36,447 nt of DNA from a virus (IMGVR_UViG_3300005976_000005:1-36447), one strand, 5' to 3'; numbered from the stretch's first letter, positions 1 to 36,447 are shown. Numbers and translations: made by a program. Notes: generated by a model from the sequence alone, not told the origin.

Positions 1-287
1 GTAATTAATCCTTTAATTCTTTTAATAAAGTTACCTTTACCACCAAAGATAACCTTATCTTTTTTAATCAAACCTTTAGCTTTATTAACCGCTACTTTAA
101 TTATGGATGCATCAAGCATCCCTATATTGTTCATTTTCTCTTTAACAATCTTTTCAATATCGCTTAACTTAGCTTTAGGATTTTCCTTAAATCTATTATA
201 CGAAAATCTAATTACATTATTAAATTGCCTAATGTAATCTTCGTTAATGTTTATTTGATTTTGTATTTTAAATTTATAGGTTATCAT
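1..287 (-). CDS. tnpB: TnpB-like nuclease, 5' part (truncated by window edge); second copy with no upstream tnpA
   Basis: ATG at 287 reads MITYKFKIQNQININEDYIRQFNNVIRFSYNRF...IKVAVNKAKGLIKKDKVIFGGKGNFIKRIKGLIT, paralogous to 7731-9068; nt 1-103 identical to 8785-8887. Confidence 0.85.
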   Translation of the reverse strand, partial: MITYKFKIQNQININEDYIRQFNNVIRFSYNRFKENPKAKLSDIEKIVKEKMNNIGMLDASIIKVAVNKAKGLIKKDKVIFGGKGNFIKRIKGLI

Positions 288-423
288 AAAATATCTGTAA
301 ATGTTAAGATTTTATTATTATTTATACAATTATATTTTTACATAAAATTACAAAGAAATTAAAATTATTTATCACCAGTTATAACACCGTATCTTTCTAT
401 ATATGGCATTACTTCAGTAACCA

Positions 424-552
424 TTATATAAACATTTCTTCGTAAGGTTGACTTACTTTCTTTGGAATATTGTTTATTTTGTAAATAAATAATTTTACTA
501 AAGCCAGAAAAAATATAACTCCAATTACGATAAGTCCTTTTTTATTTTTCAT
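424..552 (-). CDS. small membrane protein, 42 aa
   Basis: Hand-translated MKNKKGLIVIGVIFFLALVKLFIYKINN...; GGAGG RBS upstream; one hydrophobic stretch. Confidence 0.5.
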   Translation of the reverse strand: MKNKKGLIVIGVIFFLALVKLFIYKINNIPKKVSQPYEEMFI

Positions 553-568
553 AATTCAACCTCCTATT

Positions 569-645
569 TGGTACTGGCGGTGGGATTCGAACCCACACTG
601 TACTGGGCTTAAACCAGTTGCCTCTGCCAGTTGGGCTACGCCAGC
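569..645 (-). tRNA. tRNA-Leu(TAA), short variable loop
   Basis: Cloverleaf GCTGGCG...ACTGG-TTTAAGC-CCAGT...GTGGG-TTCGAAT-CCCAC-CGCCAGT-ACCA; encoded CCA, discriminator A. Confidence 0.9.
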
Positions 646-650
646 AAAAA

Positions 651-726
651 TGGTACTCGGAGAGGGTTCGAACCCACACTGTACGGTGTTTGAAACCGTC
701 GCCTTTGCCAGTTGGGCTATCCGAGC
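651..726 (-). tRNA. tRNA-Leu(CAA), short variable loop, imperfect T-arm
   Basis: GCTCGGA/TCCGAGT acceptor, ACGGT-TTCAAAC-ACCGT anticodon arm, GGTTCGAA, ACCA end; T-arm one nt short with a mismatch. Confidence 0.8.
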
Positions 727-742
727 ATTCGTTCTTATTTAT

Positions 743-771
743 AATATAACATTTTCATTTACTTGTGTCAA
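743..771 (-). promoter_or_regulatory. sigma70-type promoter for the tRNA pair
   Basis: TTGACA-17nt-TATATT; same promoter type at 2739-2767, 7538-7566, 12433-12461, 16851-16879, 18841-18869. Confidence 0.75.
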
Positions 772-859
772 GATTTTTCCTTTTTCATTTTCCCAAGCCT
801 CAGTATACTTCTCGTACTCCGCAAAAAGAAAAACCATAAAGGCTGGTTATGCGAAGAGA

Positions 860-2173
860 TTAACCAGCCTTCATGTTCATGATTGGTACAACCCTATTCA
901 AAATAGAAGCGGTTGGTTCAATAGATGCTTCTATGATTGACGAACTCTTATATACCAAAGGTGATTCATCCTTTGGCTTTTCAGAAGCGAATATTCCATT
1001 CATAGCACTTTCGGCCATCTCATCTGAAATCTTCTTCCTAGCCTGAGAACGAGACATGAGCCTACCCGCTCCATGTGGAGCGGAACAGTTCCACTCTGGA
1101 TTTGACTTACCCTCGCAGATAAGAATACCATCTCTTGGATTGAAAGGAATAATCATTCGCTCACCAACATAAGAACGGATAGCACCCTTACGAATAACAA
1201 AGTCACGGAAGTCGATGAAGTTGTGAACGGTTTCAATCCTGTCAACTGGCTCTACACCAAGAATGTCAAGAATGATATCCGCAATCCTCATCCTATTAAC
1301 CTCAGCAAACTTCTGAGCAAATATCATATCGTAAAGGTATCCCATTGCGTGCTCGTCCTCGAGCCACTGAAGGTCCTTAGAAAGATTATCATTTTCAAAA
1401 ACGTCAAGACCAAGCTCCTTACGAGCCTCCTTGATCTTCTTCTTGATCTCCATTCCAGAATAGTCCTGACGAATCTTCTCGATACGATTCCTGAACTCTT
1501 CATTCTTCTGGTCACGAATAACCTTGGAAGCCATGTTCTGCCAGTAGTCACAAACACACTTACCAAAGTTACGAGAACCAGTGTGAATAACAATCCAGTA
1601 GTCACCGTTTCCGTCATGTCCAAATTCACAAAAATGATTGCCGCCGCCGATAGTTCCAATGGACTTTACAGTACGACCAAGATCAGCACCGATGGTCTTA
1701 CACTTCTGCTCGAACCAGTTGATGTCGTATCCGTCGAAGTAATGGTTGGTTCCGAACTTCTCATTGTAAGCCAAAGAGAAGTTGTGAGCAAGAGTCTTAA
1801 CATCTCGCCAAGGGAAGTTCTTCATATCGTACTTGTCATGGCTTGACTGACCGTGAACATCAAAGCCAAAAGGAACACGCTTTCGAATCTTGTGGTCAAG
1901 CTTCGACATGGTAAGAGGAAGCTCCTTACCGATATTCAATGCCAACATCCCACATCCAATGTCAACAGATACCACGGCTGGAATAATCTTATCAGTCATA
2001 GGCATCGTGAATCCGATACAGCTTGACTTTCCAGTATGACAATCTGGCATAATACGAACTGGATTAGTAAAAACAGGATGGTTAACTAAGCCGTGAATCT
2101 GTCCAACACAAGCATCCTCAACATCGTCAATCATAACCTTAGCGTTAGTATACTTTCCATTGATCTCAAACAT
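860..2173 (-). CDS. rtcB: RtcB family RNA ligase (2',3'-cyclic phosphate / 5'-OH)
   Basis: Motifs MPDCH, DIGCGM, GGGNHF, HTGSRN, HN...RKGA, SAPHGAGR; start moved to the ATG with AGGAGA RBS. Confidence 0.95.
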   Translation of the reverse strand: MFEINGKYTNAKVMIDDVEDACVGQIHGLVNHPVFTNPVRIMPDCHTGKSSCIGFTMPMTDKIIPAVVSVDIGCGMLALNIGKELPLTMSKLDHKIRKRVPFGFDVHGQSSHDKYDMKNFPWRDVKTLAHNFSLAYNEKFGTNHYFDGYDINWFEQKCKTIGADLGRTVKSIGTIGGGNHFCEFGHDGNGDYWIVIHTGSRNFGKCVCDYWQNMASKVIRDQKNEEFRNRIEKIRQDYSGMEIKKKIKEARKELGLDVFENDNLSKDLQWLEDEHAMGYLYDMIFAQKFAEVNRMRIADIILDILGVEPVDRIETVHNFIDFRDFVIRKGAIRSYVGERMIIPFNPRDGILICEGKSNPEWNCSAPHGAGRLMSRSQARKKISDEMAESAMNGIFASEKPKDESPLVYKSSSIIEASIEPTASILNRVVPIMNMKAG

Positions 2174-2184
2174 TTTTATCTCCT

Positions 2185-2433
2185 TTACCATTCAATTCCG
2201 CGTTCGTCTTCTGCTTTACATTCCTCACATATTGTATTTTTAAGATTTATTACCAACTGTTCTCTTTTATAAAGATATAAAATAACTTCAAGCAGTTCTT
2301 CCTTAGAAAGATTTTCATCAATTTGCTTTCCTTTATAGTGAATATACTTACGCATATCATCCAAAGTTAAGCCAAGAATATATTCTTTTCTTTCTTCGAA
2401 TTCAGTAGATACTATTAGAAAACTTCCATCCAA
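2185..2433 (-). CDS. hypothetical protein
   Basis: ORF in operon orientation; start uncertain. Confidence 0.5.
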   Translation of the reverse strand: MDGSFLIVSTEFEERKEYILGLTLDDMRKYIHYKGKQIDENLSKEELLEVILYLYKREQLVINLKNTICEECKAEDERGIEW

Positions 2434-2607
2434 TTGTTAGATCAGCAATACGAGTTCTTGCCGCAGTGTAATCTTTGTAGTTGTCCCATTCTCCACCACA
2501 ATTATATACAACGAATACATATTCGTTATCAGAAAGGCTTTTTACAATACCCTTTTCGTGTATGTCGAATGAGTGGTAAGTTACTTTTGTCCAACTTTGA
2601 ATTTCAT
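2402..2607 (-). pseudogene. frameshifted small phage protein (MKFKVGQK/VTYHSFDIHEKGIVKS...)
   Basis: Adding one A to the A-run near 2585 gives a continuous ~68-aa ORF with a typical phage MKFKVGQKV start. Confidence 0.45.
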
Positions 2608-2776
2608 TATTGTACTCACTTTCAAAAATTCTGACACTGGTAGGGGCGGGGTTTAAGCGCCATATTGACCCGCCCTGAAGGCATCAGATACTCAGTCTAA
2701 TAACCCGATGCGCTAGTGTCCACGCATCAACATTTAATAATATAATCAATGTTGAAGGAAAAGTCAATAGTTTTTT

Positions 2777-3362
2777 TCAAATCCAATGATTTTCCCATTC
2801 CTGAAGATTTTTGAATGGAGAATAGTACTTCTTACCTTCTAAAACAAGATGCCATTTATCCCAACCAGCCAAATTTTCTGGGTACCATCCAAATTCTTTG
2901 GCTAAATCTTCGGCTTTGTCCTCTGGCATTCCTTCCAATATATATTTGACCTTGAAAGCACCATAGTAAGGCTGAATGTTATTTCTGATACAGATATCAA
3001 AACCGTGCTCAAGAATATCCCAAACCTTATCAAAGTCTACTTCTCCATTCAAATAAATGTTGTAAAGTCTACTATTATGGATAAAGTTGTGACATGAGTG
3101 ACAAAGAGCAACTATTTCCTTAAGTTCTACCGTTCCCGTATTCCAATCAATGTCATAATCCTCATGTGCTTCTAACCATTTATGATAATAAGCACTTCTT
3201 TTAGGGACACCACAAGCCCAACATTTATATCCATGGGTTGCGTATGCTTCTTTTCTTTTGATATTCCACCAGTCCTTTCCAAGGATTGATCTTGGATTGA
3301 CTGTGTGAAGTGGCTTAGGAATGTTTGGTGCTGATAAAATTTCTGGTCTCCAAAAACTCATT
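2777..3362 (-). CDS. HNH endonuclease-like protein
   Basis: CWAC...LEAHE...LCHSCHNFIH Zn/HNH pattern; likely start MSFWRPE. Confidence 0.75.
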
Positions 3363-3363
3363 T

Positions 3364-3528
3364 TCAATCCTTGATGTAAACTTTGTACCAACCATTTTCA
3401 AGAGTATCGATTTTTGAAATTTCATATTCGAAGTCTTTTGCTTCTTGTGGGTTGTCAAGAATAATAAATTGCTTGCTGCTGCTACATGATAGTATCAGTA
3501 GCAAAATTATCATTATGATTTTCTTCAT
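3364..3528 (-). CDS. small lipoprotein, 54 aa
   Basis: Hand-translated MKKIIMIILLLILSC-SSSKQFIILDNP...; basic N-terminus, hydrophobic core, lipobox-like ILSC. Confidence 0.6.
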   Translation of the reverse strand: MKKIIMIILLLILSCSSSKQFIILDNPQEAKDFEYEISKIDTLENGWYKVYIKD

Positions 3529-3595
3529 AGCTGGTTCTCCATGTTTTGTAAGATTCCCATCTCATATCTCAACTGTAGACATTCTTGTCATCATT

Positions 3596-4360
3596 TTAAT
3601 TCTCGAAAAGTTGAGAAATTCCAGTATCATAAACACAAGATTCGTCTATTCTTTCTTTAGCAATTTTTAAATATGATTCTGAAATATCAATTCCAATATA
3701 ATGATGTCCCAATTCTTTGGCGACAACTGCTGTTGTTCCACTTCCAATATAAGGGTCTAAAATTGTTTTGTGTGAATTATTATCATATAATGACATAATT
3801 ATTCTTTTTGGTAGTTCCTTAGGAAATGGCGCAGGATGGTTTTTTATTTTTGTTTCTGGAGGAAATCTCCAAATAGAACCCATTTTTGCCCATTTAGATT
3901 TTAGCTCAATACCTCTATCATTTTTATTAAGAGGTTTATATAACCAATATATTCTTTCGTCAACATTCCAAAATCTCCATCCACGAATATTTGAAGCAAT
4001 TACTCTATCCCATATAATTTCCTGTTTTAATTTCCAAGGTGTTTTGTTTAGCCAATTAAAAGGAGATATTGCGCTTCCGTTTATATATCTTACTTTATGG
4101 TTATAAAAGCAACTTCCACCAGGAAAAGTTCCTTCCCAAATTTTGCTTAATAAATCAATTTGCTCCTGTTGATAAAATTCCTCTGGCTTACTATCCGAAA
4201 AATTGTCGTAGATTACTGCTTTGGTTATTTTACCAGAATTTTTCTTTTCATATTTATTGTATGGAGGACTTGTAATAGTACAATCTATAAACTCTCCGTT
4301 TTTTGAAATTAAATCAGATATAATTTCAATATTTGTTCCCAAAATTAAAGTATCTTTCAT
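3596..4360 (-). CDS. DNA amino-methyltransferase, beta class (N4-C/N6-A)
   Basis: TSPPY catalytic motif precedes HPAPFP and ILDPYIGSGTT SAM-binding motif. Confidence 0.92.
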   Translation of the reverse strand: MKDTLILGTNIEIISDLISKNGEFIDCTITSPPYNKYEKKNSGKITKAVIYDNFSDSKPEEFYQQEQIDLLSKIWEGTFPGGSCFYNHKVRYINGSAISPFNWLNKTPWKLKQEIIWDRVIASNIRGWRFWNVDERIYWLYKPLNKNDRGIELKSKWAKMGSIWRFPPETKIKNHPAPFPKELPKRIIMSLYDNNSHKTILDPYIGSGTTAVVAKELGHHYIGIDISESYLKIAKERIDESCVYDTGISQLFEN

Positions 4361-4971
4361 TTGGAATTTTTTTCCTGTATAAAATCAAAAAGTTTTTTTG
4401 TCATGTTTTTTCTATATTTTATATAGTCACTTGACAAATATTCTAATGATAAATTTTCATTTTTAATATGAATAAATGACCAAGAGCAGCTTCTTATATA
4501 TTCATTACTTATGTCTCCGTTTGGTAATTTCTTATTGAGTTGTTTCAAAAGATGATTCTTAAACTCTTCGCAGTTGAATGGAAATGTTATTATATAAATT
4601 AATTTTCCATCTACAAAACCTGACATAATCATATTTAATTTATCAATAGAGCATTTGTTAAATTTTTTCCAAGTAAAATCACTAAAAGAACCTCCTAAGT
4701 TTAGACGGCGTTTACTATCTCTATCTACATTCTGAGGTTTTATTTCACATGGTAATTTTTCTTTATAACCATCATATCCTAGTTTTTCGGTCGAGTGTTT
4801 GTATCCAGCAATATGACAAGATACCATTTCTCTAAGAAAAGAAGAATTCTTATCAGAAACATAAGTTGATAAAATTTCTTTTACGACTTTAATTAAGTTT
4901 TGAGATTTTAAAAAATTTTCAAAATCATTATCAGACTTAGTAATAAAATTTAAAGCAATTTCTTCAATCAT
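4357..4971 (-). CDS. putative Type II restriction endonuclease (PD-(D/E)XK)
   Basis: GYDG...CEIK motif; ATGA overlap with the MTase; both genes very AT-rich. Confidence 0.55.
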   Translation of the reverse strand: MIEEIALNFITKSDNDFENFLKSQNLIKVVKEILSTYVSDKNSSFLREMVSCHIAGYKHSTEKLGYDGYKEKLPCEIKPQNVDRDSKRRLNLGGSFSDFTWKKFNKCSIDKLNMIMSGFVDGKLIYIITFPFNCEEFKNHLLKQLNKKLPNGDISNEYIRSCSWSFIHIKNENLSLEYLSSDYIKYRKNMTKKLFDFIQEKNSK

Positions 4972-4993
4972 ATCACAATATTCTTTCTTTAAG

Positions 4994-5161
4994 TTACCAA
5001 ATTTCTTCTATAAATTCTGACAAACATTCTCCGCAATCACAAATACTATCATGACTCCAAATAGCTTGTTCAAATAAACCAGCTATTTGCTCATTTGTCA
5101 ATGAAGCAATACCATGGTCTCTGACTCTTCTTACAATTTCATTAAGTTCTTTACAGTTCAT
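4994..5161 (-). CDS. hypothetical protein, 55 aa
   Basis: Hand-translated MNCKELNEIVRRVRDHG...CDCGECL; AGGAGA RBS. Confidence 0.55.
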   Translation of the reverse strand: MNCKELNEIVRRVRDHGIASLTNEQIAGLFEQAIWSHDSICDCGECLSEFIEEIW

Positions 5162-5170
5162 AATATCTCC

Positions 5171-6102
5171 TTACTTGTATTCTGTTCCACCTTTACGTGT
5201 AAGATACTGGTCGAAAACATACTTCATAATGACTCTCCCGACTCTTTCGTCGTATCTTTCAACGTAAGGAGTAATTACAACAGTATTCGTCCGGGTTTTT
5301 GAACTTATTAGGATTACAATGATATATGTCTCCATATACTTCAACAATTATATTGAGTTCATAACAAAAAAAATGCTAAAATCAAAAATAATTTTCAATA
5401 TCATCACTTTCGTTTAAATATTTTGCGCTTGATAAAAGTTTTCTTTTGACGTAAAACATTTAAGACTCTATTAATTTCAAATTCTTTTGTTTTTTCATTA
5501 AATGAAACAACAAAATCTCCTTTACAAATATCTTTTATAAATTTTTCCTCTCCATTTGCCATTAAAATCTTTGTTTGATAATTAACACACCCATGAATCT
5601 TCTCAGTAATATAAACTTTTTCACCCGGTTGAATAACATCAGGATAGTTCCTCATATTTTCAATCTCAGTATACTTGTCAAAGAGAGTATGAGGAGTTTC
5701 GGCGTCTTGAACGTTAAGCTTTACTGGAGGCTCCCATTTGGTTACACCAAGAGCCTCAGTAAGGTCCATTCCATCACTGAAACTTCTTTGGTCAGAAGGA
5801 TGAGGATAGATGTAGTCTTCAGCTTTGTTAACCGGCCAAAGCAGACCATAGGAAGGTTCTCCACGAAGCTTAGCAGCTTTTACTCTTCCGTGTGCTAGGT
5901 ACTTCGTAATTCCAATGTGGTCAGAGAGTTCTTTTGGAAGAACCGAGTCAAGAGGAAAGTAGACACAAAGGTCACCAACTTTGAACTCTTCCTTTTTGAC
6001 AGCACATTGCCAACCTTTTACGATGGCAATTTCAAGAGCATCTGCGTTTGGATGTTCTTTGATTTCGTCAATCTTTACTACTTCGACCTTTAGTGTTGCC
6101 AT
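5171..6102 (-). pseudogene. Rnl2/DRB0094-family RNA ligase interrupted by an intein and internally deleted
   Basis: HPNADALEIA N-terminal domain; motif I TEKIHG followed by intein N-terminus CVNYQTKILMANGEEKFIKDI (5404-5589); endonuclease-like remnant at 5283-5360; ligase C-terminus VVITPYVERYD...GRVIMKYV...RKGGTEYK at 5171-5281. Confidence 0.8.
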
Positions 6103-6313
6103 TATACTTCTTCTCCTTCAAAAATTCTAATGATAGTTTACTAATTCCTATAGAAGTCTCAAGATATGCTACAGACTTATCTGCCTCTGATTTCATAGCA
6201 CTTTCTTTCATCAACTCATCACATGCTTCTTTCAAGATTTCAAGACCGTTCTCACAGTTCAAGAAAATCTTGGCCATTCCTTTGGTTATTTTTCTTTCTT
6301 CTTCATTCATCAT
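6068..6313 (-). CDS. hypothetical protein
   Basis: ORF overlapping neighbours in the operon. Confidence 0.6.
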   Translation of the reverse strand: MMNEEERKITKGMAKIFLNCENGLEILKEACDELMKESAMKSEADKSVAYLETSIGISKLSLEFLKEKKYNGNTKGRSSKD

Positions 6314-7503
6314 TTTTAAAGACCTTACAGTTTTTGATTGTAGTGATTTTGGTTCCTTTGAACTCGTCGTGCTTCTTTACTCTACCAGAGATTACTATTT
6401 CATCTCCCTCTTTGAAGTTGAGACTTGTCGATGTCCACCAGTTCAGAATATTATTATCATTGTCTTCCAGTACGACTAAAGAAGTGTTTCCAAACATTGT
6501 TGACACTTCTTTTATGTTTCTGACTGTCGCTGCTGACTCTATCTTTTCTCCAACTGTTCCTATATAGTTACTTTCCTTTTTGGCTTCTCTTTTTCCAAAA
6601 CCCTCAACTTCTTTCATGTAGTCAAATACAGCCCAAGCAAGATATCCAAGTTGAGGTCTATTCATGTCGAGTGCTACATTGACATTGTTGGTAAAGTTAT
6701 CTTTGTTGTCCTTGCTTTTCCAATACTCAACCATTCTATCAAACTCAAATCCGTCTGAAAGCTTCAGCACATTGACAATCTCCATTCTAAGATTGTCAAT
6801 TTCTTCTGATGTTAGGAAAGAAAGTGATGGATGAAAATATTGATTAGCTTCATCCTTAGTCGATGCTCCGTGCCATCCGCCAGAGTGATACTTACCATCT
6901 CTCTTGATTATTCCATAGCACAACCTACAGAATGTTTTCTTGTCAAGAGGATTTGACTTTATCCATCTTCCTTCAAATATTCCTCTAAGAGAAGCTCCAA
7001 TTTTTCCTTTGGAGAAGAAGTCAAATAGATTTTGAACTTTGCTGGCTACATTTATACCAAAGTACTGCTTGGAGCAAGTGCTAGCAATCATCAGTTCATC
7101 ACCATCTTCATTTCTGAAGATGTGAACCGTTTTCCTTCTTCTATTTGTATGACAGTGATCGCACCTGAAGTTTGTATCAAAGTATTTGGAGAAGTCATCA
7201 TCGAGTGAAGTAAAGACCTGATTGCCTTCTTCGTCTTCACATTCCTTCTTGAGTGTAGCAATGTATTCGTATCCATTCCATTTAATGACTGGGAGATTTA
7301 CAGTGATGTCATAAACAAGAAATGTTACAGGGAACTTCAATCCAGTAGCAGATGTTTTGTAGACTTCTTTTTCGGTCTTTTTCCAAGTAACAAGTGTCGA
7401 ATACTTTTTGTCGAACTTCTTAGCTATTTTGTTAAGCTCGCTAACGATAGCTTCGTCCATATCGTATGGACTTTCGAAAGTGTACTTCTCGACATTTTTC
7501 ATA
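6303..7503 (-). CDS. phage protein with CxxC Zn site and probable C-terminal OB-fold
   Basis: CDHCHTNRRR...C; C-terminal YIGTVGEKI...GRVKKHDEFKGTKITTIKNCKV OB-like pattern; own promoter at 7538-7566. Confidence 0.65.
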
Positions 7504-7730
7504 ACGTATCCCTTCGACAAATCATTCTCATAACAATAATATAATCAATTAACGGCGAATTGTCAATAGCTTTTTCAAAATTTTTGTATAAGGAAAAGCC
7601 CAGAAACAACAAGGGCTGTACCGATCCATTGAGGTAAGGAGAATCTTGTGCCAGAAAAGAACATTAGGCTGAATGTCCATGTTATTACGGCTAATGAGTC
7701 GTATAATATAGCATCAAACAGTTAGATATT

Positions 7731-9068
7731 TTATGTACAAATATGCAACATGATGTTGCTATTGTGAGAAAATAACCTAAAAGAATTTCCAAAGAATTTA
7801 TCTTTGGAAAAAAGAAACCTATAACTGGATTTAGATTTCTTAAAAACATTATATAGTTCTATCCATGATTTAATATTGTTTGATTTATTCTTTAGTGTTT
7901 TCTTCCAATGATCATCTAAAGAACCAATATTAAATTTTGGGAAAACTATATCTTGTTTTGGTATTGATTTTTCTTTATATATTTTATTAAATAAATATCC
8001 TCTTCTTGATAGTTCAATTGACGCACCAACAGAATCTATATCATCAGGATTATTAATTTGTCCTATAAAAGATGAATATTGGGGTGCAACCTCTTGATAC
8101 TTTATGTTCTCTATATTACATCTTTTAATTAAATTTTGTATGAACGGTTGTCTTAACCAATTATTGTTTACTAATCTGTTAAACCTTTTACCTTTTTTAT
8201 GATTTTTACTTTTCATGTTTAACTTCTCAAAACATACAAGATCACAATTATAATGTTTAACAAGATTGATAATGTATTTTGAAACATTAAAAACTTCATG
8301 TCTTCTTTTATTGTTTACCTTAATTTTCTTTTTATCAGTTGAAGGCAACATGTCGTTTAATTCTTTAAAAGAAATAATTTCCTTATGAATAACTTCTTTA
8401 TTGTCTTGATCTCTCCAATCAATTATGGATAACCCAATATAGTTTGGATTCAAATCAAATGACAAAATACGATCATTAATTACTTTACGTTCCCCTTGTT
8501 TTATTAAATTCTCATCTATAACAATCCAAACATAATCATTGTTTATCTCTATTGAAAAACAACCTTTATTCTCTTCGGACAATATCTGCACCTTACTTAA
8601 GATTGACTTTTGATTCTTGTTCATTCTTGGTAACTGAACATTTATATGTGTCTGTTTATTTAACTTTAATAATATTGAATTATCTTCTATAATTCTTAAT
8701 TCAGATTTTCTATTACCTTTATTATCTGATTTAGAACCTCTTAACATTAGAGGAAAATTCCTTAAATCTTTCCATTCATCTTTAGTAATTAATCCTTTAA
8801 TTCTTTTAATAAAGTTACCTTTACCACCAAAGATAACCTTATCTTTTTTAATCAAACCTTTAGCTTTATTAACCGCTACTTTAATTAAAGAACTATCAAG
8901 AAACTTTATATTGTTCATCCTTGACTTAACCAACTTCTCAACATCAGACAAAGATAATTTAGTGTCCTCTTGAAATCTATTATATGAAAACCTAATCACG
9001 TTATTAAACTCCCTAACGTAATCATCAATATCTATTTTATTCATTATCTTGAATTTATAGGTTATCAT
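7731..9068 (-). CDS. tnpB: TnpB-like RNA-guided nuclease (RuvC), no canonical Zn ribbon
   Basis: RuvC-I SFDLNP, RuvC-II FEKL, YSSFIG, RuvC-III DSVGASIELSRRG; downstream of IS607 tnpA. Confidence 0.85.
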   Translation of the reverse strand: MITYKFKIMNKIDIDDYVREFNNVIRFSYNRFQEDTKLSLSDVEKLVKSRMNNIKFLDSSLIKVAVNKAKGLIKKDKVIFGGKGNFIKRIKGLITKDEWKDLRNFPLMLRGSKSDNKGNRKSELRIIEDNSILLKLNKQTHINVQLPRMNKNQKSILSKVQILSEENKGCFSIEINNDYVWIVIDENLIKQGERKVINDRILSFDLNPNYIGLSIIDWRDQDNKEVIHKEIISFKELNDMLPSTDKKKIKVNNKRRHEVFNVSKYIINLVKHYNCDLVCFEKLNMKSKNHKKGKRFNRLVNNNWLRQPFIQNLIKRCNIENIKYQEVAPQYSSFIGQINNPDDIDSVGASIELSRRGYLFNKIYKEKSIPKQDIVFPKFNIGSLDDHWKKTLKNKSNNIKSWIELYNVFKKSKSSYRFLFSKDKFFGNSFRLFSHNSNIMLHICT

Positions 9069-9624
9069 TATCTATTTGTTCCTTAATTTTTTTTGCCTTA
9101 TTATACCCTCTTCTTAATCCATATAATCTACAACAAAAAGAAGTTATGATAGAAATTAAATCTTTTATTAAATCCTTTTCATCTTCTTTATCTTTATTCA
9201 TGACCTCAATTTTACATCCTATTTTATTTAGTAATCGTTCAATATAATTAAAACCAAATCTTGTTAATCTATCTTTATATTCTATAACGATTATAGATGG
9301 TATTGAATCTATCATTTTCCATAATTCCCTTCTATTATCATTCATCCCAGATGCAACCTCTTTATAAACTTTTTCTATTGAATATCCTTTTGCATTTGAA
9401 TATTCTATACATCTATTAACTTGATATTCCATTTCTTCTTTTCGTGAATGATTACTGACCCGACAATAAACAACTACTTTACTTTTGGTATCTTTAGATT
9501 CCTTATCAACTAATATTGTACCCGTACTTAATTGTCTTGAATTTGGTATTAATCCATCTTTAAACCACCTATATGCAGTTCTATAACAAACCCCTTGTTC
9601 TTTAGCATAATCTGATAATTTCAT
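9055..9624 (-). CDS. tnpA: IS607 transposase (MerR-like HTH + serine recombinase)
   Basis: MKLSDYAKEQGVCYRTAYRW HTH, YCRVS, EVASGMN, EYKDRLTRFGF, SFCCRLYG; GGAGG RBS. Confidence 0.95.
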   Translation of the reverse strand: MKLSDYAKEQGVCYRTAYRWFKDGLIPNSRQLSTGTILVDKESKDTKSKVVVYCRVSNHSRKEEMEYQVNRCIEYSNAKGYSIEKVYKEVASGMNDNRRELWKMIDSIPSIIVIEYKDRLTRFGFNYIERLLNKIGCKIEVMNKDKEDEKDLIKDLISIITSFCCRLYGLRRGYNKAKKIKEQIDNDNL

Positions 9625-9882
9625 ACTCAACCCTCCTTTATATGTATTTATATAAATTCTGGGACAAAAGTACATATTTTTTACAAAAAGTTCAAATTTT
9701 CTTTAATTAGTTAAAACACAATTCTGTTTGAGTATCTTGCTACCCATGGCCACATTTGAAGAAGTGATCCAGAAGCGAACAAAAGCCAGAACCAGTTCCA
9801 GCTTTCGTCACTTTTACAGCTAACCCATGACATAAAGAATATCGATGATATCAGTATAGGAATCCAAACAATGTAACTCAAT

Positions 9883-10917
9883 CTATTCGCCTTTCACGTT
9901 ATTCATTGCCTTATTCATAACCATTTTCTTGGTTACTTCCCAAATATCATTGTTTATTTCATCGTTGCCGTTCATGGAGAAGAACCCAAGAGGGATTATT
10001 GCCCTTCCTGCTCCTTGCTTTCCTCCTCCGTGACCGAACACACTTTGAATAAACTTGCTAACGTCAAGAGTAATATCTGAGCTTCTTACTGAGATATCAA
10101 TGTTATCGTCAATGATTGCGAAAACTATTGAGGTTGATATTCCATTCATTCTAAGTAGCTCATCTGCTATGATTGGTAGAGCATCTCTCTTAGATGGATT
10201 TATGATACCAATTCCGGCAATGATAGCAGACTCCTCTATTATCTGATTTTCTTTCAAGAATGCTCTTTGTCTTAGCTCGAAAAGATAACTTGGCAAAGGA
10301 TAGTTCATTATACTTTTGAGTTTTTGCTTATCAACCTTTGTAAGAAGACTTTGATATGCTTCGAAGTCAAGAGAAGATATATTATCAGACATCAAAGAGT
10401 TGGTGTCGGTAAATATACCAGCTACAAGAGCAGTAGCAAGAATTTTACCATCTTCTGTTCCGAAGTCAAAATTTGCCTTCTCAAGGTACTCCCAAATAAT
10501 AGAAGCAGAAGAACCAACGTGACGACTATCAACCTTGGCACCTTTTGGATGCTTTCCTTTGTGATGGTCTATAACAGCTACGACATTGACGCTATCCGGT
10601 TCTATTTGAGTCTGATTAGAACCTTCCCCAACATTGTTGGTATCTACAAGTATAGCATCGATACCACCATCAAATGGTTCCTTCGTGTAGTCAACAAGAT
10701 TGGCATTGAGCAATGTTACCATTGACTTTGTTTGTGGATGTGAAACTTCTCCGGTGTAATAGATGTTACCAGCCTTGAAACCAAGGGTCTTTATAAGCTG
10801 GATAACTCCCATTGCTGATGATATAGCATCAGGATCAGGAAAGTTATGAATTATAACGTGAGTTTCCTTATCACACGAAAGAACTTCTGAGAGGTTTATA
10901 AAACCATTTACCGACAT
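9883..10917 (-). CDS. DHH/DHHA1 phosphoesterase (NrnA-like)
   Basis: HNFPDPDAI, LVDT, IDHH, GIFTDT, SVRS, GGGK..AG motifs. Confidence 0.9.
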   Translation of the reverse strand: MSVNGFINLSEVLSCDKETHVIIHNFPDPDAISSAMGVIQLIKTLGFKAGNIYYTGEVSHPQTKSMVTLLNANLVDYTKEPFDGGIDAILVDTNNVGEGSNQTQIEPDSVNVVAVIDHHKGKHPKGAKVDSRHVGSSASIIWEYLEKANFDFGTEDGKILATALVAGIFTDTNSLMSDNISSLDFEAYQSLLTKVDKQKLKSIMNYPLPSYLFELRQRAFLKENQIIEESAIIAGIGIINPSKRDALPIIADELLRMNGISTSIVFAIIDDNIDISVRSSDITLDVSKFIQSVFGHGGGKQGAGRAIIPLGFFSMNGNDEINNDIWEVTKKMVMNKAMNNVKGE

Positions 10918-11011
10918 AATTACCTCGTTAGCTCAGAATACCAAAATACAATTGTTATTCTAACTATAGTAACTAAAAGAAGAAAAGATTTGAATAAAAT
11001 CTTAAATATTT

Positions 11012-11557
11012 TCATACGTGTGTTTCAATCATCTTTCTTATTTTAGCAACAAGTATCTTTTGTTCTTTGTTGAGAGGTCTTCCACTATCCTCTAATGAGT
11101 CCAATATGAACTTGGTTTTGGGGGCATACTTTCTTACAAATTTTGGACTTGCTGTTGGAAAGTCAGAAACATTATTCAATCTGTCAGAAAGCTTTATTGT
11201 CAATCCATCACTAGACATAACAGCCATCTTTTTTGCTATGTATTCTGACTTCTTTTCACCACTATCTACACTTGGTGGATTTGTAAGTTCATCAACAAGG
11301 CTGGCAATCTTACTTCCAAACAAATCCTTGATCTCACTAAGTGGTGTATCAGTATCTTCCACAACATCGTGAAGCCACGCAGCAGCAATCATTTCCGGAG
11401 TCCCGCCGTGTTCATTGACAATATCAGCAACACTTGCTGGATGGTTGATGTATGGCTCTCCACTGAACTTACGTGTAACACCTTTATGTTTCTCAGTGGC
11501 ATACTCTTTTGCTTTTTCTATAAGGTCTTTTCCGTTTACAAAATCTCCAAAGCCCAT
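11012..11557 (-). CDS. HD-domain (p)ppGpp hydrolase, small alarmone hydrolase / Mesh1-like
   Basis: H..TRK.SGEPYINHP, AAWLHDVVEDT, IKLSDRLNN motifs. Confidence 0.88.
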   Translation of the reverse strand: MGFGDFVNGKDLIEKAKEYATEKHKGVTRKFSGEPYINHPASVADIVNEHGGTPEMIAAAWLHDVVEDTDTPLSEIKDLFGSKIASLVDELTNPPSVDSGEKKSEYIAKKMAVMSSDGLTIKLSDRLNNVSDFPTASPKFVRKYAPKTKFILDSLEDSGRPLNKEQKILVAKIRKMIETHV

Positions 11558-11721
11558 TTTAATAATCTCCTGTTATACATTTCTTTCTCAATTTTGTCCA
11601 GTAACTCGGGACTCGAAGTTGAGATACAATGATCTAAAAATTTATGATGCTTGTTATTTGTTCGATGAACTTATTTGTATGTTGTCATTTTCTATCACCT
11701 CCGAAGAGTATTCCAACAACT

Positions 11722-11940
11722 TTATTTTACGTCGTGCTTCTTCAAATAAGATTTTATTTTTCCAACTTCTTGGTGTGGAAATGAACAAGCACTACCACAA
11801 ACATCGCAAAACGATTGAAGTATATTTGGAATAACCTTATTGTCATATTTCAAAGTTTCATACCTAAAAGTAGTCTCCACAATGTCTTTACATTCAGGAC
11901 ATATTGCTTTTGATTTTTCACCTTCAAAATATACTTTCAT
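11722..11940 (-). CDS. YgiT/MqsA-N-type zinc-ribbon protein
   Basis: CPEC...IPNI...CDVCG pattern, 72 aa from MKVYF. Confidence 0.6.
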   Translation of the reverse strand: MKVYFEGEKSKAICPECKDIVETTFRYETLKYDNKVIPNILQSFCDVCGSACSFPHQEVGKIKSYLKKHDVK

Positions 11941-11944
11941 TTTA

Positions 11945-12403
11945 TCATTTCCACCAATAAGGTTCTCCGTTTCTCCACTGAGCAATAGCTCTCTTCTCTC
12001 CCATATAGTAATCTCTGTAAGCCTTTACAGCATCTTCGTTCTTGTAGATGTTTGGCATAGCTTGAGCAAAAGGAGTAAGTCCAACATCTTTTATCTTTGG
12101 TAAAGGAAGAGACTTTACAACATCAAAGGACTTGTGATTTTTAGAATGTCCAAAACGTCTTTGCCATTCGATGTTAAGCTCAAGAGTTAGTCTGCGAAGC
12201 CAAAGCCAATTGCTCAAACTCTCACGTGACCATTTTGAACAAGGGTGGTTTTGATGTGTGGCTTTGTAGCCAGCATCAACTCCACTCATTCTACAAGCAG
12301 TAGAAATCATCTGAGCGCTCTCCAAAATCATTTTTACAACGTGACGGTCGTTATGGAACGAAGCACACAGCGCAACGTCATAGTCAAGCACAAAGATATT
12401 CAT
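11945..12403 (-). CDS. pyrimidine-dimer DNA glycosylase (DenV-like family)
   Basis: MNIFVLD...DRHVVKMILESAQM...HQNHPC...FAQAMP...AYRDYY signature. Confidence 0.8.
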   Translation of the reverse strand: MNIFVLDYDVALCASFHNDRHVVKMILESAQMISTACRMSGVDAGYKATHQNHPCSKWSRESLSNWLWLRRLTLELNIEWQRRFGHSKNHKSFDVVKSLPLPKIKDVGLTPFAQAMPNIYKNEDAVKAYRDYYMGEKRAIAQWRNGEPYWWK

Positions 12404-12501
12404 AAAGCTCTTTCTGTTGGAATGATATATAAAATATAACATATTCCATCCAGAAAGTCAATAGCTAAATAAATATTTATCTTATAATAGGCAAAAATAT
12501 T

Positions 12502-13176
12502 TTATAATTCTTTATGTATCAAATCTTCGTCGAACTTATTGAAGAACTTTTTGAATGTATTTGGCACTTTAATATTGGTAAACTTCGACCAACCAAAAGT
12601 CTCTATAACATCCTCTCTTTTGCTGGTAGCTAAGTAAGCCACAATCTCATCTTCAAAAACAAAATTGCTATAACCGTATCCATCATCAAGTCTATAAATA
12701 GCACTATCATAGAGTTCACCATCAAGTTTGTCAAGAAGCTTCCTCATTCCTTTTCTGTATGAATCGTATAGAAAGAAGTAGGCATGAGAAAGTTCGTGCC
12801 TCAGAGCTTCGTATTCTCCTCTCACAGTACCAATCAAATAGAAAGGTTCTGTTGATGTAAGATCACATTTTTCACGAACTAAATCAAAGAGTATTCTTTC
12901 CTTCATGGTGAAGTCATATTGGAATACTTTGAAAAAGTATCTCAATGAAGTCGAAGGAATATTAAATCCACTCCAATCAGTAAAGTAGCTAAACTCTCCG
13001 TTGAATCTGGCACAAGTATCCATGTACTCTTCTACTGAAAAATGTTTTCCTTGAATGTTGCGAAAAGGAGATTCATAAAACTCCTGAGGTCTCATAAACA
13101 TTGAAGTCAAGTAATACTGACTACTGGCTTCAATAATGAATACATTTTCTCTGATTTCTCTAATATTCCAATCCAT
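12502..13176 (-). CDS. hypothetical protein with HExxH motif
   Basis: LRHELSHA; possible zincin. Confidence 0.6.
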   Translation of the reverse strand: MDWNIREIRENVFIIEASSQYYLTSMFMRPQEFYESPFRNIQGKHFSVEEYMDTCARFNGEFSYFTDWSGFNIPSTSLRYFFKVFQYDFTMKERILFDLVREKCDLTSTEPFYLIGTVRGEYEALRHELSHAYFFLYDSYRKGMRKLLDKLDGELYDSAIYRLDDGYGYSNFVFEDEIVAYLATSKREDVIETFGWSKFTNIKVPNTFKKFFNKFDEDLIHKEL

Positions 13177-13182
13177 TTATGA

Positions 13183-13611
13183 TTACTCCTTGCTGAGAAC
13201 TTCCTTGACCTTGGAAGATGCCTTACCCATGTCAATGTTGACACCATACTTGGCCTTGATTGCTCCCATTACCTTTCCCATTTCCTTGATCGAAGTTGCT
13301 CCAACTTCCTTGACGATTTCCGAAATAAGCTCGTCAGTAACTTCGGACTGTTGTGGGAGATAATATTCCCAGATTTTGATTTCACCTTCAATCTTTTCAG
13401 CATCACTTGGATTGTAAGAAAGAGAGTCCTGGTTCTGCTTCACAAGCTTCTTTATTATAGAGATAGTAACTTCGTCAGTTACTTCCTTTCTTGTGTCAAT
13501 TGAAGCCTGCTGAATCTTTGACTTTAGGTAACGAAGAGCGTCCCTGACTGAATTGTTACCTCCAATCATAGCCTTCTTGATGTCACTGTTAATCTTGTCG
13601 TAAATCATCAT
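13183..13611 (-). CDS. GatB/YqeY domain protein
   Basis: DIKKAM...YLPQQ...GATSIKEMGKVMG...DMGKAS pattern. Confidence 0.88.
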   Translation of the reverse strand: MMIYDKINSDIKKAMIGGNNSVRDALRYLKSKIQQASIDTRKEVTDEVTISIIKKLVKQNQDSLSYNPSDAEKIEGEIKIWEYYLPQQSEVTDELISEIVKEVGATSIKEMGKVMGAIKAKYGVNIDMGKASSKVKEVLSKE

Positions 13612-13620
13612 TTTCTCCTT

Positions 13621-13845
13621 TCAATTTTTACCGCAACACATTTTATACTTCTTCCCAGACCCACACGGACATGGAGAATTTCTTCCAACTTTGGAACTAA
13701 CTACCATTCTCTGCTTTAGAATTATATCAAAATTGTCAATGGCTTTTACAGTGGGATGTTTACCGTTGGCAATCTTCATAAACTCTTCAGCCAAAAATGG
13801 GTCAACCTCTTCAAGAGGTTTTGGTTTTTCAATCCATCCAAACAT
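13621..13845 (-). CDS. SEC-C motif protein
   Basis: C-terminal [21 protein letters not shown]; start uncertain. Confidence 0.75.
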
Positions 13846-14032
13846 CGTCGCCCTCAAATGAAGGTGGTCTTGGATCAAAGTATGGAGCACCATTAGTTAC
13901 GTTTACAGTTGCTCCGCATTCATTACATTCATACTGGTCACCTGCGTACACATGGTGACCGTTTTTGAATCGAACGTATGAACCGTTTTTGAAACACTTC
14001 ATCTCTTTTTTACAGTTAGCACAGACAATCAT
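13829..14032 (-). CDS. small Zn-ribbon protein
   Basis: CANC...CNEC. Confidence 0.65.
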
Positions 14033-14292
14033 TTTACAATCATTCTGGAAATGATTTCGTAGAAAGCCTTCAATCTTCCTGAAGTATCATTAGGAAGGTC
14101 TCCAACGTCATCCATCCTCATATAGATTTCTTCAACTTCATCGAAGCTCGGCATTTTGGCTTTGTTACCAACCATATACATTGTCTTCAATTCTGACAGA
14201 ATAGCAGTCTTTGTGAAAGGACCGATATCCTCTTTGAAGTCCTTAGCAAAGTTTTCAATTCTTTTTTCGGATGCCCTAATGTAATATTCCAT
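14029..14292 (-). CDS. hypothetical protein
   Basis: ORF with GGAGA RBS and ATGA overlap. Confidence 0.65.
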   Translation of the reverse strand: MEYYIRASEKRIENFAKDFKEDIGPFTKTAILSELKTMYMVGNKAKMPSFDEVEEIYMRMDDVGDLPNDTSGRLKAFYEIISRMIVK

Positions 14293-14337
14293 TAGTCTTC
14301 TCCAATTCTAACTTCTAATTTAATTTTCATAGGGATT

Positions 14338-14529
14338 TCATAACCTTCTGTTTTCATCATCATTTGTATTGGGTGTGTCTAATCTTTCAACTCTCACCGT
14401 ATACTTTTCACCGCCTTTATAAGATTCATATTCTTTTATTAAAAGAATTTTTCCATCTTCAGATATCATAACAGCAGGATAAACATCGTGTGACCCCAAA
14501 ACATATTCAAATTTCATCAATTCCTCCAA
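14338..14529 (-). CDS. hypothetical protein
   Basis: ORF in operon; likely start at the internal M. Confidence 0.55.
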   Translation of the reverse strand: MEELMKFEYVLGSHDVYPAVMISEDGKILLIKEYESYKGGEKYTVRVERLDTPNTNDDENRRL

Positions 14530-14533
14530 TACA

Positions 14534-15004
14534 TTATTCCCAGCTCTTCACAACTTCTTCTTCAGGTGGTGGCATCCAGTTCGGATCGTAATTATCGTCA
14601 ATGATATACATTGGTGGATTTGTAATCGGCAATCCCCACTGATTAGGTGCCCAAGTAACAGCAATCTTCTTTTTGTCCTTCATCAACTCTTCTTTGACTT
14701 CATCTGACTTATCGTTGATAACTATTGGACCTTTGCCACTTTTTACTTTAGCAATCTTCTGGCTAATTTTGTTTTTGATTTGTGTTTCTGATACACTAAC
14801 TTTCCTGGGTTTAGCTTCTCTTGTCTTTACAGAAGCTCCACCAATATGTCTTTTCAGAACTGTGTGAACTGACTGGGGAGCTATTCCTAGCTCTTCAGCA
14901 ATTCTCTTCTTGTCATCTGAGTTTAGTGAAATTTGACCAAGGTCATAAAGCTCACGAATAACATCAGACGATTTACTATATTCCTTACCCTGGTAAACTA
15001 TCAC
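14534..15004 (-). CDS. HTH-domain protein
   Basis: KKRIAEELGIAPQSVHTVL HTH, paralogous to the N-terminus of the SprT protein. Confidence 0.7.
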   Translation of the reverse strand: MIVYQGKEYSKSSDVIRELYDLGQISLNSDDKKRIAEELGIAPQSVHTVLKRHIGGASVKTREAKPRKVSVSETQIKNKISQKIAKVKSGKGPIVINDKSDEVKEELMKDKKKIAVTWAPNQWGLPITNPPMYIIDDNYDPNWMPPPEEEVVKSWE

Positions 15005-15016
15005 GACAAAATCTCC

Positions 15017-15228
15017 TTAGCTCTTTGTGTTTATATTGCTCTTGAAAAGTAGACCACTGAGAATATTAATTCCAAGAGCCTGCCAGAATGTAATCTTTGT
15101 CAAACCAAAGATAGATGGCATCAACCAGTTCCACAACCACAGTGTTGGGAACGCGAAAACCAAAGCAACCAATGTGATGAGAACCAAAGCTACAACTCCA
15201 ATGCCCAAATAAGTAACAAACTTTTCCA
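15017..15228 (-). CDS. small membrane protein
   Basis: MEKFVTY...WLWNWLMPSIFGLTKITFWQALG, hydrophobic. Confidence 0.7.
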
Positions 15229-15254
15229 TTTCAGACCTTCTTAGTTTATTGAGT

Positions 15255-15431
15255 CTATTTTTCGTTAAAACAATCTGGTTTACTTGAAAACACACAGATG
15301 GGGGCATCTTCGCTGCCCCACCATTTAACGGCATCTTTTTTAACCTGATCGGTTAAAGCCATATGGCAATCTTTGCTCTTTGAGCATTTTTCGTGAAAAG
15401 GACAAAATGTCACATCTCTATAGCATATCAT
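15255..15431 (-). CDS. Cys-rich small protein, 58 aa
   Basis: Hand-translated MICYRDVTFCPFHEKCSKSKDCHMALT...PDCF. Confidence 0.6.
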   Translation of the reverse strand: MICYRDVTFCPFHEKCSKSKDCHMALTDQVKKDAVKWWGSEDAPICVFSSKPDCFNEK

Positions 15432-15578
15432 TTGACATCTCTCTTTCTATAAGGTTCAAGATATTATTCCTCCAAGTCTAAGAGTTATTACTAACAACCA
15501 TTACTAGTTTCAGTTCCACCAAAATTCATACTCATTTTATCTCCTCTGTCAACAAAAAAATATCCAATTTCTAAAAAA

Positions 15579-15669
15579 GAGTGGTGGAGCAGGACTTACA
15601 TCTGAACAGCGTTCCAAGTCTTATTCAGTTGGCCTACATACCAGAGGGTTAATGGTTGCTCCACCACTC
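15579..15669. other. 13-bp perfect inverted repeat enclosing 65 nt (candidate structured RNA or terminator)
   Basis: GAGTGGTGGAGCA (15579-15591) / TGCTCCACCACTC (15657-15669), followed by a T-run on the minus strand. Confidence 0.55.
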
Positions 15670-15688
15670 AATAAGTTTTTTGAAAAAA

Positions 15689-16294
15689 TTAAAGACCTAA
15701 AGCTTTCTTCTCTTCTTCGGTCAACTTCGCGAGAGCTGATTTTCGAACTTTTTCTTTTCGAGAATCCTCATAATCAAATACACTTTCACTTACGTTGACT
15801 TCAATTTCATGGATACCAGTTCCGCTTTTGCTTCCCATTACACCAGTAGCATATTCTCTGAGTACATGTTCAGCTACTTCTCTATACATGAAGTGCCCGA
15901 GAATTCGATTTCCTCCACGTCCTTCAATTGTGTCCATTGGCTCATAAACCGAGTAGATCGTGATTTTCGAGCTTGTCGATGAGGACTCTTCATCTTTGTC
16001 TTCAAGACAGTTATTGTTGAATGGATCGGAATCTCGACTGTCAACCTTGGATGATACGTAAACACCCTTGATATGTGTGTGGTAATATCTTCCTACTGAA
16101 TCCGATTTTACGAGGAAACGAAACTCTTTGTAAGGAACTTTCATGTAGTCGTACACTGTTCCGTTGTGAAACACGATTCTAACGATTCCAAGGTGATATT
16201 CATTATAAATTTCATTTAGGCTGAAAAATCCGACTTCATCGATACATGAGCTATCAACATTAGCAAACACGTAATATCCTTTTCTGTTTCCCAT
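15689..16294 (-). CDS. KTSC-domain protein fused to a second domain
   Basis: VDSSCIDEVGF...FHNGTVYDYMKVP...SDSVGRYYHTHIKG KTSC pattern. Confidence 0.75.
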   Translation of the reverse strand: MGNRKGYYVFANVDSSCIDEVGFFSLNEIYNEYHLGIVRIVFHNGTVYDYMKVPYKEFRFLVKSDSVGRYYHTHIKGVYVSSKVDSRDSDPFNNNCLEDKDEESSSTSSKITIYSVYEPMDTIEGRGGNRILGHFMYREVAEHVLREYATGVMGSKSGTGIHEIEVNVSESVFDYEDSRKEKVRKSALAKLTEEEKKALGL

Positions 16295-16296
16295 GA

Positions 16297-16521
16297 TTAC
16301 ACCTTTCTGATGAATTCGTCGATGCTGTCACAAGTTCCGAGGAATATTTTGAGGTCAGTAACATCGTCCTTATTGATAGTAGTATCTCTTTCAGGACGTT
16401 TTTCTTTCTTTACATCATTTTCATCCGTATTATCATTATCCAGCTTAGCACTTTTCTTGAAGAGGTCCATAGCTTCTTCAAATTGATGTTTGCTCCATTC
16501 ATTCAAGTCATTAGGCAACAT
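16297..16521 (-). CDS. hypothetical protein
   Basis: ORF with RBS. Confidence 0.6.
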   Translation of the reverse strand: MLPNDLNEWSKHQFEEAMDLFKKSAKLDNDNTDENDVKKEKRPERDTTINKDDVTDLKIFLGTCDSIDEFIRKV

Positions 16522-16533
16522 ATCAAATTCCTT

Positions 16534-16848
16534 TCAAAGCTCGTATATGATTTCGTCGAAGTCCACAAAATGCTTTTTGTCGTTTTCTACATCGTATTCC
16601 ACAAAAGGGCTGTACATATCTTCGATTTTTCCGTCCCAACGGATTTCATCATTGGCCCATACTTCAATGTAACTTACATCATAAGCTTCTTCTACAAGCT
16701 GGCCTTCTTTATCATACATCATTATCTGGACGCGAATGTCTTTCTCACTAACCAAAACTGAGGGATATTCGCCCTGAACAAATCCTTCATCCTTCACATT
16801 CTGAAAAAATTCTTTCTTATTCACATCATATCCTTTCTCACGACACAT
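16534..16848 (-). CDS. hypothetical acidic protein
   Basis: ORF directly after promoter 16851-16879; start uncertain. Confidence 0.55.
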   Translation of the reverse strand: MCREKGYDVNKKEFFQNVKDEGFVQGEYPSVLVSEKDIRVQIMMYDKEGQLVEEAYDVSYIEVWANDEIRWDGKIEDMYSPFVEYDVENDKKHFVDFDEIIYEL

Positions 16849-16926
16849 ATAGTATAATCAATTACGGATGTATTGTCAATAGTTTTTTTGAAGTAATTGT
16901 GTTCCCGCATTTTACGATTCCCACGT

Positions 16927-17826
16927 TTACCTCAAAGGCAGTTTTTTATATGTGTCACCTCTGTAGATTTTCTTAGCTGACTTAACGTTCCTTTGGCCTT
17001 TATTATCAACAGATATGACGTAGTTAGGATCAAACCAGTCATCAGGTATACTTCCAACCACTCTCTGGTCAAACCAACAAGCAATTACATCTCCACCCTT
17101 AGGCCAAATATTTTTTTCGTCGAATCCCCTTATAAAGAGATTTTTATATCCTTTTCTACATGAGCAAGGATTTCCGTGCTTAAATTCAGGATGAACCAGT
17201 AAAATATCTATTGGAGTATATTTTTTGTACTCTTCTGAGCTTATCCCTCTATCTTCTCCCTTAAAATCCTGTATCTTAAGCTCAACGCCCTGTGACTTCC
17301 AGAACCTTTTGTATTGAAGTATGTCCTCTCTCATATCCTTTATGAGAAGTTCTTTCACATAGACCTTTATACCAGCATCCCTTAGTGCTATGACATTCTT
17401 CTCGAACATACTCTTCAGAGCATTACTTTCCGTTAGAATCTTCCTATGGAATGTTAATCCTATCTGATGAATCTTGCCTTTGTAGCTAACAATTCTATCG
17501 ATGACTGAATCATCGAACGTTCCATTGGTAAGTAAGTCTATTCTCTCCTTATCGACGTATTCGATAATATCGAATACATCCTCAATATTCTGCTTACAGA
17601 ATGGCTCACCACCATATAGATGCATGATTATCTCAGTAGCATCATTCAGGTGTTTGTCTCTCCATATTCTGTATTCTTCAAGAGAGAAAGTTCTTTTGTC
17701 ATGCCATAAGTTCTCTCCAACTCCATTATCAATGTAATTGTAGAAGTCATGGTTGAAGCAGTAAGTACACCTTAGGTTACAGTGATATGAAATTGGAAAT
17801 CCAAGGAAATACTTCATTCTTACCAA
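16927..17826 (-). CDS. radical SAM protein
   Basis: CNLRCTYC, GGEP, TNG motifs; C-terminal Cys cluster. Confidence 0.88.
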   Translation of the reverse strand: MVRMKYFLGFPISYHCNLRCTYCFNHDFYNYIDNGVGENLWHDKRTFSLEEYRIWRDKHLNDATEIIMHLYGGEPFCKQNIEDVFDIIEYVDKERIDLLTNGTFDDSVIDRIVSYKGKIHQIGLTFHRKILTESNALKSMFEKNVIALRDAGIKVYVKELLIKDMREDILQYKRFWKSQGVELKIQDFKGEDRGISSEEYKKYTPIDILLVHPEFKHGNPCSCRKGYKNLFIRGFDEKNIWPKGGDVIACWFDQRVVGSIPDDWFDPNYVISVDNKGQRNVKSAKKIYRGDTYKKLPLR

Positions 17827-18200
17827 ACATCCTCTTCATTTTCATCATCAGGACCGAACTTTCTTTTGAACATATCCCTAAGCTCTGGAGGAACCTTGTC
17901 GATTACATCATTGTATAGAGCCTCTGTTACAGCCTTCTGAGCACTATCTTCGAGACTTTTAATGATCTTGACTCCCTCATCAAGACCGGCGGACTTGATG
18001 ATTACTGCCTGGTTTGCGTGGTTCAGCAAACAAACAGCCTTGTAGTTAGCAACTGACAGAGACTGTGCGTCGACTTCATCTTTTTTCATGAAGTCTGCGA
18101 AGCACTCAGTTTCATTGATTATTGACTGACGGATATAATCAACCATTTGCTCAAGCATATCCTCCAATTCACTCGACCAGATTTTTTTTCGATTCATCAA
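17820..18200 (-). CDS. hypothetical protein
   Basis: 126-aa ORF with AGGAG RBS. Confidence 0.65.
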   Translation of the reverse strand: MMNRKKIWSSELEDMLEQMVDYIRQSIINETECFADFMKKDEVDAQSLSVANYKAVCLLNHANQAVIIKSAGLDEGVKIIKSLEDSAQKAVTEALYNDVIDKVPPELRDMFKRKFGPDDENEEDVW

Positions 18201-18504
18201 AAAACTCCTTATATTTATTGGATTACTTGAAGGTCAAAAAAATTTAGAACATATTTATATTCTTTGGATCAACCTTGATTCCCGCTTTGAACATTTCAAT
18301 ACTGTTCAAAAGATGTGCTTCAAATCCATCAGGAAATGTTTTTGGGTCTATATGGTATTACATCAACCTTTCTACTACCTGAGTGAATAACCATAAGTGA
18401 AATTATCATCAATCCAATAAGAAATGCTATTGTCATATCATTCATCCTCACAATCAACAATTTTCATGTAACTTCCACTATTAAGTCCAAACATATTCTT
18501 TCCC

Positions 18505-18756
18505 TTAACAAGAACAAATTTCGCATCTCCGCTCTTTATCTTCAGGTAATCCTCCATTGTACTCAACAATAGCAGCAGTCGATGTAAAGTGTAATTCTGG
18601 ATCAATATTTGTCTTCTGAGTACTGACATCAATAATCATAAACATCGGAACAAAAATTCCAAACATGACCAGAGCAGGCAAAACAAGTTCGATGTAATCA
18701 TATGTAAAAATAAGGTAGGCAAAGGCAATAACAGCCATAACAAAAGCAATAAACAA
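18505..18756 (-). CDS. membrane protein (possibly frameshifted)
   Basis: Two hydrophobic segments. Confidence 0.45.
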   Translation of the reverse strand: MFIAFVMAVIAFAYLIFTYDYIELVLPALVMFGIFVPMFMIIDVSTQKTNIDPELHFTSTAAIVEYNGGLPEDKERRCEICSC

Positions 18757-18887
18757 TATCTACAGAAAAGCAAGCATAATACATTCTCTCCTTTACAGGG
18801 AATTTGATTTTGAATATTCCATCTCAATCATCACAACAATAATATAAACAATTCACATAAAAATGTCAATAGTTTTTTTTATATCAA

Positions 18888-19430
18888 TCATCCTAATCCT
18901 TCAGGAAAGGCCTTAATCAATTTCTCATACTCTTCATCAAACATCTTTTTAAACAATCTTTTCTTCCCTATAAGATCAACAAATCTGCTGGTAAAATCTA
19001 TTCTGTAGATTTTACCATTATTACCCTTAATGACATTCTCTATGCTCCAATCATAAACATGAAATCCACACTTCTTTGCCAAACTCATAAACTTCTCCTC
19101 AAATGCCTTATACTCCTCACCAAACTCATCTTTAATGAATTTTCCATTAATATGCTTCATTACAATACCTACAGCCCATTTAAACTTACTCCTTTGTACC
19201 CACGTAAGACTATAGACTTTAGGAACCATTCCTGTATCCTGTAACATCTTCAAATAAACAAATTCTTCTACCATATGTTTTATGCTAAAATGATTATTCT
19301 TTATATCCTTTTTAGATAAGTTTTTCCTACACACCTTTATACCAGAATTCCTATTCAGGATATAATAAAGCGCATAGCTACCACCACCCGAAGATTTACG
19401 GGGAAGTTCTGTAATAATCTTTTTACGCAT
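18888..19430 (-). CDS. protein kinase-like fold enzyme
   Basis: Gly loop GGGSYA, IKV lysine, VPKVY, IVMKHI, catalytic YDWSIENV, IDF. Confidence 0.72.
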   Translation of the reverse strand: MRKKIITELPRKSSGGGSYALYYILNRNSGIKVCRKNLSKKDIKNNHFSIKHMVEEFVYLKMLQDTGMVPKVYSLTWVQRSKFKWAVGIVMKHINGKFIKDEFGEEYKAFEEKFMSLAKKCGFHVYDWSIENVIKGNNGKIYRIDFTSRFVDLIGKKRLFKKMFDEEYEKLIKAFPEGLG

Positions 19431-19592
19431 AATAAAACCCCAGAAGAGATATGTCAAATAAAAAAATTCCCGCGCAAGGTAAAAATTTTCTATTAAAATT
19501 CTGGGGTACCCTATATGGTACCTTACAATGCTCTCAGAAAAGCGGTGGGGGTGTCTCAATCCCAAAAACAGTAAAAAAATGAAATTATTGAA

Positions 19593-19721
19593 GGACTCAA
19601 ATAGAGACTCATTGGAGGACTCAAATAGAGACTCATTGGAGGACTCAAATAGAGACTCATTGGAGGACTCAAATAGAGACTCATTGGAGGACTCAAATAG
19701 AGACTCATTGGAGGACTCAAA
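19593..19721. repeat. 24-bp tandem repeat, 5 copies plus partial
   Basis: Unit GGACTCAAATAGAGACTCATTGGA at 19593, 19617, 19641, 19665, 19689. Confidence 0.95.
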
Positions 19722-19939
19722 GGTTTTGGGTAAAAATGGACTCGATTGTCACGGCCCGGATTTTCCGAATTGTCAAGAAGTCACTTTTTTGGGAATCCTG
19801 TAACCTGGATTTTTGAGTTCCCCTCCCAGCATTTCTCATATGTCAATTCTCAATATTTCTGAAATCCCCACCAGAAAAAATCCACTATAGCATTCTCACA
19901 ACTAAAAAAGGAGTCCACCAAAAACAGACTCCCTCAAAA

Positions 19940-20089
19940 TCACGTTTCTGATTTTTCCAGTTTTTTACCTTTCTCAATTCCGTGAGCGAGTCCTTCTGAA
20001 TATCCTTTCTCATATTCCTGTTGTAGCATGTAACCAATGTACAACAACACTATACCAGTACCAACAATAGTACATGCCAATGTAAACAT
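19940..20089 (-). CDS. small membrane-anchored protein, 49 aa
   Basis: Hand-translated MFTLACTIVGTGIVLLYIGYMLQQEYEKGYSEG...; AGGGGG RBS. Confidence 0.55.
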   Translation of the reverse strand: MFTLACTIVGTGIVLLYIGYMLQQEYEKGYSEGLAHGIEKGKKLEKSET

Positions 20090-20098
20090 GTTACCCCC

Positions 20099-21556
20099 TT
20101 ACTTCTGGACAAAGACGAGCTTGTCCTTGGACCGGGTGAGTGCGACATACTTCAGGTTCATTTCCTGCTCAAGCTCCCAAGGCTGCTGGTCCTTACGCAT
20201 GAGAGGGAGAAGCTCAGGTCGAATGATGTATACAGTATTGTTCTCCAGACCCTTTGCCTTGTGGACAGTCGAGAACACAGTACCCTTCAATTCGTCAGAG
20301 AATACCCGGTCGATCATGTTCACAATGTCATAGGGTGAAGATGCCTGCTTGGAAAACTCCTCAAGGACGTCTGCGTAGTCCATGATAGTTTCCTTGACAG
20401 CACTGGAAGCCCAACGCTTATTGAGAACTTCGAGCTGAGCATTCTGCCACTCAGTCACCTTCTGATTGAACTCAGAGAGAGTCTTCGCCTGAAATCCGAC
20501 AACAAGACCACGAAGGAACTTGCCAATGTCAGTCCCACGAACACAAGCCTTCTTACCATCACGAATCAACTTGATGGCATAACTGATAAGAGGAGCATTG
20601 GTTCGACAGAGGACCAGAGGCTCACAGTTGGTATCAACCTTGTCAATGAACTCTTCGGCGGTGATGTAATCGACAGTACCCTCATTCGCAGCAGGAGCAG
20701 CCTCGATGTAAGGAACAATCTCCTTGGCAAGCTCCAGATGAGAAGTAGGGCAACGATAACACACAGAGAGTGGAAGCTCAGTTGCCTTGAGGACTTCCTT
20801 CATCCGAGGCATTGCCTCGGTGTCAGCACCACGAAAACCATAGATGCTCTGCTTGGGATCACCAACAGCCACGATTCGCCCGTTGGGCTTCTTGACCATC
20901 TTCAGGACCATTTCGATCTGAGACCTGTTGAGGTCCTGGCACTCATCGACAAACACATTGTCGAAAGTAGGAACATTGAGACCAAGAGCAACGGGCATGT
21001 AGATCATATCATCGAAGTCAACGAACTTGTGGATGGCGACTGACTTCTCCATGATGGAACGAGCAATGCCAAGGACTGAGGGGTCATAGTTGACATTGTA
21101 GTAGTTGGCAGCCTTGATTACCTCATCGTTGTTCTTGTAGTCAATGAGGGTGTTCTTCCAGATTGAGACGAGCTTCGAGACCTGCTCACGAACCTGAAAG
21201 ACCTGAGCCTTCTCACGGCCAGTCATCCCGTCCAGGAATGAAGTGGCAGGGTACTTGTTCATGATCTTGTTGAGCTTGAACTTGTCAACACGAGTATACC
21301 CAAATGCCTTGATGATTGCCTTGAGTCCGAATGAGTGAAGAGTGATGGCAGTCACGTGACTGGGAACCTTCGACTCAAGCTCTGTGGCGATGGACTTGTT
21401 GAAAGCCACGAAGACAGAAACACCTTTTACTCTCCGCATCGATTCCAGCAAAGAAAAGGTCTTTCCACTTCCAGCCACAGCATTGACCATCAGGTGACCA
21501 GTCTGGGACTCGATGGCACTGAAGAGGTCTTTCTGATACTGAGAAAACTCAAACAT
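20099..21556 (-). CDS. superfamily 1 (UvrD/Rep-like) helicase
   Basis: AVAGSGKT, VDECQD, VGDPKQSIYGFRGA, STVHKAKGLE, YVALTR; start MFEFSQYQ with GAGGAG RBS. Confidence 0.93.
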   Translation of the reverse strand: MFEFSQYQKDLFSAIESQTGHLMVNAVAGSGKTFSLLESMRRVKGVSVFVAFNKSIATELESKVPSHVTAITLHSFGLKAIIKAFGYTRVDKFKLNKIMNKYPATSFLDGMTGREKAQVFQVREQVSKLVSIWKNTLIDYKNNDEVIKAANYYNVNYDPSVLGIARSIMEKSVAIHKFVDFDDMIYMPVALGLNVPTFDNVFVDECQDLNRSQIEMVLKMVKKPNGRIVAVGDPKQSIYGFRGADTEAMPRMKEVLKATELPLSVCYRCPTSHLELAKEIVPYIEAAPAANEGTVDYITAEEFIDKVDTNCEPLVLCRTNAPLISYAIKLIRDGKKACVRGTDIGKFLRGLVVGFQAKTLSEFNQKVTEWQNAQLEVLNKRWASSAVKETIMDYADVLEEFSKQASSPYDIVNMIDRVFSDELKGTVFSTVHKAKGLENNTVYIIRPELLPLMRKDQQPWELEQEMNLKYVALTRSKDKLVFVQK

Positions 21557-21647
21557 TCTCTCTCCTCTGTTGGGTTTATCTCTCTCACTTCCCACACATA
21601 TAATATACAGCCAGACCAAGAAAAACACAAGAGCTAATTTATTTTTT

Positions 21648-21663
21648 TGGCACAGTGTTTGCT
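21648..21663 (+). promoter_or_regulatory. sigma54 -24/-12 consensus site
   Basis: TGGCACAGTGTTTGCT, GG-N10-GC; equivalents at 23442, 27121, 27994. Confidence 0.6.
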
Positions 21664-21866
21664 TACTTGATGCTACCGTCTGGGTAAACCTCAGCATAAT
21701 CTGTTCGACCGTTGCGATGACGAGTCATGAAGATGGAGTCACGCAGGATACCATCGGCATCCTCAGAAGCATCGAATGCCCATCCAGTCCACTCGTAGCC
21801 CTGCTTGTAGAGCTTCTGTTCGGACTTCATCTGGGCATCTGTCGGGGTAGGTATTGTTGAAGGCAT
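21663..21866 (-). CDS. hypothetical protein
   Basis: ORF behind promoter 21910-21938. Confidence 0.65.
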   Translation of the reverse strand: MPSTIPTPTDAQMKSEQKLYKQGYEWTGWAFDASEDADGILRDSIFMTRHRNGRTDYAEVYPDGSIK

Positions 21867-21958
21867 CTTATTTTTCCTTTGAATGGGTCACTCTCTCAAC
21901 CACATCTATAATATACAGCTTTTTTGGTTGAATGTCAAGGTTTATTTTCAACTTTCTA

Positions 21959-22037
21959 TTTAATCGTTTAAACCAGACTCCGACCGGGCGGGCTACCCCT
22001 GCCCATGGCCTCTTCTGATGGACTAGCCACCCTATGC
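21959..22037 (-). ncRNA. candidate small RNA, copy A
   Basis: Promoter-proximal, no credible ORF, GC-rich; near-identical inverted copy at 29403-29484. Confidence 0.5.
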
Positions 22038-22217
22038 TTATAATATAATAAAAAAGGGCTTGAATGTCAAGCCCTTTCTTCAAACTAAGTCATATCTAAA
22101 TAAATCAATGTATAAAATTCTAAAAGTTATCAGGGCGAATCGCGTGCCATGTTCCTTGCCTACTTGGCTTTATCCGGCGAACTCCCGCCGAGGGATTATC
22201 AAAAGGACCACTCAAAC

Positions 22218-22526
22218 TCACATAATGGAATCAATAATGTCCTTCGATTCTTTCAGGGAAAGTCCGGTGGCATATCTCAGAATCTTTATTGCCAGAATCT
22301 TGTTTCTTGTGTCGATTGCCTGCTTGATGGTCTCATCACTTCCTCCAGGACCCCGGTAAGTCCAACCGTAGGGAATGACTGCTGGACCAAAATCAAGCGG
22401 GTTGACGTAACACTTGTTCGGGTCTTGTTCACCCAAAGCACCGACAATCTTTTCGTGAAGCTCTGGATTGTCTGCGCAACCACGAAGCAGAAAAGAAACT
22501 TCTTTGACTGAAAGGTTCAAGAGCAA
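22218..22526 (-). CDS. protein with ribosomal bL12 (L7/L12) C-terminal-like domain
   Basis: NKILAIKILRYATGLSLKESKDIID matches the L7/L12 CTD motif. Confidence 0.7.
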   Translation of the reverse strand: MLLNLSVKEVSFLLRGCADNPELHEKIVGALGEQDPNKCYVNPLDFGPAVIPYGWTYRGPGGSDETIKQAIDTRNKILAIKILRYATGLSLKESKDIIDSIM

Positions 22527-22544
22527 ATTAATTGTATCTTCTCA

Positions 22545-22730
22545 TCAGACGAGTTTAATGAAAATGTCGACGGGTGCGTCGAGTACTTTGTTCAAATAGG
22601 CAATGTCATTGTCGTTAATAGGACCACGGTTTGATTTGTTCATCTCCTCGGCAGCGATCAATCTTGCCTTGGTTGCCTCGAACGACTTGGGAGTGAAAAT
22701 AGTTCCTACTTTTAAGTCTTTGGGATTCAT
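22545..22730 (-). CDS. hypothetical protein
   Basis: MNPKDLKVG start behind promoter and leader. Confidence 0.6.
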   Translation of the reverse strand: MNPKDLKVGTIFTPKSFEATKARLIAAEEMNKSNRGPINDNDIAYLNKVLDAPVDIFIKLV

Positions 22731-22820
22731 CTCATCTCTCCTTCGTTTGGGGGTCACTCTTTCAACCACACATATAATATAATCAATTAACAGTAAGAAG
22801 TCAATAGTCTTTTTCCTTCT

Positions 22821-23292
22821 CTATTTGATACCAAGTACTTTTCTTTCATACGGAGTCATCTTCGACTTGATACGTTCCTTCTCAGTCACCTTCTTCGACA
22901 ACCGTTCTTTCTCTAATTCCTTTTCGATGAACCAGTACTCTTCATTCTTCAGTCTTTCCTCGAACTCGGAGTCCGTTTCAAGTCTATGAGTCCTGAAGCA
23001 GAGTGAGTTGTCGACGGGTTGCTTTGTGTACTTGGTAGCAAAGTACTCCTCTCCGTGAACGTTACGAGACTTCCTTACAATCTGGGCACCGTGGTTCTTG
23101 GCAATCTTCGCGAGATTGGCAGCAGTCTCGGCAAAAGCATCCGGGTCTGTTTTGTTGATGAACAGAGTCAGCAGGTTCCTTGTATTCAACTCTTCAGGAA
23201 TCCAGTACTTGTAGATGACCTTCTTCTGGTGGTCCTTGGCACGGAACTGCTCGGCAAGTTCTTTCTTCAGGTTGTTTTTTGTAGTTCTTCAT
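22821..23292 (-). pseudogene. hypothetical protein with apparent +1 homopolymer frameshift near 23275
   Basis: ATG AAG AAC TAC then A6; removing one A joins the 122-aa ORF via NLKKELAEQFRAKDHQKK. Confidence 0.55.
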
Positions 23293-23358
23293 CTGATCTT
23301 CTTCGTTTATGTTACTCTCCCAACCACATCTATAATATACAGCTAAACCAAGGAAAAG

Positions 23359-23541
23359 TCAAGGTTTATTTTCATCATCAGCAAAGAAATATTCCATATC
23401 GTTTCTGTCGTCCCAACCAGCACCATAATGGAGGTTGGCGTTGGCACAATCATTGCTACAGAATTCCTGGTCTTCGTCCTCTGGTTCGAACTCACATTGG
23501 CAGTAAAAGTATTTACAAGTCTTTTTCATATCACAGACCAC
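23359..23541 (-). CDS. small Cys-rich acidic protein
   Basis: CKYFYC...FCSNDC. Confidence 0.6.
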   Translation of the reverse strand: MVCDMKKTCKYFYCQCEFEPEDEDQEFCSNDCANANLHYGAGWDDRNDMEYFFADDENKP

Positions 23542-23746
23542 AAGCTTTCAGAAAAGTTTCACGATTGAACTTGGAATTGTCGGCACCAAGCGAATCTGCC
23601 AGAACTATACACCCGTGCCTCCACTGCTTCACAGAGGAGTACTGGTTCCTTCTCCACTCGAGCTTCTCATTGAGATAGCTCAAATAACTCTTCGGTCTGG
23701 CAACTTCCATTGCTTTGGCAAGTTTGATGTAGTCTTTTTTTGTCAT
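23531..23746 (-). CDS. hypothetical phage protein
   Basis: MTKKDYIKLA...DNSKFNRETFLKACG. Confidence 0.65.
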   Translation of the reverse strand: MTKKDYIKLAKAMEVARPKSYLSYLNEKLEWRRNQYSSVKQWRHGCIVLADSLGADNSKFNRETFLKACGL

Positions 23747-23868
23747 TTCCCATCTCCTTTCTCTACATATAATATAATCGATGTTGGCTAAAAAGTCAAT
23801 AGGAAAATAAAAAAAAGTCCCCACCAGGACGGCAGGGACTTTCAGAAGAGAGGAGGGAGAGAGATTTG

Positions 23869-24363
23869 TTAGGCGTCCGAATCTTCGGAAGCCATATCGG
23901 CCATGGCGGCCTCCATTGCGGCAGTGTCCTCATCGATCACGGGAGCCTCGGTGACCTCGGCAGTCTCTGCCTTCTTGGCACGATTCTTGTGGGTACCCTT
24001 CTTGCCCTTCTTGGTCTCGGAAGCATTCTCCAGCTTTGCATTCTCTTTGGCGGAGATGACCTGAAGTCCGGCCTTCTTCAGGATGGCAACGGTACGGCTG
24101 GTGGACATTCCAACCTTGGTGGCAATCTCATCGGCAGAGAGCTTGCCCTTCTGACCGTGAGCCAGGACTCGACGTCGAGCGGCAGCCTCTACTCGCTTCT
24201 CCTTGCCCCTGGTATTGGCATACACGGTCTGGTAGGTAATCCCGGTTGCCTTTGCGGCCTCGGAAAGGGACTTGCCTGCCTCAACAAGAGCAACGGCTGC
24301 GGCAGTTGCCGAATCGTACTTCACACCGTCGATGGTCACGGACCTGAAATTCTTTTTAGCCAT
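23869..24363 (-). CDS. tandem-HTH basic DNA-binding protein with acidic tail
   Basis: IDGVKYDS, SLSEAAKATGITYQTVY, SADEIATKVGMSTSRTV; AGGAG RBS before MAKKNF. Confidence 0.7.
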   Translation of the reverse strand: MAKKNFRSVTIDGVKYDSATAAAVALVEAGKSLSEAAKATGITYQTVYANTRGKEKRVEAAARRRVLAHGQKGKLSADEIATKVGMSTSRTVAILKKAGLQVISAKENAKLENASETKKGKKGTHKNRAKKAETAEVTEAPVIDEDTAAMEAAMADMASEDSDA

Positions 24364-24463
24364 TATTGGACTCCTTCTGATTGGTTGTTTGTTATTGAAG
24401 AAATTCAGTCTCAATCTCAACACTTATAATATAATCAATTTCGGCTGGTTTGTCAATAGTTTT

Positions 24464-24646
24464 TTACAAGAAAAATGAAAGAAAACCCAGAAAGAGAACC
24501 GCGGCGATAACTGCGAAGATGATTCCAGCAACGTTACTGAGCACGGCCCAGATTAGACCCAGAAGCTTTATAGCAACCATTGTGCCAACTATGGCTCCAC
24601 CAACGATCAATACTGCCCAGAGAATGAAAGACACTACTGCTGCCAT
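24464..24646 (-). CDS. two-TM membrane protein
   Basis: Entirely hydrophobic 60 aa; AGGAG RBS. Confidence 0.65.
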   Translation of the reverse strand: MAAVVSFILWAVLIVGGAIVGTMVAIKLLGLIWAVLSNVAGIIFAVIAAVLFLGFLSFFL

Positions 24647-24774
24647 TTGTTGGCTCCTTTGTATTTGGTTTTGCGGGTGTACTTGGTTTTGTCCCTGATG
24701 ACTTTGGTGGTTCGTCCACCCCTAAGCTTAGGGACACTTACTCCGTTTATATTCTTGAATGAGACTTCCATCAT
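24634..24774 (-). CDS. small basic protein, 46 aa (ArfA-like K-Y-x-R-K motif)
   Basis: Hand-translated MMEVSFKNINGVSVPKLRGGRTTKVIRDKTKYTRKTKYKG...; GGAGG RBS right after promoter. Confidence 0.55.
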   Translation of the reverse strand: MMEVSFKNINGVSVPKLRGGRTTKVIRDKTKYTRKTKYKGANKWQQ

Positions 24775-24823
24775 AACCTCCATCTATAATATACAGCTTT
24801 TTTGGTTGAATGTCAAGGTTTAT

Positions 24824-25531
24824 TTAGCCCTGAAATTTAACCACTGTACGGCACTTCTTACAAGTATAAGGCAAACCTTTCTGAGCCCTTGTGTGTTTGA
24901 TGGCACTCAACCAGTGAGTCGAGCAAACACATTTGTACTCAAAACGACGACCACGGCAGGCATTTGAAACGTCATAGTTGTGCGTGGCCTTGGGAACCCT
25001 GTTGAACCAAACGGTCATATAGAACTTCCACTCACCACCATGGGGTCTGCTACGAGACAAACCATTCAATCTGTCATCGTTCCAGACTAGATAATGGCAG
25101 AACTCATGAGGAATGGTCTGGTTGATATAGTCTTCGAGATTTTCAGAGGCCAACTGAAGGTTGACCCTGAAGTGGGGTCTGTAGTTCATTACACGGAACT
25201 GCCCAGCCGTGGTTCCCTTGAGGTCCCAGAGAATGTCGATTTTGGGAAGATTCTTTGCTCTGGAGTAAGCAACCTCATAGCATTTGTCGAATGCCTTATT
25301 GATTGCTTCCCTAACGGATTTGAAGTTGTCCGTGGTAGTTCTGCTTACGGGTTTCCTAGCACCACCATTCAGGTAGCTAACAATGGTTGCGTGGACTGTC
25401 TGAGGAGCAACACCAAGCATTCTGGCGATCCGATTCTTGTCCTGGGGTTCGTTTCTGAGTGCTCCAGATTTGAACAACTCACGAACCACTTCAGCCTTAG
25501 ACTTATAAACAACACCATCAAAAACAACCAT
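24824..25531 (-). CDS. SprT-like zinc metalloprotease with N-terminal HTH
   Basis: TTAGQ, TIPHEFCH, PHGGEWK, YKCVC...CKKC ribbon. Confidence 0.85.
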   Translation of the reverse strand: MVVFDGVVYKSKAEVVRELFKSGALRNEPQDKNRIARMLGVAPQTVHATIVSYLNGGARKPVSRTTTDNFKSVREAINKAFDKCYEVAYSRAKNLPKIDILWDLKGTTAGQFRVMNYRPHFRVNLQLASENLEDYINQTIPHEFCHYLVWNDDRLNGLSRSRPHGGEWKFYMTVWFNRVPKATHNYDVSNACRGRRFEYKCVCSTHWLSAIKHTRAQKGLPYTCKKCRTVVKFQG

Positions 25532-25619
25532 AACAAACTCACTTCTCAACTGTGTATCTATAATATACAGCTAAACAGGAAGAATGTCAATAGCCAATTT
25601 TGGATTTCTTCACTTTTTT

Positions 25620-25635
25620 ATTTAGGCGCCTAAAT
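25620..25635. promoter_or_regulatory. palindromic operator-like site TTTAGGCGCCTAAA
   Basis: Perfect palindrome, also at 27249-27262 and 29470-29483. Confidence 0.6.
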
Positions 25636-25649
25636 GGATTTTGAAAAAG

Positions 25650-25900
25650 TAAGTGGCTGATGAGGCGTCCCTCACCAGCCACCCACCCGTTGGCCAACAA
25701 CCAAGGAATTTGAGCTACCGGGCCACATGCCCAGGCGGGTTTTCCAAGTTCCCGCATCTCTCGGTAGACACCGATTGCTCTTTCTGGTACTTTCTAACAT
25801 TCCACTGGGTCCAGGGGTCTGGGTCCCTCTATAGCTTATATGTGCTGGGTGGGAACCCCATCTCTCTGCCCTTTCTTTGAATTGTTTCTCTCAACCACAT
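25650..25900 (-). ncRNA. candidate ~250-nt structured RNA
   Basis: Promoter 25905-25933, only a 10-codon ORF, several GC-rich hairpins. Confidence 0.45.
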
Positions 25901-25942
25901 CTATAATATAATCAATTCTGAGTGGTTTGTCAATAGTTTTTT

Positions 25943-26152
25943 TCAGATTCCTTCGAAAAGAACGATAGCAGCTTCTGAGTCTTCGTCTGCGTTTCTCCTG
26001 GCAATCTGTATTGCTTCTGTCTCCGAGAGTATCTTAGGCCGGCAGAATCCTGATTCCTTCTTGGTGAAAATGTCCTGGCCGTTGATGGTTTGCTCATACC
26101 ACCATTCGTTTCCTTCTTCATCCAGGAGGGCTGCTATGTACTTCTTTTCCAT
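25943..26152 (-). CDS. hypothetical protein
   Basis: GAGG RBS. Confidence 0.6.
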   Translation of the reverse strand: MEKKYIAALLDEEGNEWWYEQTINGQDIFTKKESGFCRPKILSETEAIQIARRNADEDSEAAIVLFEGI

Positions 26153-26280
26153 TGAATTCCTCAGTTGTTGTAGATTTTGAGCTGAATGGTACTGGCATTC
26201 TCATAGATGAAGCCATTCTCTTTCTCTTCTTTCTGACTACACATATAATATACAGCCGAACCAAGGAAAAGTCAAGAAGA

Positions 26281-26598
26281 TTATTTGATCTCCTCGAACT
26301 TTTTCATGGCAGACTCCTTGGTGCTGTATGCCCAAGCCGTGATGCCGAAATCACTGTTTCCAGGAAACTTTTCTGCGGCAGTGTAGTGGTAGACCTTACC
26401 CTTCTTCTTTCCGTGCTTCTGAACCATCGAGTAGGGCTTACATACCTTGATCTTGAATACCTCGTAGTCTATAGAAGTATCTTCCGGGTGGAGAATGTTT
26501 TCTTGTGAGTAGACTGCGGCATTCTTGGAACGGGTGACCATCTTGTACAGATACCCATTCTTCTTCTTGGTCTCGGGGAGTTTGTCGTACTTTGCCAT
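26281..26598 (-). CDS. hypothetical basic protein
   Basis: AGGAG RBS, own promoter. Confidence 0.7.
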   Translation of the reverse strand: MAKYDKLPETKKKNGYLYKMVTRSKNAAVYSQENILHPEDTSIDYEVFKIKVCKPYSMVQKHGKKKGKVYHYTAAEKFPGNSDFGITAWAYSTKESAMKKFEEIK

Positions 26599-26858
26599 AT
26601 CTCAATCTCCTTTATCTACATATAATATAATGGATGGGGGCTGAAATGTCAACCCCCAATTTTACATTTTTTTCAGTGCCTTCTCGATGCCAGGAACCAC
26701 AGTGTCCCAGAACCGATCGATAACATAATGAAGAAAGGATTCTCACAGAGATGCCGAACGACTCCGACCATCACCTGTTTGGCATTCTCCAGGTCAATCT
26801 CACCATCCGTATCCATTGGCACGGAAATTGCTTTGGCCTGGTTCATTTCATCTTCCTA

Positions 26859-27008
26859 CTACTCCTTGTCTTCCTCGTACTGGTGCTCCACGAAATCAGA
26901 GAATGACAAGTCCGGTTCATCCGACATTCTGTTGAAGTCCGCGTGAATCCGATGAAGTTCTCTCATCCCGTAATCATTCATCCAATCGATCATTGAGGGG
27001 AATTTCAT
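26859..27008 (-). CDS. small acidic protein, 49 aa
   Basis: Hand-translated MKFPSMIDWMNDYGMRELHRIHADFNRMSDEPDLSFSDFVEHQYEEDKE. Confidence 0.55.
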   Translation of the reverse strand: MKFPSMIDWMNDYGMRELHRIHADFNRMSDEPDLSFSDFVEHQYEEDKE

Positions 27009-27120
27009 CTCTCATCCTTTCGAAGAGTGTTTGTCTCTCTCTCTCTCACTTCCCACACATATAATATACAGCTAAACAGTAAAAAAATCAATAGGAAATT
27101 TAATCTTTTTTCATTTTTAT

Positions 27121-27159
27121 TGGCACGATGTTTGCTTAGTGTGGATAACTTGTGGATAA
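27121..27159 (+). promoter_or_regulatory. sigma54 consensus site directly followed by two perfect DnaA boxes
   Basis: TGGCACGATGTTTGCT (27121-27136); TGTGGATAA at 27140-27148 and 27151-27159. Confidence 0.7.
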
Positions 27160-27209
27160 CTTTTTTAAAATAACTATTGAGTTTTCCCCGGTCTTACTGT
27201 ATATTATAT

Positions 27210-27262
27210 GTGTGGGGTGGCCCAGTGAACGGCGAGCTCGGACTCTGGTTTAGGCGCCTAAA
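27210..27262 (+). ncRNA. candidate small RNA, copy C (short variant)
   Basis: Promoter TTGAGT-17-TATATT (27177-27205), then GGGTGGC...TCGGACTCTGGTTTAGGCGCCTAAA. Confidence 0.4.
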
Positions 27263-27292
27263 TAAACAGATATAAAAAGTCCCCCAGTTGCT

Positions 27293-27503
27293 CGGTTACA
27301 AACTCCATTCCAGAATGTGGTGCTACTGATAGAATGAATCGTGTCGGTGAGAAATTTAAGTGCCTTAAATGTAACCACGAAGACAATGCTGATTTAAACG
27401 CAGCCTTAAATATTCTCAAGCGATTCGTTACCGGACCCTACGGTGCCGGTTACAAACTAGAAAACTTAGCATTTCAAAATGTCCAAGTTTGAAGGAACGG
27501 TTA
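27293..27503 (+). mobile_element. ~205-bp non-autonomous IS605/IS607-type remnant retaining the tnpB 3' end
   Basis: Encodes PECG..NR.GEKFKCLKCNHEDNADLNAALNI; CGGTTA at both junctions; internal hairpin ACCGG...CCGGT. Confidence 0.75.
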
Positions 27504-27891
27504 GAGTGTACCACTTGCTATCGCCAAATTTACGATAAAGCCATCTGTCGATGAACATGTACTCCCACTCCTGGTCCGAATGAATATCATCAAACTCTTC
27601 CATACTCTTTGAAACAATCGGACCAACGTTCTTCTCTCCATGGTCTCGGCCGTAGTAGACAGTATAACCATCGACCGGCTTCTCGAAGGAGTGTCCCTCT
27701 GGCAGGTCACACCTTGGACCGAGACTGGACATATCACCACCTGAAACAAGGTCCTTCACCTTGTCCAGAGTGTTGTAGTTGTCCAGAAGAATCTTTCCAT
27801 TGTACGAGGGATAGCCATCCCAGTGACAGTAGACAGACACAATCTTATCAGTTTCAGGATCACGATAACCAATTCTTGAACGAGTTCCCAT
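27466..27891 (-). CDS. phage hypothetical protein (YCHWDGYP motif), C-terminus altered by the IS remnant
   Basis: MGTRSRIG...SVYCHWDGYPSYNGKILL. Confidence 0.75.
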   Translation of the reverse strand: MGTRSRIGYRDPETDKIVSVYCHWDGYPSYNGKILLDNYNTLDKVKDLVSGGDMSSLGPRCDLPEGHSFEKPVDGYTVYYGRDHGEKNVGPIVSKSMEEFDDIHSDQEWEYMFIDRWLYRKFGDSKWYTLTVPSNLDILKC

Positions 27892-28007
27892 CTCTTCTTT
27901 CCTTTGTTTGAATGTCTCTCAATCACTACACATATAATATAATGCTTGGGGACTAAAAAGTCAATAGCCAATATAATATTTTTTGATTTTTATTGGCATG
28001 ATGTTTG

Positions 28008-28193
28008 CTACGAAGAAGCCCAACCAAAAAAGACAAACAGACTCGGACCAATTTTCATACAACCACAAGGACCCCACTTGTTATAAATTCGACTATCATT
28101 CAAGAGGTCGCGGTCCTCTTCTACAATATACTCTTCTACGTTGGTCTCGTCGATTCCTTCGGGCGTTTCAAACATAACGAAACTATTCTTCAT
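28008..28193 (-). CDS. hypothetical protein
   Basis: ORF in cassette. Confidence 0.5.
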   Translation of the reverse strand: MKNSFVMFETPEGIDETNVEEYIVEEDRDLLNDSRIYNKWGPCGCMKIGPSLFVFFGWASS

Positions 28194-28309
28194 TCCAATC
28201 TCACCGGTGTACTCATATCCGGCCCTTTCCAGGGATTCTCTTTTGGCAAGTTGAAATGCTTCTTTTGCGTTCTCACCATTCGAGTACGTTATGAATTAAT
28301 CTGCTCCCA

Positions 28310-28537
28310 TTAGAGACCATTCCTTTCATATTCCTCGTCGAGGATGACAGTCACTCTCGAAATATCTGACCCGTACTTGAATTGTTCATTGGCCTTCTTC
28401 ATAGCATATTTGTATGACAGTGGCTTTGGAGTACAAGCGTATCGAGCCATCCACTTGTTATCAGTCGACCAAACCCAGTCGATGCCACAATGATCATGGA
28501 CAAAGGCATAGAACTTTCCGGGTACTTTCTTGCTCAT
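28310..28537 (-). CDS. hypothetical protein
   Basis: AGGAG RBS. Confidence 0.6.
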   Translation of the reverse strand: MSKKVPGKFYAFVHDHCGIDWVWSTDNKWMARYACTPKPLSYKYAMKKANEQFKYGSDISRVTVILDEEYERNGL

Positions 28538-28550
28538 ATTGAAACACTCC

Positions 28551-28772
28551 TTAGTTTTTGAAAAAGATTTTCATTCCCTTTAGGTTTCTTTTTTTGGCGG
28601 ACTCATTATACATGGCATAAGAAGGAGTCTCGAATGCCAGGTTATAGTCTGAGTGAATACCACCACCAGAAACAACAGTCATGCTCATAGGAACATTGTC
28701 CTTAATATCCATGGTACCAGTATACATTCCAGCATACTTGTTGAATGTCAGATTACTTGATTGGACTTTCAT
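28551..28772 (-). CDS. hypothetical protein
   Basis: AGGAG RBS. Confidence 0.6.
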   Translation of the reverse strand: MKVQSSNLTFNKYAGMYTGTMDIKDNVPMSMTVVSGGGIHSDYNLAFETPSYAMYNESAKKRNLKGMKIFFKN

Positions 28773-28972
28773 GGCAGAACTCCTTCTGAAATGTGTTTGT
28801 TATGCTCCAAAACATCAATAGGCATCTTCCAGTTGTCCTTATCGCAGACTCCATCGAATGCCCTCCGAAGTTCATCTCTGTCAAATCCATTCCATCGAAA
28901 CATCTCATCTCTTCTCTTGTTGAATGATCATCTATAATATACAGCCAGACCAAGGAAAAGTCAATAGTTTTT

Positions 28973-29182
28973 TCACTCACCATTAAAATAATGTCCGAGG
29001 TCCAGGTCCACTTCATCCCTAATCATATTCCCATCTTCATCGTATTTGGTACAGGCGAATACAGTCATCTTATATGTACTCCCATCCCATCTGCGAATAT
29101 CCTCCTCCATCTCTAACGAAGCGCCGTACTTTCTGAAGAGGGCTTTCATTTCATCTAGGAACTGCTTTGAAGTATCATTCAT
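28973..29182 (-). CDS. hypothetical protein, first gene of the leftward early block
   Basis: Promoter 29224-29252, AGGAG RBS. Confidence 0.65.
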   Translation of the reverse strand: MNDTSKQFLDEMKALFRKYGASLEMEEDIRRWDGSTYKMTVFACTKYDEDGNMIRDEVDLDLGHYFNGE

Positions 29183-29402
29183 TTCTCTTCTCCTTTATAT
29201 GAGTGTCTCTCAACCACGTCTATAATATACAGCCAAACAAAGGAAAAGTCAATAGCAAATTTTATTGAACCAATCTTCACAATAAAATCTATTTTTTTCT
29301 GAAAACCCACGGAAAAACAGTAGTTATTGTGAGAGGATTCACAATAACTATAAAATATTATAAAGTACTTGACTTTTCAGCATCCATCATTTATATTATA
29401 AT

Positions 29403-29484
29403 CATAGGGTGGCAAGAAGACCACCAGAAGAGGCCATGGGCGAGGGTAGCCCGCCCACTCGGAGTCCAGTTTAGGCGCCTAAAC
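29403..29484 (+). ncRNA. candidate small RNA, copy B
   Basis: Promoter TTGACT-17-TATATT (29369-29397); inverted near-duplicate of 21959-22037. Confidence 0.5.
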
Positions 29485-29497
29485 TTAAACGCCTAAA

Positions 29498-29517
29498 TGT
29501 GGATAACTTGTGGATAA
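29498..29517. promoter_or_regulatory. two tandem perfect DnaA boxes
   Basis: TGTGGATAA at 29498-29506 and 29509-29517 (reverse complement TTATCCACA). Confidence 0.7.
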
Positions 29518-29610
29518 CTTTTTATGTAAGCCATCTTTCATCTGTCAATCAAGGCTCATATAAGTCAAATTCCATTTGTCAAAGTTGACTAAACACAACA
29601 CAAGATATAT

Positions 29611-29639
29611 TTGACAAGACTCCCGGAATATGTTATAAT
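29611..29639 (+). promoter_or_regulatory. perfect consensus sigma70 promoter
   Basis: TTGACA-17nt-TATAAT with extended -10 TG; followed by GGAGACTC/GAGTCTCC hairpin. Confidence 0.8.
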
Positions 29640-29692
29640 ATGATAGAGAGCAATACGGAGACTCTTCTACAAAGGGAAAGGAGTCTCCAGAA

Positions 29693-29926
29693 ATGGTAAG
29701 ACTTATTCAGTCAATCTTTACATGGTGTAAAGTCAACTTCATATCAATTATATTCTCAATCTGGATGTTCTGGGTCACAGCAAACATTATCCTAATACAG
29801 ATGAGACTGAATGGATTTGAGAAGGACATTGGATACATTTCAAAGTCCATTATCATTATACTGAATTCAATAGGATTCGATATACCATTAGAGATGGTCG
29901 ATGATGGTTCAGATAGCACATGTTGA
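29693..29926 (+). CDS. putative membrane protein
   Basis: Downstream of consensus promoter, AGGAG RBS, hydrophobic segment. Confidence 0.55.
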   Translation: MVRLIQSIFTWCKVNFISIIFSIWMFWVTANIILIQMRLNGFEKDIGYISKSIIIILNSIGFDIPLEMVDDGSDSTC

Positions 29927-30033
29927 CTTGAGAGAAATGTGGGTTGACTTGAGAGAAATGTGGGTTGACTTGAGAGAAATGTGGGTTGACTTGAGAGAAA
30001 TGTGGGTTGACTTGAGAGAAATGTGGGTTGACT
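29922..30033. repeat. 21-bp tandem repeat, 5 copies plus partial (iteron-like)
   Basis: Unit GTTGACTTGAGAGAAATGTGG at 29922, 29943, 29964, 29985, 30006. Confidence 0.95.
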
Positions 30034-30190
30034 AAGAAGAGAATGGAGACTGTCAAATAAGAAATGACAATTTGGAAACCTGGATGGATAATCCGAGTGT
30101 GGGTTGACTAAAAGGCAAATAAAAGGTTGACTTTATATATTAGGTTGACTGGAGGAGGACTTTTTATTATATAATACAGTGGTCCTATCA

Positions 30191-30330
30191 GAGTCTACCT
30201 AGTCTACCTAGTCCACCGAGTCCACCGAGTCTACCTAGTCCACCAAGTCCACCAAGTCCACCAAGTCCACCGAGTCTACCTAGTCCACCGAGTCCACCAA
30301 GTCCACCAAGTCCACCGAGTCTACCTAGTC
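30191..30330. repeat. 9-bp degenerate tandem repeat, ~15 copies
   Basis: (G/T/A)AGTC(C/T)ACC units. Confidence 0.95.
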
Positions 30331-31033
30331 TTGCTGAGAGTCTACCAAGTCCTCTCTGTTCTGTGTGTGTTCTGTGTGTGTTCTGTGTATGTTTCGTAGT
30401 CATCCCATGTACACAGCAAGAGGGACGGTAGGCCCTATTTCTCATATGTTATTATCTTATTAGTAAGTGGTGGATAAATCGTGGGTAACTTTCTTTTATT
30501 TTAAGAACTTAGTTAAAATATGTTTTATACTGGAATCTCAATCAAATAAGTGTTTTGACAGATGAAAGAAAGAATCGTATTAGGATATCTATGTATATGG
30601 ATGTTGGTAAATACATTGACAATCTTGTTTCCTGGGATTTCTACTACAAAACATTTGGTATTTTTTTTTGATACTCGTTACTTTCATGTTATGGGGGGGT
30701 TTCACAAGGGATGATTATCTTTACTTTCTGGAGTTCGGGAGTCTCGATGGATTGGATATAAGCATTATGTGCCTTTGTGGATGGACTTACTTGAGGAAAG
30801 GAATAACATATCAAGTGATCTATTTTGATGGAAGAGTACTTGATTGAATTGGAGTTTGGTGAAGAATGGGAAGGTGGATTTAATTTTGTTGTTGAATCAA
30901 GTAATGATGTTTTTTGGCTCATTGGCATATGTTAAGGTTAGCATGGATTGACGAAAGAAATTTGGAAAGTGATCTTGAAAAGGCAAGATTACGTTTTGAG
31001 AAATATCTTTGTGAACTTGAAGAGGGGAATGAA

Positions 31034-31226
31034 ATGGAAGTAATCTATAAGTTCGAATTGAGTTTGTGTGATTATCAGTTTGTAAGTATGCCTATTGGTT
31101 CACGTATTCTTTGCGTTAAGGAACAGAATGGTGCTATGTGATTGTGATGCTGAATACGAACAAAGGAATGTAGGAATATATGGTATTGGTCATCGGCGGA
31201 CATTTAAAGGAGAAGATATGGAATGA
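31034..31226 (+). pseudogene. degraded small phage gene (MEVIYKFEL...MPIGSRILCV.../RNVGIYGIGH)
   Basis: In-frame TGA stops plus a frame change. Confidence 0.4.
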
Positions 31227-31495
31227 TAAGGTGGAAAATCTTTAGAAACAAGAAAGAATGTAGTGATGAAAAACTACACAGCAGTTCCTCGTTTATAAGA
31301 AAGATGGATGTCTTGGCTAAGAAATTATATCATGAAGAGATGTTTGACGGTTCTGAGATGTTGGATAGTATATGGGAATGTTTACTTGATGGAATGGAGT
31401 TTAGTGATACAATAACAACGGAGAATATTCTGTATAATGAAGTGTATTGTTTACAAACCAGAATACTAATAAAGAATGATGAGATGGATAATTGA
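31223..31495 (+). CDS. MIxWK-family small protein
   Basis: MIRWKIF...KMDVLAKK. Confidence 0.75.
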   Translation: MIRWKIFRNKKECSDEKLHSSSSFIRKMDVLAKKLYHEEMFDGSEMLDSIWECLLDGMEFSDTITTENILYNEVYCLQTRILIKNDEMDN

Positions 31496-31676
31496 CAAGA
31501 GGTTTTTAGGTAGAGGCTTTTATGAATTGGAATATATGATTATGGAAGAGATGGATATTCTATTGAAAAAAGAGAAGATGGAAAGAACCAAATTAGATAA
31601 TGAAACATTCTATTACTCATTTGAAGAGTATGCTTACTATAATGAGTTCGGAAGTCTCGATGGATTTTCTGTATGA
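31476..31676 (+). CDS. MIxWK-family small protein
   Basis: MMRWII...EMDILLKK. Confidence 0.75.
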   Translation: MMRWIIDKRFLGRGFYELEYMIMEEMDILLKKEKMERTKLDNETFYYSFEEYAYYNEFGSLDGFSV

Positions 31677-31840
31677 AGTACTGGAAAGCTAATAAACATC
31701 TTTACGGAATAGGAAGGGAAAGTATAGATAACTTGTTGTCGCATATGGACATAATGGTAATTAAGGAAATGTTTCCTGAAGATGACTTTGAAAGGATATC
31801 TGATTGGGTCGAAGAAAAAGAAGAAAGGAATAAACTATGA
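31673..31840 (+). CDS. MIxWK-family small protein, 55 aa
   Basis: Hand-translated MKYWKA...HMDIMVIK; ATGA overlaps at both ends. Confidence 0.7.
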   Translation: MKYWKANKHLYGIGRESIDNLLSHMDIMVIKEMFPEDDFERISDWVEEKEERNKL

Positions 31841-32210
31841 AGTCCTGGATTGTAAGAAAGAATATGAATTATCCGATAATATTATAGAAAGTCTGATAGA
31901 AATTGAATTGTTGAAACTTGAATATGGTCTGGCAGGAGAAGATCATAATGATGGTTAAGTGACAGGCATCGAGGCAATTTTTTTAAGATTTCATTGCTTG
32001 GAATGTATTTGTGGAACTACCAAAGATGGTAGTATTGTTAAGATTGGTAATATCGTGTAATCAATTCAAAAATAGACAGTTACATAGAAACATTGATGGA
32101 CGTTTTGAAAATGAAAAAGTTCATGGAAAAGATATACGAGGCAAAGTGGACAACAGTTGACAAAGCAGAGATAACAGCAGTCTTCGAAGCAATGGTTGAC
32201 ATGTGGTAAT
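31837..32210 (+). pseudogene. two or more degraded MIxWK-family copies
   Basis: MKSWIVRK (frameshift in A-run); MVK-TGA at 31951; LMDVLKMKK remnant near 32095. Confidence 0.55.
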
Positions 32211-32214
32211 TAAT

Positions 32215-32433
32215 ATGGTAAAATGGTGTAGAGCGAAAAGAGTTTCGAAACATATGGAGAATTATATGTTATTCTCTTGTCGGGAGGTAATAGATTCCGA
32301 AATGGACTTGATGAAAAAGAAAGAAATATATATGAGACATCCTGATTTAAGTCTCTCTGATTTTTCCGCATGGGTCGAAACTATAGAAAAATACGATGAG
32401 TGTGTTATCGATGACAGGAGGTACTACCCATGA
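32215..32433 (+). CDS. MIxWK-family small protein
   Basis: MVKWCR...EMDLMKKK. Confidence 0.72.
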   Translation: MVKWCRAKRVSKHMENYMLFSCREVIDSEMDLMKKKEIYMRHPDLSLSDFSAWVETIEKYDECVIDDRRYYP

Positions 32434-32633
32434 TTAGGTGGAAATTTCATAAGGATTTCATGAAAATTGACAACTACAATATTCTCATGGATGCTTACAA
32501 ATCGAAAAAACAAATAAGAAGAAGAATGTGTTTAATATACAACGACGTTGACCTTAATAGTTTCAAACTTATTGTTGTAAATTCTTGTGATGATTACCTT
32601 TATAATCTGGAGAACTTGGATGATTATGTGTAA
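32430..32633 (+). CDS. MIxWK-family small protein
   Basis: MIRWKFH...LMDAYKSKK. Confidence 0.75.
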   Translation: MIRWKFHKDFMKIDNYNILMDAYKSKKQIRRRMCLIYNDVDLNSFKLIVVNSCDDYLYNLENLDDYV

Positions 32634-32835
32634 AATAGACAAGATAGGTAATCAAAACAATCATAACAAATTGACTCTTGACAACAAGTACATGTGGATT
32701 TACTATCCAGACGAAATTGATATAATTTTTGATATTTTAAAAGTACGTTGCGTCTTTGAGGAAATTGGAGGATTACTTGTTTGTGGAAAATTCTATAACA
32801 TATTTGAAGAATATATTGAGGATGTTGAAAAATGA
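32626..32835 (+). CDS. divergent array member
   Basis: MCKIDK...IFDILKVR; coupled to neighbours. Confidence 0.6.
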   Translation: MCKIDKIGNQNNHNKLTLDNKYMWIYYPDEIDIIFDILKVRCVFEEIGGLLVCGKFYNIFEEYIEDVEK

Positions 32836-32972
32836 TTAGATGGAAGATAGAGAAACTGATGATTGTTAATAAGGCAAAGAGGCACAAGAAAGAGATTGAC
32901 AAATGGATTGGTATACGGACTGACGTATTGAAGTCTAAAAAGTATAGAGAGAGAGTCAGAGAAGAAATATGA
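32832..32972 (+). CDS. MIxWK-family small protein, 46 aa (possibly frameshift-truncated)
   Basis: Hand-translated MIRWKIEK...RTDVLKSKK. Confidence 0.65.
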   Translation: MIRWKIEKLMIVNKAKRHKKEIDKWIGIRTDVLKSKKYRERVREEI

Positions 32973-33008
32973 TGAGTTGGGAAGAGTGGCTTGAATGGAG
33001 TTTGGTGA

Positions 33009-33263
33009 ATGATTAGGTGGAAACTTTGTAAAATTTTGAAAATTGAAGGTGAATCATTACATTCTATCGTGGAACTTTCTGCTCATACCGACGTATTATT
33101 AAAACTTGATCTCATTGAGCAAAATGTAAACATTATCTTCAAGCAATGGGTTGACGAAAGAAAATGTGAAGGTGAAACATGTACTCCTAGAGATATAAAG
33201 GATTTCATTGAAATTGTTAAAATGGAAAAAGAATGTTATTTGGAGAAATTGGAAAATGATTAA
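33009..33263 (+). CDS. MIxWK-family small protein
   Basis: MIRWKLC...HTDVLLK. Confidence 0.75.
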   Translation: MIRWKLCKILKIEGESLHSIVELSAHTDVLLKLDLIEQNVNIIFKQWVDERKCEGETCTPRDIKDFIEIVKMEKECYLEKLEND

Positions 33264-33453
33264 GTGGAAAATTTATAAAAGCGAAGGACATGATAGTCTA
33301 TATAACTTTGATATCAAGCCTTCTCACCTTACAGATGTATTACTTGTAGGAAACATAGTTGACTTTACAGACATGTTTTTCACTGTTGATGGACTTGGTA
33401 TATGTAATGGTTGGAATGACTTTATTAGTAAAATGGAGGATATGAATGATTAA
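33256..33453 (+). CDS. MIxWK-family small protein
   Basis: MIKWKIY...LTDVLL. Confidence 0.75.
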   Translation: MIKWKIYKSEGHDSLYNFDIKPSHLTDVLLVGNIVDFTDMFFTVDGLGICNGWNDFISKMEDMND

Positions 33454-33664
33454 GTGGAGAGTTTACAGAACGACAAAGAATATAGATAGAGCAGTCAGAA
33501 ACCTAATGGATATTTACAACTGGAAACTGGCTGTTAAGTTTATTGAGAAGAAGTCATTGAAGGAAGATTATAGGGATAGTGAAGCTAATTGGAAGAGATG
33601 GTACAGTGAGAAACTTGACAATATGGAATCAACTGAAGTCTTCACTATAGATAGAAGAAGGTAG
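33446..33664 (+). CDS. MIxWK-family small protein
   Basis: MIKWRVY...LMDIYNWK. Confidence 0.75.
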   Translation: MIKWRVYRTTKNIDRAVRNLMDIYNWKLAVKFIEKKSLKEDYRDSEANWKRWYSEKLDNMESTEVFTIDRRR

Positions 33665-33694
33665 TTTGACTAATCAAAAGGAAAATGTTATATT

Positions 33695-33937
33695 ATGATA
33701 AGATGGGAATTTAAGAAACAGGGTCTTGTTTGGAATTCTAAGATAGAATATAATGATTCACCTTCAATCTCGTACAAATCAAGAAGAGGACCTTTATGTA
33801 ATACATTAATGGAAAGACACCGCAATGAATTGGAAAAGAATATTGTACTTAATAGAGTAATGGATGTTCTTGTTCACAAATCAATTTTAGAAACAAGATA
33901 TGGTACACACACAACAAGGGAGCTGCTTGACATATGA
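33695..33937 (+). CDS. MIxWK-family small protein
   Basis: MIRWEFK...VMDVLVHK. Confidence 0.75.
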   Translation: MIRWEFKKQGLVWNSKIEYNDSPSISYKSRRGPLCNTLMERHRNELEKNIVLNRVMDVLVHKSILETRYGTHTTRELLDI

Positions 33938-34176
33938 TGTACTATAGAGCCGATAAAACGGATGGATTTTTCTATGAGGGATATCAAGGATACACTTTTA
34001 TGGCTATTACTGATGATTTAGAACTTATAGATGAAGGAGCCTGTACAAGAGAAGGTCCAAACAGTCTAAAGCTAAGTGCTATGACAGACGCAGTTTTATT
34101 TCAACAAGTATTCGGATACAAATGGTGGGTAGAAGATGAAGAGAGAATGGAAGATAATAAAGCCCAAACAATATAA
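33934..34176 (+). CDS. hypothetical protein within the array (not clearly family)
   Basis: MMYYRADK...MTDAVL; ATGA overlap. Confidence 0.6.
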   Translation: MMYYRADKTDGFFYEGYQGYTFMAITDDLELIDEGACTREGPNSLKLSAMTDAVLFQQVFGYKWWVEDEERMEDNKAQTI

Positions 34177-34372
34177 TGGATATATTACACGTCTTGAATT
34201 TAAGATTGATTATATTGGGAAAGTCACGGAAGTTATGACATCATATAACTCTGCTGATTTCAACAAGTATATTGATATCATGATGGATGAATTACTTTTC
34301 AGAGAGAAGATAATAAAGCCATCTGGTAAAAGAAGATTAGAAATTTATGAGGAGTTTATAAATCATGATTAA
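34136..34372 (+). CDS. MIxWK-family small protein
   Basis: MKREWKII...MMDELLFREK. Confidence 0.7.
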   Translation: MKREWKIIKPKQYNGYITRLEFKIDYIGKVTEVMTSYNSADFNKYIDIMMDELLFREKIIKPSGKRRLEIYEEFINHD

Positions 34373-34577
34373 ATGGTCAATGAGGTTAAGGTCAATAGAT
34401 GAATGGCACGGAGTGGATGATTTAGAACATTATGCATTCCATGATAGTGAAGTTAAGAAAATTAAGGAAATGCTAATGGATGCTGTCAAGATGAAGAACA
34501 TTGAAGATAAATTAAGTCCATGTGACAAGTGGTTTTTTACAGGTATAAAAAATATGTACTGGAGTGAAGATGATTGA
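34365..34577 (+). CDS. MIxWK-family small protein
   Basis: MIKWSM...LMDAVKMK. Confidence 0.75.
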   Translation: MIKWSMRLRSIDEWHGVDDLEHYAFHDSEVKKIKEMLMDAVKMKNIEDKLSPCDKWFFTGIKNMYWSEDD

Positions 34578-34791
34578 GTGGAAAGTATATAAACAAACGG
34601 TGGTTCCATCACTTGCTAGCTTAAATGATTATTTTGACTCAATGAAGATGCTTAGAACAATAAAGAATTCAGAAAATCGTTTAGGGTATGTTACAGTTGG
34701 ATATATAGAAGACATAAGCAGAATATTCATATTAGGAAGTTCATCAAATAAAAGATATCTTGACCTTCTTGAGGACGGTAAAGTTGATTAA
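34570..34791 (+). CDS. MIxWK-family small protein
   Basis: MIEWKVY...FDSMKMLR. Confidence 0.72.
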   Translation: MIEWKVYKQTVVPSLASLNDYFDSMKMLRTIKNSENRLGYVTVGYIEDISRIFILGSSSNKRYLDLLEDGKVD

Positions 34792-35014
34792 CTGGAAACT
34801 GAAAAAGCTATTTGATTTTGGGAAGACTCAGGACTTCTTCTTTTGTTATACTGATATAGTGAGAATGATTAAGGAAATAAAATTGACGACTTCACTTGGA
34901 AGATGTTTTATAACAATAGAGGACAGTAAGAGTGGTAAAAGATACACCATAAGTTCTGTAGAAGAATACCTCAATATGTTAGAGGATGGAATTAATGATA
35001 AAATGGAACTATGA
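34784..35014 (+). CDS. MIxWK-family small protein (TTG start)
   Basis: MINWKLK...YTDIVRMIK; C-terminus resembles the previous gene. Confidence 0.7.
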   Translation: MINWKLKKLFDFGKTQDFFFCYTDIVRMIKEIKLTTSLGRCFITIEDSKSGKRYTISSVEEYLNMLEDGINDKMEL

Positions 35015-35303
35015 ACAGATAGACCTCTGGACATATTCCTTTGAAATCAAGGACGAGTATGGCAATTCCATCTACCGTATACATCTTCCAGTCACCTTCC
35101 TTACAAATAATTTTTCTACATGCTTCAAAGTCTCCGTCATTCTTATTCAGGACGAACTTCTGACCTTCTTCTTCACTTACTGCCATTGGTATGAATTTGT
35201 CCTGAAGATTAGACTTCACAAAGAGTACAATCTCATTGTCGTTACAAACTCACAAGAAGTCAATATAAGAAGTATTATAGAATTCGGTTTGAACTCTGAA
35301 TAG
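34995..35303 (+). CDS. MIxWK-family small protein, last in array
   Basis: MIKWNY...IQDELL. Confidence 0.65.
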   Translation: MIKWNYEQIDLWTYSFEIKDEYGNSIYRIHLPVTFLTNNFSTCFKVSVILIQDELLTFFFTYCHWYEFVLKIRLHKEYNLIVVTNSQEVNIRSIIEFGLNSE

Positions 35304-35391
35304 TCTGTAGTAATAATTTTTGAATTCCTTTAGATCAAATGATGGAATACCATCCATTCTACCATGAAGAATCTATGTTATGTTGACTGCG

Positions 35392-35706
35392 CTAAACATT
35401 TTCTATTTTCTCCACGACAGTTGATTCAATTGCGTACTTTGCTAGTCTGCCAAGCTCTGGGTCTTCATTGTTTTTGAGATGAAGAATTCTGAATACTTTA
35501 TCATCCAGAATTCTTATCGCCGTATCAAAAGAATCATCACTTCTGAACATAAACTTCTTACAGAAGCTAATGTTATTCTTTTCTATTCTGGCTTTTATAA
35601 ATCCACCACGAATTCCTGTGAACTCAACTTTCCATTTGAGAGGACCTCTCTTATGCGTTATAGGAATCATCAAATCCTCACAATTCGATTGTAGTTCTAT
35701 CCTCAA
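35392..35706 (-). CDS. hypothetical protein
   Basis: ORF convergent with the array. Confidence 0.55.
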   Translation of the reverse strand: MRIELQSNCEDLMIPITHKRGPLKWKVEFTGIRGGFIKARIEKNNISFCKKFMFRSDDSFDTAIRILDDKVFRILHLKNNEDPELGRLAKYAIESTVVEKIENV

Positions 35707-35962
35707 TCTCGAAATCTTCTCCCTTCATGATTTTGTCAGCGAGAGTTCTTATTGACTCTTTCTTGTGCTTACAGTGGAGAACTGCGAGAGTCTTTGCTTC
35801 CTGGCTTTTCTTGTCAGCAACCATCTTTCTTATATTTTCTAAAAGGTGCTTTTCCTTTCTAACAACATCTGACCAACCAGCAACATACTCATCAGTATCT
35901 TCAGTCATACAAGCCATCTCAAAAGCGTTTTTGTACATACGGAAAACCTGTTTCATCATCAA
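35678..35962 (-). CDS. hypothetical protein
   Basis: AGGAG RBS. Confidence 0.6.
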   Translation of the reverse strand: MMMKQVFRMYKNAFEMACMTEDTDEYVAGWSDVVRKEKHLLENIRKMVADKKSQEAKTLAVLHCKHKKESIRTLADKIMKGEDFEIEDRTTIEL

Positions 35963-36143
35963 CTCCTTGTTCGTTGTTTGAAACTTTACTTTTTACCAAA
36001 AAACCGATTCTCAATTCTATCCATATTTTCCAAAATAAAGGCAAGTATACACATTGTTAGTACTGCCGCTAGTACGGGAAAGAAAACTAAACAGAATGCC
36101 ATAAATCCCATTTGTAATGATTCAATAAAAGAAGGTGTCATGT

Positions 36144-36365
36144 CTATCCTCTCTGTTCAATAATGTCATTACACAATTCAGATATTCCCTTATTCTTGCT
36201 TGTTCTGTAAAGTAGAGCAGTCATAAAGTCACGATCGAGAAGCTTCTCAACAATCGAAATTTCATCATCATTCAAACAATGGAAGGTAGGAGAGCTTCCT
36301 CTCCAACATTCCAATAAACCTTTTCTCTTGTTGAGCTTGAAGAAAGGTTGTATTCTTTCCATCAC
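36144..36365 (-). CDS. hypothetical protein
   Basis: ORF in minus-strand operon. Confidence 0.5.
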   Translation of the reverse strand: MMERIQPFFKLNKRKGLLECWRGSSPTFHCLNDDEISIVEKLLDRDFMTALLYRTSKNKGISELCNDIIEQRG

Positions 36366-36447
36366 ACAGCGCTTCTTTCTGTTATGTCCTTTATATCTTC
36401 TGCTATTTGTATGATTGTTCTTTCTGTTTGTTCCATAAATGACTCAA

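Follow-up and report, generated by a model that had tools for sequence, protein, structure and literature searches.

A head-to-tail array of a previously undescribed family of small proteins in an uncultivated T4-like phage

Arrays in which more than 30 similar genes follow one another in tandem are present in the jumbo phages G and 121Q (Hua et al. 2017, PMC5646251). In T4, tifA was amplified in tandem via microhomologies of 6-10 bp (Srikant et al. 2022, PMC9391042), and a counter-defence role is established for both tifA and dmd of the dmd-tifA (61.5/61.4) locus (PMC9391042). The internal protein (IP) loci of T-even phages are hypervariable clusters of small proteins with a conserved N-terminus (Rao and Black 2010, PMC3012670). 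The internal proteins themselves are unrelated, and their only common part is a cleavable capsid-targeting sequence (CTS) that ends in hydrophobic-x-Glu. PeSL cassettes are reportedly promoter-early stem-loop units in the hyperplastic regions of T4-type phages, where they are said to lie in intergenic positions. Among eukaryotic viruses, the 'genomic accordions' of poxviruses provide a parallel to microhomology-driven copy-number change, and the MGF110 and MGF360 genes of African swine fever virus form terminal tandem paralog families with rapid turnover and strain-specific gain and loss, which are thought to act on host defences.

The DNA analyzed here is a stretch of 36,447 nucleotides (the window) from the 149-kb, 58%-complete contig of a large, uncultivated, T4-like phage. 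Its + strand contains, at approximately 30.5-35.3 kb, 18 open small ORFs and about seven decayed copies. This region forms an array in which translationally coupled genes of a single small-protein family follow one another head to tail; the family has not been described before and was designated the MIKW family (members of 45-100 amino acids [aa]). No known relatives were obtained from Pfam, PHROGs, PDB, and fold searches. As in the tandem multigene families of large phages, the genes belong to one family, lie on one strand head to tail, and differ in number and content between genomes (approximately 18 open copies in the window, at least 35 in the close relative L001, and at least 20 in L004). 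Like those of G and 121Q, the array belongs to a large phage genome and strings together numerous small paralogs. Unlike them, MIKW copies are less than 25% identical and yet share an invariant octapeptide and two further anchor residues, and their junctions overlap and have mappable recombination breakpoints; the sequences of the two kinds of array are unrelated.

The original prediction had listed 17 starts in a tandem array beginning at 31223. All 17 were found where it had placed them, and the tandem arrangement was borne out, but the left edge was not: frameshifted relics of the first two members occupy 30513..30932 (orthologs of L001 158-394 and 585-746), which places the true start nearer to 30513. 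ORFs of at least 40 aa starting with M-x-x-W numbered 55 genome-wide, and 16 of these were located within 30914-35303, which makes up 2.9% of the contig and for which 1.6 were expected (binomial P = 3e-12). The start motif is thus commoner in the array than chance would give among the starts of the whole genome.

Upstream of the array, the nearest strong + strand promoter is a σ70-type candidate obtained by pattern matching at 29611..29639 (a perfect TTGACA-17-TATAAT with TG), and the + strand shows no terminator-like site from there to the array. All features that follow are on the + strand. A start stub of five codons without a body (MGRWI-stop) was found at 30866-30883, and an atypical ORF of 75 aa with a TTG start (LAHWH...) was found at 30914..31141; the latter matched the family weakly, and its ortholog was not found in L001. 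The next members are those of 90 aa (MIRWK; 31223..31495; 68% aa identity with its ortholog at L001 919-1140), 66 aa (MMRWI; 31476..31676), and 55 aa (MKYWK; 31673..31840), the last of which starts at the crossover of a one-cassette indel between the window and L001. Two dead copies come after them. The first, at 31837..31958, is a chimera left by a 1.3-kb deletion with 13 nt of microhomology, in which an MKSWIVRK start runs out of frame into the C-terminal portion of a different cassette. The second, at 31951..32206, is a pseudogene (MVK-TGA) in which the Trp4 codon was changed to a stop and frameshifts were added, and its ortholog at L001 3154-3408 is intact (84 aa).

The central part of the array contains members of 72 aa (MVKWC; 32215..32433), 67 aa (MIRWK; 32430..32633), 71 aa (MIMCK, with Trp4 replaced by Cys; 32620..32835), 46 aa (MIRWK; 32832..33016), 84 aa (MIRWK; 33009..33263), 65 aa (MIKWK; 33256..33453), and 72 aa (MIKWR; 33446..33664). 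In the 67-aa protein, two L001 cassettes have recombined at CTGGAG to give the C-terminus. The 46-aa member was truncated by a frameshift, its lost C-terminal piece being the 15-codon ORF at 32969-33016, and its start is a crossover point, as is that of 33446..33664, which has distant orthologs in L004 and L045 with approximately 31% identity. For the following 80-aa member (MIRWE; 33695..33937), dN/dS is lowest (0.12), and L045 contains a distant ortholog of it. A divergent member of 80 aa (MMYYRADK; 33934..34176) has Tyr at position 4 and retains Lys8 and an MTDAVL motif; the profile search did not recover it by itself. The remaining members are those of 78 aa (MKREWK, with one residue inserted ahead of the Trp; 34136..34372), 70 aa (MIKWS; 34365..34577), 73 aa (MIEWK; 34570..34791), and 76 aa (TTG start, (M)INWK; 34784..35014). 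The last one, at 34995..35303 (MIKWNYEQ...), is truncated, and only codons 1-27 are family sequence; its frame enters unrelated sequence past the breakpoint at 35076 because of a 728-bp deletion relative to L001.

Three elements are common to the members. Nearly all begin with the octapeptide M-(I/V)-(R/K/Y)-W-(K/R)-hydrophobic-x-(K/R), which is by far their most strongly conserved part. The second is the helix start (M/T)-D-hydrophobic-hydrophobic ("MD" helix), and the invariance of its Asp in an alignment of 42 sequences shows that the predicted internal (M/T)D(V/I/L) motif is genuine. The third, a C-terminal (Y/F/W)(L/I)xxLE(F/Y)G(D/E), had been missed in the original prediction, as had the conserved Lys/Arg at position 8. 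Trp4 and the C-terminal Glu were each kept in at least 90% of the 42 sequences, and the sequences between the motifs have diverged almost to randomness. Homology outside the octapeptide was assessed using a profile confined to 16 L001 cassettes whose orthologs are absent from the window; residues 1-8 were trimmed off, and each member was compared with 200 shuffles. The trimmed window members gave a mean z of 4.9, and the real scores of 9 out of 15 were not reached by any shuffle. Since the three elements are common and the intervening parts have diverged, these comparisons show the members to be paralogs on one predicted small alpha/beta scaffold, not unrelated cargo with a common tag.

An AlphaFold2 model of the member at 33256..33453 (pLDDT 75) had the order strand, helix, hairpin, and helix, and residues 4-7 formed a strand of the predicted fold. 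A second model was poor (pLDDT 61), and the octapeptide was modeled as coil. A ribbon-helix-helix (RHH) protein, with an N-terminal basic strand and then helices, was also considered; no RHH family was among the Pfam matches of the 42 members, no structural match exceeded Z 3.5, and the spacer between the N-terminal strand and the MD helix is 13-60 residues, whereas in RHH the strand would be directly followed by two helices.

Each cassette junction runs from the end motif of one gene through ribosome-binding purines into the following gene's start, ATGAT(T/A)ARRTGGA. The stop of the preceding gene falls among the first 8 nt of the following one at 30 out of 50 junctions, as an ATGA overlap in 16 of them and an overlap of eight nt in 14, and it is read in the following gene's start as ATGA or as ATGATTAA/AG/GA. 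The same start contains stops for both other frames, namely TGA at bases 2-4 and TAA, TAG, or TGA at bases 6-8. Therefore, a misframed cassette terminates there and remains coupled. The conserved start had been suggested to act as a recombination point, and four of the six indel breakpoints relative to L001 were indeed in the conserved junction, three of them within the start motif, the fourth within the C-terminal CTGGAG. These breakpoints and overlaps show that the array grows and shrinks through recombination between short conserved junctions. Copy number thus shifts, as in the amplification of T4 tifA, through recombination at microhomologies of a few bases. Like PeSL, the junctions are short conserved sequences between small, here probably early, genes that act as handles for modular shuffling. 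On the other hand, the MIKW handle is a coding junction (C-terminal motif, overlapping stop/start, and N-terminal motif) that usually leaves no gap between the genes. Overlaps of 4 or 8 nt predominate among the junctions, promoter-like sites were not enriched (36 found versus 31.1 expected), and only two terminator-like hairpins were found, none of them within the array, so PeSL-type mobile regulatory cassettes were rejected.

Birth-and-death turnover had also been proposed from the decayed copies, and about 7 of the 25 copies in the window are dead. L001 carries intact counterparts of these copies, and contigs from microbial-mat metagenomes of other studies have further cassette arrangements. 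The left side of the array holds fast-turnover members and the right side slowly evolving ones. A DNA-pattern search detected the family in at least five further metagenomic phage lineages. In L002, L003, and L008, the array directly follows genes for a gp41-like helicase, gp32, and a primase-like protein (the last with no Pfam match), which is the slot occupied in T4 by dmd and tifA (PMC9391042). In this position, the array resembles the T4 61.x genes as small, probably early genes adjoining replication genes; however, MIKW proteins are not homologous to TifA or Dmd, their arrays are long-standing and diverged rather than fresh identical repeats, and counter-defence would be their role only by inference. 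In the window, the array diverges from a block that the original prediction had labeled early on its own reading.

The explanation that we prefer, with a probability of roughly 0.55 for the whole, is that this is a coupled paralog array, remodeled by recombination at its junctions, expressed early or in the middle period, and encoding an intracellular host-directed repertoire that is not head-loaded. The array genes would be transcribed together with early or middle genes, and the proteins may bind host targets within the infected cell, as a repertoire that keeps diversifying and serves counter-defence or host takeover, with no head loading via a T4-type CTS. The MGF families of African swine fever virus provide an analogy only, as they belong to another virus realm and encode unrelated proteins.

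It is unlikely that the pattern is mainly neutral or kept at the nucleic-acid level, with the junction retained for recombination and coupling and the array being a largely dispensable by-product of duplication with few functional members. Such an origin would agree with the concentration of breakpoints and the embedded stops at the junction, with the body-less stubs at 30866 and, in L001, at approximately 1334 and 4406, and with the share of dead copies, because of which many copies may be dispensable. The arrays of G and 121Q were read simply as duplication (Hua et al., PMC5646251). The dN/dS of the array was 0.65, compared with 0.21 in 11 flanking genes, a value that fits relaxed constraint and diversifying selection equally. 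However, individual members have a dN/dS as low as 0.12-0.32, and orthologs with approximately 31% identity are kept in the same order in distant relatives. Within the tag, the first two codon positions carried much information and the third little; Lys8 was encoded by AAA (16), AAG (16), and AGA (5), and Arg3 by AGA (9) and AGG (8). Third positions are free where the amino acids (positions 3, 6, and 8) are conserved, which shows that selection acts on the peptide, not on the DNA. In addition, copies of less than 25% identity, and at least six lineages, have retained Trp4, the Asp, and the C-terminal Glu.

We also regard it as improbable that the octapeptide and the Asp/Glu anchors dock the members on one common host or phage machine (a protease, chaperone, ribosome, or polymerase) as adaptors whose variable part selects clients or blocks sites, or that the octapeptide marks all members for degradation or regulation. 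The exceptional conservation of the octapeptide beside variable surfaces would suit such a role, as would its unstructured state in one of the models and the tolerance of the module for extra C-terminal sequence (capsid-protein fragments in L003 and L082). In contrast, the better model makes residues 4-7 a strand of the fold itself.

Two other lineages, L003 and L082, carry the module fused to, or in front of, major capsid protein fragments, where the gp23 propeptide would be. These fusions point to some link with capsid biology that the preferred explanation does not account for. On the 58%-complete contig itself, no Peptidase_S77 or Gp23 match was obtained. A rather doubtful extension is that the module is a portable N-terminal scaffold presenting short variable peptides early, including fragments of the phage's own major capsid protein from the most conserved N-terminal region of gp23, with its Gol/EF-Tu-binding stretch. 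On this view, the array would supply a set of decoys or inhibitors against host immune sensors of conserved phage proteins, and the stop-embedding junction would be an evolved shuffling device that keeps the cassettes translationally coupled.

A capsid tag on unrelated cargo had been proposed by analogy with the T4 internal proteins. Like the T-even IP loci, the array is a hypervariable small-protein cluster with a conserved N-terminus in a T4-type phage. The profile without the tag, however, still detects members, the Asp/Glu anchors are common to them, and MIKW proteins are homologous throughout and lack the cleavage site: with the consensus M-I-R/K-W-K-hydrophobic-x-K, [LIVMF]-x-E within residues 6-14 was found in only 4 of 87 non-redundant members, and a T4-type leader with an (L/I)-x-Glu prohead-protease site was rejected. 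The TATAAATA late-promoter motif was absent from both strands of 30-36 kb in a pattern match. A different, T4-like leader, M-x-x-F/Y-x-x-F/Y-L-x-E (for example, MSRFTKFLEE and MAFNEYLKE), is present on many minus-strand genes at 74-86 kb. In hhalign, the family alignment matched the first 100 residues of Pantoea phage Phynn gp23 with a probability of 0.3%, and the pairwise score of the L082 fusion with gp23 was carried by its capsid-like part. The MIKW proteins are therefore probably not capsid-loaded cargo, and it is very unlikely, despite the T4-like phage and the module at the gp23 propeptide position, that MI(R/K)WK loads them into proheads for injection like IPI-III, given also the coupling of the array to replication genes in another lineage.

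A common N-terminus in a T4-like phage does not by itself equal a capsid-targeting signal, which is a lesson for annotation. Tandem paralog arrays in large phages, which have many small early genes, are usually mentioned just in passing. The MIKW array is unusually tractable among them, with a clear Trp4/Lys8/Asp/Glu signature, at least six lineages, mapped breakpoints, and old and young parts. Its natural variants are a worked example of whole-gene gain and loss at a junction of approximately 15 nt inside coding sequence.

The window that contains the array covers the initial 36.4 kb of one virus contig of 149,281 bp. This contig is 58% complete (CheckV) and codes for RtcB, a DNA methylase, a UvrD-like helicase, and two tRNAs; the closest isolated phage shows at most 36% identity over the helicase. 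Almost all genes of the contig are on the minus strand, and the block at 30.5-35.3 kb is on the plus strand, shows a strongly positive GC skew, and is preceded by a tandem-repeat region at 29.9-30.35 kb. All of the array starts listed in the original prediction were present. Starts of the M-x-x-W type head 55 ORFs of at least 40 aa genome-wide, 16 of which fall in the 4.4 kb of the array compared with 1.6 expected (P = 3e-12). Re-annotation of the array counted 18 ORFs that are still open, alongside about 7 decayed copies. On the plus strand, frameshifted relics occupy 30513-30932, and a start stub of 5 codons lies at 30866; the copy at 31837-31958 is a dead chimera, and that at 31951-32206, previously read as MVK(TGA), is a pseudogene in which the Trp codon was changed to TGA. 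The copy at 32832 is truncated by a frameshift, and the last one, at 34995, retains only 27 codons.

Directly upstream of the array, positions 29856-30445 contain six copies of a 21-mer (TGGGTTGACTTGAGAGAAATG), additional GGTTGACT copies standing alone, and about 25 nine-mers, AGTCCACCR/AGTCTACCT (GGTGGACT on the other strand); these repeats look like iterons or regulator sites. At the contig start, a 289-bp stretch (1-287) is 82% identical to the 3' part (8785-9068) of the minus-strand ORF 7731-9068, and the two are paralogous gene ends.

Alignments of 15 and then 42 members revealed three common elements: an N-terminal octapeptide, M-(I/V)-(R/K/Y)-W-(K/R)-hydrophobic-x-(K/R); (M/T)D(V/I/L)(L/M) at a helix start, with an invariant Asp; and a C-terminal (Y/F/W)(L/I)xxLE(F/Y)G(D/E), whose Glu is kept in at least 90% of the members. 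Among 87 non-redundant members, 65 had Lys or Arg at position 8 and 75 a hydrophobic residue at position 6; Trp4 belonged to the selection rule for these members, and its frequency is therefore not an independent figure. Homology of the bodies was examined with a profile built solely from 16 cassettes, lacking a window ortholog, of a close relative's contig (L001), with residues 1-8 removed. The trimmed window members scored a mean z of 4.9 against this profile (200 composition-preserving shuffles each), and no shuffle reached the real score in 9 of 15 members. A leave-one-out test within the window pointed in the same direction (median rank, 8 of about 2,230 six-frame peptides). The possibility that the members carry fragments of other genes of the same phage was rejected, because a blastp search against the six-frame genome matched only the array's own relics.

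The dN/dS of the first 8 codons, a measure suggested in the original prediction for separating protein from DNA constraint, was 0.86 compared with 0.64 for the rest, a comparison based on only 45 synonymous sites and uninformative; the codon usage of the starts instead pointed to selection at the peptide level. Across 41 starts, Lys8 was encoded by AAA in 16, AAG in 16, and AGA in 5, and Arg3 by AGA in 9 and AGG in 8, and only the middle T was retained at position 6. The starts carried much information at the first and second codon positions and little at the third. This pattern, together with the synonymous codons for Lys8 and Arg3, is what selection at the peptide level produces, and it shows that the N-terminal peptide is under selection.

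In the start motif ATGAT(T/A)AR, moreover, bases 2-4 read TGA and bases 6-8 read TAA, TAG, or TGA, so that both alternative frames meet a stop within it. The upstream gene terminated on one of these start-embedded stops in 30 of 50 junctions of the window and L001, with overlaps of four nucleotides in 16 and eight nucleotides in 14. In addition, the purines at −14 to −8 form a Shine-Dalgarno-like element that also codes for an acidic C-terminal tail. The array is thus a real, translationally coupled, paralogous small-protein family (the MIKW family). Promoter-like sites with an extended −10 were found at 32196-32224 (TTGACA-17-TAAAAT) and 33666-33694 (TTGACT-17-TATATT), at two of the few non-overlapping junctions, and both are conserved in L001. 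The −10 elements of both abut or overlap the next ATG, so that the two sites are at best candidate internal promoters.

L001 (CAZOXV010000010.1), a 15.6-kb contig reached via a near-identical variant from a protein profile search, is 76-96% identical at the DNA level to the window of this T4-like phage. It was deposited in a MAG of an 'uncultured Methanosarcinales archaeon'; this filing is probably a binning artefact, from which no host assignment is to be read. Within 8 kb, L001 carries no fewer than 35 members, among them intact versions of the window's dead copies as well as several blocks of extra cassettes, as anticipated from the proposed birth-and-death turnover. The conserved start had also been proposed as a recombination point, and in three of the six indels between the two arrays the crossover was located inside the start motif. 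Of the other three, one fell in the C-terminal CTGGAG, a second used a chance 13-nt microhomology and killed a gene, and the third occurred without homology. These results show that recombination at conserved junctions adds and removes cassettes. In microbial-mat metagenomes of other studies (Logan contigs), the array occurred in the arrangement of L001 and in one or more additional arrangements. Among the sequencing runs listed as containing the stretch, none was an RNA run. The dN/dS of the window-L001 orthologs was 0.65 (range, 0.12-1.49) compared with 0.21 for 11 flanking genes; the array proteins evolve faster than the flanks.

A profile search of 1.84 billion proteins gave only five matches, all of them the window's own proteins or near-identical variants (two). 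The paralogs score only 10-20 bits, far under the threshold, and are thus invisible to protein searches of very large libraries. A lineage-restricted orphan family, the first reading of this search, was ruled out by a search at the DNA level, in which contigs with two consensus starts one gene apart were collected and then scored with the family profile. True arrays were obtained in five further lineages, represented by (i) L004, a distant relative with 20 or more members that shares the window's right flank and whose last member is orthologous to that of the window; (ii) L032, L072, and L080, with 8 members that show signs of recent duplication; (iii) L045, with 7 members; (iv) L002, L003, L008, and L009; and (v) L082. 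The family is therefore carried by several phage lineages. Only three window members had recognisable orthologs in L004 or L045, namely those starting at 33446 and 33695, each about 31% identical, and 34995, in its N-terminal part (70%). The right side of the array is therefore old and conserved, and the left side turns over quickly.

About 70 of 80 metagenome pattern matches, many from one sample, had no family member and were treated as noise or another repeat. In sample Ga0307489, about 40 short contigs match the two-start pattern, several on both strands, without a MIKW-family ORF, and probably represent an unrelated repeat. A further two scans of viral contigs for the pattern yielded an empty match (L084) and an unrelated pair. 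The latter, at 11180-11621 (+) of the 55-kb IMG/VR contig L085, consists of tandem 73-75-aa ORFs with MIKWK and MIKWR starts and a ATGATTAA overlap; it was excluded from the family on the basis of its unrelated bodies (…CSDEDF…CPEAV…) and a profile score under 5 bits, and its starts are due either to chance or to convergence. No match was obtained in a locus search with P0004 of viral and metagenome contigs, or in searches of 50,697 phage records by tblastn with an L004 member and by blastn with the array.

No family was assigned by PHROGs at a meaningful E-value to 30 members and neighbours, and Pfam gave only single weak matches for 42 members, to a different family each time. The family profile matched none of the PDB sequences, Foldseek (PDB and BFVD) and VIA-align (48,161 chains) gave no credible fold match (best Z, 3.5), and the ESM Atlas no usable match by features. 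The AlphaFold2 model of the member at 33256 (42-sequence alignment; pLDDT 75, pTM 0.55) has a strand at residues 4-7, a helix at 22-37, a hairpin at 41-50, and a helix at 53-63. A second member's model (pLDDT 61) has the same helix-hairpin-helix order. The N-terminus is a strand in the first model and coil in the second; the octapeptide may be a core strand.

The original prediction compared the shared N-terminus to a capsid-targeting tag on cargo proteins. The capsid targeting leader of T-even phages is cleaved at a hydrophobic-x-Glu site; such a site is present close to the N-terminus in only 4 of the 87 members, and no TATAAATA motif was found in 30-36 kb. Furthermore, T-even internal proteins are unrelated to each other, the capsid targeting sequence being their sole common part (PMC3012670), whereas the MIKW bodies are homologous. 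These results argue against capsid targeting. On the minus strand, 28 copies of TATAAATA occur genome-wide, mostly at 77-144 kb, and T4-like leaders, M-x-x-(F/Y/L)-x-x-(F/Y)-L-x-E, are found on many minus-strand genes at 74349-86173, outside the window (for example, MKEYKKYLQE, MSNYERFLGE, MSRFTKFLEE, MAFNEYLKE, MSFRDFVRE, and MAFVEVLSE). The phage thus owns a different candidate capsid-targeting signal.

In L003 and L082, the last array members consist of a MIKW module followed by T4-type major capsid protein fragments (minus strand; L003 349-669 and 45-353, L082 93-449). These fragments match the Pfam Gp23 profile at positions 4-49 (E = 9e-13 and 2.7e-11) and 132-195 (E = 1.2e-12). The modules of these two lineages share only about 25% identity. 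The L082 ORF stops after its fragment with no further Gp23-like sequence, and the next open frame presumably has a RuvC-like start; the L003 contig ends about 40 bases past the second fragment. An origin of the module as a diverged gp23 propeptide found no support (hhalign probability, 0.3%). Profile positions 4-49 would map to the best-conserved N-terminal portion of gp23, which contains the Gol/EF-Tu-binding region (PMC3014915). On the basis of these fusions, the module could be read as a scaffold presenting capsid-protein peptides, a role that we consider improbable.

In L002, L003, and L008, the array and the stop of a primase-like gene overlap, and this gene is located after a gp41-like helicase and gp32; the equivalent slot of T4 holds dmd and tifA (PMC9391042). 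This location likewise speaks against capsid targeting. Tandem arrays published for phages G and 121Q (PMC5646251) and the microhomology-driven amplification of T4 tifA (PMC9391042) provide precedent for the kind of array seen here, the new part of which is an undescribed family and a well-resolved junction mechanism. The array genes would be expressed early or middle, and their products may form a diversifying repertoire that acts on host targets within the cell.
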